Positions 1-59,730 of a DNA stretch of 59,730 bases are shown here, piece after piece. The DNA is from Flavobacteriaceae bacterium. Its GTDB lineage: Bacteria; Bacteroidota; Bacteroidia; UKL13-3. Location of the stretch: the NCBI GenBank assembly GCA_025363675.1, contig JANYDJ010000074.1:1-59730 (forward strand). The letters run 5' to 3'. Numbering within the stretch: the stretch's first letter is position 1; each line of letters starts with the position of its first letter. Below the pieces are notes generated by a model. It worked only from the letters and a program-made list of their open reading frames with translations. It searched no databases and had not been told where the DNA came from. Both the position numbers and the translations under genes were made by a program.

Positions 1-217
1 GTGGGCGTATTTCATCCACGGTCTGCAGTGCGGATGGTTGTGCGGATGGGCAGAATCACCTTTGCAAACAAAAACACTTTTGAATACTTTTTGTGTAAAA
101 AGTATTGCCCCCACGGCGAGTGGACGGCTTTAAAACAGATCATGTTGGTCATAATTTTACGTAATAATATCAAAAAAAATACGGTACCCAAAAAGGATGC
201 GAGCTAAACGCCTATTC

Positions 218-592
218 CTATTCTTTTTTTAATTTGTTATATTTTACTATAAAGATACCATCATCTACAAGGTTAAGATTAATCCATTTAGTAGATTTCT
301 CAAAATTTTCGACATATTCTCTATTTAAGAATATATTGAGAACTTTAAAGCAGTCTAATATTATTCTAAGCAAGTGGCTTTTTGCTTTTTCAATATCTTT
401 TTTTATTGTTAGGTCAGTCGCATTTTCATGATAGCATCGAGCAATGTGGTCATTGAAAGACCTTATTTCATTAAAAATCTGAACAGGCATTTGCTCCCAT
501 TTAGATTCAACATCAGCCAATAGTGGCTTTATTTCTTTATTGTAAACGTCATAAAGTTCTTGTATTCCATCATAATGATTCTTTATAATCAT
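218..592 (-). CDS. hypothetical protein (124 aa), no recognisable family
   Basis: Intact ORF 10 nt downstream of the 79-aa ORF on the same strand. AT-rich, Lys/Glu-rich sequence that looks helical. No catalytic motif seen. Confidence 0.45.
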   Translation of the reverse strand: MIIKNHYDGIQELYDVYNKEIKPLLADVESKWEQMPVQIFNEIRSFNDHIARCYHENATDLTIKKDIEKAKSHLLRIILDCFKVLNIFLNREYVENFEKSTKWINLNLVDDGIFIVKYNKLKKE

Positions 593-601
593 ATATGGAC
601 A

Positions 602-841
602 CTATATTTTAGAAATCATTTTGTCAATCCAAGAATTGCTTATAAGTCTATGTAAATGTATATAAACACTCCCCCTTGCTGCTAATACTGAGGTGTCTAA
701 GTATCCTACCTCTAGCTTTTTACCTATTCTTTCTTCGATAGCTTTGTCAATATCGTCAGCAGCCATCATCGGTAATTCCTCAGGGTCAATACCTGTTGAT
801 TTCCTGATAGATTCTTTTGTTTTAGCATTTAGTGTGAACAT
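602..841 (-). CDS. hypothetical protein (79 aa)
   Basis: Intact small ORF that appears to be co-transcribed with 218-592. No motif recognised. Confidence 0.4.
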   Translation of the reverse strand: MFTLNAKTKESIRKSTGIDPEELPMMAADDIDKAIEERIGKKLEVGYLDTSVLAARGSVYIHLHRLISNSWIDKMISKI

Positions 842-1480
842 ATAAAGAAATATAAAGTGTTTTGAGTCTTAAAAAACGGGGTGCAAAGTTAAGGGATATC
901 AACAAGTTATCAAATATATTTTTTAGTATTAGTAATTGACATAGCGAAATAAATATTGTGGGTTCAATGTTTAAAGTTTATTTATGCACGCTCATAAAAT
1001 TGACAAATCGCTGTAAAGGTACTAAAAACAGATATCTATGGAACTGTAGTTATCCACCAAAACAAAAAAGCGACTGTCATTTTTTATCCTTTTTTTAGAA
1101 AAACATAGGTTGTCCTTTAAGACTTTTGTGGGGTTTGTCCAATTTTTATAACAGTTTTTACTATTGTGTCTTTAAGTTCAACGGCACGCATAATGAAATG
1201 TTTCAAAATATAGGAATTTTATAACAAATAAATTAACTTTTATATCGCTTTGCCCTATACACGAGGGGTTGTGTACGACCTAACATAAGACTCGGTACGG
1301 CATGTTGCGGGGAAAATGTATACCCTATTGGCAATGTCCAACCCTCTTATGAGTTCTTTCGCTTTGCTGATTTCCAAATCTCCCCCTGTCCGAAAAAAGC
1401 TAATCCTGAACCTTTTTGAAACGCCTTGTACCCCTCATGATACACTGGTATATTATCGGCTCAAGCCAGACGGTAATTTA

Positions 1481-4114
1481 TTATACCCCCAATTGAAACC
1501 CTATAGTGGGCGAACCTAAACCGGGTGAAGAACTAATATGTTCTACATCTTCCACAGTAAGTGTTTTTACCATTTCGGGTGTACGGTCTTCGGCTTTCAT
1601 AGCAGCCAATCTTAAGTTTTGTTGTTTCACTGCATCGTCCATCAACTTCCGCACAGCACGGGCATTGCCAAAGAATTTATCACGCTGTGTCCATATAGTT
1701 TCTAATAGTTTATCGAGCATTGTCTTAGCATCGGCATCGGGTAATATACCACGCTCAGTAAGCATTTTAGAAGCGATTTGTTTCAGTTGTTCCAAGTCGT
1801 AATCTTCGAACACCATCATACGGTCGAAACGAGATTTGAGCCCGGGATTAGATTCTATAAATCGGGTCATAGGTTCTGTATAACCTGCAACTATTACAAT
1901 AAATTCGCCACGGTTATCTTCCATACGTTTTAATATAGTTTCTACCGCTTCTTTCCCAAAATCATTATCACTGCCATGCAGGGCATAAGCTTCATCTATA
2001 AACAACACCCCGCCCATAGCTTTGTCTATAAGTTCTTTGGTTTTTAGTGCGGTTGAGCCTATATGGTTTCCAACCAATCCCTGTCTATCACACTCAACCA
2101 AATGGCCGCGTTCCAATATACCCAGTGCTTTATATATTTGGGCAAGTATCCTTGCCACTGTAGTTTTACCTGTTCCGGGATTACCCGTAAATACCGCATG
2201 TAAGTTGAGCAAACTGCGTAAATCTTTTCCTGTTTCTCTATAATACCGCACCAACTTTACCAGCTCGTCAATTTCTGTTTTTGTTTTGCCAAGTCCCACC
2301 ATATTAGTAAGCTGCGTCATAGAATCACGCAGCAAATCTTCGTCAACGGGTATGGATGCAATTTCGCGGTTTTTCTTTTCGAATATGGGCATTAAATCTG
2401 CTACTTCTATCGCCATCAAGTTTTCTTTCGATAATTCTTCGGGGTTTGGCAATTGCATAATGCGTAATCCCAAGTTCATTTTGGCCTCGTCCAATATATT
2501 GTTGACCAAGCGTGCATTCCCGAAATTTTGGTTACGGGCACGGTATGCTTCTACCAGCTTCTTATACATAAATACTTGGGCATCGGGACTAAATTCGACC
2601 ATGCGTTTTTGAGCAGCATATAATGCAATTTTTTCAAGCTCATCGGGTTTATAGTCGGGGTATTCAAACGTCATTTGGAATCGTGATTTGAGACCCGGGT
2701 TCGAATCTAAAAAATTATTCATTTGCTCAGGGTAGCCTGCCACTACAATGGCCAAATCGCCCTCTCCATCGCTCATTTCACGCACCAATACTTCTATAGC
2801 TTCTTTACCAAAATCCTTACTATCATCATCTTTGCGTGAAAGACTATATGCTTCGTCAATAAACAAAATTCCACCTCTGGCTTTTTTAATAGCCTCCTTG
2901 GTTTTGGGTGCGGTTTGGCCAATAAATTCTGCAACCAATTCACTGCGATCGGCTTCATATACATGCCCTTTGGTTAGCAGTCCCAAATTATGATATATTT
3001 TGCCAAGCATACGTGCCACTGTGGTTTTTCCGGTGCCTGGATTGCCAGTAAACACCGCATGCAAATTTATTTTATCGGTATCGGTAAATCCTTTTTTGCG
3101 GCGTAGTTTTATAAAGTTGAGATAGCTGGTATAATCGTGTACTTTCTTTTTAATTCCTCCCAAACCAATAAGGCCATTCATTTCACCCATCAGCTCTTCA
3201 AACGATTTGCTATTGTTAATTTCGGGCAGGGTTTTTTCTTGCAGCCTATTGCGACTGGGGGTAAAATATATTTGTTCGTCGTCAGTTATTTCCAATTCTT
3301 CGGCCCCAATTTCAAAGGGGATTACTGCTACTATTTGGTTCATAAATACCAACTCTACTGTATATATATCGTTGCTCCAACTTCCTTTTATATCGCTACC
3401 CCAACCCACAGTGCAGTGTATTTCTTCATCGCCAGGATATATAAACAATAGTTTGTCAACCGACCCTTTTAATTGGCCGCTCACAGTTTTAAAATTAAAA
3501 ATGAGTTCGCATGCCCAGTAGTCATGTTCTTTTAATAAGTTTTTGGCATTAAGTTGCACCCACACATAACGCGTATCAACACTGTTAAAAGTTTTTAGAT
3601 ATACGCGGTCTTGCTCGGTAACATTGGCATCGGGCCCTTCATATATCTTAATCTCGTTGATATCGAAATAAGGATTGTCGTGGGCATTGGCAAGGCCGTT
3701 GTGTTCTACATAAAAACTGCGTTCGGCAGCCATTTTGTTTTCTATCCAAGCTTCCCACCGATAGGAGCCACGCTTCCAATAATTGCCTTTGTTTTTTACA
3801 CCCCAACCTTCTCTTACAAATACTACACTGTCTTCTTTTTTTACTGTGCGGTCACAATTTAAATTGCAAATTTCTGCCCCATCAGGACCAAAACATTTCA
3901 GTCGGATATGTACATCCCAATCTTGTTCATCAAAAGATTTATTATAAAATGAAAGCTCACAATATATATAAGAAAGTTCGCTCTCATCATATACCAAACG
4001 GTAGTTCTTCTCATTATTCGCCAACCACTCCGTACTGGCAAATATCCGCAAATCCTTAAACTTGTGTTTCATATCCATAAGAACAAAATTAGGGGGAAAT
4101 GGTTGCTTATACAA
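1481..4114 (-). CDS. tandem AAA+ ATPase (CbbX/SpoVK-type) with a duplicated N-terminal module of unknown function
   Basis: 877-aa ORF. Two near-identical AAA cassettes, each with LHAVFTGNPGTGKTTVAR (Walker A) and (I/V)LFIDEAY (Walker B) followed by (I/V)VAGY...NPGLKSRF, the CbbX/SpoVK signature. The first ~300 aa contain two related ~110-aa segments sharing GWG...KG.W...Y. Confidence 0.85.
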   Translation of the reverse strand: MYKQPFPPNFVLMDMKHKFKDLRIFASTEWLANNEKNYRLVYDESELSYIYCELSFYNKSFDEQDWDVHIRLKCFGPDGAEICNLNCDRTVKKEDSVVFVREGWGVKNKGNYWKRGSYRWEAWIENKMAAERSFYVEHNGLANAHDNPYFDINEIKIYEGPDANVTEQDRVYLKTFNSVDTRYVWVQLNAKNLLKEHDYWACELIFNFKTVSGQLKGSVDKLLFIYPGDEEIHCTVGWGSDIKGSWSNDIYTVELVFMNQIVAVIPFEIGAEELEITDDEQIYFTPSRNRLQEKTLPEINNSKSFEELMGEMNGLIGLGGIKKKVHDYTSYLNFIKLRRKKGFTDTDKINLHAVFTGNPGTGKTTVARMLGKIYHNLGLLTKGHVYEADRSELVAEFIGQTAPKTKEAIKKARGGILFIDEAYSLSRKDDDSKDFGKEAIEVLVREMSDGEGDLAIVVAGYPEQMNNFLDSNPGLKSRFQMTFEYPDYKPDELEKIALYAAQKRMVEFSPDAQVFMYKKLVEAYRARNQNFGNARLVNNILDEAKMNLGLRIMQLPNPEELSKENLMAIEVADLMPIFEKKNREIASIPVDEDLLRDSMTQLTNMVGLGKTKTEIDELVKLVRYYRETGKDLRSLLNLHAVFTGNPGTGKTTVARILAQIYKALGILERGHLVECDRQGLVGNHIGSTALKTKELIDKAMGGVLFIDEAYALHGSDNDFGKEAVETILKRMEDNRGEFIVIVAGYTEPMTRFIESNPGLKSRFDRMMVFEDYDLEQLKQIASKMLTERGILPDADAKTMLDKLLETIWTQRDKFFGNARAVRKLMDDAVKQQNLRLAAMKAEDRTPEMVKTLTVEDVEHISSSPGLGSPTIGFQLGV

Positions 4115-4202
4115 AACATTAAAAACACATAGGACACAAAGGCTATAAAGGGAAAATAGAAAAAAACTATGATCACTATGTGGACTATGTGGTTTACGTC
4201 CT

Positions 4203-4210
4203 TATTTTTG
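4203..4210 (+). promoter_or_regulatory. Bacteroidota-type -7 promoter box TAnnTTTG (TATTTTTG)
   Basis: Exact match to the TAnnTTTG consensus, 17 nt upstream of the fbaB ATG. Confidence 0.45.
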
Positions 4211-4226
4211 CGGCAAATTTTAAAAT

Positions 4227-5282
4227 ATGAATTTAAATAATATAACTGAACTACTTGGCGATCAAGCCGATTCGCTACTTGGCCATAAGGCTATCATCAG
4301 CAAAGATTTATTGCATACTCCAGGTCCTGATTTTGTGGATCGTGTGTTTGCCCAAACCAACCGCAACCCACAGGTATTGCGTAATATTCAAAACATATAC
4401 GACCACGGCCGCCTTGCTGGTACAGGTTATGTGTCTATCCTGCCTGTTGACCAAGGAATAGAGCACAGTGCGGGTGCATCGTTTGCCCCAAACCCAATTT
4501 ATTTCGATCCTGAAAATATCATTAAACTTGCCATCGAGGGTGGTTGTAATGCGGTTGCTTCTACTTATGGCGTGTTGGCTTCGTGCAGCCGCAAGTATGC
4601 CCATAAAATTCCTTTCATTGTAAAAATCAACCACAACGAAATTCTTACCTACCCCAACCGTTTCGACCAATTTATGTTTGGCTCGGTAGAGGAAGCTTGG
4701 AACCTAGGTGCTGCTGCTGTTGGAGCTACTATATATTTTGGTAGCGAAGAATCGTCACGCCAAATACAAGAAGTGGCGGCAGCGTTTGAGCGTGCCCACG
4801 AACTTGGAATGGCAACTGTATTGTGGTGCTACCTGCGTAACAACGGTTTCAAAAAAGACGGTGTTGATTACCACGCTGCTGCCGATTTAACCGGACAAGC
4901 AAACCATTTGGGTGTAACTATACAAGCTGATATTATTAAACAAAAATTGCCTACCAATAATGGTGGTTATAATGCTATTAATTTTGGCAAAACCCACCCA
5001 AAAGTATATAGCGAATTAAGCACCGATAACCCAATTGATTTGTGCCGTTACCAAGTAGCCAATTGTTACATGGGCCGCATGGGTCTTATTAACTCAGGGG
5101 GCGAAAGCAAAGGTGCTACCGATATGGCTGAAGCCGTAATGACCGCCGTAGTAAACAAACGTGCTGGTGGTTGTGGACTTATTTCTGGCCGTAAAGCTTT
5201 CCAAAAACCGATGACCGAAGGTGTTACTTTATTGAACGCTATTCAGGATGTGTACTTGGAGAAGGGTGTGACGATAGCGTAA
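4227..5282 (+). CDS. fbaB: class I fructose-bisphosphate aldolase (FbaB/DhnA type)
   Basis: 351 aa, collinear with E. coli FbaB as I recall it. Matching blocks include [51 protein letters not shown] and NKRAGG.GLI.GRKAF. Confidence 0.93.
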
Positions 5283-5365
5283 GTTAGTATAAGGTATAAA
5301 GTAGCAAGTATAAAGTACTTGTTGCTGCTTCCGCTGGATTCCCTTAGCGATATAGTATATAATAG

Positions 5366-5400
5366 AAAGCCGTTTCAGTTTTTGCTGGGGCGGCTTTTTA
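5366..5400 (+). terminator. rho-independent terminator candidate downstream of fbaB
   Basis: AAAGCCGTTTCAG...CTGGGGCGGCTTT stem (with G:U pairs) followed by a T-run. Confidence 0.55.
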
Positions 5401-5684
5401 TTATTAAGGATGATGACAAAAGATGAATGACAAAACGAATTATCGGGAAAATCTTTGACTCATTTGGGCTCACTATGTTGGAATAGAAAACAAAAGCATT
5501 TAAAGTAAACCCTTTGGTTTGTCATCGTCGTTCAAAATGGTTTGGCTTTTCTAGGGTTAGGGTTTTCGACTTATGTTTGTGAACGAAATGGGCAATATTG
5601 GTTTTTTAAATAAGAACATACAATTTTTTATATAGGAATTATATAAGAGAGTACAAGCATAGCTATCATTATGAATTTAATATT

Positions 5685-6588
5685 GAACTGATTTAAACTT
5701 TTAGAATCACTAGAAAGCAAGCTATGTAGTGCCAGTTTATCCAAGAACATATTGATGTGTCGAATCGCACAAGCAGAGTTTTAAAACTGTCGATCCATGC
5801 AAAACAGCGTTCGTTTACGAACCTCCTATTATATAATTTCTGACAGAATTCTCTTTTTCGTCCCCGCTTTTTTTTCTTTCTGTTTCGGATATTTTCTTTA
5901 ATGTTCGGCATTAATTTCCTACGTCTGCAACATCTTCTGAAGCTTTTACTATCAAAGCCTTTATCCGCATTTAGCACACTGTTTTCTACATGAATACCTT
6001 TATTCTTTAATTCATTTATCATAGCTGAAAACTGGGGAACAAGTTGAAATAAATCATGATGGTTTCCACTGGATATATTACCTAGTGCCATAGGAATTCC
6101 ATTACCATCTGTTAAAACTAATATGTTTGATGTTCTCCCTTTTTTTCGATGCTGATAGCCTATCCCTTCGCCTGCTTTTTTGGCTAAGCTATGGGTGCCG
6201 TCGAGGTTCAAATTCTCGGTATCTAGTTTACACTCTTGAAACATTAAAGCAGTATCGAACATATTTTTAAATACATTTTCTTTGCTCCATTTACGATAGT
6301 AGTAGTAAACCAACTGCCATGAAAAAGAAGGCTTAAAGCCTTCAATATCAATAAATAAACAATGCCATTGGCTGCCTGTCTTTAGTTTGTGTAAAATACA
6401 TTGTATGATTTCAACAGGATTAACTTGTGATGGAAACCCTCTTTTATTTTTTGGAATAAAGGGCAAAATGAATGTTTCTATTTCAACTTTTGTTATCTTT
6501 GCTAAATTGCTGTTCATTGGTGTGTATAGTATTGTTTCAACTATAATATACGACTTTTGAACAGCATTTTAAAAGTTTAAATCAGTTC
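5685..6588 (-). mobile_element. IS5-family insertion sequence (about 0.9 kb, single transposase ORF)
   Basis: Perfect 19-bp terminal inverted repeats: GAACTGATTTAAACTTTTA at 5685-5703 and its reverse complement at 6570-6588. They bracket the DDE transposase ORF. I could not identify a clear target-site duplication. Confidence 0.85.
5693..6517 (-). CDS. IS5-family DDE transposase
   Basis: 274 aa. The N-terminal region has the IS5-type helix-turn-helix pattern (ILHKLKTGSQW...YYYYRKW). DDE-type blocks are LNLDGTH, LVLTDGNGIP, LNADKGFDS and the C-terminal RRFVNERCFAWIDSFKTLLVRFD. Confidence 0.88.
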   Translation of the reverse strand: MNSNLAKITKVEIETFILPFIPKNKRGFPSQVNPVEIIQCILHKLKTGSQWHCLFIDIEGFKPSFSWQLVYYYYRKWSKENVFKNMFDTALMFQECKLDTENLNLDGTHSLAKKAGEGIGYQHRKKGRTSNILVLTDGNGIPMALGNISSGNHHDLFQLVPQFSAMINELKNKGIHVENSVLNADKGFDSKSFRRCCRRRKLMPNIKENIRNRKKKKRGRKREFCQKLYNRRFVNERCFAWIDSFKTLLVRFDTSICSWINWHYIACFLVILKV

Positions 6589-6610
6589 GTATAAAGATGA
6601 AATTAAATGG

Positions 6611-7105
6611 TTGATGTATTTATATTATTTGGATACTAAGTGTATTCAATACAATTATAACTATCAAGAAAACATATTAGAATTTATTTCGGAGATGGAT
6701 ATTAATTTTGAAAATATAACGGCTGTTGATACTGGTAGATTAAGGGTGTTTGGGGAGAATACAGGCAATCCTAATCCATTAAAATATTTGAGTCCAGAAA
6801 GTGATACTTTATATTTTAGACTAACTTTTACAAATAAAAAAAACTATTGTACAAAATGTGAAAAAGGTAAGGGACTAATTCCATGGTCAAATTATTTGCC
6901 CATTGAGGTTTATTATTCCCAAAAGCAAAATAAACCACTTTTTATGACGGTTACAAGCGGCGATAATATAATGATTGAGTATAAATATATGGAAAGAAAT
7001 CCTATTATTGATTCAGTTGAATTAATCTCACTATTGAATAATGAGCAATACAGAATAAATCCTTGGTTGATTGAAGGAGCTAAAAGAAGACATTATTTTA
7101 AATAA
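6611..7105 (+). CDS. hypothetical protein (start uncertain, possibly the internal Met at 6695)
   Basis: AT-rich ORF immediately next to the IS element. No recognisable motif. Confidence 0.4.
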   Translation: MMYLYYLDTKCIQYNYNYQENILEFISEMDINFENITAVDTGRLRVFGENTGNPNPLKYLSPESDTLYFRLTFTNKKNYCTKCEKGKGLIPWSNYLPIEVYYSQKQNKPLFMTVTSGDNIMIEYKYMERNPIIDSVELISLLNNEQYRINPWLIEGAKRRHYFK

Positions 7106-7162
7106 GTTCAGATGCCACGACTGAGCCAAAGCAATGGCGTATCCTGAGTCGTAGAATCGCAC

Positions 7163-7170
7163 TATCTTTG
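7163..7170 (+). promoter_or_regulatory. -7 promoter box TAnnTTTG (TATCTTTG)
   Basis: Exact consensus match 16 nt upstream of the ATG at 7186. Confidence 0.45.
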
Positions 7171-7185
7171 CCCACCGAATAGCTT

Positions 7186-7941
7186 ATGCAACCCCGAACC
7201 AAATACTATTTCGCCTCCGACTTCCACTTCGGGGTGCCCGACTATTATAGCAGTTTGCAGCGGGAGAAAAAATTGGTGAAGTGGTTGGAGGAAATTTCTG
7301 CTGATGCCAAGGAACTATACTTGGTGGGCGACTTGTTCGATTTTTGGTTTGAATACAAACATGCCATTCCAAAGTATTATACCCGTTTCTTGGGGCAGCT
7401 TGCACGGATGAGCGATGCAGGAATAAATATATATATATTCAGCGGCAACCACGATGTGTGGATGAAGGATTATTTTACTAAAGAGTTTAATATAGAAGTG
7501 CATCACCAGCCTCTTATAAAAACTATTGGAAACAAAAAGTTCTATATAGCCCATGGCGATGGATTGGGCCCCGGTGATTATGGATATAAGTTTATCAAAA
7601 AAATATTCCGCAATCCTTTTTGTCAGTGGTTATATAGGCAAGTGCATCCAGATTTGGGATACCGTTTGGCAAATTATTTTAGCAAAAGTAGTCGTAGTGT
7701 AAATGTAGATAGAGACAAAGTGTTTTTGGGCGAAGACAAAGAATGGTTGATTATATATTCAAAAGAACTTTTGAAACAAACGCATTATGATTATTTTATA
7801 TATGGTCACCGCCATTATCCTTTGAAACTAGATTTGGGAAATAATTCCACCTATATAAATTTAGGAGATTGGATTACGTTCGCCGAGGCGAATACGTATG
7901 CCGTGTTTGATGGGGAGGAATTGGAGTTGAAGAAATATTGA
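7186..7941 (+). CDS. lpxH: UDP-2,3-diacylglucosamine diphosphatase (LpxH-like metallophosphoesterase)
   Basis: 251 aa with calcineurin-like phosphoesterase motifs: SDFHFG, LVGDLFDFWFEY, SGNHD, HGD and GHRH. The length and the FDFW motif are typical of LpxH. Confidence 0.8.
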   Translation: MQPRTKYYFASDFHFGVPDYYSSLQREKKLVKWLEEISADAKELYLVGDLFDFWFEYKHAIPKYYTRFLGQLARMSDAGINIYIFSGNHDVWMKDYFTKEFNIEVHHQPLIKTIGNKKFYIAHGDGLGPGDYGYKFIKKIFRNPFCQWLYRQVHPDLGYRLANYFSKSSRSVNVDRDKVFLGEDKEWLIIYSKELLKQTHYDYFIYGHRHYPLKLDLGNNSTYINLGDWITFAEANTYAVFDGEELELKKY

Positions 7942-7960
7942 CAATAATAAACATAGTTCG

Positions 7961-8026
7961 TCATGCTGAATTTATTTCAGCATCTTATTCGGAACTTGTA
8001 GAGATGCTGAAATAAATTCAGCATGA
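7961..8026. repeat. palindromic intergenic element, GTCATGCTGAA family
   Basis: TCATGCTGAATTTATTTCAGCATCT at 7961-7985 and its perfect reverse complement at 8002-8026. A diverged second copy lies at 46123-46188. Confidence 0.85.
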
Positions 8027-8059
8027 AAGTGCAGAAAATTATAGTAGTTGAGGTAAGCA

Positions 8060-8716
8060 CTACCTACTATCAAACACCCGCACCACTTCAATTAATATAT
8101 TATTATTCAAATAACCGGCGTATCGGCTCACACTTGAGTGGTTGTTGTTTTTATTTGCCGATATAATACTTTCTTGCGATACAATTTGAACCAGCCAATT
8201 TGTCGAAAAGTTATAGGCCACAGAAAAATTCCACGCTATATCAATTCTTTTAAATGCATCACGGGCATCGTATTTTATAAAGGGCGTAAACTCAATATTT
8301 CCTCCCGCAAGAACTCCTATCACGGGTCCAGTGCTTACATAAAATTTGTCTTTATATATATAGGTATAAGTAAGTGGCACATCTATATATTGCAGTCGGG
8401 CTATTTCCCATTGGCCATTACCACCAATGGCTTGCCCCATATCGCCATATATTTTTTTGCTGCCCTTGTTTACATATTTTATTCCTATGGACCATAACAT
8501 ATTTTTCTTGAAAGGAAACTGTGTGGCCAAACCTGCGGTTAATCCGTTCTTATGATATCCACTCATCCCATCATTGTCTATTTGCGATAAACTAACTCCA
8601 ACACTTGCTTTAAATTTTGCTTGTTGTGAATATATATTTGTTGGGAATATATATAATAGTGTGAGGAGGGAAATAAATAGTGTTTTATTATATAAGTTCG
8701 TTTCGGTGGTAGTCAT
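8060..8716 (-). CDS. outer-membrane beta-barrel protein (porin-family-like)
   Basis: 218 aa. It has an N-terminal signal-like hydrophobic stretch ending ...IYSQQ, followed by an alternating beta-strand pattern with aromatic residues, typical of small OMP barrels. Confidence 0.65.
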   Translation of the reverse strand: MTTTETNLYNKTLFISLLTLLYIFPTNIYSQQAKFKASVGVSLSQIDNDGMSGYHKNGLTAGLATQFPFKKNMLWSIGIKYVNKGSKKIYGDMGQAIGGNGQWEIARLQYIDVPLTYTYIYKDKFYVSTGPVIGVLAGGNIEFTPFIKYDARDAFKRIDIAWNFSVAYNFSTNWLVQIVSQESIISANKNNNHSSVSRYAGYLNNNILIEVVRVFDSR

Positions 8717-8784
8717 TAGTCAATAGTCGTTAGTGGATAGTCGTTAGTCGTTAGTCTTTTTATCTTTTGTCTTTTATCTTTAAC
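8717..8784. repeat. short-period low-complexity block (AGTCGTT and TTATCTTT units)
   Basis: Reads TAGTCAATAGTCGTTAGTGGATAGTCGTTAGTCGTTAGTC followed by TTTTTATCTTTTGTCTTTTATCTTT. Same style as other intergenic 7-8 nt repeat blocks in this window. Confidence 0.7.
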
Positions 8785-10662
8785 CTACCTACTATATACT
8801 AATTTCCCCCTTATATATGTTTCAATCACTTTCGCATTTCTGCATTGTTTAAATGGGGCATTCATTAAATCAGTATCCAGTATAATAAAATCGGCTTGTT
8901 TTTTGGGCTCGAGGCTGCCAGTATATTTTTCTCCATTTACACTATAAGCTGCCCATATAGTCATTCCCCGCAATGCTTCCTCTTTGCTTAGGGCATTCTT
9001 TATTTGAAAACCACCTTTGGGGAATTCATTGCTATCCATTCGCCACACGGCCGAGGTAAATGTATATAATGGATTCACATCTTCTACTGGAAAATCGGTG
9101 CCCAGTGCTATTACACCTGCTCCTTTTAATAAATCTTTATAGGCATAAGCAGTTTTTATACGTTGTTTGCCCAAGCGTTCTTCGGCCCAGTACATATCGC
9201 TTGTGGCATGGGTGGGTTGTACAGAAGGGATAATACCATATTTTTTAAACTTGCGTAAGTCATTCGTGTCAACCACCTGGGCATGTTCTATTCGCCACCT
9301 ATATATATTTCTTTTTAATATAGGTTTTAGTTCTTCAATCAATCTGAAATAAAGGCGGGTAGCTGAATCGCCTATGCAGTGGGCATTGAGGGGGTATCCG
9401 TTTTCGGCACACCACAAAAATATTCTCTGAAGTTCTTTATAACTTGTCAATTCTAAACCGTACGATTTGGGTTTATCGGTATAGGGTTTTAATAATAAAG
9501 CCCCACGCGAACCCAGTGCACCATCTATATATACTTTTACTCCGTCCAAATGTAACTTATCATAATTTAAATCGGGATTTGCCGCGTGTGCATCTATAAA
9601 ATCTTGAGTAAACAAGGGCATAGCATATATATTAATATCTCTCAAAAATTTGGAAACTTTATATAAGGTATCCATTTCCAAACCCGCATCTACTACACTT
9701 GTTAAGCCTGCCGCTATACATTTTTTCTCGGCTTGTTCTACGGCAAGTTTTATTTGTAAATCATTCATTTTGGGTATGGCTTTCATCACCAAATCAACAG
9801 CATTGTCAATTAAAATACCGGTAGGTTTATTGTCTTTTATTATAATCTCGCCGCCCACAACTTTACTGTCTTTTTTTATTCCAGCAAGTGCCAACGCTTT
9901 ATTGTTTACCAATGCTGCATGGCCATCAATTCTTTTCAGTACAACAGGGATATCAGGAAAAAGTAAATTCAACTGTTCATTGGTGGGATATTCTTTGGTA
10001 GGCCAGTCATTCTGGTCCCAGCCACGGCCCATCAAGTATTTGCCAGCATGGCTCATATTATATTTTTTGCAACGTTCCAATACCTCATCATAGTTTTTTG
10101 TTCCCACCAAATCAACTATTTGCATACTCACTCCCAAACCAAAAAAATGGCAATGGGCATCTATAAAACCTGGATATATATATTTGCCTTTTACATTATA
10201 TAATATAGAGTTTGGATATTTTGTTTTTAGTTTTTCAAATTTACCAGTTTCTAAAATCCTATTCGCTTTCTCATTCAAATCATAAGTTACTACTGCCATG
10301 GCATCACACTTGGTAAATTGGCTATCCACAGTATATATAGTTGCGTTATGATATATAGTGATGGTAGAATCGGATTGGGAGAAGGAGGGGAGAGTGGATA
10401 TAAGAAAAAATAATAAAAGTGCTCTGCTGAAAAAATGTCGTCCTTCGATGAAACTCAGGATGACATTTTTTTTTGCCGTAATTGCGAGGAACGTAGCAAT
10501 CTCCTTACTTGTATGCTTTAATAGATTAAGTTTGGGAGCACACGCCCAACGAGATTGCTTCGTTATTCCTCCTCGCAATAACGGCGATATATATAATACT
10601 ATTTTATTCATTAATTGCAAAAAAGCTAAAGGCTGAATCGCCATAGTTTCGGGTTTCGGCAT
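8785..10662 (-). CDS. amidohydrolase-family metallo-hydrolase (Amidohydro_3/YtcJ-like), true start uncertain
   Basis: PGFIDAHCHF metal-binding motif, later GHAAL, HCIGD, IEHAQ and a C-terminal GTDFPVE. A signal-peptide-like FFSRALLLFFLISTLPSFSQS is present. The first ~75 codons of the ORF are translated repeat DNA and overlap rsmD, so the real start is probably internal or non-canonical. Confidence 0.8.
   Translation of the reverse strand: MPKPETMAIQPLAFLQLMNKIVLYISPLLRGGITKQSRWACAPKLNLLKHTSKEIATFLAITAKKNVILSFIEGRHFFSRALLLFFLISTLPSFSQSDSTITIYHNATIYTVDSQFTKCDAMAVVTYDLNEKANRILETGKFEKLKTKYPNSILYNVKGKYIYPGFIDAHCHFFGLGVSMQIVDLVGTKNYDEVLERCKKYNMSHAGKYLMGRGWDQNDWPTKEYPTNEQLNLLFPDIPVVLKRIDGHAALVNNKALALAGIKKDSKVVGGEIIIKDNKPTGILIDNAVDLVMKAIPKMNDLQIKLAVEQAEKKCIAAGLTSVVDAGLEMDTLYKVSKFLRDINIYAMPLFTQDFIDAHAANPDLNYDKLHLDGVKVYIDGALGSRGALLLKPYTDKPKSYGLELTSYKELQRIFLWCAENGYPLNAHCIGDSATRLYFRLIEELKPILKRNIYRWRIEHAQVVDTNDLRKFKKYGIIPSVQPTHATSDMYWAEERLGKQRIKTAYAYKDLLKGAGVIALGTDFPVEDVNPLYTFTSAVWRMDSNEFPKGGFQIKNALSKEEALRGMTIWAAYSVNGEKYTGSLEPKKQADFIILDTDLMNAPFKQCRNAKVIETYIRGKLVYSR
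10441..10584. repeat. composite repeat: one GTCATCCTGAG-type arm plus a GTCATTGCGAGG-family palindrome
   Basis: 10441-10464 is the reverse complement of GTCATCCTGAGTTTCATCGAAGGA. 10476-10490 (CCGTAATTGCGAGGA) pairs with 10570-10584 (TCCTCGCAATAACGG), and an inner GCAATCTC / GAGATTGC pair is also present. Confidence 0.8.
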
Positions 10663-11143
10663 AGTGTTTTAAATTTTTAAAAGTGAGATTTTTATGATGT
10701 TCCCATATCAACATCCCATTTTCTTTTAACAATTCTTTCTCAAATATCAGACCTATTAAATCTTCTTGGTTAGGCATATCATAAGGTGGATCGGCAAAAA
10801 TAATAGTGTACTGTGCTGGGCAGTTTTTAATAAAATGTAATACATCTTCGGTAACAGTATGTATTTGGGAGAGGCCCATTTTTTGAGCTTCACTATATAT
10901 ATATTTACAACACTTCGGATACTTGTCTACACATACTACTTCTGTTGCTCCACGGCTTGCAAACTCAAAAGCAATATTACCTGTGCCGCTAAATAAATCG
11001 AGTATAGTGAGCTGATCTATATAATATTTGTTTTCTAATATATTGAACAAACTTTCTTTGGCCCTATCAGTAGTGGGTCGCACTGGCAGTCCTGTTGGTG
11101 GTCTCAGCACATGGCCCCGATATTTGCCACTTATGATTCGCAC
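10604..11143 (-). CDS. rsmD: 16S rRNA (guanine966-N2)-methyltransferase RsmD
   Basis: 179 aa. MRIISGKYRG..L..P....RPTTDR.KE.LFNIL at the N-terminus, LDLF.G.G SAM motif and the DPPY catalytic motif. Confidence 0.9.
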   Translation of the reverse strand: MRIISGKYRGHVLRPPTGLPVRPTTDRAKESLFNILENKYYIDQLTILDLFSGTGNIAFEFASRGATEVVCVDKYPKCCKYIYSEAQKMGLSQIHTVTEDVLHFIKNCPAQYTIIFADPPYDMPNQEDLIGLIFEKELLKENGMLIWEHHKNLTFKNLKHYAETRNYGDSAFSFFAINE

Positions 11144-11967
11144 AGGGGCAATGATAAAAGCGGGAAATATAAATGCTCGGGCAATTGGTCGAAGGCTTTA
11201 TCGAAGCCAAAGTTTGCGGGGCGTTCCCCCAGTTCGGTAAACATGATATAAGTGTTCAGCAAATCTTTAAACTCATCGAAACGGTTAATAGTGCCATACA
11301 GTTTCAAAGGTTGCGTTTTGGGCGACAGTTCAAAATGCTCGTAGCTGGCCAATATATAATATAATATATCTTCGATGGTTTCGTACTCAAACGAATTGCA
11401 AAAAATAAGTTTGTTGTTTTTGGTAATTACTATATGAAAAAAATCGGGATTTATATGTGCCGTAAATTCTGTTTCATCATTACTGTTCACCATTAAGCCC
11501 GATAAAAGGGCGGTGGCATAATGTGTAACTTTTGCTTGCGGAAAATATTGAGTGATGATTTCTTTAAGTAGATTTGATATTTTAAAAACATGGAGCATAC
11601 CACTGGTTTTAAGGTGGTCAGTATATAATGTTTCTTCGTTCGGATTAAAGGGCGTGGTAAAAGTAAAAATATCTTTGGCTTTGGTGCGGTCAAACAAATT
11701 TTCGGGAAACAAGGCTGACTGGTTGTTTTCTATGATAATGCGAGAGCTGCGATAGGTACTTGTAAACTCGTGGTTTACAATATCACGCAAATCGTCGGGA
11801 TGCGATAGCGGAAAAGATTTTAAAGCTATGAATGATGAAAACTTGGGATCATATAAGGCGTAAGCCATTTCACGATCGGCCAGTTTGATATATAAGTCCA
11901 GCAGATGGCTTATATCCTCGTTATAGTTTGCAGCCTGAATTTCGTATGCGGTCATGTGATGTTGCAA
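11131..11967 (-). CDS. conserved hypothetical protein (DUF3822-like, assigned from memory of the gene neighbourhood)
   Basis: 278-aa ORF overlapping the rsmD start by 13 nt. Bacteroidota commonly have a DUF3822 protein directly upstream of rsmD. No catalytic motif seen. Confidence 0.55.
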   Translation of the reverse strand: MQHHMTAYEIQAANYNEDISHLLDLYIKLADREMAYALYDPKFSSFIALKSFPLSHPDDLRDIVNHEFTSTYRSSRIIIENNQSALFPENLFDRTKAKDIFTFTTPFNPNEETLYTDHLKTSGMLHVFKISNLLKEIITQYFPQAKVTHYATALLSGLMVNSNDETEFTAHINPDFFHIVITKNNKLIFCNSFEYETIEDILYYILASYEHFELSPKTQPLKLYGTINRFDEFKDLLNTYIMFTELGERPANFGFDKAFDQLPEHLYFPLLSLPLCES

Positions 11968-11987
11968 ACCTAATCAAAAAACAGGTG

Positions 11988-12017
11988 CAAAAAAAATGCG
12001 ACCCTGTTGAGTCGCAT
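11988..12017 (-). terminator. rho-independent terminator candidate after the PUR-like gene
   Basis: ATGCGAC-loop-GTCGCAT hairpin at 11996-12017. On the minus strand it is followed by a T-run (the A-run at 11989-11996 on the plus strand). Confidence 0.55.
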
Positions 12018-12040
12018 CCTTTTTATATACAATTGGTGGA

Positions 12041-12418
12041 TTAGCCTTGGTTAAAATCTTCATCAGCAGCCGGAGGTGCATTGTATTCAGGTCTTTGGTA
12101 TTCATCAAAGTTATAGTCGGGCATTAGCTCATTTTTTACATAAGCTACGGTTTCTTGCAAGCCGTCCATAAATTTATTAAAATCTTCTTTATATAAAAAC
12201 ACCTTGGTTTTCATAAACCCACCGTCAAAATTCTTTTTGCTTTCGGTTATATTGATATAATAATCATTGCCTTTGGTAGTTTTCACATCAAAGAAATAAG
12301 TCCTTTTGCCAGCCTTTACTTTTCTCGAGAATACAATGTTCCTGTCTTGGTTATAATCATCCATAAAATTTACTTGTTTTTCAGTCGACAAATGTATGCT
12401 TTGTACAGTATTAAGCAA
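12041..12418 (-). CDS. PUR-alpha-like ssDNA/RNA-binding protein (DUF3276 family)
   Basis: 125 aa. The pattern FSRKVKAGKRTYFFDVKTTKGNDYYINITESKK...KVFLYKEDFNKF matches the PUR-repeat/DUF3276 proteins of Bacteroidota as I recall them. Confidence 0.7.
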   Translation of the reverse strand: MLNTVQSIHLSTEKQVNFMDDYNQDRNIVFSRKVKAGKRTYFFDVKTTKGNDYYINITESKKNFDGGFMKTKVFLYKEDFNKFMDGLQETVAYVKNELMPDYNFDEYQRPEYNAPPAADEDFNQG

Positions 12419-12474
12419 TAAGTGTTGATTTTGATAATTGAATATATGAACTTATAGAGTTGTGATTCAGCTAA

Positions 12475-13143
12475 TTATTTTTTGCGAAAAAGTGTCATAA
12501 AATTATCCCCACCAGCAAATTTCGGGGTTTTTGAAATCCATATTTCAATTATAGCCGAAGAGGCAACACCAATAACGGCACCTACTGCCACATCGGATGG
12601 GAAGTGCTGGGCCAGATATATTCGCGACCAACCTATAAAACAAGCTACCACTAATAAAATGAAACTTATATATTTCTTATTAAAAAAAAATGCCACCGAT
12701 GAGCACCACATAAAGCCACCAGCAGTGTGGCCAGAAGGGAATGAATACATTGAATGCAGATCGGTATTTTCTACAATATGCAGCACCGATAAATCATTTG
12801 AAAAAATACCGGCTGGGCGGGCCACTTCGGCAAAGGCAAATGTTTTGAGACTTTGCACAATAATAAATGCAAACGCTCCAGCCAATGTGGTGCCCAGTGC
12901 CCGCTTATAATCTACAAAAGCCATAGCCACAATAATGGGCAGTATAAGAAACCATTCGCCCAGCATGGTGATATAAGGCATCAACGTATCGAGCAGTGCC
13001 GAATGGTATTGATTATTGATATATATAAAAACACGGGTATTGCTATATAGTAATATCAATACACACAATATAACTGAAGGAATTAAAAAAACGAAAAGGG
13101 TAGGGTATAAGTTCGGTTTTACGCTGCTTTGCGGCTTATCCAT
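12475..13143 (-). CDS. PAP2-family phosphatase (membrane)
   Basis: Multiple TM segments plus the PAP2 motifs SFPSGHT and SRIYLAQHFPSDV. Confidence 0.85.
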   Translation of the reverse strand: MDKPQSSVKPNLYPTLFVFLIPSVILCVLILLYSNTRVFIYINNQYHSALLDTLMPYITMLGEWFLILPIIVAMAFVDYKRALGTTLAGAFAFIIVQSLKTFAFAEVARPAGIFSNDLSVLHIVENTDLHSMYSFPSGHTAGGFMWCSSVAFFFNKKYISFILLVVACFIGWSRIYLAQHFPSDVAVGAVIGVASSAIIEIWISKTPKFAGGDNFMTLFRKK

Positions 13144-15260
13144 TTATTGATGATATTATATAAACCGTCGTTACTGAAAGGTTTTGAAATGTAGTCGTTC
13201 ATACCTGTTTCTATGGCCTTTACTTTGGTAGCTTCATAAGCATCTGCCGATATAGCGATTATAGGGATTTGAGGGTTTTTATAGGTTTGGCTCTGCCTTA
13301 TTTTCTGGGTAGCTTCATAGCCATCCATAATAGGCATTTGCAGATCCATCAATATGGCATCGAATTCTTTTTGCTCCATATATTTAAGACATTCCACGCC
13401 ATTGGAAGCAACCTCGAAAGTAGCATTCCATTTTTTCAAAATCTCTTTCATCAATATTTGGTTGATCAAATTATCTTCAACCACCAAGAAATGCCTTCCT
13501 GCAAAATTTTTATTATTTGCAGTGTTCGCCATCACTGGGTTCATTTTAACTGGCGACTGAACAAACTGTGCCACGTTCATATAGTTTTCCGATATCTCGA
13601 AGGGCAGTTCTACATAGAAAGTAGTGCCACGATCTACCTCGCTTTCTAACCATATACGACCTTTCATAAGCTCAACCAATTTATTGGTAATGGCAAGCCC
13701 CAATCCCGTTCCTCCATATTGGCGGTTATGTTCATCTTTTATCTGACGGAAGCTTTCGAATATGATATTGAATTTTTCGCGGGGTATACCAATTCCAGAA
13801 TCGACCACTTCTATATGTAAAATTAATTTGGCATTTTGCAAATCGAGCGACTTGGCTGTGAGTTTAACTTCAACGGTGCCATTTTCAGTAAACTTAAGTG
13901 CATTGTCCACTAAGTTTATTAGTATTTGGTTTAGTCGCACAGCATCGCCTTTTAACATTAATGGCAAGCGTGTATCGACCGATTTGTTGAGTTGTATTTT
14001 TTTAGCATTGGCCTTAACACTGGCCACCCGAAGCACTTGTTGTAATACATCGTTTAAATTAAACTCCGATGTTTGAAGACTTAATTTGCCCGCATCAATT
14101 TTAGAAATGTCCAATATATCATTAATAATTTCTAATAAATTATCAGCAGATAATTGTATGGAGCGGAGATTATCAGCTTGAATTTCGTCGAGCTCTTTTT
14201 CTTGCAACAGCAATTCTGTTAAACCAATAATGGCATTCATGGGTGTGCGAATCTCATGACTCATATTGCTCAAAAACTGGCTCTTTGCTTTGTCGGCAGA
14301 TTCAGCTGCATCTTTTGCTTCAATGAGTTGCGACTCATTGCGTTTTAAGTTATCTCTCATCGCTACCAATGCGGTTCCCAAATCGTCTCGCGGACCGATG
14401 GGTTTGAAAGGTTCATCGTAGTTTCTTGTTCCTATCGAATTGGCAAATTGCGTTTTCTGTTTCAGCGATTCGGTGAGCATATCTACCGATTGTATCATTT
14501 TGCCAATCTCATTTTGGCTCACTCTTAAGTCTGACTTTGAAAGCTCTCCGCGACTCACACGGTTTATCACGTTTCGCAATTGTACCACTGGTTTGGTAAT
14601 GAGGTTACCCATATAAATGGATATAATAACTCCCAATATACTAAACAATATAGAAAGCCCGATAATGCTGTACCTTAAGTTATCAGCAGTTTCTGACAGT
14701 ATCAGTTCGCTTTCGGCAAATTCTTTCGATTTTAATTTTTTAATTTTGTCAACTCTGGTAGCTAGTTCATCACTTTGCTCTATCACATTGCCCAACAGGT
14801 CGCTGCTTTCAATTTTCGCTTCTGCAATTTCGTACGATTTAAAGTCGGGCAGGTAAGCCATTATTTCTTTTTCCCAACCCAAAATAACCTCAAACAAAAC
14901 AAATGCGGAATCCATTTCTTTAACTGAGTTTTGGTCGTCCCACTTAGCCATCAGTTTTTTAATGTTCTGCTTTATCTGGCGATATTCTGTCTGGTGCAGT
15001 TTTTTTAGTGCCGATTTATCATAATCATTAGGCTGCGATAAAACCCAAGTAATGGTGAGCATTCTCGATTTCACCACCATATTGTCAAAGTCGTTCACGG
15101 CCTCAAGCGAAGGGGCAACTACAGTAGAAATTTTCTCTGAAATATTGGTGTTTGCTTTCAGTGCAAAAAAGCTAACGATAGCATATAACATCAATAAGAA
15201 TACAAGGATAAAGAACCCTGTAAATATCTGGCCATTCAGCCCAAATCTTAGTTTAGCCAT
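13119..15260 (-). CDS. hybrid sensor histidine kinase / response regulator
   Basis: 713 aa. Two TM segments flank a ~170-aa periplasmic region and are followed by a HAMP-like linker. H-box FLSNMSHEIRTPMN, N/G boxes (NLVDNALKFT, DSGIGI, GGTGLGLAI) and a C-terminal receiver domain (LVVEDN...ILMDLQMPIMDG...KP). Confidence 0.9.
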   Translation of the reverse strand: MAKLRFGLNGQIFTGFFILVFLLMLYAIVSFFALKANTNISEKISTVVAPSLEAVNDFDNMVVKSRMLTITWVLSQPNDYDKSALKKLHQTEYRQIKQNIKKLMAKWDDQNSVKEMDSAFVLFEVILGWEKEIMAYLPDFKSYEIAEAKIESSDLLGNVIEQSDELATRVDKIKKLKSKEFAESELILSETADNLRYSIIGLSILFSILGVIISIYMGNLITKPVVQLRNVINRVSRGELSKSDLRVSQNEIGKMIQSVDMLTESLKQKTQFANSIGTRNYDEPFKPIGPRDDLGTALVAMRDNLKRNESQLIEAKDAAESADKAKSQFLSNMSHEIRTPMNAIIGLTELLLQEKELDEIQADNLRSIQLSADNLLEIINDILDISKIDAGKLSLQTSEFNLNDVLQQVLRVASVKANAKKIQLNKSVDTRLPLMLKGDAVRLNQILINLVDNALKFTENGTVEVKLTAKSLDLQNAKLILHIEVVDSGIGIPREKFNIIFESFRQIKDEHNRQYGGTGLGLAITNKLVELMKGRIWLESEVDRGTTFYVELPFEISENYMNVAQFVQSPVKMNPVMANTANNKNFAGRHFLVVEDNLINQILMKEILKKWNATFEVASNGVECLKYMEQKEFDAILMDLQMPIMDGYEATQKIRQSQTYKNPQIPIIAISADAYEATKVKAIETGMNDYISKPFSNDGLYNIINKWISRKAA

Positions 15261-15271
15261 AAGCGTATATA

Positions 15272-17284
15272 TTAAAAGATAATGGGGTTGGAATAATTAA
15301 CAGATTGATGATCGTTGTCGTAAAAACCAAGTTTAAAAATAATTTTTAGGAACAATTCTCGCCCACCTCCAGGCACTGGGTTATTAATTCCCATCGAGCT
15401 ATTGTTTGGATTATTATATGCTTGGAAATATTTAAAATTGTGATTCAATATATTATATATTCCTGTATGTACTTCTATGGGGCTTTTGGGTGATGAATAA
15501 TTCATCGTTACATCAAGCATAAGCAAGGGGTCTTGCTTATCTCGCCCACCAGATTTAATACCCGTTATTTTACTATAATACTGCCCGTTAAGGTTTATCC
15601 AATAATTATTAACCAAATTGTATTGAAGCGATGCATATAGTTTATGAGAAGCAAAACCCAGTAACCCGCTATTGCCCGATTCGAGTGAATACAGGTTTGA
15701 ATCTTTATGGGCTTTTTGGAAATAGGTATAATAAGATTTGAAGTGCAAACCATCCATCAGCTTCCAGTTAAATTCAAGTTCAATGCCTTGCGAACCAGCA
15801 GATGCTATGTTTACAAAGGTATCATTATAGTCCTTCTTCTGCATAAAAGATATCATATTGCTGGACTTGTTCATAAACACATTTGCCGCAATATTGCAGT
15901 TAGATTTGAATATATAGTTTACCCTAAACTGGGCCGATTGAATTTGTTCTTGTTTTAAGTTTGCATTTAAATAGTTACCATAGTTATTGGGGTTTATTCC
16001 ATAGTGCCCGGCAAAAGCATTTATCTGTAAATTTTTATAATAATATTCGATACCAATTTTGGGAGATACATTTAATTTTTGGCCAGCTTGTATATCTGCT
16101 TTTACACCGGTTTTCACTAGCAGGCGATTAATAAATATGCGGCTCAGGTTTTTTTGAAAAACATTTTGAGCATAGAACGAAGTAGAAGTATATGGATTTA
16201 ATTTGGTTTTGTTTTGCAGCAGGGTATTCTGCTCCCAATTATAATCAACTCCAAAGTATGATAATGATTTTATTTTGTTATCCTCATAAGCATGCTTAAG
16301 CATTAGGCGGGCTTGGGCTTTGCTTTGCATTATATTGTTAGTGTCTGTAACCATTGGGCTTTGCACAATCCAGTTCATAGGCAACTGTGTCGACATATTT
16401 AGAACAGGCAGAATGGACAAATCTGTTTTTTTAATTTTAAACTCATTGCTAATCTGTAAATTTTGAACCAAACTTCTTATGGTGGATTGCCTTATGGTGG
16501 CTTGGCTCGTGTAATTATTGAGCAGATATTTGATATCCCATTTGTTTAATTTTAATTTGGCAAACAAAAACAGCTCACTCAAGTTGCACTGTTGCTCCCA
16601 ACTGGGGCTAGTAGGAGTTATTTTGCCTATATTTGTTATTTTGCCACTATTATAACTTCCTATTACGGTCCAGTATTTATTCTTACCCAAATTATCTCCC
16701 ATCACTACTGATATTCCACGGCGGGCAAAAGTAGAATCGTAACTTCCGTTGCTAACAGAAACACGGGCACCTTCCAGTTTGTCGCCACTGCGGGTAATTA
16801 TATTGATGGTGGTAATAGTATTTGCCCCTTGGAATTGTACTGAACCAGCACCTTTCACAATTTGTATCTTCTCAATCATATCAATAGGTATACGTTGGGC
16901 TATGGAAAAACCGCCGAGCAGGCCATCATTTAAAACAACATTGTCGACTAGCAGGGTAATTTTATTTTGTTGGGCCCACATGCCTTGGTAGCCCATTCCT
17001 ATTTGGCCATTTACGTTTTGGGCAAACTCAAATCCGGGTATCATACGCATCACGTCCATGAGGTCGCGGGCACCACGGTTGGCAAATTCGTCGTGTGTTA
17101 TTTCAGTAAGGTTTCCAGGTGATTCTTCAAACCGCACCACCACTTTTTTAAAGACCGATTCTTTAAGCAAGCTATAAATATCAATCTCATCCAAGTCCTT
17201 AAACTCGTTGGTATCAATCTGGGCTTGTACACTTCCAATGCCCAATAATAGTAGTAAGAATAAGAGTTTATTTTGTTTATTCAT
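15272..17284 (-). CDS. TonB-dependent receptor
   Basis: 670 aa. Signal peptide, plug-domain motifs (ITHDEF...GARDLMDVMRMIPG, IEKIQIVKGAGSVQFG-like), a long beta-barrel region and a C-terminal aromatic residue (…NPIIF). Confidence 0.85.
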   Translation of the reverse strand: MNKQNKLLFLLLLLGIGSVQAQIDTNEFKDLDEIDIYSLLKESVFKKVVVRFEESPGNLTEITHDEFANRGARDLMDVMRMIPGFEFAQNVNGQIGMGYQGMWAQQNKITLLVDNVVLNDGLLGGFSIAQRIPIDMIEKIQIVKGAGSVQFQGANTITTINIITRSGDKLEGARVSVSNGSYDSTFARRGISVVMGDNLGKNKYWTVIGSYNSGKITNIGKITPTSPSWEQQCNLSELFLFAKLKLNKWDIKYLLNNYTSQATIRQSTIRSLVQNLQISNEFKIKKTDLSILPVLNMSTQLPMNWIVQSPMVTDTNNIMQSKAQARLMLKHAYEDNKIKSLSYFGVDYNWEQNTLLQNKTKLNPYTSTSFYAQNVFQKNLSRIFINRLLVKTGVKADIQAGQKLNVSPKIGIEYYYKNLQINAFAGHYGINPNNYGNYLNANLKQEQIQSAQFRVNYIFKSNCNIAANVFMNKSSNMISFMQKKDYNDTFVNIASAGSQGIELEFNWKLMDGLHFKSYYTYFQKAHKDSNLYSLESGNSGLLGFASHKLYASLQYNLVNNYWINLNGQYYSKITGIKSGGRDKQDPLLMLDVTMNYSSPKSPIEVHTGIYNILNHNFKYFQAYNNPNNSSMGINNPVPGGGRELFLKIIFKLGFYDNDHQSVNYSNPIIF

Positions 17285-17819
17285 TTCTTAGTGCAAGGTT
17301 TCTTAATTCGCTAGACACGGCCATTCTTTTACCAGACGCACCTGTTGAATTTAGTTCAAAATTAAGGTTATTATTGTTAATTACAAAGTTTATGTCAGAA
17401 CCCTGTCTTATTGAGCCCGTTCTTTCGGTAATAACAAGTACCGATTTGTTTCCTATTTTTAACACAAAGCCTGGCAATGCTGCATTCTTGCTTTTGCCTA
17501 CAAATAAAATATGGCAGTTAGATGGATCGTCTGTGTTTTTCACTCTTAGTACCACCATGGTTTGTCCTTTAATTTTTTTTACCTGAGCCATGCGGGTCAT
17601 TGTATTGTACAACTCATCATTTCCAGTTATACCTACTACAAAATTTCCCGCTCGCCTGTCTTCAGGCCATTCAACGTATTTGGTAAAATGGTACAGGAAT
17701 TTGGCATGCAGGGTATAGTCAATCTCTTGCTGGGCCCAAGCATCGAACACAGGGAAGGTGGCCATAGTGCCTACCGCCATCAACAATGTCCATAGTTTTA
17801 ACTTGTAAAATTTTCTCAA
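17277..17819 (-). CDS. YfiR-like periplasmic protein (DUF4154)
   Basis: 180 aa with a signal peptide. The KFLYHFTKYVEWP motif is characteristic of DUF4154/YfiR. The stop overlaps the TonB-receptor start by 8 nt. Confidence 0.7.
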   Translation of the reverse strand: MRKFYKLKLWTLLMAVGTMATFPVFDAWAQQEIDYTLHAKFLYHFTKYVEWPEDRRAGNFVVGITGNDELYNTMTRMAQVKKIKGQTMVVLRVKNTDDPSNCHILFVGKSKNAALPGFVLKIGNKSVLVITERTGSIRQGSDINFVINNNNLNFELNSTGASGKRMAVSSELRNLALRNE

Positions 17820-18016
17820 TACCCAATAATAAAAATTGCCCGTGACAAAAGTAGGGGAGAAAGAGGGGAAAAATCTTTTGAAATCGAGAGCAAGTAGAGA
17901 CTTTTTTGAACAATTTGTGGATTGGTTTTTGGGGATTTAGGGGTTGGGATATAGTATTCAGGTTCGTAAGCTATTTGTTATTTTCAAAAACATGAATAAA
18001 TTAATAAAAATGAGCA

Positions 18017-18024
18017 TACTTTTG
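18017..18024 (+). promoter_or_regulatory. -7 promoter box TAnnTTTG (TACTTTTG) for the ATPase cassette
   Basis: Exact consensus match 36 nt upstream of the ATG at 18060. It overlaps a small CTTTTG-CGAA-CAAAAG hairpin. Confidence 0.4.
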
Positions 18025-18059
18025 CGAACAAAAGAAACCTATTAGACACCAGGAATTAA

Positions 18060-19154
18060 ATGAAAGTACTAAGATATAGTTATGAATTAAAAGAAGGAGA
18101 CAATTTTAAATTGAATTCATTGGTTACAGATTCAATTGAATTAAGCGATTTGAATTTATTAGTTGGTAGAAATGCTTCTGGGAAAACTACCGTTGCGAAT
18201 GTTCTTGTTGATTTGGCTTCTATATTAAAAGGGACTCTAAGAATAGGGAAATATTATATCGAGCTCGAGTCGGAAGATTTGAGCATATTCAAATATACTT
18301 ATGAGTTAACTGTTAAAAAGGACATAATCATATCAGAAACACTTTTACACGATGACAAAATCTTAATTAATAGAAATGATACAGAAGGAGAAATTTTTTC
18401 AGAGAAAGAAGGAAAGCTGGTTCCAATAAATCCACCAAATGATAAACTTGTTCATCAAGTTAGAAGAGATCAAATAGATCACCCATATTTAGAAGAAATT
18501 GTTCGTTGGGCAGAAAGTGTCCATTCTTTTAAATTTGGGCACATACACTCTACTTCATTTCTTAAATCTCCGTTTACTAACACAAATTTTACTAATACTA
18601 AACTGACGAGTATTAATGATAAAGATATAAATAAAATATTGGGCGAATTAAAAGAAGAAACTAAATCACAAATCATTAAGGAATTCAACTTGTTAGGTTA
18701 TAATTTGAAAATATTGACAATAAAGGATGAAGGAGGGCAAAATGTAATATATGTTAAAGAGAATGATCTAAAATATGAGATTAATCAGGCAACTCTTTCT
18801 CAAGGAATGTTTCGTTCGCTTTTTGTTTTAATATTTATACATCATCTCATTGAAATGGAAAATGCGAAACTAATTATTATAGACGATTTATGTGAAAGTT
18901 TGGATTATGAACGTGCAACAAAGCTAGGAAATTTGCTTTTTAATAAAATGCAAGATTCTAACATTCAATTTATTGCTACATCTAATGATTCCTTTTTGAT
19001 GAATGTTATTGATATAAAATACTGGAACATTATTTATCGAGAAAAAGATACAATTAAAGTTTATAATTATAGAAATTCTAAAGAGAAGTTTGATAAATTT
19101 ATGGATAGCGGATTTAATAACTTTGATCTACTAACTTCAAATTATCTTAACTAA
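18060..19154 (+). CDS. ABC/AAA_21-type (OLD/AriA-like) ATPase without a fused nuclease domain
   Basis: 364 aa. Walker A GRNASGKT, signature-like LSQGMFRSL, Walker B LIIIDDLCESLD. There is a long insertion between Walker A and the signature, as in SMC/OLD-type ABC ATPases. Very AT-rich. Confidence 0.8.
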   Translation: MKVLRYSYELKEGDNFKLNSLVTDSIELSDLNLLVGRNASGKTTVANVLVDLASILKGTLRIGKYYIELESEDLSIFKYTYELTVKKDIIISETLLHDDKILINRNDTEGEIFSEKEGKLVPINPPNDKLVHQVRRDQIDHPYLEEIVRWAESVHSFKFGHIHSTSFLKSPFTNTNFTNTKLTSINDKDINKILGELKEETKSQIIKEFNLLGYNLKILTIKDEGGQNVIYVKENDLKYEINQATLSQGMFRSLFVLIFIHHLIEMENAKLIIIDDLCESLDYERATKLGNLLFNKMQDSNIQFIATSNDSFLMNVIDIKYWNIIYREKDTIKVYNYRNSKEKFDKFMDSGFNNFDLLTSNYLN

Positions 19155-19159
19155 CTTGT

Positions 19160-19879
19160 ATGAGGAAAATTGCTATATTTGTTGAAGGACAAACTGAATT
19201 AATATTTGTTAGAGAGTTTATACGTAATATATTTAGTTACAATGTAGATATTGAATGCTATCGCCTTTTTAGAGAGGGCAATCTAGAAAATGCTGAATAC
19301 CCGTGTAAATGTCCCAATGCCGATGCTCATTATACCATAATAAATGTCGGCAATGACGCTAAAGTCCCTACTGCGATATGCGATAGAGCAAAATCCTATT
19401 TTTCAAAAGGATATGAAAAGATAGTAGGACTTAGAGATATGTATAGTAGAAAATATAAAGAAAAAACCAATATAATAGATCCTAACATTAATAAAGCATT
19501 CATAGAATTAACTGAGGAAATTGTAAAGCTACGTTCAAAAGAACATCATGTAAATATTCATATCTGTTTTTCAATAATGGAAATAGAGTCTTGGTTTCTT
19601 GCAATGCATGATGTTTTCGAAAGGATACATCCAGACTTAGATATAGAATCAATTAAAAATAAACTAGGTATTGATTTGCCAACAATAAATCCAGAAAAAG
19701 AGATTTTTCATCCTGCTGAAGAAGTTGCAAATATATATGAATTGGCTTGTATGCCATATGAAAAGCATAAAGGTGACATTGAATCGTTTTGTAGCAAATT
19801 AAGTTATGATGATTATAGTAAACTTTACCAATCTGATTCATGTATGAGTTTCAATTATTTTTATGATAAAGTGATTTAA
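19160..19879 (+). CDS. Toprim-like partner protein (DUF4276/DUF4435-like), putative nuclease
   Basis: 239 aa starting 5 nt after the ATPase stop. N-terminal IAIFVEGQTELIF (EGxxE acidic strand), GLRDMY, and the IMEIESWFLA motif typical of DUF4276-like proteins as I recall them. Confidence 0.6.
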   Translation: MRKIAIFVEGQTELIFVREFIRNIFSYNVDIECYRLFREGNLENAEYPCKCPNADAHYTIINVGNDAKVPTAICDRAKSYFSKGYEKIVGLRDMYSRKYKEKTNIIDPNINKAFIELTEEIVKLRSKEHHVNIHICFSIMEIESWFLAMHDVFERIHPDLDIESIKNKLGIDLPTINPEKEIFHPAEEVANIYELACMPYEKHKGDIESFCSKLSYDDYSKLYQSDSCMSFNYFYDKVI

Positions 19880-19882
19880 TTT

Positions 19883-19933
19883 ATATATTTTGTTATAATA
19901 CTTTTAGAAAAAGCTATTATAACAAAATATATA
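19883..19933. other. 51-nt AT-rich near-perfect hairpin at the 3' edge of the cassette (possible terminator or boundary)
   Basis: ATATATTTTGTTATAATACTTTT-AG-AAAAAGCTATTATAACAAAATATAT. The arms are complementary apart from one bulge. No T-run follows. Confidence 0.5.
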
Positions 19934-19945
19934 GACAATCCATTT

Positions 19946-19953
19946 TATTTTTG
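19946..19953 (+). promoter_or_regulatory. -7 promoter box TAnnTTTG (TATTTTTG)
   Basis: Exact consensus match 11 nt upstream of the mutS2 ATG. Confidence 0.45.
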
Positions 19954-19963
19954 CAGCCACATT

Positions 19964-22339
19964 ATGAGTCTATACCCCGAAAATATTGAGCAGAAAACCG
20001 GCTTCGACCAAATACGTTTATTGTTGGCAGCCAAGTGCATTAGCCCAATGGGAGAGGGCTATGTGCAGAAAATGCGGTACAGTTCGGATGCGAAACTGAT
20101 TGGTAAATTATTGAAGCAGACGGATGAGTTTATGGAAATAATTAATACTGCTTTGATATTTCCTACCGAGCATTTTTTGCCCATAAAAGAATATATAAAT
20201 AAAGCCAGTATACAAGGTGCACATTTGAGCGAACATGAATTGCACGAACTGCGAAATATGTTGAGTACGGTGAATCGTATTATACATTTTTTTAAAGGAA
20301 AAGAAGAACAGTTTGCCGAGTTATATAAAATTACGGATGGGCTGCACCAGTTCAATGATATTACGCATGCTATTAATAGCAAAATAGATATAAACGGGGT
20401 GATGAAACCCAATGCTAGCAAAGCGTTGGAGGGTTTATATAGTAAAATATCGGCCAACGAAAATTTGGTGAGAAAACGTATTAATAGTATAGCCAAAAGT
20501 ATTACAGAAAACAATTGGGGACCCGAGACAACTATTACTATTAGAAATGATAGATTAGTGGTGGCTGTTTTTCCCGAACATAAAAGAAAAATACCCGGAA
20601 TTGTGCATGATGAATCGGCAACGGGCCAAACATTATATATAGAACCGGGTGAAATTTTTGAGCTGAACAATTATACTATTGAACTTCATCAAGAAAAGAA
20701 AAAAGAAATCCGTAAAATTCTTATAGAGCTTACCAGCCTAGTAATGCCGCATGTGCAAGAGCTTTCTATCTGTTGCGATAGATTGGGCATGTTCGACTTT
20801 ATTAGAGCCAAAGCATTGTTTAGTATCGAACTAAAATGTATAAGTCCGCAGATACATGACAAGCCGATTGTGAAGTTAGTAAGTGCAAGACATCCCTTAT
20901 TATATATAAGTTTAAAAAAGCAAAAGAAACAGGTAGTTCCACTTTCAATAGAACTGGATAGAGATAAAAGAATTGTGGTAATATCAGGGCCAAATGCAGG
21001 TGGGAAATCGGTATTATTAAAAACAGTGGCATTGGTGCAGATGATGGTGCAGCATGGTTTGCCCGTTCCTTGCAAAGATGGAACTGAGATGGGCATGTTC
21101 AAACAAATATATATAGATATTGGCGACCAACAAAGTATAGAAAATGATTTGAGTACCTATAGTAGTCATTTGTTGAATATGAAACATTTTACCACTTTTG
21201 CCCATTCCAAAACTTTGTTTTTAATTGATGAATTTGGTACAGGAACTGACCCCCAATTGGGCGGGCCAATGGCAGAAGCAATTTTAGAAGCTTTGAATAG
21301 AAAGTTTGCTTATGGTATTATAACAACACACTTTAGCAATCTCAAAATATTAGCACAACACCTGCATGGGGTATATAATGGAAGTATGCTATTTGATAGT
21401 AAAGAATTGGCTCCATTATTTCAATTTGAACCGGGTGTGCCAGGTAGTAGTTATACCTTCGAGATAGCCCAAAAAACAGGCTTGGACAAAGATATTATAC
21501 AAAAGGCGGTACAAAAATCGGGGAACAAACATAACCAGGTTGAGAAACTTATTATAGAATTAGAAAGAGAGAAAACATATATCAAGAATCTGAAAAAAGA
21601 TTTAGAAAATCAGCTACAAAAAACGCAGGAAACGCAACACAAATTTGAAGAACAAAATTCAGAACTGAATAAAACAAAAAATGATATTATAAGCAAGGCT
21701 AAAAATGAAGCTTTGCAACTTATTAAAAATGCAAACAAAGAAATTGAGCAAACTATTAGGTTGATTAAAGAAAATAAAGCAAGCAATGAAACCACCAAAT
21801 CGGTAAGAAAAAATTTGGATGACATGGCTTCACAACTCATACCCGAAGAGCAATCAAATATAAAAACAAACAATAATGATTTAAAGATTTTAATTGGTAG
21901 CAAGGTGCTGATGCCCAATAGCCAGACGGTGGCGGAAGTGTCGGCTATAAAAAAGAATAAAGCCGAGGTGGTGATGGGCCATATAAAAACCTGGGTAGAG
22001 ATGGACCAATTGGAACTGGCACCCCAAGAAGAGAAATTACCACACAACCACAGGCGTATACATGCTGGAGTAGATTTGAATGAAAAACTTGCACACTTTA
22101 ATGCAGAGATTAATGTGATAGGCAAACGAGGCGAGGAGGCATTGCAGGAAGTAATGCATTTTTTGGATGAGGCAATTATGCTCAATTTTTCTCGGGTACG
22201 AATAGTGCATGGGAGAGGGGCAGGTATACTTAAAAGATTAATAAGAAGTGAGTTGAAGAAAATAAGAGCGGTAAAAAATCTTCAAGACGAAGCCCCTGAG
22301 TTTGGCGGAGATGCAGTAACCGTTATTGATTTAGAATAA
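19964..22339 (+). CDS. mutS2: endonuclease MutS2 (MutS domain V ATPase + C-terminal Smr)
   Basis: 791 aa. Walker A ISGPNAGGKSVLLKT, Walker B FLIDEFGTGTDP, a coiled-coil Lys/Glu-rich linker, and a C-terminal Smr domain (INVIGKRGEEAL...RIVHGRGAGILK). Confidence 0.92.
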   Translation: MSLYPENIEQKTGFDQIRLLLAAKCISPMGEGYVQKMRYSSDAKLIGKLLKQTDEFMEIINTALIFPTEHFLPIKEYINKASIQGAHLSEHELHELRNMLSTVNRIIHFFKGKEEQFAELYKITDGLHQFNDITHAINSKIDINGVMKPNASKALEGLYSKISANENLVRKRINSIAKSITENNWGPETTITIRNDRLVVAVFPEHKRKIPGIVHDESATGQTLYIEPGEIFELNNYTIELHQEKKKEIRKILIELTSLVMPHVQELSICCDRLGMFDFIRAKALFSIELKCISPQIHDKPIVKLVSARHPLLYISLKKQKKQVVPLSIELDRDKRIVVISGPNAGGKSVLLKTVALVQMMVQHGLPVPCKDGTEMGMFKQIYIDIGDQQSIENDLSTYSSHLLNMKHFTTFAHSKTLFLIDEFGTGTDPQLGGPMAEAILEALNRKFAYGIITTHFSNLKILAQHLHGVYNGSMLFDSKELAPLFQFEPGVPGSSYTFEIAQKTGLDKDIIQKAVQKSGNKHNQVEKLIIELEREKTYIKNLKKDLENQLQKTQETQHKFEEQNSELNKTKNDIISKAKNEALQLIKNANKEIEQTIRLIKENKASNETTKSVRKNLDDMASQLIPEEQSNIKTNNNDLKILIGSKVLMPNSQTVAEVSAIKKNKAEVVMGHIKTWVEMDQLELAPQEEKLPHNHRRIHAGVDLNEKLAHFNAEINVIGKRGEEALQEVMHFLDEAIMLNFSRVRIVHGRGAGILKRLIRSELKKIRAVKNLQDEAPEFGGDAVTVIDLE

Positions 22340-22408
22340 TTATTTCGCGGCCGTGCAACTATTTTGCAATAAAAACAGTTAATTATTTGATTACATAAAA
22401 AATTCACT

Positions 22409-22416
22409 TATTTTTG
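22409..22416 (+). promoter_or_regulatory. -7 promoter box TAnnTTTG (TATTTTTG)
   Basis: Exact consensus match 30 nt upstream of the ATG at 22446. Confidence 0.4.
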
Positions 22417-22445
22417 AAGCCAAATAAACAATCAAAAAAAACAAA

Positions 22446-23891
22446 ATGAAAAAAGGTTACTTAATTTTAATGTTATTGGGGTCAGCAATATTTGCTCAAG
22501 CCCAAACAGCTCAAAGCCCTATCAAAACAATAGACTTTGATCCACTAAAACCCACTCGTACAAACTCAAAACTTATTGTGAACCAGAATGGAAACAAGAC
22601 TACGCACATTTCTAATAAAACCAATGCACCTATGGTAAGTGCTTTGTACGACTACAAACAAGCCCTTATAGATTACGACCAACAAAGCACAGCAAAGCCA
22701 ACTTTTACCCAAGAGGTAATGATGTTGCCCGATACTGCTTTCACCATTATTTCAAAAGACTACGTTCAAACTGCGGACACTGCATGGACCTTTAATGACT
22801 ATGCAAAAAACGTTAGTAATGGAGCTATGTATTATAGTTTTAACGTAGGTTTTACCTTCGATGCCCGTTCATTGGCTTGGAGCCTATCACCTAACAGTGA
22901 TTATTTCCGATTAGGTAGATATAATATATATACCATTGACTCTATTCAATTTCCCTATTGGTACATCAGAAATTCAGGTGGTTCAGTAAATGACCATGTT
23001 ACTATGCAATATTTGAACAATAGCAACTTTAAATATAAAAGTGGTTTCGGTTCAAAAGGAGGCCCAACACCTGAGTATCCAGAAGTAGGTATTCCTAATT
23101 ATGACCATACCACCAACAAAGCTCCCAACCCTACTGTAGAAAAAACATTTGATTTAACAGCAAGCGATACCAGCACAATTGATGATGCCCGTTGGCTTAC
23201 CTTGGTAGTTAACAAACAAGTTAATACCAACAGCGGACAAATTTCAGCAGTAACAGCTTCGTACGAGCCAGGAACATCGCATAACAAAGTTGCCCCATTC
23301 GATTCGTTGGGAGCAGATTCATTTAACGGTGCACCTATCACCAATAAATTCAACCAGTTTTATTATAAGTTTGTGTATGACCAAACTCGCTTGTTCGAAG
23401 ACAATACCAATATACCTGTAAAAAATGACAAGATATACGAGAATGGTTTATTCATTTCCGAAGGATTACTTTACGATTCATATCCTCCAACAAGTTTACA
23501 TGATATGTACTATCCAGGTACTTTAATATATACACGCAGCAATGGTACAGAGCGTGTGCCTGTATTCCCATTGTTCCGTTATTATGTAACCTGTACCAAT
23601 ATAGGAATCACTGATTTGGCAAACAAAGGATTTAGATTGGGCGAGGCTTATCCTAACCCATCTAACGGACAAAATGTGCGTATTCCTTTTGAACTTGCTA
23701 AAACTGGAAATATCAGTATCAGCATCTATAACAACTTGGGTCAATTGGTGAAAACTATTGCCAATGGCCAATTTGCACAAGGTGTGAATGGTGTTGATGT
23801 AACAACAAACGATTTAACCAATGGTGTATATTTCTATACTATGAACGCGAATGGTTTCAATACCACACAACGTTTTGTAGTTAGCAAATAA
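22446..23891 (+). CDS. secreted protein with T9SS C-terminal sorting domain
   Basis: Signal peptide (MKKGYLILMLLGSAIFAQA). The C-terminal ~80 aa (AYPNPSNG...ISIYNNLGQLV...GVYFYTM...RFVVSK) match the Por secretion tail pattern. Confidence 0.8.
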   Translation: MKKGYLILMLLGSAIFAQAQTAQSPIKTIDFDPLKPTRTNSKLIVNQNGNKTTHISNKTNAPMVSALYDYKQALIDYDQQSTAKPTFTQEVMMLPDTAFTIISKDYVQTADTAWTFNDYAKNVSNGAMYYSFNVGFTFDARSLAWSLSPNSDYFRLGRYNIYTIDSIQFPYWYIRNSGGSVNDHVTMQYLNNSNFKYKSGFGSKGGPTPEYPEVGIPNYDHTTNKAPNPTVEKTFDLTASDTSTIDDARWLTLVVNKQVNTNSGQISAVTASYEPGTSHNKVAPFDSLGADSFNGAPITNKFNQFYYKFVYDQTRLFEDNTNIPVKNDKIYENGLFISEGLLYDSYPPTSLHDMYYPGTLIYTRSNGTERVPVFPLFRYYVTCTNIGITDLANKGFRLGEAYPNPSNGQNVRIPFELAKTGNISISIYNNLGQLVKTIANGQFAQGVNGVDVTTNDLTNGVYFYTMNANGFNTTQRFVVSK

Positions 23892-23903
23892 TTATATAAA
23901 TAT

Positions 23904-23941
23904 AAAAAAAACCGCCAGTGAATATCACTGGCGGTTTTTTT
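23904..23941. terminator. bidirectional rho-independent terminator
   Basis: ACCGCCAGTG-AATAT-CACTGGCGGT hairpin flanked by an A-run and a T-run, sitting between two convergent genes. Confidence 0.85.
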
Positions 23942-24935
23942 ATGCCTTATATTTTAAGTAGAAATCTTCTTCAGAAATAATTTCTATTTTGGTTTGATCT
24001 CTTAGTGAATTTCCGTATTCATAAGTTTTATCATAATAGGTTAATACAATATATAACCAAGCTCTTAGCTCATTGTTTTGTAGATGATTTAAGGCGTTAT
24101 GGCACTGTTGGTTTCCCAATCGGCGTATAAGTTTTTGAGTAGCATGGTATAAAGCATCAACCGGCATTTTGCCATAGGTTTCTAATATATAATCCATGCG
24201 TTTTTCAACAGGCACTATTATTTTAATGAGAGGGCTTTCACGCATTTGAATATATAGGTACTGAGGAATATTTATTTTACCAATTCTACTGCTTTCATCT
24301 TCTATCCATACAGGTTTTAGAGGGTCAATTTTTTGCCATTCGAAAGCAAGCATGTTTTCAAATTGTTCATTAGTGGGCTGCTCTGCTTCGCCTATGCCCC
24401 CGTAAGCAGAACCTTTGTGGCTGGCAAGTTTTTCGAGGTCTATTACTTGATGACCGAGTAGCCTAAGCTGGTTTAACTTTTCAGTTTTTTGCGAGCCGGT
24501 ATAACCTCCCAATATTATCATACTTTTAGGGATGGTGAAAGTGTGCAACACATATTTTCTATATGATTTGTAGCCCCCGTGCAGTCGAATAACCGTGAAT
24601 CCTGCATCGCGTAAAAGCTCACTCATTATTCCGCTTCTTTGGCCACCACGAAAACAATATACTCCTATAGTTTTATGAGGAGCAATTTCAGCAGCTCTTT
24701 TAATATAATCTTTAAATTTATGTGCTACCAATTCGTATCCAAGCACTACTGCTGCATTATGGCCTTTTTGTTTGTAGCATGTTCCCACTTGGCTACGCTC
24801 ATCATTATTAAGTATGGCAATATTATAGGCACCCACTATGTGGCCTTGCTGGTATTCTCCCTCACTTCGCACATCAATAATGGGGACGCCACAATTAATA
24901 AAATCTGAGATTGTATATATTGAAACTGAAGACAT
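23940..24935 (-). CDS. selU: tRNA 2-selenouridine synthase (SelU/MnmH)
   Basis: 331 aa. N-terminal rhodanese domain with IIDVRSEGEY..GH...A.N...LNNDERS.VGTCYKQKG and the catalytic-Cys motif YCFRGGQRS, collinear with E. coli SelU as I recall it. The P-loop reads GGYTGSQKT. Confidence 0.88.
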   Translation of the reverse strand: MSSVSIYTISDFINCGVPIIDVRSEGEYQQGHIVGAYNIAILNNDERSQVGTCYKQKGHNAAVVLGYELVAHKFKDYIKRAAEIAPHKTIGVYCFRGGQRSGIMSELLRDAGFTVIRLHGGYKSYRKYVLHTFTIPKSMIILGGYTGSQKTEKLNQLRLLGHQVIDLEKLASHKGSAYGGIGEAEQPTNEQFENMLAFEWQKIDPLKPVWIEDESSRIGKINIPQYLYIQMRESPLIKIIVPVEKRMDYILETYGKMPVDALYHATQKLIRRLGNQQCHNALNHLQNNELRAWLYIVLTYYDKTYEYGNSLRDQTKIEIISEEDFYLKYKA

Positions 24936-24944
24936 ATAATACTA

Positions 24945-25316
24945 TTAATCTAGGCCGGGAAAAAATGCATCTTCTATATGGTAAATTTCGGTGCTACTTT
25001 TTTGAATTGTTATAGATAGAATGTCAAATCTAATTTCACCATGGTGGTTAATTTCTTCAATGAACACACTAGCCGCTTCTGCTAATTTTTGTTTCTTTTT
25101 ATATCCCACTGCTTCTTCGGGGTAGCCAAATTTATCGCTGGTTCGGGTCTTTACCTCTATAAAAACTATTTGCTGGGCATCTTTACAAATAATATCGACC
25201 TCACATTTTTTATGCTTCCAGTTGGTATATAGTATTTGCCAATGGGGTTTATTTTTTTGTATATAAACAAGTGCTTGTTGCTCGCCCCAATTACCCGTTT
25301 CGTTGTGCTGTGCCAT
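24945..25316 (-). CDS. YraN-family endonuclease (UPF0102)
   Basis: The GE..A..Y....G...L..NW......E.DII.....I.FIEVKTR motif is typical of YraN. I placed the start at the internal ATG at 25316-25314, which forms a TAATG overlap with the upstream stop. The longer ORF-track start would overlap the upstream gene by 58 nt. Confidence 0.8.
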   Translation of the reverse strand: MAQHNETGNWGEQQALVYIQKNKPHWQILYTNWKHKKCEVDIICKDAQQIVFIEVKTRTSDKFGYPEEAVGYKKKQKLAEAASVFIEEINHHGEIRFDILSITIQKSSTEIYHIEDAFFPGLD

Positions 25317-25972
25317 TATATTTTTTCGGCCACTAATATATTGTTCATTCCCAATACCTGAATAGTTTTGCACGTACAGAATTCAAAAAAGTAATTATAT
25401 AAACTATTATATTGTTGTTTTTCTGTTTTATGAATCACTACTTTGTTGAACATTACCAAACCTTTAGATGCCATTATATTTCTAATATCATCTACAAATT
25501 CTTTAGTATGTGCTTGTTCTGGCACGTTCAAATCATTATATAAGTCTATAATAATTAAATCGAATTTATTGGAGCATAATTTTACATATTCAAATGCATC
25601 TGCAATATGGATTTCTATATCTTTATAATCATTGAGACCAAAATATTTGCGAGCAAGCTCTACTACAATGGGGTCATGTTCAACCACAGAAAAGGGGCAG
25701 TGTATTTGGTATTTGTTGATTAACAAATCCAATACACTGCCCCCTCCCAAGCCTAGCAATAAACAACTGTTTATTTGCCTTTGTTCTATTTTTATTTTTT
25801 TAAATGCCTCATCAAATACGGTGTGAAGATTGCCAAAAGAAAAATTACCATGTTCGGTGTTTAATACTGTTTTGCCATACTCGATAGCTACCTCCAAATG
25901 GGGGTTTTTGTCGCTGCCGGTTTGTTCCAGTACTTCATTCTTAACAAGGATTTTCCATTTGGGCCACTTCAT
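25316..25972 (-). CDS. spermidine-synthase-like class I methyltransferase-fold protein
   Basis: 218 aa. LLLGLGGGSV glycine-rich motif, VEHDP.VV..A..YF, then IIIDLY, the layout of spermidine/spermine synthase-like proteins. Confidence 0.65.
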   Translation of the reverse strand: MKWPKWKILVKNEVLEQTGSDKNPHLEVAIEYGKTVLNTEHGNFSFGNLHTVFDEAFKKIKIEQRQINSCLLLGLGGGSVLDLLINKYQIHCPFSVVEHDPIVVELARKYFGLNDYKDIEIHIADAFEYVKLCSNKFDLIIIDLYNDLNVPEQAHTKEFVDDIRNIMASKGLVMFNKVVIHKTEKQQYNSLYNYFFEFCTCKTIQVLGMNNILVAEKI

Positions 25973-25980
25973 CCATATAC

Positions 25981-27627
25981 TTATTGCAACACTACTTTTT
26001 GATGGAAAGTGTTTACGCCATCAGTAAGTGTTATTACATACATTCCTTTTGGTAAATGGCCAATACCAATACCAAAATGAAATTGTTTAAAGTATGGATT
26101 GTTGTAATCCCAATATACAGTTTTTCCAGTCATATCGCTTACTAATAAAGTATTGATATTAATATTTTGGTTGTTTTCAATTATAATATTTCCATCATTA
26201 CTAGGGTTGGGAAACACGCCAAAAGATGCTGCAACGGGAAATTCAATACCATTCACATTTCCTACATTTATATAATTATTTTTGGTGATGGTACCGGTAC
26301 CAAAAGCATTGGTAGCTTGCAAGGTAACAGTGTATAAACCATTCTTCAAAAATTGTAGTTTAATATTGGCATCCGTTAGTTTTCCACCATTTAAGTTAAA
26401 GTCAACACCTTCAACACCGCTAACGGTCCAAAGAAAAGATGAAACTGCAGAAAGGTTTGGGGTTAGATTCGTAAAGTTAACATCAACCAACTTGGCCGGT
26501 GTTAGTTTATCTGCTTTGAAATTAACAGTAGGTTTCAAATCTATTTTACGGATACAGTGATTGTTTTGATCGGTTAGGTAAGCAATTTTCTGACTTGGAA
26601 TATAAGCGATGGTAGCAGGTTGGTCGAACCAAGCTTTATCAGCAATACTGTCTTTAAATCCTTGGTACTGATATTCGCCGGCTACGGTTATTACTTTGCC
26701 TCCCGACAGATATCTGAGGGTGCTGGAACCATTGCCATCAATAATAAATATACCTCCTTTATCATCAATGCTCACATCAACAGGATTGGTAATTTCAGCA
26801 GACAGGGCATTGCCATCTGCATTGCCTGCATTGCCCGAACCCGCAATGGTGCTAACCACACCGGTTGATATAATAATTTTACGGATTCTCGAATTATTCA
26901 AATCAGCTACTATCAAAGCATCATTGGTCTTGTCATAACAAAGACCTTTGGGCAAATCAAATTTAGCAGAAGTTGCTGCACCATCAGCATAACCACCAGT
27001 GGTGCCTGGAGTGCCAGCAAACAAGGTAACAACACCTGCGGGAGTAATTTTGCGAATACAGTTGTTAGCCAAATCAGCAACATATACATTATTGTTTTTA
27101 TCAACTGCAACATCAGTAGGACTGGTGAATTGTGCAGCATTACCGGTGCCATTTGTATAGCCCGGGGTTTGAGTTTCAGAGCCAGCCAACAAGTTAACTG
27201 CTTGTGTTTGTCCAATATTCATAAACTTATCTAACTTACGTATGCAATGGTTGTCGCGGTCGGCAATATAAAGGGCACCATCTGTTCCCATATCAATACC
27301 ACTGCATCCATTATATCTGGCATTACTCGCTGATGAATTAACATATCCGGGAGCTTGTGCTGGGTCAGTAAGTGGTCCTGAACGGGTGTAGATATTCTGC
27401 AAATCACCGGTTATCATACGGATACGACATCCGCCGTATTCAGCAACCCATATATTGCCATTGGCATCAACAATAAGGCCGTAAGGGTCGGTAAATTCGG
27501 CATTGGCTAATGTGGCTGAGCCTCCGTTCCACCCCTTTTGGGTTGGTTTGCCCGCCATAGTTGTTACATACTGTGCACTAGCAAACGTGCTAATGGCCAC
27601 AGCTAAAATTAGTAGGATTTTTTTCAT
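25981..27627 (-). CDS. NHL-repeat beta-propeller protein with PKD-like domain and T9SS C-terminal sorting domain
   Basis: Signal peptide. Repeated F..P.G...D..GN..VAD..N..IRKI units (NHL-type), then a PKD-like segment (NVNFTNLT...WTV...), then VFPNPSNDG...GMYVITL...QKVVLQ. Confidence 0.8.
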   Translation of the reverse strand: MKKILLILAVAISTFASAQYVTTMAGKPTQKGWNGGSATLANAEFTDPYGLIVDANGNIWVAEYGGCRIRMITGDLQNIYTRSGPLTDPAQAPGYVNSSASNARYNGCSGIDMGTDGALYIADRDNHCIRKLDKFMNIGQTQAVNLLAGSETQTPGYTNGTGNAAQFTSPTDVAVDKNNNVYVADLANNCIRKITPAGVVTLFAGTPGTTGGYADGAATSAKFDLPKGLCYDKTNDALIVADLNNSRIRKIIISTGVVSTIAGSGNAGNADGNALSAEITNPVDVSIDDKGGIFIIDGNGSSTLRYLSGGKVITVAGEYQYQGFKDSIADKAWFDQPATIAYIPSQKIAYLTDQNNHCIRKIDLKPTVNFKADKLTPAKLVDVNFTNLTPNLSAVSSFLWTVSGVEGVDFNLNGGKLTDANIKLQFLKNGLYTVTLQATNAFGTGTITKNNYINVGNVNGIEFPVAASFGVFPNPSNDGNIIIENNQNININTLLVSDMTGKTVYWDYNNPYFKQFHFGIGIGHLPKGMYVITLTDGVNTFHQKVVLQ

Positions 27628-27661
27628 TGTTTCTGATGTATTATTTATTAGGTTGTTAAAT

Positions 27662-28624
27662 TTATTGTATATTAAATTGCTGTAGATTGATTAAGACAAC
27701 ATTTTCGATACGAAGGTCAATATCCGTATAATCTGTTTTTTCAAATTTTCGTGCAGTTACCATTTCAAATAATTCTATATATCTATCAGTAATGGTATTA
27801 ATAAATTCATCTGTCATGTCAGGGATTGATTGGCCCTCTAAGCCTTGGAAGTTATTTTCAATAAGCCATTGGCGTACAAATTCTTTTGAAAGTTGTTTTT
27901 GGGCCATTCCTTTTTGTTGCAATTCTTCATATTCATCCAAATAAAAATAGCGTGATGAATCGGGTGTATGCACTTCATCTATCAGCATAATTTCACCATC
28001 TTTTAATCCGAATTCATATTTGGTGTCCACCAAAATAAGTCCATTTTTTTGGGCCATGGCATTTCCGTGATTATATAATTCACGGGTGTATTTTTCTAGC
28101 TTTTCCCAGTGTTCAGCACTCACCAACCCTTGCGACACAACTTCAGCGGGACTAATATCCGTATCATGTCCTTTATCGGCTTTAATGGTGGGTGTAATAA
28201 TGGGCGTGGGGAATTTGTCATTCTCTTTCATTCCGTCGGGCATAGTGCTGCCACATATTTCTCGTTTGCCACTATTATACTCTCGCCAAGCATGGCCAGC
28301 TAGGTAACCGCGAATCACCATTTCTATTTTGAAAGGTTTGCACTGGTGACCAATTGTTATATTTGGGTCAGGGGTTGATATTTTCCAGTTGGGGCAAATA
28401 TGCTTGGTCTCATCTAAAAAGTAAGAGGCAATTTGATTTAATATTTGTCCTTTATACGGAATGGGTCGGGGCAATACATGGTCAAATGCAGAGATACGAT
28501 CGCAGGCTACTACTACCAAATATTTATCGGATATATGATATACATCCCTTACTTTTCCGCGGTAAAATTTCTTCTGTCCCGGAAAAAAATAATTGGTTGA
28601 AACCAGTGCTTTGTTTGTTGGCAT
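27662..28624 (-). CDS. purC: phosphoribosylaminoimidazole-succinocarboxamide synthase (long-form SAICAR synthetase)
   Basis: 320 aa with [19 protein letters not shown] and LVDTKYEFG motifs. Confidence 0.92.
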
Positions 28625-28642
28625 ATTTATTTTTTTTGGCCT

Positions 28643-29995
28643 CTAGGCACTTGTACTTTCTTGTATAACTTCTCCATATAAATCAAATGCATCAGTATGG
28701 GTAATTTTAATATTGGCAAAATCTCCGATGCGAATATAGTTGTTTTCTGCGTTAACCAAAATTTCGTTGTCTACTTCCGGACTATCATATTCGCTGCGAC
28801 CTATGAAGTATAAGCCTTCTTTGCGGTCGAATAATACTTTCAACGTTTTGCCCACTTTGTCTTGATTTATTTGTGCGGAAATTTCTTGTTGCAGTTCCAT
28901 CACTTCGGCTGCCCTGCTTTCTTTGGTTTCTTGCGGTATATCGTCGGCCATAGAATAAGCGTGTGTGCCATCTTCGTGTGAATAGGTAAAAACACCAAGC
29001 CTGTCAAATTTTGTTTTATTTACAAACTCTTTTAACTCTTCTATATCATTTTCTGTTTCGCCCGGATGCCCTACCAGCAAGGTGGTACGCAAGGCTATGC
29101 CTGGCACTTTTTGCCTTATAGTATCAATCAATTCTTCGGTACGACGGCGGGTAATTCCCCTACGCATAATCTTGAGCATATTGTCAGTGCCATGTTGCAC
29201 GGGCATGTCTAAATAATTACAAATATTTGACCGTTCAGCCATCACGTCTAAAGCATCTAAAGGGAACTGACTTGGGTATGCATAATGCAAACGAATCCAT
29301 TCCAGTCCCTCTACATCGCTCAAGTTTTTTAATAAATCTGCTAGCTTGCGGTCGCCATATAAATCCAGACCATAAAAGGTAGAATCTTGTGCTATCAGCA
29401 TAATTTCTTTGGTACCATTTCGCACCAAATTTTTTGCTTCAGTTACCAATGATTCAATAGATCGCGATACATGTTTGCCACGCATTAAAGGGATGGCACA
29501 AAACGAGCAAGGTCTGTCGCAACCTTCCGATATTTTGAGGTAAGCATAATGCGGAGGCGTTGTTAATAAACGTTCGCCAATAAGTTCGTGTTTATAATCT
29601 GCTCCCAATGTTTTAAGCATATTGGGCAGTTCCAAAGTGCCGAACCAAGCATCCACGTCAGGAATTTCCAAATTTAATTCGTCTTTATATCTGTGACTAA
29701 GGCAGCCAGTAACATATAGTTTGTCAATATTGCCCGCGGCTTTTTCTTCGGAGTAACGAAGTATGGTATCAATACTTTCCTGTTTGGCATTGTCAATAAA
29801 TCCGCAGGTGTTTATTATAATAATATTGGAATCGTCTTTTTCCGATTCGTGTTCCACCGCCATATCATTGGCTTTCAGTTGTCCCATCAGCACTTCACTA
29901 TCCACCACGTTTTTGCTACAACCGAGTGTGATTATATTGATTTTATTTTGTTTGGTAGTTTTGGTTTTCAAAAGTCTTATAAAATTGGCTTGCAA
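28643..29995 (-). CDS. rimO: ribosomal protein S12 methylthiotransferase RimO
   Basis: 450 aa. N-terminal UPF0004 domain (INIITLGCSKN..DSE), radical-SAM CDRPCSFC motif and a C-terminal TRAM-like domain. Confidence 0.9.
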   Translation of the reverse strand: MQANFIRLLKTKTTKQNKINIITLGCSKNVVDSEVLMGQLKANDMAVEHESEKDDSNIIIINTCGFIDNAKQESIDTILRYSEEKAAGNIDKLYVTGCLSHRYKDELNLEIPDVDAWFGTLELPNMLKTLGADYKHELIGERLLTTPPHYAYLKISEGCDRPCSFCAIPLMRGKHVSRSIESLVTEAKNLVRNGTKEIMLIAQDSTFYGLDLYGDRKLADLLKNLSDVEGLEWIRLHYAYPSQFPLDALDVMAERSNICNYLDMPVQHGTDNMLKIMRRGITRRRTEELIDTIRQKVPGIALRTTLLVGHPGETENDIEELKEFVNKTKFDRLGVFTYSHEDGTHAYSMADDIPQETKESRAAEVMELQQEISAQINQDKVGKTLKVLFDRKEGLYFIGRSEYDSPEVDNEILVNAENNYIRIGDFANIKITHTDAFDLYGEVIQESTSA

Positions 29996-30012
29996 AGATA
30001 GGCATTAAAGGG

Positions 30013-30065
30013 GTAAGGAATAAGGAATAAGGAGCTGACGCCGAATGGCCCTTATTCCTTGCTCC
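30013..30065. repeat. AAGGAATA-repeat hairpin carrying a GCTGACGCC core in its loop
   Basis: GTAAGGAATAAGGAATAAGGA-GCTGACGCC-GAATGGCCCTTATTCCTTGCTCC. A similar element lies in inverse orientation at 56795-56860. Confidence 0.75.
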
Positions 30066-30123
30066 TATTTTTTTTGAACCTTTTTGAATTTCACGTGTAT
30101 AAGGAAGAAAAAAATCTAGAAAA

Positions 30124-31281
30124 ATGAAAAAGTATTTCCTTCTTATCGTCTTATTGAACTCTATTGTATTAGTTGCTCAAAAGCCAGAACCAGTATATAG
30201 TTTTGCCCGAGTGTTGAAACCTATGGATTGGTACAAAAACCAAATTGTTGCCTGGAAAAATGTGATTAAAAAGGACAGTACCAATGGCAGTGCGTGGTAC
30301 AATTATTATAGAGCCACACGCTGCTTGGTTCGTTGCGATACTAAGGATAATAGAACTTGGGATGAAAAGATAAAGGACGAAGAAAAAGTGATGGAACAGA
30401 TGAGCAAAATTATTCCCAATACTTATGAATATAACTTGTGTATGTGGTTGATGCATGGCAATAATTACGATTATATATCATACTTGAAAAAAGCTGCTGA
30501 ACTGGGAGAGGGCAGAACGGAACATATATCGGATATGATTATTTGGGGAGAGATAGACAGAGATTTAACCAAGAAAAATACGTATGCAAAAAAGTGGTAC
30601 GAGTCGAAAGATTTTTCTACGGGATTTTTATATTATAACTATAATGTATTGGTAGGATTAAAACCCAATGCTATTATAATAAGTACGGGCGATAATGATA
30701 CGTATCCTATTTGGTTGCTACAGTCGCAGGGGATACGGAGGGATGTAACTTTGTTGAATTTAAGTTTGTTATATATAGATAAATACCGCGACAAAATATT
30801 TAAGGAATTGAATATAGCACCTTGGGATACGGCTATGCATGCAAAAAATGCAAAACCAGATCAGAATCCCTACCATAATGACTTGATAAAACAAATTGCC
30901 GAAAATAAAAATAAATATCCTGTGTATATTGCCCTCACAGTGGGCGACGAGTATTCAAAAACAATTGAAGACAAGCTTTACTTAACAGGTTTGGCGTATG
31001 AATATAATAATGAAACTGTAGATAATATAGCTTTGCTAAAAGGAAATTTCGAACAACACTTTGCTTTGGATTATTTAGACAAGAATTTTTATGATGATGT
31101 ATCAGCTGAGAAGGTAAAAGAAATAAATTGCAACTATATTGTGCCCATGCTCAAATTATACGACCACTATAAAACAGCAGGCGATAGGCAAAAAGCGGAT
31201 TGGATTAAAGCCAAAATACTTGTTATTGCCAAAGATACCGAATACGAAAAGAAAATACTTGAGCATATAAATAAAAACTAG
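30124..31281 (+). CDS. secreted hypothetical protein with a segment resembling the C-terminal part of DUF2723 proteins
   Basis: Signal peptide MKKYFLLIVLLNSIVLVAQ. The segment IIISTGDNDTYPIWLLQSQGIRRDVTLLNLSLL resembles the GDNDT.P.WY.QEVEG.R.DV...NLSLL block of DUF2723 proteins (from memory). Confidence 0.6.
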   Translation: MKKYFLLIVLLNSIVLVAQKPEPVYSFARVLKPMDWYKNQIVAWKNVIKKDSTNGSAWYNYYRATRCLVRCDTKDNRTWDEKIKDEEKVMEQMSKIIPNTYEYNLCMWLMHGNNYDYISYLKKAAELGEGRTEHISDMIIWGEIDRDLTKKNTYAKKWYESKDFSTGFLYYNYNVLVGLKPNAIIISTGDNDTYPIWLLQSQGIRRDVTLLNLSLLYIDKYRDKIFKELNIAPWDTAMHAKNAKPDQNPYHNDLIKQIAENKNKYPVYIALTVGDEYSKTIEDKLYLTGLAYEYNNETVDNIALLKGNFEQHFALDYLDKNFYDDVSAEKVKEINCNYIVPMLKLYDHYKTAGDRQKADWIKAKILVIAKDTEYEKKILEHINKN

Positions 31282-31283
31282 GT

Positions 31284-31859
31284 TTGTTTAAAGTCCGGTC
31301 TAAAATAAATAAGGATTTGCCCGATGCAGAATTAATGCAGCTACTGGCCAAAGGCAATCGTATTGCATTTGAAATAATATATGATAGATATTTTTACAAA
31401 TTGGTTGGCTTTTGCAAACGCTTATTAAATGAAGATGAGGAACTGGCAAAGGATATAGTGCAAGAGGTATTTATTAAAATTATAGATAAACCAGAATCAT
31501 TTAGCACCCACAAAGTATTTTCAACATGGATATATACCCTTGCAAAATATTTATGTTTTAATCACATAAGGAATGAACAAAACAGGAAGGATTTAATACA
31601 ACAAAATTATCAATTTGAGGAAGCTACTGAAATATATCCAAACACCGATTCCAAATTATTAAAACTAAAAATTGCTGAACTATATCGTTCGTTTAATGAT
31701 AAAGAAAAATTGATTTTTATATTACGTTTTGAACAAGAACTAAGTATCAAAAAAATAGCCGAGATAGCTGAGATACCAGAAGGCAGCGTAAAATCGGGAA
31801 TATATTATTTGTTAAAAAAAATAGGCTTACATCTAAAAGAATTTAAACATGAATACTGA
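31284..31859 (+). CDS. ECF-type RNA polymerase sigma-70 family factor
   Basis: Region 2 (AFEIIYDRYFYKLVGFC...DIVQEVFIKI) and region 4 (LSIKKIAEIAEIPEGSVKSGIYYLLKKI). TTG start at 31284, with an alternative ATG at 31335. Confidence 0.85.
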   Translation: MFKVRSKINKDLPDAELMQLLAKGNRIAFEIIYDRYFYKLVGFCKRLLNEDEELAKDIVQEVFIKIIDKPESFSTHKVFSTWIYTLAKYLCFNHIRNEQNRKDLIQQNYQFEEATEIYPNTDSKLLKLKIAELYRSFNDKEKLIFILRFEQELSIKKIAEIAEIPEGSVKSGIYYLLKKIGLHLKEFKHEY

Positions 31860-32496
31860 TAAACAGCATATACCCAATGGGGTATTTGATTTTGTGGAAC
31901 AATATACTTTTGCCCAACTTACAAAAGTGCAGCAACAAGAAGTATTACAATGGTTTGATGAGGCAACCTACGAGCTCATGCACGAGGCAGCTTTGCAGGT
32001 AAAACAAGTGATACCAACTGTTTCGCCCAAAGAATTATTGTTAAGCAGGTTCGACCAAAAATATAAGAATAACTTTGCCAGTGTAATAAGTATGCCCATT
32101 GCTTTGTGGAAAGCTGCGATTTTTTTTATTGTTACGGGCTTCTTAGCATTGGGCTATAATCATTTCTACCCTGTAACAGATATTTCTAATAGGGTGGCTG
32201 CATTAACAGATACGGTGTTTATAGCAAATCAAATGTTAGAAACGGAGGGTATGAAAAACAAAATTCATGATACAGTTTATATAAATGGTGCTGCTAAAAA
32301 TGAAACACCCTATCCCTCACACATGCTATCTACAAAACCTGTGCGAAACTCTTGGGGCAAGCGTGTTAAAGCACCTCAGTTCTCCGATCTTAATATTGTA
32401 ACAATTGATGAATGGGGCAGCACGGCCAATAAACCCAAAGGCAATACTATTGAAAAAGACAGCTTGATTCATCATTTTAACTTTGTGAAATTATAA
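31849..32496 (+). CDS. putative anti-sigma factor / membrane protein
   Basis: Overlaps the sigma-factor stop by 11 nt. There is a single central TM segment (ALWKAAIFFIVTGFLALGY). No other motif. Confidence 0.5.
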   Translation: MNTDKQHIPNGVFDFVEQYTFAQLTKVQQQEVLQWFDEATYELMHEAALQVKQVIPTVSPKELLLSRFDQKYKNNFASVISMPIALWKAAIFFIVTGFLALGYNHFYPVTDISNRVAALTDTVFIANQMLETEGMKNKIHDTVYINGAAKNETPYPSHMLSTKPVRNSWGKRVKAPQFSDLNIVTIDEWGSTANKPKGNTIEKDSLIHHFNFVKL

Positions 32497-32544
32497 AAAA
32501 ATATTGTACTATTGTAGTATGATTCGCTGCAATAGTTAACAATA

Positions 32545-33087
32545 ATGACGTTTAATAATTTTGTAATAAGGCCCATTACTGCAGATGATGTAGAAAATTA
32601 CTTCTTATTTATAGAGAGTAATCGTGAGCGTATTGCTCCTTATTTCCCTGTTATAGCTCAGTCTACGCTCAATGTAGAATCTACCCTTGAGTATATAAAA
32701 AAGAGGGTTCAACGGGCTGAGAAAAAAGAATACATCACCTTTGTAATAGTCGACATTGAGGTACATAAAATTATTGGGGCTATTTTTTTAAAGGCGATTG
32801 ATTGGAAAAGTATGAAATCGGAAATTGGTTCTTTTGTGGACCAGGGTTATGAAGGCAAAGGTATTGTAAGCCAAGGCCTGTCAATGGCTATTAACCATTG
32901 CTTTTGGGTGTTGGAATTAAATAAAGTATTTTTCAAAATTCATCAAGATAATTTAAGAAGTATTCGCATTGCAGAAAAATTGGGATTCACCAAAGAAGGT
33001 GTGCTCAGACAAGATTTTAAAGGACTGGATGGCAAGTATGTTGATATGATGTATTACGGATTGTTGAAAGAGGATAAGGGGGCTTAA
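32545..33087 (+). CDS. GNAT-family N-acetyltransferase (RimJ/RimL-like)
   Basis: 180 aa. Acetyl-CoA-binding-type motif EGKGIVSQGL, plus N..S.RIAEKLGF..EG.LR. Confidence 0.85.
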   Translation: MTFNNFVIRPITADDVENYFLFIESNRERIAPYFPVIAQSTLNVESTLEYIKKRVQRAEKKEYITFVIVDIEVHKIIGAIFLKAIDWKSMKSEIGSFVDQGYEGKGIVSQGLSMAINHCFWVLELNKVFFKIHQDNLRSIRIAEKLGFTKEGVLRQDFKGLDGKYVDMMYYGLLKEDKGA

Positions 33088-33131
33088 TTAATGATTAATG
33101 ATTAATGATGAATGATGAATGGGCTGACGCC
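33085..33131 (+). repeat. TAATGAT/GAATGAT short-period block ending in a GGCTGACGCC core
   Basis: TAATTAATGATTAATGATTAATGATGAATGATGAATGGGCTGACGCC, starting at the GNAT stop codon. Confidence 0.75.
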
Positions 33132-33326
33132 AAATACCATTTTTATATTGATGAAAAATAGTATAATAATTCTTTGTTTTATATTTTGTAGCTTTACTGC
33201 AAATGCACAAAGTATTGCTGGAAAAGCAGAGTTCAATTTTAATTATAGGCACGATGAAAACCCAAAGAAGCCGATGTTTTGGAAAGGGGAAATATATGCT
33301 AAGATCTCAACTCAATAGCTTAATGC

Positions 33327-33405
33327 GGTTGGCAGTTGGCAGGAGGCAGTCGCAACGCCTTCCTGCTTCCGTTGGTAGCCCGTAGGGTACTACCAACTAC
33401 CAACT
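33327..33405. repeat. palindromic element with heptamer arms (TTGGCAG x2 ... CTACCAA x2) and two internal hairpins
   Basis: GGTTGGCAGTTGGCAGGAGGC...GCCTTCCTGC and GTTGGTAGCCCGTAGGGTACTACCAACTACCAACT. Confidence 0.6.
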
Positions 33406-33434
33406 ATATACTTTCGGCTTTAATCCTCCTCTCG

Positions 33435-33442
33435 TATCTTTG
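33435..33442 (+). promoter_or_regulatory. -7 promoter box TAnnTTTG (TATCTTTG)
   Basis: Exact consensus match 23 nt upstream of the ATG at 33465. Confidence 0.45.
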
Positions 33443-33455
33443 CCCCCCAATTTAA

Positions 33456-35096
<1,641 letters not shown>

Positions 35097-35174
35097 TTTT
35101 CATTTTTTTTTACAATTCCACGCAACCATTTCACCTTAAATGGAGTTTAATTTGTAAAATTAAAACTTAGTTAT

Positions 35175-36017
35175 ATGCAAAAATTATTTACCCCAATCCT
35201 ATTAGTTATTTTCACAGTAATTGCTCCAGCTAGTTATGGGCAGTATTGTATGTTGGCCGGCAGAACTTGTTATTCATCAGATCAGCCCGGCATTACCAAT
35301 TTTAAGTTGAATACGATTAACCGTACTTCAGGCAATGTGGAGAATAGCCAGTCAGTAGTTGTTACTACAGGACTTAGCACCACTTTACAACGCGGAAAAT
35401 CATATACTATCAGTATCACACATAGCGAGGATGTTACTAACTTCCCCGGGGCACGCAATAATATTCGTGTTTGGATTGACTATAATCAAAACAAAAAATA
35501 TACAGATGCCAATGAAACTGTGTGGAGCAAAAACCTAGCAGCACCTAGCAATACGGATAGTTTTACTTTCACCGTTCCTGCAACTGCAACTTTGGGCACA
35601 ACAAGTTTACGTGCCACTGCAAAAATGAGTGCGGATGCAGGGCACAGCCTTCCCTCGCCATGCGATAGTCCTGCAGACCCAATAGGCTACCATGGCGAGA
35701 TGGAAGATTATACTGTTAATATTGTTGCAGCTTCGGGCATTGACGATATACAAACAAATGAACTAAATTTTACTGTTTATCCAAATCCATTTAGTAGTGT
35801 TACAAATATATATTATGAGCTAAAAGAAAAATCGGCAGTGAGTGTAGATATATATAATATGTTGGGCGAGAAAGTATACGGCATTATCAAAAATCCATTA
35901 CAAGCTCCCGGTAATTATAACTATAGTTTTGATATGGACATACCTGTTGGAATATATATAATAAAACTCTCAGCGAGCGATATTGTATATACACAGCAAT
36001 TAGTTAAATCTAACTAA
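35175..36017 (+). CDS. GEVED-domain secreted protein with T9SS C-terminal sorting domain
   Basis: Signal peptide, a GYHGEMEDYTVNI (GEVED-type) motif, and a C-terminal VYPNPFSS...IYNMLGEKV...GIYIIKL tail. Confidence 0.8.
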   Translation: MQKLFTPILLVIFTVIAPASYGQYCMLAGRTCYSSDQPGITNFKLNTINRTSGNVENSQSVVVTTGLSTTLQRGKSYTISITHSEDVTNFPGARNNIRVWIDYNQNKKYTDANETVWSKNLAAPSNTDSFTFTVPATATLGTTSLRATAKMSADAGHSLPSPCDSPADPIGYHGEMEDYTVNIVAASGIDDIQTNELNFTVYPNPFSSVTNIYYELKEKSAVSVDIYNMLGEKVYGIIKNPLQAPGNYNYSFDMDIPVGIYIIKLSASDIVYTQQLVKSN

Positions 36018-36029
36018 AATTTCTAAAAT

Positions 36030-36305
36030 ATGGACAAGGCAAAAGCCTTGAAGGCATTGACGTGCATCCCCGGCGTTGGTAAATCAGTAGCACTTGATTT
36101 TTGGAGTATCGGTATTAAAAATGTTTCCGATTTGCGTGGCAAAAATGCCGAAGAATTATATACTTTATTAAACAAAGTTTCTGGTTTCACCCAGAATAAA
36201 TGTTTCCTCTATGTTTTTCGTTGTGCCATATATTATGCTGAAACTCCACCTGAAATACATGATAAGGAAAAATTGAATTGGTGGTATTGGAAGGAGCATT
36301 ATTAG
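36030..36305 (+). CDS. helix-hairpin-helix domain protein (Cdd1/pathogenicity-locus-like)
   Basis: 91 aa. L.CIPGVGKSVALDFWSIGIKNVSDLRGKNAEELY is an HhH motif. Confidence 0.6.
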   Translation: MDKAKALKALTCIPGVGKSVALDFWSIGIKNVSDLRGKNAEELYTLLNKVSGFTQNKCFLYVFRCAIYYAETPPEIHDKEKLNWWYWKEHY

Positions 36306-36336
36306 TGGTCAGTAGTTAGTAGTCAGTGGCTGACGC
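36306..36336 (+). repeat. AGTAGTY short-period block ending in a GGCTGACGC core
   Basis: TGGTCAGTAGTTAGTAGTCAGTGGCTGACGC, immediately after the stop codon of the HhH gene. Confidence 0.65.
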
Positions 36337-36352
36337 ATGATTATATGATAAA

Positions 36353-36461
36353 CGTCATTGCGAGGAGCAGTGTGTTTGGCTGTGCGTGAGAGCGACGAAG
36401 CAATCTCATTCGAACTCGTTTTCAAAATGAGATTGCTTCGTCGTTCCTCCTCGCAATGACG
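36353..36461. repeat. palindromic element, GTCATTGCGAGG family (full copy)
   Basis: The outer arms CGTCATTGCGAGGAG ... CTCCTCGCAATGACG and the inner arms CGACGAAGCAATCTCAT ... ATGAGATTGCTTCGTCG form a long hairpin. ORF 36309-36530 is just its translation. Confidence 0.85.
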
Positions 36462-36684
36462 ACTACTTTGCACACCCATGATGTTGTATATGGCTATCGC
36501 ACCCGTGCTGTGCAGCAGTGCCGGGACCACATTCTTGGTAGCAATGGCCTCTTAGTGCTGCTAAGCTTCCTATAGTAATTGCCATTGCGGCAAAGAATAC
36601 GATGATTTTTGAACTTTTTTTCATGATAGTATTATATTAATTATTAATGGTTAATTATTAATGGTTGATGATGGACAGCTATTA

Positions 36685-36978
36685 TTATTTGGTTTCTTCG
36701 TTGGTTGGTGTTGAAGGCATTTGATGGGCATCATATCCGCAACATCTGTTTCCCCATTTTTGTCTAAATACTTTGCGTTCATCTTCACTCATATTTTGAT
36801 ATTTCTGAGCGAATGCATAACGCATCTCCCTGCGGTGTCTGCCAAAGCCCAACAAGCGGAATGCTCCGGCTATCAGCATAAAGAATAAGAAAATTCTGAG
36901 TAAGAAAAAGGGCATCATAAATAAGGCCAAGCCTACCATTATTCCTGCCAATACTGTTTTAAAAAATTGCTTTGTCAT
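36685..36978 (-). CDS. small membrane protein, paralog of 39443-39757
   Basis: 97 aa. Two TM helices are followed by a basic stretch and the motif NMSEDERKVFRQKWGNRC, shared with the 104-aa protein at 39443-39757 (NMTPEEREKFKSEWRERC). Confidence 0.6.
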   Translation of the reverse strand: MTKQFFKTVLAGIMVGLALFMMPFFLLRIFLFFMLIAGAFRLLGFGRHRREMRYAFAQKYQNMSEDERKVFRQKWGNRCCGYDAHQMPSTPTNEETK

Positions 36979-37031
36979 AATTGTTTTTTGTTAATTTTTA
37001 TTTTTTGAATTAATATTTTTTTGAACTTACG

Positions 37032-37095
37032 CGTCATTGCGAGGAGGCTCCCGACGTGGCAATCCCATTGAGTGTGTGCTCAGTTTAGATTTGAT
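37032..37095. repeat. half copy (left arm and loop only) of the GTCATTGCGAGG-family element
   Basis: CGTCATTGCGAGGAGGCTCCCGACGTGGCAATCCCATTGAGTGTGTGCTCAGTTTAGATT. The loop resembles the 10476-10584 copy, but no right arm follows. Confidence 0.65.
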
Positions 37096-37304
37096 CCTCC
37101 GCAGAATTCTTTGAAATGAAACGCTTAGTTATTTAAGAAGACGAAAGAAATAATTTATTACTTTAAAATAAAAAATAATTTGCTTTTAAAGTCCATGTAG
37201 TTACCTCAAAAGACACAACCAGAGGCATTGTGTAACCTGAGAAGACAAGTTGGATTTTAAATTATCTATAAGTTTTTATTCTTGTTTAAAACAATTTTGT
37301 TGTA

Positions 37305-37312
37305 TACTTTTG
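37305..37312 (+). promoter_or_regulatory. -7 promoter box TAnnTTTG (TACTTTTG) for the TA operon
   Basis: Exact consensus match 25 nt upstream of the ATG at 37337. Confidence 0.4.
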
Positions 37313-37336
37313 TAAGTAATTCGATTTAATCTACAA

Positions 37337-37543
37337 ATGAAAATATTATTAGATATTCCCGACAACAAAGCATCATCATTCATGGATGTATTGAAAAGCA
37401 TTTCATATGTGAAGGCTAAGCCCATTACCGATGCAAAGGCTTTGTTAATGGAGGAGATAAAAGAAGCTGTTGATGAAATGAAATTGATAAGGTCTGGTAA
37501 GAAAAAAGCGAGGAACGCAGAAGATTTTTTGAATGAGTTATAA
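37337..37543 (+). CDS. type II antitoxin (small Bacteroidota-type)
   Basis: 68-aa ORF overlapping the toxin start by 11 nt. The acidic/basic helical C-terminus (LIRSGKKKARNAEDFLNEL) is typical of antitoxins paired with RelE/HigB-like toxins in this phylum. Confidence 0.65.
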   Translation: MKILLDIPDNKASSFMDVLKSISYVKAKPITDAKALLMEEIKEAVDEMKLIRSGKKKARNAEDFLNEL

Positions 37544-37862
37544 AGTAAAATCTATTGCAGTTTTTGAGAGGCAAGCTAAAAGGTTAATTAAAAAATACCC
37601 TTCTCTTAAAAACGAACTTATGCAATTGATTCAAGTGCTTAAAGAACATCCGGAACAGGGAACATTTATTGGCAAAAGTTGTTTCAAAATTAGACTTTCT
37701 ATATCATCTAAAGGTAAAGGAAAATCAGGTGGAGCTAGAGTTATTGCAAACTTTATACTTATGGAGAAGACCGTGTATTTGCTGACTATTTATGATAAAT
37801 CAGAAAAGGAGAATCTGACGGATAAAGAATTAGAAGAACTATTAAGGTATATTCCTTTGTAA
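37533..37862 (+). CDS. type II toxin, RelE/HigB (Gp49-like) family
   Basis: 109 aa. F..Q.K.L.KK...L......L...P..G......C.K.R........GKSGGARVI......VYLL.IYDKSE..N is the pattern of RelE/HigB-like mRNA interferases. Confidence 0.8.
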   Translation: MSYKVKSIAVFERQAKRLIKKYPSLKNELMQLIQVLKEHPEQGTFIGKSCFKIRLSISSKGKGKSGGARVIANFILMEKTVYLLTIYDKSEKENLTDKELEELLRYIPL

Positions 37863-38056
37863 TCACAAGATCAAAATCCCGATAGAATGTTGGATTGGGA
37901 TGCAGCATCTAAAACATTGAAATCATAATGTCCAAGTATACAGTAAACATTGATACTGATGCTTTACATGATATACAAAATGCAACTGATTGGTATAATG
38001 AAGTGTTAAATGGCTTAGGTGCTAGTTTTCAGAACCAAGTAAAATTAATAGCCTAA
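37863..38056 (+). pseudogene. remnant of a second TA locus: antitoxin C-terminal tail plus a 3'-truncated ParE/RelE-like toxin
   Basis: An open frame ...NPDRMLDWDAASKTLKS stops at 37926-37928 in a TAATG overlap with a 42-codon ORF, MSKYTVNIDTDALHDIQNATDWYNEVLNGLGASFQNQVKLIA. That ORF matches the N-terminal half of ~95-aa ParE-like toxins and ends 6 nt from the TIR gene stop. Confidence 0.5.
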
Positions 38057-38062
38057 ACTATT

Positions 38063-39136
38063 TTACAATTTGAAAGGTTTTATATCTTTTACTTTTATTT
38101 CTTTTGTGGTCTTTTCAACTTCGCTAAATCGAATTGTATTTTGACTCTTTAGTTTCCCGAAAAGCCCATTAAAACCTTCTTCATCTTGATCTTTTTTTAA
38201 ATCAAGCACTTCCCTGCCCCTAATGCCTGTTGGAACTATATCTTCTATAGAATTTATGCCAAAAGACACAAAGATGAATTTATTCACCATAGTTTTAATC
38301 TCCTCAACTATAATTTGAAATTCTGTACCGACACCTCCTTGAAAAGTATTTGCTTTTTCTTTATATTTAGGAGATAATACAACTACAACTTTATTTGCAT
38401 CCTGCAAACCAGTTATCATCATTTTGTTAAAGTTTGTAGCAGTTTCTTCTTGACTTTTCATTTTATCCATTGAAGCGTTATAACCGTTTTTTCTTAAAAA
38501 GTCTACAAATGAAATTATTTTATCATTGTGCTCTTCGTCTTCCCAGGCATATGATATAAATACATTTATTTCATCATTTGAATCTTCGACTTTTTTTGTT
38601 CGGCTATGTTTTTTGAGAGTGTTTTTCTTTAGATTTTGCAAACCTTTTATTAATTCTTCCCTCACTTTATTTGGTATATACTGTAGACCAGATTTTCCAA
38701 AACTATGGTGTGCTGAAATTAAAGTGATATCGGAATCGTCATTTTGAATAAGTTCATTAATTTTTTCAACCATCTTTTCTGGTAATGCTCTAGTTACACG
38801 AGAACCAGATATATGCTCTAAACTTTCTTCAATATAGCCAATTCCTTCATGTATTCTAGCAGTAGCAATATCGTAACCTAACTGTTCGGAGATTTTCGAG
38901 GTGTCAATTGGTATATTGTTTTCAATTTCTCCAAATGGGTCTTGTATGCTTCCTTCAATTTTACCTTTGAGTTTTCTATAATTTGGTAGTTCTTTTCCTT
39001 TATAGCCATTCAATTCTAAATTAACATATCCTAGTAACTCAAGGTCTCCTTCCTGTTCTATATATTCTCTTGCTTCGAGAAGTAATAGACTAATTTTACC
39101 TTGACCACTAAGAAGTTTTGTAATTAATTCGTTCAT
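38063..39136 (-). CDS. AbiTii-like N-terminal domain fused to a SEFIR/TIR-like domain
   Basis: 357 aa. The C-terminal half has INVFISYAWEDEEHNDKIISFVDFLRKNGYNASMD...ANKVVVVLSPKY, the betaA-alphaA-...-betaD pattern of SEFIR/TIR_2 domains. The N-terminal LLLEAREYIE...LLGYVNLELNGYKGKELPNYRKL resembles the AbiTii motif (from memory). Confidence 0.78.
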   Translation of the reverse strand: MNELITKLLSGQGKISLLLLEAREYIEQEGDLELLGYVNLELNGYKGKELPNYRKLKGKIEGSIQDPFGEIENNIPIDTSKISEQLGYDIATARIHEGIGYIEESLEHISGSRVTRALPEKMVEKINELIQNDDSDITLISAHHSFGKSGLQYIPNKVREELIKGLQNLKKNTLKKHSRTKKVEDSNDEINVFISYAWEDEEHNDKIISFVDFLRKNGYNASMDKMKSQEETATNFNKMMITGLQDANKVVVVLSPKYKEKANTFQGGVGTEFQIIVEEIKTMVNKFIFVSFGINSIEDIVPTGIRGREVLDLKKDQDEEGFNGLFGKLKSQNTIRFSEVEKTTKEIKVKDIKPFKL

Positions 39137-39143
39137 AGGGTTA

Positions 39144-39175
39144 TTTTAATTAGTGATATTTATCACTAATTAAAA
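39144..39175 (-). promoter_or_regulatory. perfect 15+15 bp palindrome (candidate operator or 5'-UTR hairpin) 8 nt upstream of the TIR gene ATG
   Basis: TTTTAATTAGTGATA-TT-TATCACTAATTAAAA. The arms are exactly complementary. Confidence 0.55.
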
Positions 39176-39331
39176 ATTTATTATCTTATATTCTAAGATA
39201 TTGTTAGCGATTATCTTCAACAAATATAACTTATTTAAAGCCACACAACCAAATCATATTTTCAGTCTAAGTGTCCCTGTATTTGGCTATTCGTTGTAGC
39301 GAACTAAACCAGAGGCATTGTGCAACAATCA

Positions 39332-39445
39332 GGCGTCAGCCAAATCGTAAATCGTAAATCGTAAATCGTAAATCGTAAATCGTAAATCGTAAATCGTAAA
39401 TCGTAAATCGTAAATCGTAAATCGTAAATCGTAAATCGTAAATCA
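39332..39445 (-). repeat. GGCGTCAGCC core followed by about 14 tandem copies of the heptamer AAATCGT
   Basis: GGCGTCAGCC at 39332-39341. Perfect 7-nt periodicity runs from 39342 to 39440, plus a partial unit that contains the stop codon of the 104-aa gene. Confidence 0.9.
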
Positions 39446-39757
39446 TCTTCCACATCTCTCCCTCCACTCACTCTTAAATTTCTCCCTTTCTTCGGGTGTC
39501 ATATTCATCATTTTTTGTTTCATGCCCCAGCCATTCTTCATTGGTGGTCGTCCGCCTTTGCCTTTGAAACCGCCGAAAAGAATACGGCAGAGAATTAATA
39601 AACCTAATGCTTTCCAATACGTAAGCATGCCCACTGTGGGTATAAGTTCAGGTATAATATTATTCCATAAAAACATTACGACCCATCCGCCCGCTGCTAT
39701 AAATGCGAGAAAGCCTAAACCAAATAATGGGTACATATAAAATCTTTTGTTGTACAT
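39443..39757 (-). CDS. small membrane protein, paralog of 36685-36978
   Basis: 104 aa, two or three TM helices and a C-terminal NMTPEEREKFKSEWRERCGR. It lies 11 nt downstream of the ECF sigma gene. Confidence 0.6.
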   Translation of the reverse strand: MYNKRFYMYPLFGLGFLAFIAAGGWVVMFLWNNIIPELIPTVGMLTYWKALGLLILCRILFGGFKGKGGRPPMKNGWGMKQKMMNMTPEEREKFKSEWRERCGR

Positions 39758-39768
39758 AATTGTATAAA

Positions 39769-40329
39769 TTAATATTGTATAAAATCTTGGTATAAATTGT
39801 TGAGTCGCAGGCGAAGATGCTTTACTGCATAGCCTTTGCGAGATATAATAGTTTTAATATTTTCTCCAGTTTGGTCTGCAATTTCCTGCAAACTTATATC
39901 TTCTAATTCGTTTTGTATAAATACAGTTTTTTGTTTTTCGGGAAGTTCCTCTAGGGCATTCATCAGCTCATCCCAAAATATTTTTTTGAAATATTCATCC
40001 TCGGGTGTGTGACTTTGCGATAATAATATTTCTTTAAAATTTACTTCACCATCGTCGCTGGTAAATGAAAAATCTTCCACCGATTCTGTTTTCTTTTTCC
40101 TGAAGTTATCGGTGATTTTATTTTTGGCCACACGGTAAAGCCAACCGCTAATGCTCTCAATAGTTTCTACTTCTTCCAAATTACTAAACTGGTACCATAC
40201 ATCCTGTAAAATATCCTCAGCATCCTCGTCGGTAGCTACTTTACCACGAATGAACGACAGCATTTTTTTGCCGTACTGGTTTACTGTTTGTATTATATTT
40301 TGTCGGTTTCTTTGCATTGCAATTTCCAC
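39769..40329 (-). CDS. ECF-type RNA polymerase sigma-70 family factor
   Basis: 186 aa. Region 2 (DAEDILQDVWYQF...WLYRVAKNKITDNFRKK) and region 4 (LQEIADQTGENIKTIISRKGYAVKHLR). Confidence 0.85.
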   Translation of the reverse strand: MEIAMQRNRQNIIQTVNQYGKKMLSFIRGKVATDEDAEDILQDVWYQFSNLEEVETIESISGWLYRVAKNKITDNFRKKKTESVEDFSFTSDDGEVNFKEILLSQSHTPEDEYFKKIFWDELMNALEELPEKQKTVFIQNELEDISLQEIADQTGENIKTIISRKGYAVKHLRLRLNNLYQDFIQY

Positions 40330-40465
40330 GGCATCTCCTTTTTTTATTGGTAGACGAATGGAGTTTGGTTTTACTTTAAAATAAAATTTTATTGCAATGT
40401 TAATAGGTAATTTGCGAATATGTATTTTAAATTATCTTTGCATTGTTCTGTAATTCAAAAGTTCT

Positions 40466-40573
40466 CGTCATTGCGAGAAGGCTTCCGACGAAGCAATCTC
40501 AGGCCGAGTGGTACTTCCAGAGATTGCTTCGTCGCCCAGGCACACAGGCAAACGCATACTCCTCGCAATGACG
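40466..40573. repeat. palindromic element, GTCATTGCGAGG family
   Basis: CGTCATTGCGAGAAGGCTTCCGACGAAGCAATCTC ... GAGATTGCTTCGTCG ... CCTCGCAATGACGG. It accounts for the artificial N-terminal extension of ORF 40420-41142. Confidence 0.85.
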
Positions 40574-40599
40574 GCAGCTCAAAAAACTATTATAATACC

Positions 40600-41142
40600 A
40601 TGGGGAAATTCCACGACACCATTCAAGATTCCACAAGAGAATTTATTGCCAACCAGCAGATGTTCTTTGTGGCAACAGCACCACTAACCAGCGAAGGTCA
40701 TATCAATTTATCGCCTAAGGGATTGGATGCTTTTAAGATATTGTCTCCAACCAAAGTTGCTTATATGGATTTGATTGGTAGCGGCAATGAAACGGCTGCA
40801 CATATATTGGAAAACAAAAGAATTACTTTCATGTTTTGCTCGTTCGATAAAGTACCGAATATATTGCGATTATATGGAAAAGGATATGCTGTAACATGCG
40901 AAGATGCAGAGTGGGCAGAGCTTGCAGCACATTTTACAATATATCCCAGCACCCGCCAAATTATTGTGGCTGATATTTATATGATACAAAACTCTTGCGG
41001 TTATGGAGTCCCTTTCTATGAATATCAGGGCGAACGTCACATTCATTTCGACTGGGCCGAAAAGAAGGGTGAGCAAGGGCTGGAAGATTATAAGAAAGAG
41101 AAAAATTTGGTAAGTTTGGATGGTCTTGCTACGGGGTTGTAA
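40600..41142 (+). CDS. pyridoxamine 5'-phosphate oxidase-family (FMN-binding split barrel) protein
   Basis: 180 aa from the internal ATG at 40600. FFVATA....GH.N.SPKG......L....VAY.DL.GSG.ET..H......ITFMFC is the pattern of PNPOx-like proteins. The upstream part of the ORF is repeat DNA. Confidence 0.78.
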   Translation: MGKFHDTIQDSTREFIANQQMFFVATAPLTSEGHINLSPKGLDAFKILSPTKVAYMDLIGSGNETAAHILENKRITFMFCSFDKVPNILRLYGKGYAVTCEDAEWAELAAHFTIYPSTRQIIVADIYMIQNSCGYGVPFYEYQGERHIHFDWAEKKGEQGLEDYKKEKNLVSLDGLATGL

Positions 41143-41160
41143 TAATAATACCGCCTACCA

Positions 41161-41252
41161 TCCCTCTCCAAATGGAGAGGGTGACGAGCGAAGCAAAGTC
41201 GGGTTCCTTCCCTCTCCAAATGGAGAGGGTGACGAGCGAAGCAAAGTCGGGT
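41161..41252 (+). repeat. tandem duplication (48-nt period) of a 44-nt hairpin-containing REP-like unit
   Basis: TCCCTCTCCAAATGGAGAGGGTGACGAGCGAAGCAAAGTCGGGT occurs identically at 41161-41204 and 41209-41252. Each unit contains the CCCTCTCC-AAAT-GGAGAGGG hairpin. Confidence 0.9.
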
Positions 41253-41305
41253 GAGGCGAGCTAGGGAAGGTGCGGAATACGACGAACAATGCCGCATATA
41301 TATAC

Positions 41306-41313
41306 TACCTTTG
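41306..41313 (+). promoter_or_regulatory. -7 promoter box TAnnTTTG (TACCTTTG)
   Basis: Exact consensus match 8 nt upstream of the ATG at 41321. This supports the internal start. Confidence 0.45.
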
Positions 41314-41320
41314 CAGCCAC

Positions 41321-42505
41321 ATGAACATCGCAGAAAACATACAATCATTCACCAAAAGCATAGAGCAAAGTATTACAGAAAATATATTGGTAAGTCTGTC
41401 ATTGGGCAATTACAAAGGCACCGAAGACCAACTGAAAAATATATATGTTAAAAAGATACTGATTAAGAAAGAGGAGAAACTTAATTTTACGTATCGTTAT
41501 AAAACCAAAGATATAGTTAAGAACTATGATACGAAAGAATCGCTGGAACTTATACAAAATGCACTGAACGAAGGTTTCAGATTTGCTACATTGTTTACTA
41601 CAGATTTTGATTTGCAATTGGAGAATTTTAATAATGAACGTATTGTTGTTAAAAAACTAAAAGCTTCTAAAACTGCTGTCCCATCAACGACTCACGATCA
41701 TGCGAAAAAGAGAATTATTACGGCAAATGATAAAGCCTACTTGCACGAATTAAAAATTACCGACGATGCCGGAAATGTATATAATGCTGCACAGGATAAA
41801 TACAAACAGCTCAATCATTATATAGAAATTTTAAGTTCGCTGATTAAAGATATTCCACAAGATAAACTTAAAAAAGTAGTGGACATGGGCTGTGGCAAAG
41901 GATATCTCACATTTGCATTATATGATTATTTAACAAATGTATTAAAACTAGAAACCGAAGTGATAGGGGTGGAGGCAAGAAAAGATTTGGTAGAACTATG
42001 TAATACCATTGCCCAAAAATCACTATTCAAGAAATTAAGTTTTGTTGAAGGAACCATAGAAGAATATGATAGTGCCAACACCAATATATTAATAGCCCTA
42101 CATGCCTGCGACACTGCTACTGACGATGCGATATACAAAGGCATCACTGCGAAAGCGGAATTGATTGTAGTAGCACCTTGTTGTCACAAACAAATAAGAA
42201 AACAAATGGAAGACAAACCCATTTCAAATGATATAGATTTCCTTACCAAGTATGGTATATTTATGGAACGCCAGGCCGAAATGGTAACCGATGGAATGCG
42301 TGCAATGCTGCTGGAATATTTTGGATATAAAACAAAAGTTTTGGAATTTATATCAGATGCTCATACGCCTAAAAATGTAATGATAGTAGGAATTAAAGAT
42401 AGCAAAAAAGTATATAAAGACGAAGATATATTACTCCAGTTTCAAGAAGCGAAAGCATATTTTGGTATTGGCTATCATCACTTGGAAAGATTGCTTGGAT
42501 TATAA
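41321..42505 (+). CDS. class I SAM-dependent methyltransferase with an N-terminal domain of unknown function
   Basis: Motif I VVDMGCGKGYLTFAL, later LIALHACD and VAPCCH. The start is placed at the ATG at 41321 because the upstream ORF portion lies in REP-like repeats. Confidence 0.75.
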   Translation: MNIAENIQSFTKSIEQSITENILVSLSLGNYKGTEDQLKNIYVKKILIKKEEKLNFTYRYKTKDIVKNYDTKESLELIQNALNEGFRFATLFTTDFDLQLENFNNERIVVKKLKASKTAVPSTTHDHAKKRIITANDKAYLHELKITDDAGNVYNAAQDKYKQLNHYIEILSSLIKDIPQDKLKKVVDMGCGKGYLTFALYDYLTNVLKLETEVIGVEARKDLVELCNTIAQKSLFKKLSFVEGTIEEYDSANTNILIALHACDTATDDAIYKGITAKAELIVVAPCCHKQIRKQMEDKPISNDIDFLTKYGIFMERQAEMVTDGMRAMLLEYFGYKTKVLEFISDAHTPKNVMIVGIKDSKKVYKDEDILLQFQEAKAYFGIGYHHLERLLGL

Positions 42506-42508
42506 AGT

Positions 42509-42571
42509 CCGTCATTGCGAGGAGGAACGACGAAGCTTCGCCACGGCGAACTCTGCTGCTCGCAATGACGG
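42509..42571. repeat. short palindromic element, GTCATTGCGAGG family
   Basis: CCGTCATTGCGAGGAGGAACGACGAAGC ... GCTGCTCGCAATGACGG, directly after the methyltransferase stop. Confidence 0.8.
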
Positions 42572-42630
42572 CGTACAGTACTCGAAACATTTTTTTCATT
42601 TTTTTGTTATCATTTATTTAAAATAAACAC

Positions 42631-43554
42631 ATGCAAAATATTTTAAACTTGGTAGGCAAACAATTAACCGAATTGCCACAAAATATAGAGCAACCACTTG
42701 AGTTGGAGGAATTGCTTTTGGATAAAAACCATATAGAGTCTCTTTCACCAGAAATAGGGAATTTTACCAATCTAAAAGTGCTCAATGCATTTAGCAATAA
42801 GCTCAATTCAATTCCTGAAAATATTGGGCAATTAAAAAACCTGCATATATTAAATGTTGGCAATAATCATATAACAACACTTCCAGAAAGTTTTGGAGAA
42901 TTGTCAAACTTATATATGTTCGATATCGGGCATAATAATTTGAATGCACTTCCAAGTTCCATTGGCAATTTAAAAAAACTGTCTTTTCTATATTTAAGCA
43001 CCAACAATATTTCTCAAATTCCTGATAGCATAGGAGGTTTGGAAAGTTTGTTATATCTCAATATTGCAGAAAACAAACTCACTTCAATCCCAAGCAGCAT
43101 AGGCAAGTTGACCAATATGATAGAACTTCGTTTATATGATAATATACTTACAGAAATTCCAGAAAGCCTAAGTGCATTAACGAATTTAAGAGAGTGTTAT
43201 TTAATGAATAATAAAATTACTTTCTTGCATGATAGTATTGGGAATATGAAACAACTGCGTAAATTAAATTTGGAAAATAATAAGCTTTCTGAGATTCCTG
43301 AATCTATATCATATTTATATTTATTAACGGAATTAACACTCAGAAAAAATCAACTTACTTTTATTCCAGAATCGATAGGTGAACTAAAAAAATTGGTGTA
43401 TCTAGATTTGCGAGCCAATCAACTCACTACATTACCCGACAGTTTGGCTAATATTGAGACATTGGAAAAATTAGATTTGCGTTGGAATAATTTTAAAGTA
43501 CAACCCAAGTGTATCGAAGTTTTAAGAGAAAGAGGCTGTGTTGTTTTTGAATAA
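42631..43554 (+). CDS. leucine-rich repeat protein (about 12 LRRs, no signal peptide)
   Basis: 307 aa, almost entirely 23-aa repeats of the type L..L.L..N.L..IP.SIG.L. Confidence 0.85.
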   Translation: MQNILNLVGKQLTELPQNIEQPLELEELLLDKNHIESLSPEIGNFTNLKVLNAFSNKLNSIPENIGQLKNLHILNVGNNHITTLPESFGELSNLYMFDIGHNNLNALPSSIGNLKKLSFLYLSTNNISQIPDSIGGLESLLYLNIAENKLTSIPSSIGKLTNMIELRLYDNILTEIPESLSALTNLRECYLMNNKITFLHDSIGNMKQLRKLNLENNKLSEIPESISYLYLLTELTLRKNQLTFIPESIGELKKLVYLDLRANQLTTLPDSLANIETLEKLDLRWNNFKVQPKCIEVLRERGCVVFE

Positions 43555-43632
43555 TGAGCAAGTCAAATTGTCTAAAAAATATGGGTGGCCGCATATATGC
43601 AAAACGCATGACTCATTTAAAATAATTTAATC

Positions 43633-44466
43633 ATGTTTAATAAAGCATATAATATAGCCAATAAGTATACGCACCCATTAATAGTGGCCATGCGTTTCTT
43701 CGATGGCACGGTTGACAGTGGTTTAGGCTCGTTTGTGGTACTGAATAAAGAAGGTTGGATAATGACGGCTGCACATAATTTAGGTGCGGCTTTTATGTTC
43801 AATCAGCATAAAGAGGAAATGAAAGTATATGAACAAAATATAGCTCAAAATCTTTCTGTACTTCCCAACAATAAATGGATAACCGATTTTGCTATACTAT
43901 TAAGCGGACAAAAAATTAATATATTAGAAAGTTATATATACCAAGAGCATGATTTGGCATTTTTGAGAATAGATAACCATGCACTTCACGGACAAACTAT
44001 ATTTCCTAAAATCATTAATTCAAATTCTATAAGTCCGGGAACAAGCTTGTGTAAGTTGGGTTTCCCGTTTGTAGAAGTAAGAGCCACATTTGATGCAAAT
44101 ACAAAAAGTTTTATACTTCCTCCCAACTTATTACCTATTCCATTATTCCCAATCGAAGGAATATATACAAGAAATATGAAAATGGGAAAATCGCAAGATG
44201 GAACTATGGATATATTGTTTTTGGAAACTTCTTCACCCGGATTAAAAGGACAAAGCGGCGGACCAATTTTCGATACCGAAGGAAATATATATGCTATACA
44301 ATCGCAGAATTTAACTATTCCATTGGGCTTTAAAGGCAGCATAGAAGTGAACGGACAAATGATAGAAGAAAACCAATTTTTCAATGTGGGAATAGGCGTG
44401 CATCCGTTCACGATTGAGACGTTGTTGAAGAAGCATGGGATACAATACCAAAGTGTGTCAGTCTGA
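43633..44466 (+). CDS. trypsin-like (S1/chymotrypsin-fold) serine peptidase, no signal peptide
   Basis: Candidate catalytic triad: His in IMTAAHNLG, Asp in EHDLAFLRI, Ser in GQSGGPIF. Confidence 0.72.
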   Translation: MFNKAYNIANKYTHPLIVAMRFFDGTVDSGLGSFVVLNKEGWIMTAAHNLGAAFMFNQHKEEMKVYEQNIAQNLSVLPNNKWITDFAILLSGQKINILESYIYQEHDLAFLRIDNHALHGQTIFPKIINSNSISPGTSLCKLGFPFVEVRATFDANTKSFILPPNLLPIPLFPIEGIYTRNMKMGKSQDGTMDILFLETSSPGLKGQSGGPIFDTEGNIYAIQSQNLTIPLGFKGSIEVNGQMIEENQFFNVGIGVHPFTIETLLKKHGIQYQSVSV

Positions 44467-44561
44467 GTTTATCGAAGACAGAGTTCGAAGGGAATTGTTT
44501 CGATACTGCTATATAAAAATAACATCCAGGTTTGTCTACCCTTCGATAAACTCAAGATGAC
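44457..44561. repeat. palindromic element, GTCATCCTGAG-type arms
   Basis: The left arm GTCAGTCTGAGTTTATCGAAGAC (44457-44479) overlaps the peptidase stop codon. The right arm (44534-44561) is the reverse complement of GTCATCTTGAGTTTATCGAAGGGTAGAC. Confidence 0.75.
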
Positions 44562-44592
44562 AAATAAATAAAATAACCATTCGACTACGCTC

Positions 44593-45153
44593 ATGATAAC
44601 AAAAATGGAAAATACAAAATATATAGCAGTTCTCCGCGGCATAAATGTAAGCGGACAAAAGATGATAAAGATGGATGCTCTGCGATTGATGTTTGAGAAT
44701 CTTAAATTCAAAAATGTGAAAACTTATATACAAAGTGGCAATGTAGTTTTTGAAACAGCGAATAATAAAACAAATGAATTGGAAGAAACAATAAAAGCAC
44801 AAATATTAAAACAGTTTGGCTTTGAAGTGCCAGTAATGGTAAAGGATGCAGAAGAAGTTGAGCAAGTGATTGCCCATAATCCATTTATGAAAAATAAAGA
44901 GATTGATATCACCAAACTGCATATTACTTTTTTATCAGCCATAGGAAACGATACAGGAATTGATAAAATAAAAGAAGGAAATTATGGCGATGATGAGTAT
45001 ATAATACTGGATAAAGCTATATATTTATATTGCCCCAATGGATATGGAAATACGAAATTGAATAATAATTTTTTTGAAAATAAATTGAAAGTAACTGCTA
45101 CTACTAGGAATTGGAAAACGGTGAATGAGCTTTTGAGAATGGTTAATGGTTGA
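44593..45153 (+). CDS. DUF1697 domain-containing protein
   Basis: YIAVLRGINVSGQKMIKM..L......L.F.NV.TYIQSGNVVF matches the DUF1697 N-terminal signature. Confidence 0.8.
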   Translation: MITKMENTKYIAVLRGINVSGQKMIKMDALRLMFENLKFKNVKTYIQSGNVVFETANNKTNELEETIKAQILKQFGFEVPVMVKDAEEVEQVIAHNPFMKNKEIDITKLHITFLSAIGNDTGIDKIKEGNYGDDEYIILDKAIYLYCPNGYGNTKLNNNFFENKLKVTATTRNWKTVNELLRMVNG

Positions 45154-45178
45154 TGGTGAATTGTTAATGGCTGACGCC
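45139..45178 (+). repeat. TTAATGG/TTGATGG short-period block ending in a GGCTGACGCC core
   Basis: ATGGTTAATGGTTGATGGTGAATTGTTAATGGCTGACGCC. It overlaps the last codons (MVNG-stop) of the DUF1697 gene. Confidence 0.7.
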
Positions 45179-45253
45179 GATATAATAGGTAGATGATTTT
45201 CTTTGAAAATAAGTTTTAATATTTTTTGTTTCATATATATAATAACAATAAAA

Positions 45254-46102
45254 ATGCAAGATTACAGAAAAGTACAATATATCATAAATGCACCCGAGGT
45301 GATGATGGGTGATATTAAATTAAGGCAGGCTATTCCGGTAAATAATATAGAGCAGATTAGTCCGTTTATATTGTTGCATCATTTCGATAAGGAGATGAAA
45401 CCTTTGGAAGCTGGATTTAATGTACCGCCGCATCCGCACAGGGGTTTTAGTCCCATTACATTTATGTATGAAGGTGCTGTGGAGCATGAAGATTCATTGG
45501 GAAATAAAAAGGTAATTCATGATAACGAAGTGCAGTGGATTAATGCTGGAAGAGGTATTATACATAGTGAAAAAGCGGATAAAGATTTTGTGGAAAAAGG
45601 TGGTAGGTACCAAGGAATACAATTGTGGGTAAATACACCCAAGGCAAAGAAATTGCAGCCTGCTTCTTACCAACCCATTACTGCCGATGAAATAGTTTTG
45701 ATAGAAAAAGAAGGCGTAGAATTTCGTTTGGTTTCTGGAACTTATATGGATAAAAAAGGTCCCGCAGATTCTGATGTTTTTACAGCCATGTTGCGAATGA
45801 AAAGTGGAAGTGATTATACATTTAATTTCCCTGCAACTCACAATGTAGTATTTTATGTTTTGGAAGGACAAGTAAAATTGAATGGAGAAAAATTTGCCTT
45901 GCAACATAGCTTAATTGTATTTGAAAATACCGATGGAGAAATTTTATTGGAAGCCGGCGATGATGCCAAATTGCTACTAATGGCGGGCGAACCCATCAAT
46001 GAACCTTTGGTTAGTTATGGACCGTTTGTAATGACTTCGCAAACAGAAATTATGGAAGCCATGCGTGATTATCAGATGGGGAAAATGGGGTTCCTTTATT
46101 AA
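45254..46102 (+). CDS. pirin-family protein
   Basis: Cupin metal motif HPHRGFSPITFMYEG...H.DS.G, then Q.WVN, and a C-terminal GPFVM....EI..A..DY. The start is placed at the ATG at 45254, not the upstream TTG. Confidence 0.88.
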   Translation: MQDYRKVQYIINAPEVMMGDIKLRQAIPVNNIEQISPFILLHHFDKEMKPLEAGFNVPPHPHRGFSPITFMYEGAVEHEDSLGNKKVIHDNEVQWINAGRGIIHSEKADKDFVEKGGRYQGIQLWVNTPKAKKLQPASYQPITADEIVLIEKEGVEFRLVSGTYMDKKGPADSDVFTAMLRMKSGSDYTFNFPATHNVVFYVLEGQVKLNGEKFALQHSLIVFENTDGEILLEAGDDAKLLLMAGEPINEPLVSYGPFVMTSQTEIMEAMRDYQMGKMGFLY

Positions 46103-46122
46103 AGAAAAGTGAACTTCTACGC

Positions 46123-46188
46123 GTCATGCTCAATTTATTTCAGCATCTTTAAAACACGTTCTTAGATACTGAAATAAAATCAGCATGA
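46123..46188. repeat. palindromic element, GTCATGCTGAA family (diverged copy)
   Basis: GTCATGCTCAATTTATTTCAGCATCT ... AGATACTGAAATAAAATCAGCATGA. Compare with 7961-8026. Confidence 0.8.
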
Positions 46189-46215
46189 AGTCTGTTCTTT
46201 TATTATATTTGTGCC

Positions 46216-46464
46216 ATGCAAATAATTTCAGTCGCACATATAAGAAACTACAGATTGTTTGTGGAGTTCGATAATGGCTCAACTAAAACCATTGATTTAG
46301 AAAAATATATTCGCAACAGCGACAGCCCGATTATTGAGGAATATTTGGATATTGATTTGTTTTGCGAAGTTTATATGAATGACGAAGGAGCTCTATGCTG
46401 GGGCGATAGCGAGATGGTTATAACTTCTGAGAATATATTAAGCGGAGAGTTTGATATCATATAA
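46216..46464 (+). CDS. DUF2442-like small protein
   Basis: 82 aa. An N-terminal beta-rich I..V.......L.V.F.NG....IDL pattern resembles DUF2442. No DUF4160 partner is adjacent. Confidence 0.55.
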   Translation: MQIISVAHIRNYRLFVEFDNGSTKTIDLEKYIRNSDSPIIEEYLDIDLFCEVYMNDEGALCWGDSEMVITSENILSGEFDII

Positions 46465-46472
46465 AAGTAAAC

Positions 46473-47051
46473 ATGAACGATAATCAAAAAATACATATTG
46501 TAGCCATTTCTGGAAGCTTAAAAAAGACATCTTCCAATACCAATATTTTGCGAGCAATTGCCAGCTATATGCCTAGCCATGTAGTGATAAATATATATAA
46601 TGATTTGGAATCTATCCCGCCTTTTAATCCTGATAAGGAAAATGATTTCGAGTCGGTTAATAATTTGAGAAAATAATTGGCACAGGCTGATGGCGTTATT
46701 ATATGCACACCCGAGTATGCTTTTGGTGTTCCGGGAGTTTAAAAAAATGCATTAGATTGGGTTGTTTCATCGGGCGAATTAAATAAAAAACCTCTATCAG
46801 CAATTAGTGCCTCTCCTCTATATTTGGGTGGCGACAAAGCCTTGGCATCACTACTTCTCACACTTACAGCATTGGGAACTGTTACGCCCCAAAATATAAC
46901 ATATAGTATAGGCAATGTAAATAATAAATTGAATAAAGAAGGATTGATTATCGATGAAGATACAATTGAGAAATTGAAAGAAATTTTGAATCATTTGCTT
47001 CATGAAATTCAAAAAAGCAAAAATATATTTTTTCAAAACCTTGACAAATAA
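46473..47051 (+). pseudogene. NADPH-dependent FMN reductase gene interrupted by two in-frame TAA codons
   Basis: Single reading frame across 46473-47051: KIHIVAISGSLKKTSSNT...NNLRK-TAA(46674)-LAQADGVIICTPEYAFGVPGV-TAA(46740)-KNALDWVV...LYLGGDKA.... The second stop replaces the Leu of the conserved PG.LKNALDW motif. No frameshifts. Confidence 0.78.
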
Positions 47052-47116
47052 AAATTGTTGAAATGTATTTTTATATTCCTTATCTTCGCCCTCTCTAATC
47101 CAATTTATTATTAATC

Positions 47117-47524
47117 ATGTCAGATACAAAAGGAACTAAGGAAAATCCTTGGAAATTAAAAACCCCTCCCGGCATATCAGAATATGAAATGTATAAAGAT
47201 GCTAAAGACGGTAAAGATATATTAGTTTGTACTGTTGGCAAAACAGTATTACATTATGATTATCGTTGTATTAATGATCTTCATAATATGTTGCAAGAAC
47301 ACGGCAACTGGATTTTCCTAGGAAGTGCCGATGAGCAAAAACCAGCAGCTGATGGAACCGTGGAAGCATGGGGACGTTCAGAGAAAAATCCTGTTGGTGG
47401 TTGGTATGGTTTGAAGAAAGGATTACGCGGGCGTTTTGGAATGTACTTGCCGCCTTTGTTAGAAGAGCTAGGATTGGCAGAGCTTGAACACAATCCGAAA
47501 AGTAATAGGATGCGGGCATTATAA
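47117..47524 (+). CDS. conserved hypothetical protein
   Basis: 135-aa ORF with ordinary composition. No motif I can assign. Confidence 0.55.
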   Translation: MSDTKGTKENPWKLKTPPGISEYEMYKDAKDGKDILVCTVGKTVLHYDYRCINDLHNMLQEHGNWIFLGSADEQKPAADGTVEAWGRSEKNPVGGWYGLKKGLRGRFGMYLPPLLEELGLAELEHNPKSNRMRAL

Positions 47525-47528
47525 TATA

Positions 47529-48026
47529 TTATACTTTTTCTCTCAGCATTTCATTATATCTCATATTCCTGCTCAACGCACTAATTGCCCGAGCTATCCG
47601 CTTGGCCTTAGTTTCATCAGTCTTTGCTGAGGCAATCCATTTCGAAAAATAATGCTGATGCGATTTGGCTAATGTATTAAAAAATCTTACTGCTCGTTCT
47701 TCTTCAGTCAAGCAGTCAATAAAATCTGAATCATATACTATTGGACTATTATCTGCTTCCATTTGCACGGTTATCATATCGCCTTTTCTTCTGCCAATTT
47801 TTTTTCGCACTTCACTATTCAGTGCCAGTATAAATCCTCCATCACCCATTGGTAAAACTGCCATCCCCTTAAAACTATAATTGTCTAATTTCCCTTTAAC
47901 GCGGTATGCTTTTTTTACATTCGGCTTAATCTGCGATGAAATTTCTTCCGATATTTCTATATATGACCAGCCTGTTTTTTCGCCTTTGTTAGCAAATTTT
48001 TTTAACGGTGTGGTAAAGGTTATCAT
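47529..48026 (-). CDS. DUF1905 + YdeI/OmpD-associated family protein
   Basis: N-terminal DUF1905-like beta domain (GWSYIEI...V.GKLD...F.G.A.LPMGDG.F.L). The C-terminal F..L..SHQ..F..WI..AK..ETK.KRI matches the YdeI-type helical tail. Confidence 0.78.
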   Translation of the reverse strand: MITFTTPLKKFANKGEKTGWSYIEISEEISSQIKPNVKKAYRVKGKLDNYSFKGMAVLPMGDGGFILALNSEVRKKIGRRKGDMITVQMEADNSPIVYDSDFIDCLTEEERAVRFFNTLAKSHQHYFSKWIASAKTDETKAKRIARAISALSRNMRYNEMLREKV

Positions 48027-48039
48027 ATATCAATATTGT

Positions 48040-48286
48040 CCATGGTTGGTGTCCTCACCATAACTGTTCGGAAGCTTTTGATGTTTGGTAAAATGTCGCG
48101 TCCCTAAAAGGACTTGGTGTGGGTGGGGTTCTGTTTTTTACCAATGTTAGATCCCGATGGGACTTATAATATTGCCCCTTTAGGTGCAATATATTGGTAA
48201 AAAGAAGACTTGTATAAAACTTAAGTCCCTTTAGGGACGCGACAAACGGATGTTCCGAACACCTGTGGCGAGGACACCAACCACGG
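48040..48286. repeat. ~250-nt nested palindromic element built of CCC-N4-GGG mini-hairpins
   Basis: The outer arms 48040-48073 and 48253-48286 are complementary at 29 of 34 positions. The inner arms are GTCGCGTCCCTAAAAGGACTT and AAGTCCCTTTAGGGACGCGAC. The central pair is TTTTACCAAT / ATTGGTAAAA. ORF 48055-48294 is its translation. Confidence 0.85.
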
Positions 48287-48306
48287 GCATTCACCTAATA
48301 TTATCA

Positions 48307-48350
48307 GGCGTCAGCCCATTCATCATTTATAATTCATAACTCATCATTTA
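48307..48350 (-). repeat. GGCGTCAGCC core plus a TCATCAT/TCATAAC short-period block
   Basis: GGCGTCAGCCCATTCATCATTTATAATTCATAACTCATCATTTA. Read on the minus strand, it directly follows the OsmC-family stop codon. Confidence 0.7.
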
Positions 48351-48749
48351 AATTATATCTATCTCATAAGAAATATCAGCAGCCTTCACCAACATGGCAT
48401 ACACGCCGCAGTATTTTTCGAGAGAAAGTTTTACCGCACGTTCTATTTTTTCTAAATCAGCTACAGCCAAATGTATATGATATATAATTTTGATGGTGTG
48501 GTATATTTTGGGATAATCATCTGTTAACTCCCCCATAACTTCAATTGACAAATCACTAAATTCAACTTTCATTTTTTGTAGAATAGGAACAATATCCATT
48601 CCTGAGCATGCAGCAAGAGCACTTAATACCAAGGGTTTTGGCGTGGGTCCTAAATCTTCGGCACTATGGTCCAGTATTATTTTATGGCCACTTATTTCGG
48701 TTTCAAAAGCCATTCCTGACAGATACTTGGTAGTAGTTGAATGTAACAC
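48348..48749 (-). CDS. OsmC-family protein
   Basis: 133 aa. GP.P...L..ALA.C......IL.K and a C-terminal C.V pattern are typical of OsmC/Ohr-fold proteins. Confidence 0.82.
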   Translation of the reverse strand: MLHSTTTKYLSGMAFETEISGHKIILDHSAEDLGPTPKPLVLSALAACSGMDIVPILQKMKVEFSDLSIEVMGELTDDYPKIYHTIKIIYHIHLAVADLEKIERAVKLSLEKYCGVYAMLVKAADISYEIDII

Positions 48750-48761
48750 TATAATAATATA

Positions 48762-49799
48762 TTAATTTGAAAACATGAGCTTTTTTTCTAGAGAGTCATC
48801 CAATTTTGGCAGTTTGTTTCGTTGTACCAAATAAGAAGTAAGTTCGGCAAATTCCTTATATATAAAATGGGCATCCATTGCCGACTTTAAATATCCTGCA
48901 CCCGTGCTTCCGCCTGTACCTGTGCGACTCCCTATCATGCGTTTAACCATGGCTAAATGTCGCGAACGCCATTGGCTCATCAAAGAATCTATATCTAACA
49001 ATATACTAATAAGCTGATAGGGCAACTGCAATAAGGGGTAATCTCTATATAGCATAATAAACAAAGCGTGCCTATTTGCTTGGGGGCTCAATCTACGATC
49101 CTTCGGATAATTCTCATCATCCATAAATAACATATTAAAGCCAACATCATTTTGTCTTTCATCGGGATGCAAGGTAGAAAAATATACTTCTCTATACTTT
49201 TGCCAAAAGGGGTGGTCAGAATATCTTTTGTCAGACTCTTGTGCCCAGGATGCGTGGTCGAAAAATGGCATACGCTCGAGCCAACTAATAATCAATTCCA
49301 ATAAGGAGACCTCTTTTTCAGAATTTTTTACACGCTCAATATCTTCCTTATTGAGCTGCGAAGTATAATAGTTTTGTCCATGGCGTTGCTCATATTTCAA
49401 CCCCAGTAAAGCTTCCAATTGTTTAAATTGTATACTTTGAAAACCTGATGCTGGCCTCAATAAATCTCTAAAATCGAGAAAGTCGAGCGGGGTCATAGAT
49501 TCTATAATATCCATTTTGTCCACCAACATTTGCAGTATTAATCCTACCCTTCTTAGGCGGTGAACCACATTCATTAATTCTGGCGAATTATCGGGTATAT
49601 GGGGTTGGCTAAAAACTTGACGTGCTATATTCACTTCATATATAATTTGCTTGAACCAAAGTTCGTATGATTGGTGAATAATGATGAACAGCATTTCATC
49701 GTCGGCTCGTATGCCAGCCTTAGTACTTTCAGGCTCTTGGGCGTTTAGTATCTTATCGAGTTGAAGATACTCACTGTAATAAACAGGCTTTTGTTCCAT
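48762..49799 (-). CDS. kynA: tryptophan 2,3-dioxygenase family protein
   Basis: YSEYLQLDKILNAQ, DEMLFIIIHQSYELWFKQ, FRD.L.PASGFQS.QF and GTGGS.G..YL motifs. Confidence 0.88.
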   Translation of the reverse strand: MEQKPVYYSEYLQLDKILNAQEPESTKAGIRADDEMLFIIIHQSYELWFKQIIYEVNIARQVFSQPHIPDNSPELMNVVHRLRRVGLILQMLVDKMDIIESMTPLDFLDFRDLLRPASGFQSIQFKQLEALLGLKYEQRHGQNYYTSQLNKEDIERVKNSEKEVSLLELIISWLERMPFFDHASWAQESDKRYSDHPFWQKYREVYFSTLHPDERQNDVGFNMLFMDDENYPKDRRLSPQANRHALFIMLYRDYPLLQLPYQLISILLDIDSLMSQWRSRHLAMVKRMIGSRTGTGGSTGAGYLKSAMDAHFIYKEFAELTSYLVQRNKLPKLDDSLEKKLMFSN

Positions 49800-49826
49800 G
49801 GTATAAATTTAAATATAAACTGATAG

Positions 49827-52529
49827 TTATTTTACCTCCAATTTGGTATGTATTATACAATCTTTGTCTTTAATAATGATATGATATAGTCCTTTTGAGA
49901 AATCTGATATATTAATGGTTTGAATATTTTTTTCAACCTGTATTTTAATAGGATTATAATAAATCAATCTGCCGGTATTGTCATATATTTCCATTCTGCC
50001 ACTGGCATTCTTATCGGCATTAAATTGTATATTCACATATTCGGATGCAGGGTTGGGAAATACCAACAAGTTATGATATATATTTGTTTCCACTTGATTA
50101 ACTCCACTGGTTGGGTAGCCCAATTTAAAATCCCAGATACCCCGCCCGTAGGTAGCAAAACGGGCTGTTTGGGTGCGGTCGATAAATTCCACACTCCAAT
50201 AGGTTTGGTCAGGAGCAACGGCACCTCCTATATACTTCCAAACTGAATCTGCAATACTATATACATAAGGTCCTGCATCGGTAGCAGCAAATATATATTC
50301 TTCTTTACTATCCATTGCCAATTCAAATAGCATGGTATTGGGCAGTCCCGAAACTCTAGGAACAAAAGTATTACCATTGTCTGTACTCATCCAAAAACCC
50401 GCTGTGGAATATCCACTTCCCGATATATATATAATATCCTTATTTTTTTTTGAGGGTAATATACATGCACCATACAAATAATTTGCACCAGGTCCTGCAA
50501 ATGTTTGTGTGGTGTCCCAACTTTGGCCACCATCCTTGCTTTTCCAAAACAAACCTTGGTCAGTCATTACATATTTGTAATTGTGGTTAATTGGAGAAAA
50601 TGCAATAGCTGAAATGCGGTCTCCCTGTTTGCGGGCAAAATTAAAAGTTTCTTCGGTAGCTTGTAGTTTGTTGGTATTAATATATTGCAGTTTATATAAA
50701 TGTGCTTCGGTATTGGCATCGCTGCCCCCACCCATCCAGCACATAGTTGGCACGTCTGGATCGGCAGTTAAAGGGGCTATCCATACTTGTCCTTTACTGG
50801 TAAAATTCCATCGGCTATTATTATAGGTATTGGCAATATCATTATAATACATCACAAAACCCGGATAGTCGCACCACAGACTGTTACCACTATCGCCGCT
50901 TACCAAATGCCCATAATCGCCACTAATTGTTTGTTCAAAATCGAGTGTGCCACCTATATCATTTTTACATGCTTGAAAACCTTGATCCTGTGCCCCCGCA
51001 TACACACGTTTCGGGTCGGCCTTGGCGGTATATACTGAATAGTACTGGCTTACATCGAGCCCGCTCATTGATATATTTTGTACACTTTGCAGCCCATCGT
51101 TACTATAATAGGTGCCGCCATCGCAATTTATATATATCAGCTCTTTTCTATTCTTTCCCATTTTAGCCTGAATGGATTGTATATCGGCATGGAGCTTATA
51201 GGCAACATCTGCATAATATTCGCCCCAGGTATTAAACTGTTTGAATGTTTTACCCGCATCTCTGCTTATCCAACATTCTATATTACCCAAATATATATTG
51301 TTTGGATTACTTATATCGCAATTAAAATTTCTATTATACGGATTTTTATTAAAGTAGGATTGAAAGTTCCAACTATTCCCACTATTTGTCGAATAAAACA
51401 AACTATCATGAATATACGCATACAAATAGGTTCCTGTTTTATTTTCAAGACCCGCAAGATAGGCATTACCTTTAGGGCTATAGGGTATATTACTTACATA
51501 GTTTAACTGATCATTATAATCATTTTTCACACACAAAGTATCTGTTACCAACATATATAATTTGCCCGATCCATAAGGTGCGGTCCATATACTAAAGCGT
51601 GATGCTCCTCCAAAAATATTTTCATTAAAAGAAGTATCGAGCACAAATGTTTTTCCTTGATTTTTTGAACTATATAATGATGTTTGTGCATTCCAACTGT
51701 TATAGTTCCAATCGTGGGCCAATATATATACTGTTTTTTGAGAATCGTTTGCTACCACTGCTTGTTCTATATTGCCCCACTTCACAATATTATCTAATCC
51801 TGCAGCTTTGTTCCAGTGTGCTCCTTCATCGTCGCTATAATAGGCTTTGTTATTGGAAGTAACTGCCAATATCCGTTTTTTTCCTACTGCTATATATAAT
51901 ATTTTAACCATTCGCAAGCCACCAAATTTTAATTTGTCATTCAGTACTTTCCAGTTTGAACCATCGGGATTACTTCGCCATATATTTCCCTGGTCTGACC
52001 CCGCATATAATAAATTGTTTACCGTATCCAAATCAACACATAGGGTACGTCCTGCATTGTTGGCACTGCCTTTTTCGTGCCAGTGCCCTTTTAGTTTGCC
52101 ACTAAAAAATGAATCGACACTGCCGCGAAAATTCATTATATTATTATATTGTGTTTGGCTATTACTGCGGTTTATTTCTTCCCAATTAATACCCGGAGCT
52201 GCTCGGTGTATGTAGTTTATATATTCTTTGCGGGCATTGTGAAACTCTTCGTTTTCATCTTGGCTTGTATTAAATTCTGTAGGTTTGGGATTCTGCACTC
52301 CGCTTACAAAATTCGAGATATTCGTTAGTCCTGTATTTTGGGGAATAGTTTTTTGAAAGTTTTTTGAAACCAATTGCTTTTGGTTTGTCTCCGCTATAAT
52401 TCGCGATTCACCAACCCAAACTTTATTGCCATTATCCTCACCCAAAAATTGATTTATAAATAGGGTACAACCTATCCAAAACAAGATACTAAAACCTATA
52501 ATATATTTCCCTTTATTCATTAATCCCAT
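49827..52529 (-). CDS. BNR/Sortilin-type beta-propeller protein with T9SS C-terminal sorting domain
   Basis: 900 aa. It has an N-terminal TM/signal segment. Multiple S.D.G.(T/S)(W/F) BNR motifs are present (SDDEGAHW, SKNQGKTF, STNSGNSW, SRDAGKTF, SKDGGQSW, STDNGNTF). The C-terminal tail is VFPNPASEY...IYDNTGRLIY...GLYHIII. Confidence 0.8.
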   Translation of the reverse strand: MGLMNKGKYIIGFSILFWIGCTLFINQFLGEDNGNKVWVGESRIIAETNQKQLVSKNFQKTIPQNTGLTNISNFVSGVQNPKPTEFNTSQDENEEFHNARKEYINYIHRAAPGINWEEINRSNSQTQYNNIMNFRGSVDSFFSGKLKGHWHEKGSANNAGRTLCVDLDTVNNLLYAGSDQGNIWRSNPDGSNWKVLNDKLKFGGLRMVKILYIAVGKKRILAVTSNNKAYYSDDEGAHWNKAAGLDNIVKWGNIEQAVVANDSQKTVYILAHDWNYNSWNAQTSLYSSKNQGKTFVLDTSFNENIFGGASRFSIWTAPYGSGKLYMLVTDTLCVKNDYNDQLNYVSNIPYSPKGNAYLAGLENKTGTYLYAYIHDSLFYSTNSGNSWNFQSYFNKNPYNRNFNCDISNPNNIYLGNIECWISRDAGKTFKQFNTWGEYYADVAYKLHADIQSIQAKMGKNRKELIYINCDGGTYYSNDGLQSVQNISMSGLDVSQYYSVYTAKADPKRVYAGAQDQGFQACKNDIGGTLDFEQTISGDYGHLVSGDSGNSLWCDYPGFVMYYNDIANTYNNSRWNFTSKGQVWIAPLTADPDVPTMCWMGGGSDANTEAHLYKLQYINTNKLQATEETFNFARKQGDRISAIAFSPINHNYKYVMTDQGLFWKSKDGGQSWDTTQTFAGPGANYLYGACILPSKKNKDIIYISGSGYSTAGFWMSTDNGNTFVPRVSGLPNTMLFELAMDSKEEYIFAATDAGPYVYSIADSVWKYIGGAVAPDQTYWSVEFIDRTQTARFATYGRGIWDFKLGYPTSGVNQVETNIYHNLLVFPNPASEYVNIQFNADKNASGRMEIYDNTGRLIYYNPIKIQVEKNIQTINISDFSKGLYHIIIKDKDCIIHTKLEVK

Positions 52530-52592
52530 TTTTTAAAAAGCAACGCAAATTAAGGCAAAATGGCTTTTAGTAGTTTATTTTGCAACGAAATT

Positions 52593-53873
52593 ATGAAAAA
52601 CCTAATAGAAGAATTACAGTGGCGAGGCTTGCTTTTCGACCAAATGCCTGGCATTGATGAACACCTGCAAAAGAGCATGGTTACTGGCTATATTGGCTTC
52701 GACCCAACCGCTCCGTCGCTCACCATCGGCAATTTTGTGCAGATTATTTTGCTGATGCATTTGCAACGCTGCGGACACAAACCTATTGCCGTTGTGGGTG
52801 GTGCCACGGGTATGATTGGTGACCCATCAGGCAAAGCCTCAGAAAGAAATTTGCTCGATCTTGAGACCCTAAAATACAACGAACAAAAAGTAAAAGAACA
52901 GCTCAGCAAATTCCTCAATTTCGATTGCGGTGCCAATAGTGCTTTGGTAGTAAACAATTACGATTGGATGAAGGATTTTACCTTCCTCGATTTCTTGCGT
53001 GATGTGGGAAAACACCTCACGGTAAATTATATGATTGCCAAAGACTCTGTGAAAACTCGTATGGAATCAGGCATTTCATTCACTGAGTTCAGTTACCAAT
53101 TATTACAAGGTTACGATTTTAAACATTTATATGATACTTACGGCTGCACCTTGCAAATGGGGGGCAGCGACCAATGGGGCAATATGACCGCAGGCACTGA
53201 ATTGGTGCGTAGAATGGCGGGCGGCGAGGCTTGGTGTATTACAAGTCCGCTAGTTACAAAGGCTGATGGAACTAAGTTTGGCAAAAGTGAAAGTGGCAAT
53301 GTATGGCTCGATGCGGGTATGACTTCCCCTTATAAGTTCTATCAATTTTGGTTAAATGTAAGCGATGAAGATGCAAAAAAATTCATCCGCATTTTTACAT
53401 TTTTGGATAGAAATATAATAGAAAATTTAGAAGCAAAACATATAGCTGAACCACACTTGCGTGAATTGCAAAAAACGCTTGCAAAAGAACTTACTATATT
53501 AGTTCACGGCGAGCAAGAATATAATACTGCGGTAGATGCATCCAACTTATTGTTTGGAAATGGCACCACCGAGCAGTTAAAACAAATGGACGAAAGTTTA
53601 TTATTAAATGTACTAGAAGGTGTGCCCATGGTTGAAGTTGAGAAAGCAAGTATTATAGGTTTAAACATTGTAGAAGTACTATCAACCAATACAAACAATA
53701 TAATATTCCCCAGCAAAGGTGAAGCACGGAAGATGGTTGAAGCCAATGGGGTTTCATTGAATAAAGAAAAAGTAAACCTCGAAAAAAACATTGAAGAAAC
53801 TGATTGGTTGCAGGGGCGATATATACTTGCACAAAAAGGGAAGAAGAATTATTTTTTGATTAAAGGGGTGTAG
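52593..53873 (+). CDS. tyrS: tyrosine--tRNA ligase
   Basis: Class I motifs: a HIGH-like segment ([11 protein letters not shown]) and KFGKS (KMSKS-type), plus a C-terminal S4-like domain. The start is placed at the ATG at 52593 ([14 protein letters not shown]), typical of TyrRS N-termini. Confidence 0.93.
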
Positions 53874-53939
53874 AAATATAATTTCATTACATGCAACCAT
53901 TTGTGTATAATTGTACTCTTGTACAAAAACACTATTTGC

Positions 53940-56792
53940 ATGGGGAATTATTTACGTAGCATTTTAATTGTAGTTTTATTTATTGTTTCGTTGCATTCAA
54001 TTGCTGGGCATGTTGCAGGTGCTTATATAGAGTACAAATGTTTAGGGCAAGATTCTTTTGAAGTAACACTACACGTTTATAAAGATTGCAAAGGGGTAAG
54101 CCTTGCTGCACCCAATTTGGGAGTAGAGGGTGTTGGATGCACTTATTCTAAAAGCTATGGAATGACGCAAATATCTTGTGGTGATGTTACTCCTGTCTGT
54201 AAAAAATCTTGTAGTAAGTGTGACGGTTCTAATTGCAATGCAAATGGATACCCTACTGGAAGTAATCCTAGTTGTACTTTCCCTTATGGTATTGAAAAAT
54301 TGGTTTTCAAAAAGACTATAACTTTTAAAAGCACGAATTGTTGTAAGTTCCGTTTAGAATATTCTGCTTACGGCCGCAGTGGGAATATAACCACTTGTTG
54401 TGCAGCAGATAATTTATATATATATTCAGAACTGGACCGTTGTGTTTCACCACAAAATAGTTCACCGCAAATTTCCTATGAGCCATTAAGTATGATATGC
54501 AAAGGAAATTGTATTTCATCTAATGTAGGTGCTCTAGACACAATCAACCATGATTCTTTATCCTATCATCTGACTTCTGCTCTAAATGGATTTGGAAGTA
54601 ATTGTACCTATCAAGGGTCATATACTTATCAGTATCCATTATATTATGATGGTTTCCCCAATACAAAAACTTTCGACCCAAAAACTTGTAAAGGATTTGT
54701 GTTAGATTCTATAACCGGAAATTTAATGTTTAAGCCTATGCAACAGCAGGTTGCTGTTGTTGTCATAGAAATAAAGGAATGGCGAAGAGATAGTAATTGT
54801 AAAGCAAAATTAATTGGCAGCATGCATATAGACTATCAATTAACTATCGTAGCTAATTGTACCAATACTCCTCCCATACTTTCTGATACAACTACTATCT
54901 GTGGTTTTGCTGGCGATAAAATATGTATCAATAATATATTAAGTGCTGATTCTGGAAGTAAGGATACCGTTTTACTAAGTTGGAACCATGGAATACCCAA
55001 AGGCTCATTCACAACATCATTTCCTTCAAAAAGCAAAAAACAACAATTCGATTTTTGCTGGCAAACAACTGCAGCAGATAGTAGTAATATACCCTATTAT
55101 TTTACAGCTTATGCCACGGATGATGCATGCCCACTGCAAGGCCGCACCATGCGTGCATACTCGGTTACCGTGAGTAAGAGACCAGATGTTTCTCGTACGA
55201 TTTCTTATATCGGTTGCGGAAAAATAAAACTACAAGCCGCTCCTTTAAATCAAAATTTTTGCCTTGATATATATAATTATAAATGGTATGTAGATGGTGC
55301 CTTTTATAATAGTAAAGATACGATTGCAAATGTAAAAAAGGGAGGAAATATATATATAACACTTGCAGTTGGTATTAATGGTTGTACTACCTATTTTTAT
55401 GATTCTATTATAGTTCAACCATTTTTAAATATTGATATTGGCCCTGATACTGCCATATGCAAAGGAACTTCAATCAATATAAAATCTAAAGTCACAAATG
55501 GGTTTCCGCCTTATAGATATAAATGGTTAAGCAATGCCAACGATTCTTTGGATAATTATTCTTACTTGGGTTTGCAAGATACCGATATCATTTGTAAAAT
55601 AACAGATAGTGTGGGCTGTAATAATTTTGATACTATACATATTGCTATTTTGTCATTACCAAATTTTACCATATATAGTCAACAAAAATGTTTTGGAGAC
55701 ACTATAAATTTTCATGCTTATAATAAATTTAATGTAGTAAATTTTAGTTGGATGGATTTACAAACTGGGAAAATAGTTTGTACGCAACAATATTATAATA
55801 CCAATACACCACAAAAATTATTGGTTGTGGGTACTGATAAAAACGGTTGCATAAGCTTTGATACCGCCATCACCAATTATTTGCCCGCCATAAATACCTT
55901 TGCTGGTGCCGATAAATTTCAATGCCCGAAAGCTATAACAAATATGATTTCGAATGGGGTCGATTCTACATTTTGGTCAGTGCTTGGCAGTAAGATTTTT
56001 TTCTATCAAGGTAATATCTATTCATATAGTTTCGATTCAAATACAACACTTTTATTGAAAGCAATTAAAACCGTGAGCGGCTTCAATTGCGTTGGATATG
56101 ATACATTAAATATATCAATACTACCCAACCCTATTATTACACTTCCAGCAAATTATTATAATTGCAAAGGTGTTATTACTTCCCTTATTGCATCGGGCCA
56201 AAATAGTTATTCTTACAAATGGGATACTGGCGATACCACCTACTATACCAAGGCATCACAAACAGGATATTATAAAGTAATCGCTACTGATTCCAATGAT
56301 TGTATAGATTCTGCCACCACACAATTAAGTAATTTCCCTTCGCAACAAGTTTCAATTAATATATATAATGATACCTTAATTGCTAGTAATTCAAACTTTG
56401 TATTATACGATTGGTACCGCAATAGTTTGTTTGATACCAGTACCATTGTTCCCTGGCTGTATATTAAACTGTTTGGAAATTACAGCTTATATGCAGTAGA
56501 TTCAAATGGCTGTATCGCCACCTCAAATCTATTAAATATTAGCACTCTCAAAAGTGGTATATATACAGTGCCTAACATAGACGGTATAAAGGTTTACCCC
56601 AATCCTTCTTCTGGAATATACTATATAGAAAGTCCTGTTACAATTAGTGATTTAATGATTTATGATTTAATGGGAAGAAGAATATATAATAATACAAACA
56701 ATCTGAATGTACTTGATTTGAGCGGACAGCCCGAAGGGATATATTTGTTGCAGATTAATAAAAGTGTTTGGGTAAAGCTAAGTAAACAGTAA
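53940..56792 (+). CDS. large Cys-rich secreted protein with SprB-like repeats and T9SS C-terminal sorting domain
   Basis: Signal peptide from the ATG at 53940. There are many Cys-containing modules, e.g. ICKGTSINIKSKVTNGFPPYRYKW and CKGVITSLIASGQNSYSYKW. The C-terminal tail is VYPNPSSGIYYIES...IYDLMGRRIY...GIYLLQI. Confidence 0.75.
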   Translation: MGNYLRSILIVVLFIVSLHSIAGHVAGAYIEYKCLGQDSFEVTLHVYKDCKGVSLAAPNLGVEGVGCTYSKSYGMTQISCGDVTPVCKKSCSKCDGSNCNANGYPTGSNPSCTFPYGIEKLVFKKTITFKSTNCCKFRLEYSAYGRSGNITTCCAADNLYIYSELDRCVSPQNSSPQISYEPLSMICKGNCISSNVGALDTINHDSLSYHLTSALNGFGSNCTYQGSYTYQYPLYYDGFPNTKTFDPKTCKGFVLDSITGNLMFKPMQQQVAVVVIEIKEWRRDSNCKAKLIGSMHIDYQLTIVANCTNTPPILSDTTTICGFAGDKICINNILSADSGSKDTVLLSWNHGIPKGSFTTSFPSKSKKQQFDFCWQTTAADSSNIPYYFTAYATDDACPLQGRTMRAYSVTVSKRPDVSRTISYIGCGKIKLQAAPLNQNFCLDIYNYKWYVDGAFYNSKDTIANVKKGGNIYITLAVGINGCTTYFYDSIIVQPFLNIDIGPDTAICKGTSINIKSKVTNGFPPYRYKWLSNANDSLDNYSYLGLQDTDIICKITDSVGCNNFDTIHIAILSLPNFTIYSQQKCFGDTINFHAYNKFNVVNFSWMDLQTGKIVCTQQYYNTNTPQKLLVVGTDKNGCISFDTAITNYLPAINTFAGADKFQCPKAITNMISNGVDSTFWSVLGSKIFFYQGNIYSYSFDSNTTLLLKAIKTVSGFNCVGYDTLNISILPNPIITLPANYYNCKGVITSLIASGQNSYSYKWDTGDTTYYTKASQTGYYKVIATDSNDCIDSATTQLSNFPSQQVSINIYNDTLIASNSNFVLYDWYRNSLFDTSTIVPWLYIKLFGNYSLYAVDSNGCIATSNLLNISTLKSGIYTVPNIDGIKVYPNPSSGIYYIESPVTISDLMIYDLMGRRIYNNTNNLNVLDLSGQPEGIYLLQINKSVWVKLSKQ

Positions 56793-56794
56793 AT

Positions 56795-56860
56795 AGGAGT
56801 AAGGAATAAGTACCTGCTGCGTCAGCTCCTTACTCCTTATTCCTTACCACTTACCACTTA
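56795..56860. repeat. AAGGAATA-type hairpin with a GCGTCAGC core in the loop, followed by a CTTACCA x2 block
   Basis: AGGAGTAAGGAATAAG-TACCTGCTGCGTCAG-CTCCTTACTCCTTATTCCTTACCACTTACCACTTA. Confidence 0.7.
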
Positions 56861-56866
56861 TCTTTG
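56859..56866 (+). promoter_or_regulatory. -7 promoter box TAnnTTTG (TATCTTTG)
   Basis: Exact consensus match 6 nt upstream of the ATG at 56872. Confidence 0.45.
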
Positions 56867-56871
56867 CCTCC

Positions 56872-57639
56872 ATGATTTTTACCGATACGCATTCGCATCT
56901 TTATTCCACCCAATTTAATGCCGACATTGATGAAGTAGTTGCTAAAGCACAAGAAGCGGGAATAAAAAGGGTATTCCTTCCCAATGTGGATTTGGAAAGC
57001 ATCGAACAACTTAAAAATCTTACCGCCAAATATCCTGACGTAATGAAACCGATGATGGGTCTGCACCCCTGCGAGGTAAAAGAAAACTACAAAGAAGTTC
57101 TGGATATTATATATGCTGAATACCAAACAGGGAATTATATAGCAGTGGGCGAAATAGGAATGGATTTGTATTGGGACAAAACTACCGAAAATATCCAAGC
57201 CGATGCTTTTATTACCCAATGCAAATGGGCTGCTGCAAATAACCATGCCGTCTCGATTCATTGCAGAGAGGCTATTGGTCTGACCATAGAATTATTGCAA
57301 AAAGAAAAAATACCGGGCTTAAAAGGGGTGTTTCATTGCTTCGGTGGTTCCTTAATTCAAGCCAATGAAGTTATTGAAATGGGTTTTATGCTGGGAATTG
57401 GCGGTGTGGTCACCTATAAAAATACCGACCTGCGAGAAACTTTAAAACAGGTAAATTTGAAGCATATCGTTATAGAAACCGATTCTCCCTATTTGGCCCC
57501 TGTGCCCTATCGTGGTAAGCGGAACGACACCATATTTTTACTCGAAACCGCCAAAATATTGGCAGATATATATAGTTTAACACTAGCAGAAATTGCAGAC
57601 ACCACCACTAAAAATTCCATGGAAATATTTGGTTGTTAG
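56872..57639 (+). CDS. TatD-family metal-dependent hydrolase
   Basis: 255 aa with the motifs DTHSHL, GE.G.D, HCR.A, HCF.G and ETDSPYL. Confidence 0.9.
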   Translation: MIFTDTHSHLYSTQFNADIDEVVAKAQEAGIKRVFLPNVDLESIEQLKNLTAKYPDVMKPMMGLHPCEVKENYKEVLDIIYAEYQTGNYIAVGEIGMDLYWDKTTENIQADAFITQCKWAAANNHAVSIHCREAIGLTIELLQKEKIPGLKGVFHCFGGSLIQANEVIEMGFMLGIGGVVTYKNTDLRETLKQVNLKHIVIETDSPYLAPVPYRGKRNDTIFLLETAKILADIYSLTLAEIADTTTKNSMEIFGC

Positions 57640-57661
57640 TGCTAATTAGGTAAAACGGTTT

Positions 57662-57669
57662 TATTTTTG
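57662..57669 (+). promoter_or_regulatory. -7 promoter box TAnnTTTG (TATTTTTG)
   Basis: Exact consensus match 34 nt upstream of the ATG at 57703. The ORF-track TTG start at 57667 lies inside this box. Confidence 0.4.
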
Positions 57670-57702
57670 CAAACTGTCGTTTTCAATTTTAAAAAAAACA
57701 AA

Positions 57703-58176
57703 ATGAAAAAATTATTCTTTACTATCGCTATTATTTGTTCTTGCTTCTTTGCACATGCACAGTTTGATGCACCTCCAAAGGAATCTGCAGATACCATGAT
57801 GGGTATATCAGGGCAGAGCGTGTACCACAAATACATTATCGAAATTGTGGGTAACAAAAAGGATACTATCCATGTATTCGACTCAGCAAAAATAAAACTG
57901 CCTTTACCCAGCGAATACTATTTTGTTCGTGTATACCGACTCACCTTTAAAGGCGAGTTAAAAGATTATCGCGTAGTTAAATTCAACCTTGTGTTTAGCA
58001 ACGAAAGCGGACTGAACACTACTATGAGATCATTGAACAAATGGATGGAAGACCCGCTATTGTCCACCTTTAAAGAAGGACGCCCTGGCAGCGTGGTTTC
58101 CATTGGTGAAATTATGATTGAGGACGAAAGCAACAAACAACGAGATGTGGGTAGCTACCAACTTTTTTACTTTTAA
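57703..58176 (+). CDS. secreted hypothetical protein
   Basis: Signal peptide MKKLFFTIAIICSCFFAHAQ from the internal ATG. No other motif. Confidence 0.6.
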   Translation: MKKLFFTIAIICSCFFAHAQFDAPPKESADTMMGISGQSVYHKYIIEIVGNKKDTIHVFDSAKIKLPLPSEYYFVRVYRLTFKGELKDYRVVKFNLVFSNESGLNTTMRSLNKWMEDPLLSTFKEGRPGSVVSIGEIMIEDESNKQRDVGSYQLFYF

Positions 58177-58207
58177 ATATATAATTGATTCCAGAGAAAA
58201 ATAACTG

Positions 58208-59730
58208 ATGGGCAAAAAATACAGTGAGTACAACAAAATAGATTTTCCTAAATTTGAACAAGAAATATTAGCATTTTGGAAAGAACAACAGATTTTTAAA
58301 AAATCTATTGACAATAGAAACGATAACGAAGATTTTATTTTTTATGAAGGGCCTCCTTCAGCCAATGGCATGCCAGGCATTCACCATGTAATGGCTCGAG
58401 CTGTAAAGGATACTTTTTGTCGCTACAAAACTTTGCAAGGATATAAAGTTGATCGCAAAGGTGGTTGGGATACCCATGGCCTTCCTGTAGAATTGCAAGT
58501 TGAAAAGGAACTGGGCATTACCAAAGAAGATATTGGCACCGGTAAAAAAGATAAATACGGCAATGAGGTAACTATAAAATATTATAATGACCAATGCCGT
58601 AAAACTGTAATGCGTTACAAAGAGGTATGGAACAATCTTACCGAACGCATGGGCTATTGGGTCGATTTGGAACATCCTTATATTACTTATGAAAATAATT
58701 ATATAGAAAGTCTTTGGCATTTGTTAAAAATGTTATATGATAAAGGACTTATATATAAAGGTTATACCATACAACCCTATAGTCCCGCAGCCGGCACAGG
58801 GTTGAGCAGCCACGAGCTGAACCAACCGGGTACATATAAAGATGTGAAGGATATGACTGCGGTGGCGATGTTTAAGCTGAAGGACTATGATATTAATAAT
58901 TACAATAATCATGTTAAAGAAATTGTTGATGTAATCAAGTCTAAAAGTCATTCTCCAAATGACATATACTTTTTAGCTTGGACTACTACACCTTGGACTT
59001 TACCCAGTAATACTGCATTAGCAGTTGGGAAAAATATAGACTATGTTGTTGTAAACACTTTCAATCAGTATTCGGACGAGGACACCCCCAGTCAAATCAC
59101 CGTGATATTAGCACAAGCCTTATTGGGGAAATATTTCAGTGAGCAACTTGCAGAAATGCCTTTGTCTGACTACATAAAAGGGGATAAAAAAATACCATAT
59201 CAAATTGTTCATACTCTAAAAGGGAACGATTTAGAATACTTAGAATATGAACAGCTTTTAAAGTACGAAACTCCTTTTGAAGGTGATTCGTTTAGAGTCA
59301 TAATAGATCGTGAAAAAAACTTCGTAACAACAGAAGATGGAACAGGAATCGTACACATAGCTCCTAGTTTTGGGGCAGATGATTTTAGAGTAGCGAAAAA
59401 CAATAAAATTGGTTCGCTAACTCTTGTTGATTTAAGAGGGAGATTCGAAAACAGCGTTTCCGATTTTCAAGGAGAGTATGTAAAAGAGCAATACTATACC
59501 GAGGACGAGAAAAAGGTGGAAATTGAAAAGCTTAAAAATTTACCAGATTCACCCGATTTATACAAAAACAAATATAACAAACAAATAAGAGCTATTGTTA
59601 GTCGAACAAATGAATATTTAAGTGTGGATGAACGCATTGTATTAAAACTACAATTAGAAGGTAAGCTTTTCAAAAAAGAAAAATACGAACATACTTACCC
59701 GCACTGTTGGCGTACCGATAAACCTATATT
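58208..59730 (+). CDS. ileS: isoleucine--tRNA ligase (type 2), 5' portion truncated by the window end
   Basis: This gene is not in the ORF track because no stop is reached. My translation from the ATG at 58208 gives MGKKYSEYNKIDFPKFEQEILAFWKEQQIFKKSI...FYEGPPSANGMPGIHHVMARAVKD...GGWDTHGLPVE...YPHCWRTDKPI, the class I HIGH region and CP1 motifs of IleRS. Confidence 0.92.
   Translation, partial: MGKKYSEYNKIDFPKFEQEILAFWKEQQIFKKSIDNRNDNEDFIFYEGPPSANGMPGIHHVMARAVKDTFCRYKTLQGYKVDRKGGWDTHGLPVELQVEKELGITKEDIGTGKKDKYGNEVTIKYYNDQCRKTVMRYKEVWNNLTERMGYWVDLEHPYITYENNYIESLWHLLKMLYDKGLIYKGYTIQPYSPAAGTGLSSHELNQPGTYKDVKDMTAVAMFKLKDYDINNYNNHVKEIVDVIKSKSHSPNDIYFLAWTTTPWTLPSNTALAVGKNIDYVVVNTFNQYSDEDTPSQITVILAQALLGKYFSEQLAEMPLSDYIKGDKKIPYQIVHTLKGNDLEYLEYEQLLKYETPFEGDSFRVIIDREKNFVTTEDGTGIVHIAPSFGADDFRVAKNNKIGSLTLVDLRGRFENSVSDFQGEYVKEQYYTEDEKKVEIEKLKNLPDSPDLYKNKYNKQIRAIVSRTNEYLSVDERIVLKLQLEGKLFKKEKYEHTYPHCWRTDKPI

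Follow-up and report, generated by a model that had tools for sequence, protein, structure and literature searches.

A horizontally inserted ABC ATPase–DUF4276 gene pair in a Flavobacteriaceae genome is a divergent member of a catalogued class of candidate anti-phage modules

The window analysed here is a stretch of 59,730 nt from a Flavobacteriaceae bacterium (contig JANYDJ010000074.1, positions 1 to 59,730). Between a yfiR-like gene and mutS2 it carries an inserted, unstranded segment of ~2.07 kb (17863-19936) with two genes on the forward strand. ORF1 (18060-19154) encodes a 364-aa AAA_21 ABC-type ATPase without a fused nuclease or a long coiled coil, and ORF2 (19160-19879) a 239-aa DUF4276-family protein, a putative metal-dependent nuclease. 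The two co-directional reading frames lie 5 nt apart, as described in a first-pass annotation of this DNA made from the sequence alone, which had also correctly named the flanking TonB-receptor and mutS2 genes. The flanks encode a YfiR/HmsC-like protein, a TonB-receptor plug protein and a MutS2 that carries an Smr domain; they are syntenic housekeeping genes, and no integrase or transposase is found among them, in agreement with that annotation.

Comparison of the yfiR-mutS2 junction among related genomes, which the annotation had proposed, revealed that the cassette is variably present. All three close relatives (L005, L019 and L020) lack the inserted segment at the same breakpoints and carry in its place an unrelated spacer of 140-180 bp. 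Homology to these relatives ends at 17861/17862 and restarts at 19946 according to BLAST, or at about 19937 according to the alignment. Since the junction is empty in three relatives with shared breakpoints, the cassette represents a lineage-specific insertion. Its composition is also distinct. Same-size windows across the contig average 0.362 +/- 0.023 GC, whereas 17863-19936 has 0.284, the lowest value of all, and GC3 is 0.21 and 0.20 in the two ORFs vs 0.30-0.41 in neighbouring genes. GC was likewise below that of the flanks in 9/9 cassettes measured. The claim of horizontal acquisition thus holds on both composition and the empty junction; the low-GC anomaly reported earlier is real, but the hand counts behind it, which implied about 0.20-0.23 vs 0.40-0.50, overstated its size. 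The cassette is a horizontally inserted, AT-rich 2-kb unit of two genes, an ABC-type ATPase and a putative nuclease of the DUF4276 family (Toprim superfamily). No repeats, direct or inverted, flank the segment, candidate target-site duplications and terminal inverted repeats did not exceed chance AT-rich matches, no tRNA gene that could serve as insertion site occurs within the window, and no Rfam family matched in or around the cassette. The first ~90 bp of the segment (17863 to about 17950) are G-rich and resemble the spacer of the relatives, and may be diverged native spacer.

A promoter-like box of the Bacteroidota-type -7 pattern TAnnTTTG is present, as annotated, at 18017-18024 on the forward strand (TACTTTTG), 35 nt upstream of the ORF1 start codon. 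It was identified by pattern match, and the motif is commoner than chance in the window (136 found vs 90.6 expected). In two homologous cassettes, L008 and L010, the same TACTTTTG box precedes the start of the ATPase gene by 37-42 nt, so that the distances together span 35-42 nt, and we infer that the box could act as a promoter. Starting 3 nt past the ORF2 stop codon, an AT-rich hairpin (19882-19933, forward strand) is formed by 24-nt arms (19882-19905 and 19910-19933) that are 92% complementary; its minimum free energy of -23 kcal/mol corresponds to a z-score of -7.9, and 0/200 shuffles fold as well, so that the terminal hairpin noted earlier proved to be a strong fold. It is probably a transcription terminator or an insulator separating the cassette from mutS2. 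No such hairpin is conserved downstream of homologous cassettes, and this one is therefore local to the present insertion. A further pattern match, TATTTTTG (19946-19953, forward strand), stands in front of mutS2, and all three relatives have it directly before the mutS2 start codon. This box lies outside the cassette and marks, on the right-hand side, the boundary of native sequence.

ORF1 scores 35 bits against Pfam AAA_21 (PF13304; cut-off 27) over model positions 1-303 of 304. Its Walker A (G36-T43, GRNASGKT), signature (L246-G249, within LSQGMFRSL) and Walker B (L271-D275, within LIIIDDLCESLD) occur in the expected order and are invariant in a 45-sequence family alignment, so that the motifs quoted in the annotation are all present and at family-conserved positions. 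The AF2 model of ORF1 (pLDDT 89.6, with a short disordered insert at 172-182) has its best Foldseek matches in PtuA, SMC heads and Rad50 (E ~1e-10, probability 1.0), with TM-scores reaching 0.58 when normalised by query and 0.68 when normalised by target. ORF1 is thus an SMC/Rad50/PtuA-like ABC ATPase head, and its earlier designation as a nuclease-less ABC ATPase of the AAA_21 type is borne out by both the Pfam score and the structural matches.

The catalytic positions of ORF1 depart from the canonical layout. After Walker B, the usual place of the catalytic Glu is taken by D276, the D-loop is formed by L281-D282, and Asn309 occupies the H-loop position; D276 and N309 are invariant in the 45-sequence alignment vs E and H in P2 Old, so that the family has neither the canonical Glu after the Walker B Asp nor the H-loop His. 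This equivalence was read from the hhhhDD...LD pattern and the model strand 271-275, with MAFFT shifting Walker B by one residue. A comparison of the ORF1 family with P2 Old by hhalign aligned Walker A alone, and the Walker B and H-loop equivalence was therefore taken from a multiple alignment with P2 Old and distant family members and from the secondary structure of the model. Given the family-wide replacement of the catalytic Glu by Asp and of the H-loop His by Asn, ORF1 may be a slow-hydrolysing, ATP-bound switch rather than a motor.

ORF2 has two domains, an alpha/beta one at the N-terminus (residues 1 to about 140) and a helical one at the C-terminus (143-238). The annotated motifs IAIFVEGQTELIF, GLRDMY and IMEIESWFLA are all present at family-conserved positions, and six acidic residues are conserved: E9, E13, D66 (D/E), D93, E141 and E143. 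The protein scores 23.5 bits against DUF4276 (PF14103), under the Pfam gathering threshold of 30.2. DUF4276 is matched by 33/44 ORF2 homologues at E <= 1e-3 and by 43/44 at E <= 0.5, and a Paraburkholderia protein scoring above the cut-off (30.4 bits) aligns with ORF2 over the entire length; these two results uphold the assignment to DUF4276. In addition, 427 homologues of ~240 aa were found, mostly carrying a precomputed PF14103 match. Based on these relationships, we read ORF2 as a divergent DUF4276 member at the family level, belonging to a populated branch of ~240-aa proteins. The annotation had called ORF2 short, but family members span 235-253 aa and 239 aa is normal. It had also linked ORF2 to DUF4435, for which there was no match even at E up to 1 and which is not among the families listed for its relatives. 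The Pfam families that do appear for ORF2 are DUF4276, RloB and OLD-like_TOPRIM, all three under their cut-offs. For OLD-like_TOPRIM (PF20469), the score is 17 bits vs a cut-off of 23.2 with residues 5-30 alone covered, and 29/44 family members match this model weakly.

Whether ORF2 is Toprim-like, as had been suggested, receives a divided answer, in that the family is placed in the Toprim superfamily in the literature but the fold was not recovered by Foldseek or by profile comparison with P2 Old. DUF4276, the family of Mad4, and RloB have both been placed in the Toprim superfamily (PMC12065111). ORF2 has the conserved Glu expected at the end of Toprim strand 1, namely E9, which is invariant within vEGxTE and aligns with the 394-410 motif of Old inside the Pfam TOPRIM domain of that protein. 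The DxD expected after strand 3 is missing; D93 is the sole conserved Asp, in the motif GL[RSQ]D followed by M/L and Y/F, which confirms the atypical central acidic motif noted earlier. The AF2 model of ORF2 (pLDDT 95.6) had no Foldseek match in PDB or BFVD at E <= 1e-3, and hence no match to a Toprim or nuclease fold; its top-ranking entries, guanylate kinases, alpha/beta hydrolases and lumazine synthases, superpose poorly and were not read as homology. Searches of PDB sequences with ORF2 and its family by phmmer and profile hmmsearch returned nothing meaningful. Profile comparisons of the ORF2 family by hhalign were not significant, whether made with P2 Old by itself (probability 0.6%), with an OLD C-terminal profile built from 24 sequences (1.3%) or within the Toprim core only, where 13 residues around EGxTE aligned with P = 0.001 and a probability of 20% (reversed control P = 0.04).

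Each locus inspected, those on phage and prophage contigs among them, keeps the ATPase–DUF4276 pair, with the two genes always adjacent and in the same order and often with a 4-bp overlap, which supports the earlier view of a conserved pair. In addition, 24 ORF1 homologues could be matched to an ORF2 homologue from a contig of identical length. Occurrence is sporadic, at unrelated chromosomal sites, on a conjugative megaplasmid, where the pair lies near IS66, and on phage or prophage contigs. Of the viral contigs in IMG/VR, 22 carry relatives, in one case at a distance of 2.3 kb from a tail gene, and tblastn against GenBank phages (INPHARED) gave no match. One relative pair adjoins a Dnd cluster and another a PIN toxin pair, and most chromosomal contexts are ordinary housekeeping neighbourhoods rather than defence islands. 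Repair genes are adjacent in 3/9 contexts: the pair is directly upstream of mutS2 in the window and directly downstream of a UvrA-like gene in two unrelated genomes. No third gene is conserved among these contexts.

Pairs of this kind are already known from defence catalogues. HEC-01 (Hma-embedded candidate 01; PADLOC-DB v2) is an ABC ATPase plus TOPRIM pair (10.1101/2024.01.29.577857) in which a stand-alone ABC ATPase is followed by a small TOPRIM-like protein (168-230 model positions). HEC-01A is matched by 44/45 ORF1 relatives (best 4e-17), and HEC-01B is the sole PADLOC family matched by ORF2 and by its relatives (42/44); the present pair has the same architecture as the adjacent HEC-01A and HEC-01B genes. 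However, the present pair is not embedded in an Hma system, and the ORF2 matches to HEC-01B are weak and partial (best E = 1e-4 over 26-53 residues of 213-230-position models; family best 2e-9), so that ORF2 belongs to a sister branch unrepresented among the HEC-01B models. Matches of this extent would be expected to fall short of the coverage typically required by PADLOC. A representative of HEC-01 tested in E. coli gave no protection (Payne et al. 2024 preprint, 10.1101/2024.01.29.577857).

In the MADS system, Mad3 and Mad4 likewise combine an AAA15/21-type ATPase with a DUF4276 protein, and deletion of mad3 or mad4 lowers MADS defence, both being needed for the full effect (10.1101/2023.03.30.534895). 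ORF1 matches the mad3 model at 1.5e-7 and reaches 17.9 bits vs a cut-off of 420 on NCBIfam MAD3, whereas the mad4 model is matched neither by ORF2 nor by its family. The mandatory Mad6-8 genes and a methyltransferase are lacking nearby and the pair stands alone, its neighbours being YfiR, a TonB receptor and MutS2; membership in MADS was rejected on the missing Mad6-8 genes and mad4 match. AbiL and MADS3-4 have been grouped with PARIS and OLD (PMC11464382), and AbiL is an experimentally confirmed abortive-infection system (PMC13064643). Both AbiL (AbiLi/AbiLii) and RloAB resemble the present pair in joining a Rad50/SMC-like ABC ATPase to a separate Toprim/OLD-like protein, and AbiLi is the best PADLOC match of ORF1 (1.5e-17), covering positions 73-255 alone of a 326-position model. 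AbiLii, however, is of the RloB type, and ORF2 scores 19.7 bits on RloB vs a cut-off of 31.5, with 2/44 family members matching RloB at all; since no AbiLii model is matched by ORF2 or its family either, membership in AbiL was rejected.

PARIS (AriA/AriB; OLD class 4) is also a split ABC ATPase and Toprim nuclease, and serves as a mechanistic template in which the ATPase scaffold frees a tRNA-cutting Toprim effector upon a phage trigger. The annotation had likened the pair to this architecture, a link that the data do not sustain. AriB is a 35 kDa DUF4435 protein whereas ORF2 has no DUF4435 or AriB match and neither is listed for its relatives, on which grounds membership in PARIS was rejected, and AriA is a 55 kDa protein with coiled-coil insertions that build a hexamer whereas ORF1 has 364 aa (about 42 kDa). 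The strong 'AriA' match of ORF1, full length on a 304-position model of the same length as AAA_21, is probably generic; the specific AriA models are matched weakly by ORF1 (4e-4) or by 14/45 of its family. OLD class 1 (phage P2 Old) and class 2 (Gabija GajA) contain the same two parts, with vEGxTE on the first Toprim strand, and relatives of the present pair are, like old, phage-carried accessory genes. Unlike the two genes here, these parts are fused in one protein of ~580 aa, and P2 Old combines a DE Walker B, an H-loop His and DxD where ORF1 has DD and Asn and ORF2 a single Asp. Membership in OLD was rejected because the genes are unfused, PF20469 is under its cut-off and no significant profile similarity extends beyond 13 residues. 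Septu PtuA and retron-associated PtuA, the best Foldseek matches of ORF1 (8eea, 8sux and 9n69; E ~1e-10), also regulate a separate nuclease, but that partner is the HNH nuclease PtuB and not a DUF4276 protein, and ORF1 matches the PtuA model weakly (5e-4). The pair had been considered a possibly undescribed variant, yet pairs of an ABC ATPase with a DUF4276 or TOPRIM protein already have catalogue entries (HEC-01, Mad3-Mad4) and are classed together with AbiL and PARIS. Rather than a new kind of system, the cassette is a divergent member of this known class, whose candidate anti-phage modules are functionally unproven.

By analogy with PARIS, OLD, Gabija and Septu, we propose that the cassette is probably, if with considerable reservation, a self-contained, horizontally mobile module for phage defence or abortive infection in which an ATPase sensor holds a metal-dependent nuclease effector. 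ORF1 would bind ATP, dimerise or oligomerise, and keep ORF2 inactive until an infection cue shifts the state of the ATPase and ORF2 is released or activated. ORF2 would then cut nucleic acid through a divalent-metal site formed by E9/E13 on the EGxTE strand, D93, D66 and E141/E143. It could target tRNA, like AriB and P2 Old, or DNA, like GajA and class-1 OLD, and cleavage would halt phage replication or host translation. In favour of this reading are the ATPase identity of ORF1, the DUF4276 membership of ORF2, their conserved pairing, the insertion with foreign composition, the Dnd, PIN-toxin, megaplasmid and viral contexts of relatives, and the published placement of similar pairs alongside PARIS and OLD. 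Several observations count against a defence reading, among them the lack of protection by HEC-01, the failure to recover a Toprim or nuclease fold, the reduction of DxD to one Asp, and the mostly housekeeping neighbourhoods; the archaeal OLD-family ATPase Cran1, which acts in the cell cycle and not in defence (PMC12796447), is a further precedent of this kind.

The pair could instead be a selfish addiction module of the toxin–antitoxin (TA) type, in which ORF2 would be a toxic nuclease and ORF1 its ATP-dependent neutraliser, and which would persist since its loss kills the cell, with no real anti-phage benefit. The tight two-gene architecture with 4-bp overlaps, the sporadic insertion at unrelated loci, the foreign composition and the presence on plasmids and prophages would all suit such a module, PARIS has been described as acting in E. 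coli as a type II TA system (PMC13064643), and HEC-01 did not protect when tested. However, TA and abortive-infection defence are compatible, PARIS being described in both terms (PMC13064643), and relatives that adjoin Dnd or sit among phage moron genes are typical defence cargo; we consider this explanation unlikely. A role in DNA metabolism (repair, chromosome or cell cycle) in place of immunity, as for Cran1, appears highly improbable. The absence of the pair from all three close relatives at the same locus, its strongly foreign composition and its patchy distribution with phage and plasmid carriage do not fit a core function. Such a role would be favoured by the resemblance of ORF1 to SMC and Rad50 heads and by the adjacency to mutS2 and to UvrA-like genes, but this adjacency is seen in just three of nine contexts and without a conserved third gene.

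A different possibility concerns ORF2 itself, which might be no nuclease at all and retain a decayed Toprim-like site, acting as an adaptor, as a nucleotide- or metal-binding regulator, or as another hydrolase together with the ATPase. Such a role would account for the lack of a Foldseek match to Toprim or nuclease folds despite a high-confidence model, for the non-significant hhalign comparison with the OLD Toprim profile, for the one conserved Asp where Toprim has DxD, and for scores under the Pfam cut-offs of DUF4276, RloB and OLD-like_TOPRIM; we nevertheless regard it as decidedly unlikely. A more far-reaching reading is that stand-alone DUF4276-partnered pairs, the Bacteroidota-centred branch included, form a working anti-phage system with a mechanism unlike that of PARIS or OLD, combining a long-lived ATP-bound latch in place of a hydrolysing motor (the Asp and Asn sites) with a rebuilt, DxD-less metal site (E9, E13, D93, D66, E141 and E143) and a target of its own. 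We consider this reading rather unlikely.

As a catalogue entry, the cassette extends a known tree by one branch and founds no new tree. The empty and filled states of the yfiR-mutS2 junction provide a well-defined insertion for studying how cassettes move without a recognisable recombinase. If active, the pair would provide the first phenotype for the widespread, unproven class of stand-alone ABC ATPase plus DUF4276 modules (HEC-01-like), and this phenotype would come from the Bacteroidota, a group with few tested defence systems. The DD Walker B and the Asn H-loop shared by the whole family furthermore provide a ready-made test of whether signalling by OLD-like immune ATPases requires ATP hydrolysis or binding alone, a question that applies also to PARIS, Gabija and Septu.

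We compared the yfiR-mutS2 junction with that of three relatives (one from a genome collection, two from metagenomes) whose MutS2 proteins are 89-91% identical to that of the window. All three share the flanking gene order on both sides, with the yfiR-like gene followed directly by mutS2. Homology to every relative ends at 17861/17862 and restarts at 19946 (BLAST) or ~19937 (alignment), at a TATTTTTGCA box (19946) common to the window and the relatives and located before mutS2; the junction comprises a G-rich spacer of 140-180 bp in the relatives versus ~2.07 kb in the window. The cassette is therefore an insertion between the yfiR-like gene and mutS2, and the horizontal acquisition proposed in the first-pass annotation is supported by the empty junction in all three relatives together with the foreign GC content. 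Neither a target-site duplication nor an integrase or transposase was found at the insertion, as the annotation had noted for the latter two, and we detected no repeats flanking the cassette and no tRNA gene in the window. The first ~90 bp of the differing segment (17863-17950) are G-rich and resemble the native spacer, of which they may be a diverged version, in which case foreign DNA begins near 17955. Among close relatives this spacer is hypervariable, with flanking genes ~80% identical at the DNA level: L005 (9803-9981) and L019 (309-487), two relatives with an empty junction, have one common G-rich spacer of ~179 bp, and the third, L020 (5843-5983), a different one of ~141 bp with internal repeats (TTGTCAAATC...).

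The inserted segment (17863-19936) has a GC content of 0.284, the lowest of all same-size windows of the contig (mean 0.362 +/- 0.023), and third-position GC is 0.21 in ORF1 and 0.20 in ORF2 versus 0.30-0.41 in six neighbouring genes; the low GC reported earlier was thus right in direction, whereas the hand counts behind it exaggerate the contrast. Both co-directional genes were recovered, ORF1 at 18060-19154 (plus strand, 364 aa) and ORF2 5 nt later at 19160-19879 (plus strand, 239 aa), with all of the motifs quoted for them. The TAnnTTTG box reported 5′ of ORF1 (18017-18024) is present as TACTTTTG. This pattern occurs 136 times in the window versus 90.6 expected, with copies preceding yfiR (17846-17853, minus strand), ORF1 (18017), mutS2 (19946) and the next gene (22409), an enrichment and placement consistent with the Bacteroidota -7 promoter element. 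Since the pattern is common in the window, as expected for Bacteroidota, a single copy is weak proof of a promoter; however, two homologous cassettes of other organisms have an identical box 37-42 nt 5′ of the start codon of their ATPase gene, which supports a putative promoter carried by the cassette. The AT hairpin following ORF2 is real (24-nt arms at 19882-19905 and 19910-19933, -23 kcal/mol, z = -7.9), and its absence 3′ of other homologous cassettes points to a local terminator-like element. No Rfam families were detected in or around the cassette.

The neighbouring genes code for a YfiR/HmsC-like protein, a TonB-receptor plug protein, a hybrid histidine kinase, MutS2 (with an Smr domain), a rhodanese protein and a T9SS-sorted protein. 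The kinase, TonB-dependent receptor and YfiR/HmsC-like genes (13119-17819, minus strand) lie close together (one gap of 11 nt, one overlap of 8 nt), are syntenic in every relative covering this region, and look like one operon terminating at the insertion point. The nearest relatives are Chitinophagaceae and Bacteroidota MAGs.

ORF1 is an ABC-type ATPase, as first annotated. It exceeds the Pfam AAA_21 cut-off (35 versus 27 bits), has about 300 homologues of ~360 aa each, and its structural model (45-sequence input, pLDDT 89.6) matches the solved ABC ATPase heads of Septu PtuA, retron-complex PtuA, SMC and Rad50 (E ~1e-10, probability 1.0). It lacks a long coiled coil, having only a disordered insert at residues 172-182. 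PADLOC models run against 45 family members place the family about equidistant from three groups, since a 304-position 'AriA' model (45/45, best E 8e-27), AbiLi (45/45, 8e-21) and HEC-01A (44/45, 4e-17) all match; the first has the same length as Pfam AAA_21 and is probably generic. The Walker B strand has the sequence hhhhDD and precedes an LD D-loop (D275-D276 and L281-D282, window 18870-18905), and an Asn occupies the H-loop position (S308-N309-D310, window 18981-18989). Asp thus replaces the catalytic Glu and Asn the H-loop His throughout the family, D276 and N309 being invariant in the 45 sequences and in distant Bacteroides and Paraburkholderia relatives, whereas the corresponding residues of P2 Old are the canonical DE and His. 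ABC sites with these two substitutions, such as the degenerate site of TAP1, bind ATP and hydrolyse it poorly, and the ORF1 family may behave likewise.

ORF2 is best read as a divergent member of the DUF4276 family. This earlier assignment holds at the family level, with 43 of 44 members matching, whereas ORF2 alone falls under the cut-offs for DUF4276 (23.5 versus 30.2 bits), RloB (19.7 versus 31.5) and OLD-like_TOPRIM (17.0 versus 23.2). OLD-like_TOPRIM is the next commonest family match (29/44), always over the first strand and helix. A Paraburkholderia protein named 'DUF4276 family protein' in RefSeq exceeds the threshold along the whole model, and its alignment with ORF2 runs end to end. 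Nearly all of the 427 homologues detected are full length at 235-253 aa, most with a precomputed DUF4276 match, and ORF2 is hence not short for its family, contrary to the earlier suggestion. Residues E9, G10, E13, N62, G90, L91, D93, E141, E143 and W145 are conserved in the family and the Paraburkholderia protein, and position 66 is D or E in all of them. The central motif, previously read as RD rather than DxD, indeed lacks DxD and has one Asp (D93), but R92 is variable, making the motif GLxD. Only HEC-01B models of PADLOC match the family (42/44), and these matches are weak (best E 2e-9), which places the family on a branch sister to the HEC-01B subfamilies modelled there.

The Toprim fold proposed for ORF2 was not confirmed by direct tests. 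In its AF2 model (pLDDT 95.6, pTM 0.91) the predicted order of elements (b1, a1, hairpin, b2, a2, b3, helices, b4, helical C-terminal domain) is compatible with Toprim. However, Foldseek searches of PDB and BFVD gave no hit at E <= 1e-3 and no Toprim or nuclease structure among the best 50, sequence and profile searches of PDB returned no meaningful matches, and hhalign of the family against a profile of 24 class-1 OLD C-terminal regions reached a probability of 1.3%. Restricted to the core, hhalign aligned only AIFVEGQTELIFV with VLLVEGKTETNVL (P = 0.001, probability 20%; reversed control P = 0.04).

The ATPase-DUF4276 pair is a conserved mobile unit. All loci inspected have the same arrangement: the DUF4276-like gene directly follows, in the same orientation, a gene for an AAA_21 ATPase (353-410 aa), frequently with a 4-bp overlap, and the flanking genes differ and are unrelated between loci. 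In Bernardetia the pair adjoins a PIN toxin pair. Further support comes from 24 ORF1/ORF2 homologue pairs on equal-sized contigs across two match lists and from GC below the flanks in 9/9 cassettes measured. Mobile elements carry the pair: it lies near IS66 on a conjugative Paraburkholderia megaplasmid, and relatives occur on 22 IMG/VR viral contigs, where one pair has a tail gene 2.3 kb away and a second sits amid typical phage accessory genes. Seventeen viral contigs (L021-L036 and L040, mostly sample 3300045988) have ORF2 relatives of equal identity (38-40%) and alignment scores and could all derive from a single abundant phage or prophage lineage with the pair as cargo; in one of them, L033, it sits amid PAPS-reductase, amidoligase and pyrophosphatase genes. 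On Bacteroides finegoldii replicon NZ_OY725969 ('plasmid 67') the pair is within a capsular-polysaccharide locus, an unusual site for a defence cassette, between tyrosine-protein kinase and sugar-transporter genes on the same strand and 3′ of an UpxY antiterminator (L016, 6935-8726; ORF2 37% identical). A DNA-repair gene adjoins the pair in 3/9 contexts: in both Bernardetia CP147012 and metagenome ERZ25039529 a UvrA-like gene (1027 and 943 aa) lies directly 5′ in the same orientation (L001, 3720-8762; L010, 2909-7717; L011, 395-5203), and mutS2, directly 3′, in the window (18060-22339). This adjacency may reflect chance, insertion-site preference or a functional link.

We propose that the pair is fairly likely to serve phage defence or abortive infection, with the ABC ATPase as sensor and its separately encoded partner as a metal-dependent nuclease effector. 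If they work as PARIS, OLD, Gabija and Septu do, ORF1 and ORF2 would form a complex in which ORF1 inhibits ORF2, and an infection cue would lead to activation and cleavage of tRNA or DNA. In the 4.5-Mb genome ERZ25067825 (L004, 8725-16717) the context is clearly a defence island, the pair adjoining a Dnd-like phosphorothioation cluster; that cluster encodes DndE, a PAPS reductase, a DEAD/SNF2 helicase, two AAA_23/SMC_N proteins and a dnd-associated protein (PF27807), with an S1-P1 nuclease gene upstream. In the majority of chromosomal contexts the pair lies outside defence islands; four further sites are surrounded by ordinary genes. These contexts limit our confidence in the defence reading, as do the unconfirmed nuclease fold of ORF2 and the lack of demonstrated protection by any stand-alone ATPase-DUF4276 pair in the literature; an assayed HEC-01 representative gave no protection (10.1101/2024.01.29.577857). 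Control by an ATP latch, which would make the pair a mechanistically distinct system, is doubtful. A pure addiction module appears unlikely. That ORF2 is a non-nuclease partner is quite unlikely, and a role in repair or the cell cycle, like that of archaeal Cran1, very improbable.

By comparison with known systems, the pair probably functions in the manner of the OLD-like 'ATPase plus Toprim' group while lying outside PARIS, AbiL, MADS and OLD. The DUF4435/PARIS-type link drawn earlier was not borne out, since ORF2 has no DUF4435 match and ORF1 no AriA-type coiled-coil insertions. AbiL was rejected for want of an RloB or AbiLii match for ORF2, and MADS because there are no nearby Mad6-8 genes, there is no mad4 match, and MAD3 reaches 17.9 bits where the cut-off is 420. 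In OLD and Gabija, unlike the separate genes found here, both parts are fused into one protein, which has DE, His and DxD. The HEC-01 candidate and Mad3-Mad4, with the same ATPase plus DUF4276 architecture, are the closest relatives. Burman et al. already counted 'AbiL and MADS3-4' among ABC ATPase + TOPRIM systems (PMC11464382), so that the pair is not the undescribed variant first suggested, and a 2026 review lists AbiL, RloAB and a Nostoc pair as systems of still-open mechanism (PMC13064643). The pair is a new, divergent, Bacteroidota-centred branch of a known system type that would not surprise a specialist, made mildly noteworthy by an ATPase site degenerate across the family, a single-Asp effector motif and a clean comparison of empty and filled junctions.

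Follow-up and report, generated by a model that had tools for sequence, protein, structure and literature searches.

A C-terminal SEFIR domain behind AbiTii: a candidate single-protein defence gene carried as a mobile accessory gene in Bacteroidota

We describe here a gene whose product joins an N-terminal AbiTii domain to a C-terminal SEFIR domain. It lies in a DNA stretch of 59,730 nucleotides (59.7 kb), which was analyzed as a whole and is called the window in the following; the features discussed are collected in Table 1. The family to which this gene belongs is mobile and accessory in Bacteroidota, where it occurs as an integron cassette and as cargo of conjugative transposons. On balance, and with modest confidence, we regard the encoded protein as a self-contained, single-polypeptide defence protein of the abortive-infection type, in which AbiTii would sense infection or gate the effector and the SEFIR domain would, once triggered, hydrolyze NAD+ in the manner of bSEFIR.

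Table 1. Positions of the features of the AbiTii-SEFIR gene and its surroundings in the window (a dot marks features without a strand).
Feature	Position	Strand	Details and basis
AbiTii-SEFIR gene	38063..39136	-	ATG start; 357 aa, stop codon within the coordinates
AbiTii domain, aa 1-178	38603..39136	-	Pfam, conservation, AlphaFold2 pLDDT 91.8
SEFIR (TIR-superfamily) domain, aa 188-332	38141..38575	-	Pfam, PADLOC, conservation, PDB, Foldseek
Conserved C-terminal tail, aa 333-357, with invariant ..KPFKL end	38066..38140	-	Alignment, AlphaFold2 model
Invariant E41 of AbiTii	codon 39014-39016	-	Conservation
Invariant E272 of GGVGTE	codon 38321-38323	-	Alignment of 20 family members
Perfect palindrome, 15+15 nt, 2-nt loop	39144..39175	.	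8 nt upstream of the ATG
Possible Bacteroidetes-type -7 box TATATTTG	39221..39228	-	85 nt upstream of the ATG; read by eye
Variable segment of 5.1 kb, missing in L088	35098..40210	.	Genome comparison
Two-gene toxin-antitoxin module	37337..37862	+	37337-37543 putative antitoxin, 37533-37862 RelE toxin
Truncated ParE-family toxin gene, 42 of 103 codons	37928..38056	+	Comparison with the intact L090 gene

Both domain assignments made in an earlier, sequence-only reading of this DNA were confirmed by profile searches. Pfam AbiTii (PF18864) matches aa 2-172 with an E-value of 2e-15 and 57.9 bits (cut-off 27.6). In the C-terminal region SEFIR (PF08357; aa 191-300, E 2.6e-15, 57.4 bits) and TIR_2 (PF13676; aa 192-325, E 6e-14, 53.0 bits) both lie above their curated cut-offs, SEFIR having the higher score. 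Furthermore, the AbiTii model of PADLOC matched the protein with an E-value of 5e-15 and the bSEFIR model with 8.6e-38 and 129 bits. The latter alignment covers only positions 25-183 of the 412 positions of the profile, i.e. its SEFIR part, and the C-terminal region of the profile (about 184-412) finds no counterpart in the protein; among NCBIfam models there was no match to it. The motifs that had been quoted are all found in the translation of the open reading frame, which contains NVFISYAWEDEEHNDKIISFVDFLRKNGYNASMD, VVVVLSPKY, GGVGTEF and LLGYVNLELNGYKGKELPNYRKL. The AlphaFold2 model of the whole protein has a pLDDT of 78.8 and a pTM of 0.47, and the mutual placement of the two domains in it is uncertain; a BFVD fold search with this model returned nothing at E<=0.001. 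The confidence of the tail is low, with a pLDDT below 50 for aa 333-347 and of about 47 for the last residues.

The C-terminal domain belongs to the bacterial SEFIR domains of the catalytic type. When the PDB was searched with a profile of 20 family members, the best sequence match was the SEFIR protein of Bacillus cereus (BcSEFIR, 5Y8E/5Y8F; E 5e-15), and the same entries were the best Foldseek match of the predicted structure (E 1e-6, TM 0.71-0.74 on the target). Further structural matches were Act1, the SEFIR domains of IL-17RA/RB, the TIR domains of ThsB2, TLR1, SPARTA and SARM1, as well as nucleoside 2-deoxyribosyltransferases. The structure comparison by AlphaFold2 and Foldseek that had been suggested as a check of the fold thus placed the domain among SEFIR and TIR folds. 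The GGVGTE motif aligns residue for residue with BcSEFIR, both in the profile and in a single-sequence search, and D224 and E272 align with D37 and the GGVGTE glutamate of BcSEFIR. Both residues are invariant in an alignment of 20 diverse relatives (41-62% identity). D224 is located directly past strand B and E272 past strand C (VVVVLS) where the next helix begins, which we take to be the site of the catalytic glutamate in TIR NADases. From its motif position and conservation we propose E272 as the counterpart of this residue, and the glutamate of GVGTEF that had been put forward as possibly catalytic stands as a candidate; a phmmer alignment to the TIR protein 7UXR stops short of it.

Human Act1, which in eukaryotes is a scaffold, came next in the PDB profile search and has a lysine where the AbiTii-SEFIR protein has this glutamate. 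Act1 and IL-17RA SEFIR are strong structural matches, and for bacterial SEFIR domains a role as non-enzymatic adaptor, i.e. as a protein-protein interaction module as in IL-17R/Act1 and unrelated to defence, was an earlier hypothesis (Yang et al. 2018, as cited in 10.1101/2022.05.11.491447). We nevertheless hold such a role to be highly improbable here, since the glutamate missing in Act1 is invariant in the AbiTii-SEFIR family and the genomic contexts of the gene are mobile and rich in defence genes.

The closest characterized relatives are the bSEFIR proteins. bSEFIR of Bacillus sp. NIO-1130 protects against phi29, and the exchange D40A abolishes defence (10.1101/2022.05.11.491447). It is a single-protein system, the SEFIR domain of which uses up NAD+ and yields ADPR and nicotinamide, and phages counter it with the NAD+-reconstitution pathway NARP1 (10.1101/2024.02.11.579819; 10.64898/2026.09.04.749371). 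We infer the same NADase chemistry for the SEFIR domain studied here. A substrate other than NAD+, such as another nucleotide or a nucleic acid, would imply abortive infection by a different chemistry and is in our view quite unlikely. It is true that the fold of the TIR superfamily is shared with the nucleoside 2-deoxyribosyltransferases found among the structural matches, that other defence effectors cleave ATP (10.1101/2023.01.24.525353), and that AbiTii is otherwise paired with HEPN RNases (PMC3710099), but bSEFIR forms its two products from NAD+ and the GGVGTE motif is common to AbiTii-SEFIR and its bSEFIR relatives.

The AbiTii domain, modelled alone from 31 sequences, was predicted with a pLDDT of 91.8 and a pTM of 0.83 as an alpha+beta domain, the last element of which is a long helix (aa 148-177) that connects it to the SEFIR domain. 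A Foldseek search of the PDB with this model gave no neighbour (best E 0.25, probability 0.05, TM below 0.2), and judging from the model AbiTii would be an orphan alpha+beta fold that lacks structural relatives in the PDB. Invariant residues are E41, G44, Y45, P51, Y53 and R54, which form the motif E-x-x-G-Y...P-x-Y-R. They include the 'highly conserved glutamate' of the original definition of the domain, in which AbiTii appears as the N-terminal fusion partner of HEPN RNase domains and a common logic was proposed for such N-terminal domains in Abi proteins (PMC3710099).

Both AbiTii and the SEFIR domain with its tail behave as swappable modules. A survey of the taxonomic distribution of the fusion, as suggested by the sequence-only reading, found at least 74 clusters (90% identity) with the AbiTii plus SEFIR/TIR_2 architecture, 354-407 aa long and 40-63% identical. 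Those that carry a name all belong to Bacteroidota (Flavobacterium, Marixanthomonas, Porphyromonas cangingivalis, Marivirga and Agriterribacter), and in public records family members are labelled as 'AbiTii domain-containing' or 'SEFIR domain' proteins. The module of SEFIR and ..KPFKL tail also occurs, with 57-63% identity, behind a leucine-rich repeat (LRR) domain in Chryseobacterium and behind two unrelated N-terminal regions, and classical proteins with an N-terminal SEFIR domain show 30-34% identity only. In collections of plasmids and phages, matches were found to the SEFIR domain only and none was full-length. An exhaustive search with the AbiTii domain alone yielded just 74 representative clusters. 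Pfam annotation of 69 of them gave AbiTii for 67, TIR_2 for six, SEFIR for five and a CAP12/Pycsar-type TIR for one, and many of the remaining AbiTii proteins have about 300 aa and a C-terminal region that matches no Pfam family. The protein with the CAP12/Pycsar-type TIR (P0093) is the closest N-terminal relative (40% identity) and has a match to the PADLOC candidate PDC-S35 in its C-terminal region. As a rule, single-chain defence proteins combine a sensor or regulator module with exchangeable toxic effectors, and it is mainly for this reason that we read AbiTii as the part that would sense infection or gate the effector.

The gene has no conserved partner. In an all-versus-all comparison of the 136 open reading frames located within 3.5 kb of the gene at 14 loci, no family was common to more than two loci, and the interpretation as a single-gene unit therefore holds. 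A Pfam scan of the 20 open reading frames around the window copy (28.6-46.1 kb) detected no ThsA, CBASS or STING-type domain, as had been stated before, and likewise no SIR2 or Macro gene. These results bear on the idea that the protein might be a signal-generating TIR like ThsB of Thoeris, supplying an ADPR-derived second messenger to an effector whose gene lies at another place in the genome, which we judge to be very unlikely. ThsB2 is among the structural neighbours and the ThsB models of PADLOC give weak matches, but these reach 13 bits versus 129 bits for the bSEFIR model, no neighbouring effector is conserved in the 14 loci, and a single gene borne on a cassette must act alone after transfer.

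At seven of the 13 homologue loci (L003, L004, L005, L006, L082, L084 and L085) the gene forms an integron cassette that carries an attC site of its own, as defined here by an attC directly 3' of the open reading frame and by a GTTRRRY sequence at the 5' boundary that is complementary to the R'' box of the attC. In L082, the gene begins 10-15 nt past GTTAGGC and is directly followed by ..ACTTTGCCTAAC, the reverse complement of the GTTAGGC start, and by an imperfect hairpin ending in GTT; similar sites, about 140 or 200 nt long, lie between neighbouring open reading frames on the same strand of the array. The first bases of a cassette are complementary to its own 3' box, as seen in L084 with GTTGTAAAAC...GTTTTACAAC and GTTACCCACC...GGTGGGTAAC. 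Two crude scans for attC by regular expression and hairpin were dropped, as the first was too strict and the second gave counts in the window equal to those in shuffled sequence. For this reason a covariance model was adopted, which was built from 20 aligned attC sites with compensatory changes in 11 of 12 stem pairs (RNAalifold). This model detected 37 attC sites at E<=1e-3, all on the strand of the gene, and 17 of them had not been used for training. Arrays of these sites are found in L082, L084, L085 and L004, and a single site directly follows the AbiTii-SEFIR stop codon in L003, L005 and L006. In L085, one attC contains an IS110-family element. The attC sites of the homologue cassettes are long (about 140-205 nt), which suggests that standard attC detection may miss such sites. 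In Bacteroidetes, complete integrons are described as very rare (PMC9024848). Two genes upstream of the AbiTii-SEFIR gene of L082 a tyrosine recombinase is encoded, which scores 223 bits on NF040815 (site-specific tyrosine recombinase/integron integrase; cut-off 220) and 185 bits on the stricter integron-integrase model TIGR02249, i.e. below its cut-off of 265. Within the DNA examined, the other arrays contain no recombinase.

Other homologues are located in conjugative elements or close to them. One copy lies in a CTnDOT-type conjugative element with tra genes, adjoining ArdA, another is found near tra genes, and an integrase is present near a homologue copy. Neighbours of homologues include AbiH, HEPN, a ThsB-like TIR and a TIR-HD protein, and at least eight of 86 match PADLOC models (LmuA, RmrA, Avs-like, capP, DRT-like and PDC candidates). 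The association with defence genes that was to be surveyed is thus seen around homologues, and it is missing at the window locus, where PADLOC matched none of eight neighbours. Since its immediate neighbours match no PADLOC model, the window locus does not qualify as a classical defence island.

The window copy, the host of which is an uncultured Bacteroidota MAG, occupies a segment that is variable between related genomes. In L088, a relative with about 80-86% DNA identity, the genes for ABC-F and PNPOx are about 40 nt apart, and in the window they are separated by 5.1 kb containing a toxin-antitoxin pair, a ParE stub, the AbiTii-SEFIR gene, two small membrane open reading frames and an ECF sigma factor; at this site, other cargo is found in a third relative, L090. 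The islet of toxin-antitoxin genes noticed earlier is real and consists of one RelE-type pair and the 42-aa ParE stub. The 109-aa toxin of the pair belongs to the RelE family (Pfam PF06296), and the adjoining 68-aa open reading frame, for which no family match was found, is a putative antitoxin by position and size. In L090 the ParE toxin is intact with 103 aa, and the window sequence matches it with 86% identity through '...FQxQVK'. This homology stops at about 38046, and another 18 nt separate it from the stop codon of the convergent AbiTii-SEFIR gene, suggesting that the toxin gene was destroyed when AbiTii-SEFIR arrived, or by a deletion connected with its arrival.

A location of the window copy inside an integron was rejected, as no attC was found anywhere in the 59.7-kb window even with the filters of the covariance search off (best E 0.84) and the cassette 5' boundary GTTAGGC is absent upstream of the gene. 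The best explanation is that this copy is an orphan which has lost its attC. The 18 nt past its stop codon resemble a cassette 3' end (AATAGTTTAGGC versus AATACTTTGCCTAAC), a match too short to prove anything. An inverted match of about 110 nt that seemed to bracket the islet was considered as a pair of transposon ends and rejected, the two parts being copies of a REP-like palindromic repeat. The GC content of the islet (30-32%) differs too little from that of the flanks (33-42%) to be of use. An Rfam search of 36.0-41.5 kb at E<=1 gave only chance miRNA-like matches (hairpin 36377-36461) and nothing near the gene.

Being outside any integron, the window copy would need a different promoter, as integron cassettes normally have none of their own (PMC13434031). 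Its upstream region of about 300 nt is unrelated to that of any homologue, and the -7 box listed in Table 1 is a weak candidate, read from the sequence by eye. The perfect palindrome that had been reported at the 5' end of the gene does exist, with arms that are 100% complementary and an RNA hairpin of -12.4 kcal/mol, and it is kept at none of the 13 homologue loci, which makes it a trait of this copy and not of the family. The window contains just two perfect palindromes whose arms reach at least 11 nt, the other one being an ordinary terminator (23905-23941), and the longest arm in 40 block shuffles of the window measured 9-13 nt and never exceeded 13. Further copies of the half-site in the window are no more frequent than expected by chance. 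The palindrome is a candidate operator or, given the candidate -7 box upstream of it, a hairpin that would fall in the 5' untranslated region.

The mobility of the gene and its company raise the alternative of a toxin that stabilizes mobile elements or serves their competition, with SEFIR as growth-arresting toxin and AbiTii as its inhibitor in cis, retaining or defending integron arrays and conjugative elements, e.g. against plasmids or rival elements. The gene is indeed found as integron cassette and as cargo of integrative conjugative elements, the window copy sits among toxin-antitoxin genes, and none of its neighbours matches a defence model. We consider this explanation unlikely because the gene is a single open reading frame, no antitoxin-like partner being kept across loci, because its effector class has a demonstrated anti-phage role in the bSEFIR work, and because integron cassettes are recognized as reservoirs of defence genes (PMC13434031; 10.64898/2026.03.17.712381). 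The integron-borne phage-defence cassettes of Darracq 2025, Kieffer 2025 and Getz 2025 are referred to as cited in these two sources.

In the defence mechanism that we favour, AbiTii would be a sensor or regulatory module that restrains the effector as long as no infection cue is sensed. The SEFIR domain would then be activated, probably via SEFIR-SEFIR self-association, and could hydrolyze NAD+ to ADP-ribose and nicotinamide by means of Glu272 of GGVGTE, and the loss of NAD+ would starve the infected cell and the phage; for the nature of the trigger and for abortive infection as the outcome, this is what we infer. The bSEFIR-like part of this reading is supported by the invariance of E272 and D224 and by bacterial SEFIR as the best PDB match in sequence and structure, and it is weakened by the lack of an NCBIfam model and by a SEFIR domain that is not placed as the published selection rule for bSEFIR demands, i.e. 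at the N-terminus (10.1101/2022.05.11.491447). A defence function is supported by the mobile accessory contexts and the defence-type neighbours at homologue loci and weakened by window neighbours that match no PADLOC model. That the protein is self-contained is made less certain by lactococcal AbiT, which needs AbiTi as well as AbiTii and the mechanism of which is unresolved (PMC13064643).

A wider proposal, to which we give somewhat less than an even chance, is that AbiTii is a structurally novel infection sensor directly gating NAD+-degrading effectors and that the AbiTii-SEFIR proteins are a distinct family of single-gene defence, confined to Bacteroidota and spread by overlooked integrons with long attC sites. 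If true, AbiTii would gate SEFIR here and a Pycsar-type TIR in its closest relative P0093, and a new sensor module would be added to the growing set of NAD+-depleting defence proteins. A single chain of 357 aa would be a compact model for how AbiTii, for which neither a solved structure nor a similar fold is on record, recognizes infection, and working out this mechanism would, if AbiTii is a sensor, also explain lactococcal AbiT. Furthermore, the family reveals integron-like cassette arrays with defence-type genes in Bacteroidota, which extends the idea of the integron as a defence biobank beyond Vibrio and class 1 integrons. These long-attC arrays, the orphan AbiTii fold and the conserved C-terminal tail of low model confidence are more surprising than the domain fusion itself.

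Overall, the AbiTii-SEFIR protein can be compared with several known systems, and the earlier suggestion that it may be uncharacterised went too far, as single-gene SEFIR defence has already been named and described as depleting NAD+ (10.1101/2022.05.11.491447; 10.1101/2024.02.11.579819). With bSEFIR (Millman et al. 2022) it has in common a catalytic-type SEFIR domain, the motifs FISYAWED and GGVGxE and the single gene, and by analogy NAD+ depletion would be expected of it as well. In bSEFIR, however, SEFIR is N-terminal and followed by a C-terminal region of about 230 aa, whereas in AbiTii-SEFIR it is C-terminal, with AbiTii before it and the ..KPFKL tail after it. The protein is not bSEFIR as defined, since it lacks both the N-terminal position of the SEFIR domain and the remainder of the bSEFIR profile.

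The idea of a sensor-like Abi domain fused to an effector is not new either. Fusions of AbiTii to HEPN (c2405, Ymh; Anantharaman et al. 2013, PMC3710099) likewise combine AbiTii with its conserved glutamate and a toxic effector in one polypeptide, but the effector is a HEPN RNase there and a SEFIR domain, a predicted NADase, here; a fusion of AbiTii to SEFIR or TIR is mentioned neither in PMC3710099 nor in the other papers naming AbiTii in the literature searched. Lactococcus lactis AbiT, which has an abortive-infection phenotype, shares the AbiTii domain. It consists of two genes, however, and its AbiTii lacks a recognizable effector domain, whereas AbiTii-SEFIR has a fused effector and no AbiTi-like partner: no PADLOC or Pfam match to AbiTi was found among the window neighbours, and no neighbour is conserved at the homologue loci. 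Thus, it is not an AbiT system. P0093 resembles the protein in size, layout, N-terminal AbiTii and a TIR-superfamily effector, which in P0093 belongs to another TIR family (PF10137) and not to SEFIR. The Chryseobacterium LRR-SEFIR proteins (P0080-P0088), from the same phylum, have a closely similar module of SEFIR and tail (57% identity) behind leucine-rich repeats instead of AbiTii. With Thoeris the TIR fold is shared, and the linked ThsA effector is absent near AbiTii-SEFIR.

As in integron defence cassettes, the homologues are single open reading frames, each equipped with an attC, in arrays on one strand, and one lies near a Xer/IntI-type recombinase. They differ from the published cassettes of Vibrio and mobile class 1 integrons, as far as these are described in the sources cited, in their Bacteroidota hosts and the length of their attC sites, and the window copy differs in lying outside any integron. 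What is new is the arrangement, i.e. a SEFIR domain at the C-terminus behind AbiTii, and not the class of protein to which it belongs.

The AbiTii-SEFIR protein of the window ends in a short tail (aa 333-357, window 38066-38140) that is modeled with low confidence and carries an invariant K-P-F-K-L at its very end. This tail is kept wherever the same SEFIR module is found, including the Chryseobacterium proteins with a leucine-rich repeat before SEFIR and proteins with other N-terminal domains, and it could be an autoinhibitory or oligomerization peptide. The AbiTii domain itself was used as a query in a search that returned P0097, a protein of 1358 aa in which 11 separate stretches match query residues 82-130. 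A strong Calx-beta match was obtained for one member of the scanned AbiTii set, which is probably P0097. What P0097 matches is likely a repeat that has nothing to do with AbiTii function.

Comparison of window 37235-38046 with positions 8841-9282 of the related genome L090, which has other cargo at this site, shows that the toxin-antitoxin region is a mosaic. With the ParD/ParE pair of L090 as the reference, a different two-gene module (68 aa plus a RelE-type protein of 109 aa) has replaced most of the antitoxin gene in the window; all that is left of the pair is the last ~56 nt of the antitoxin gene and, of ParE, the first 42 codons. A REP-like palindromic repeat with the core CATTGCGAG-N8-CGACG-NN-GCAATC is present in the window (see table) as well as in the related genomes L088 and L090. 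The second and third window copies flank the part of the islet in which AbiTii-SEFIR lies together with the toxin-antitoxin pair, the ParE stub and the ECF sigma factor gene, and these repeats may be recombination hot spots. The chance miRNA-like Rfam matches at window 36377-36461 are also explained by this repeat. The REP-like repeat also overlaps the first ~60 codons of the PNPOx ORF (40420-41142), which at 240 aa, versus 180 aa for the L088 orthologue, is probably listed with too long a 5' end. A perfect 48-nt direct repeat (41161-41252, 1.9 copies) lies between the PNPOx-like and methyltransferase genes.

Features of the window and of the homologue loci
Feature	Position	Strand	Source
Small predicted membrane protein, 97 aa	window 36685-36978	-	
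Small predicted membrane protein, 104 aa	window 39443-39757	-	
REP-like palindromic repeat	window 36353-36461		
REP-like palindromic repeat	window 37011-37081		
REP-like palindromic repeat	window 40466-40574		
Integron-like cassette array	L082 8300-16800		ENA metagenome contig
Integron-like cassette array	L084 5700-18300		Marixanthomonas ophiurae
Integron-like cassette array	L085 400-11250		5.2-Mb ENA metagenome contig
Integron-like cassette array	L004 1500-7850		Bacteroidales MAG

The predicted membrane proteins of 97 and 104 aa resemble each other in a motif at the C-terminus (..ER.xF+x.W..RC). The 104-aa ORF comes after the ECF sigma factor gene (39769-40329) and therefore may encode an anti-sigma-like partner. 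A tandem array of the heptamer AAATCGT (14.7 perfect copies, 39342-39444) begins exactly at the stop of this ORF, ~206 nt upstream of the start codon of AbiTii-SEFIR, and looks slippage-prone.

In 7 of 13 homologue loci, AbiTii-SEFIR is an integron cassette. At L085 8666-11221, a single cassette bounded by a GTTAGGC start and a GCCTAAC attC end holds two ORFs, a 344-aa ORF (8859-9893) followed by AbiTii-SEFIR, with no attC in between. The 344-aa protein is unannotated, has a hydrophobic segment at its N-terminus and gave no match among NCBIfam or PADLOC models. Elsewhere in this array, an attC site is interrupted by an IS110-family transposase gene (5528-6980). Complete integrons are reported to be very rare in Bacteroidota (PMC9024848), and the attC sites of the four Bacteroidota arrays are unusually long, with ~140 and ~200 nt.
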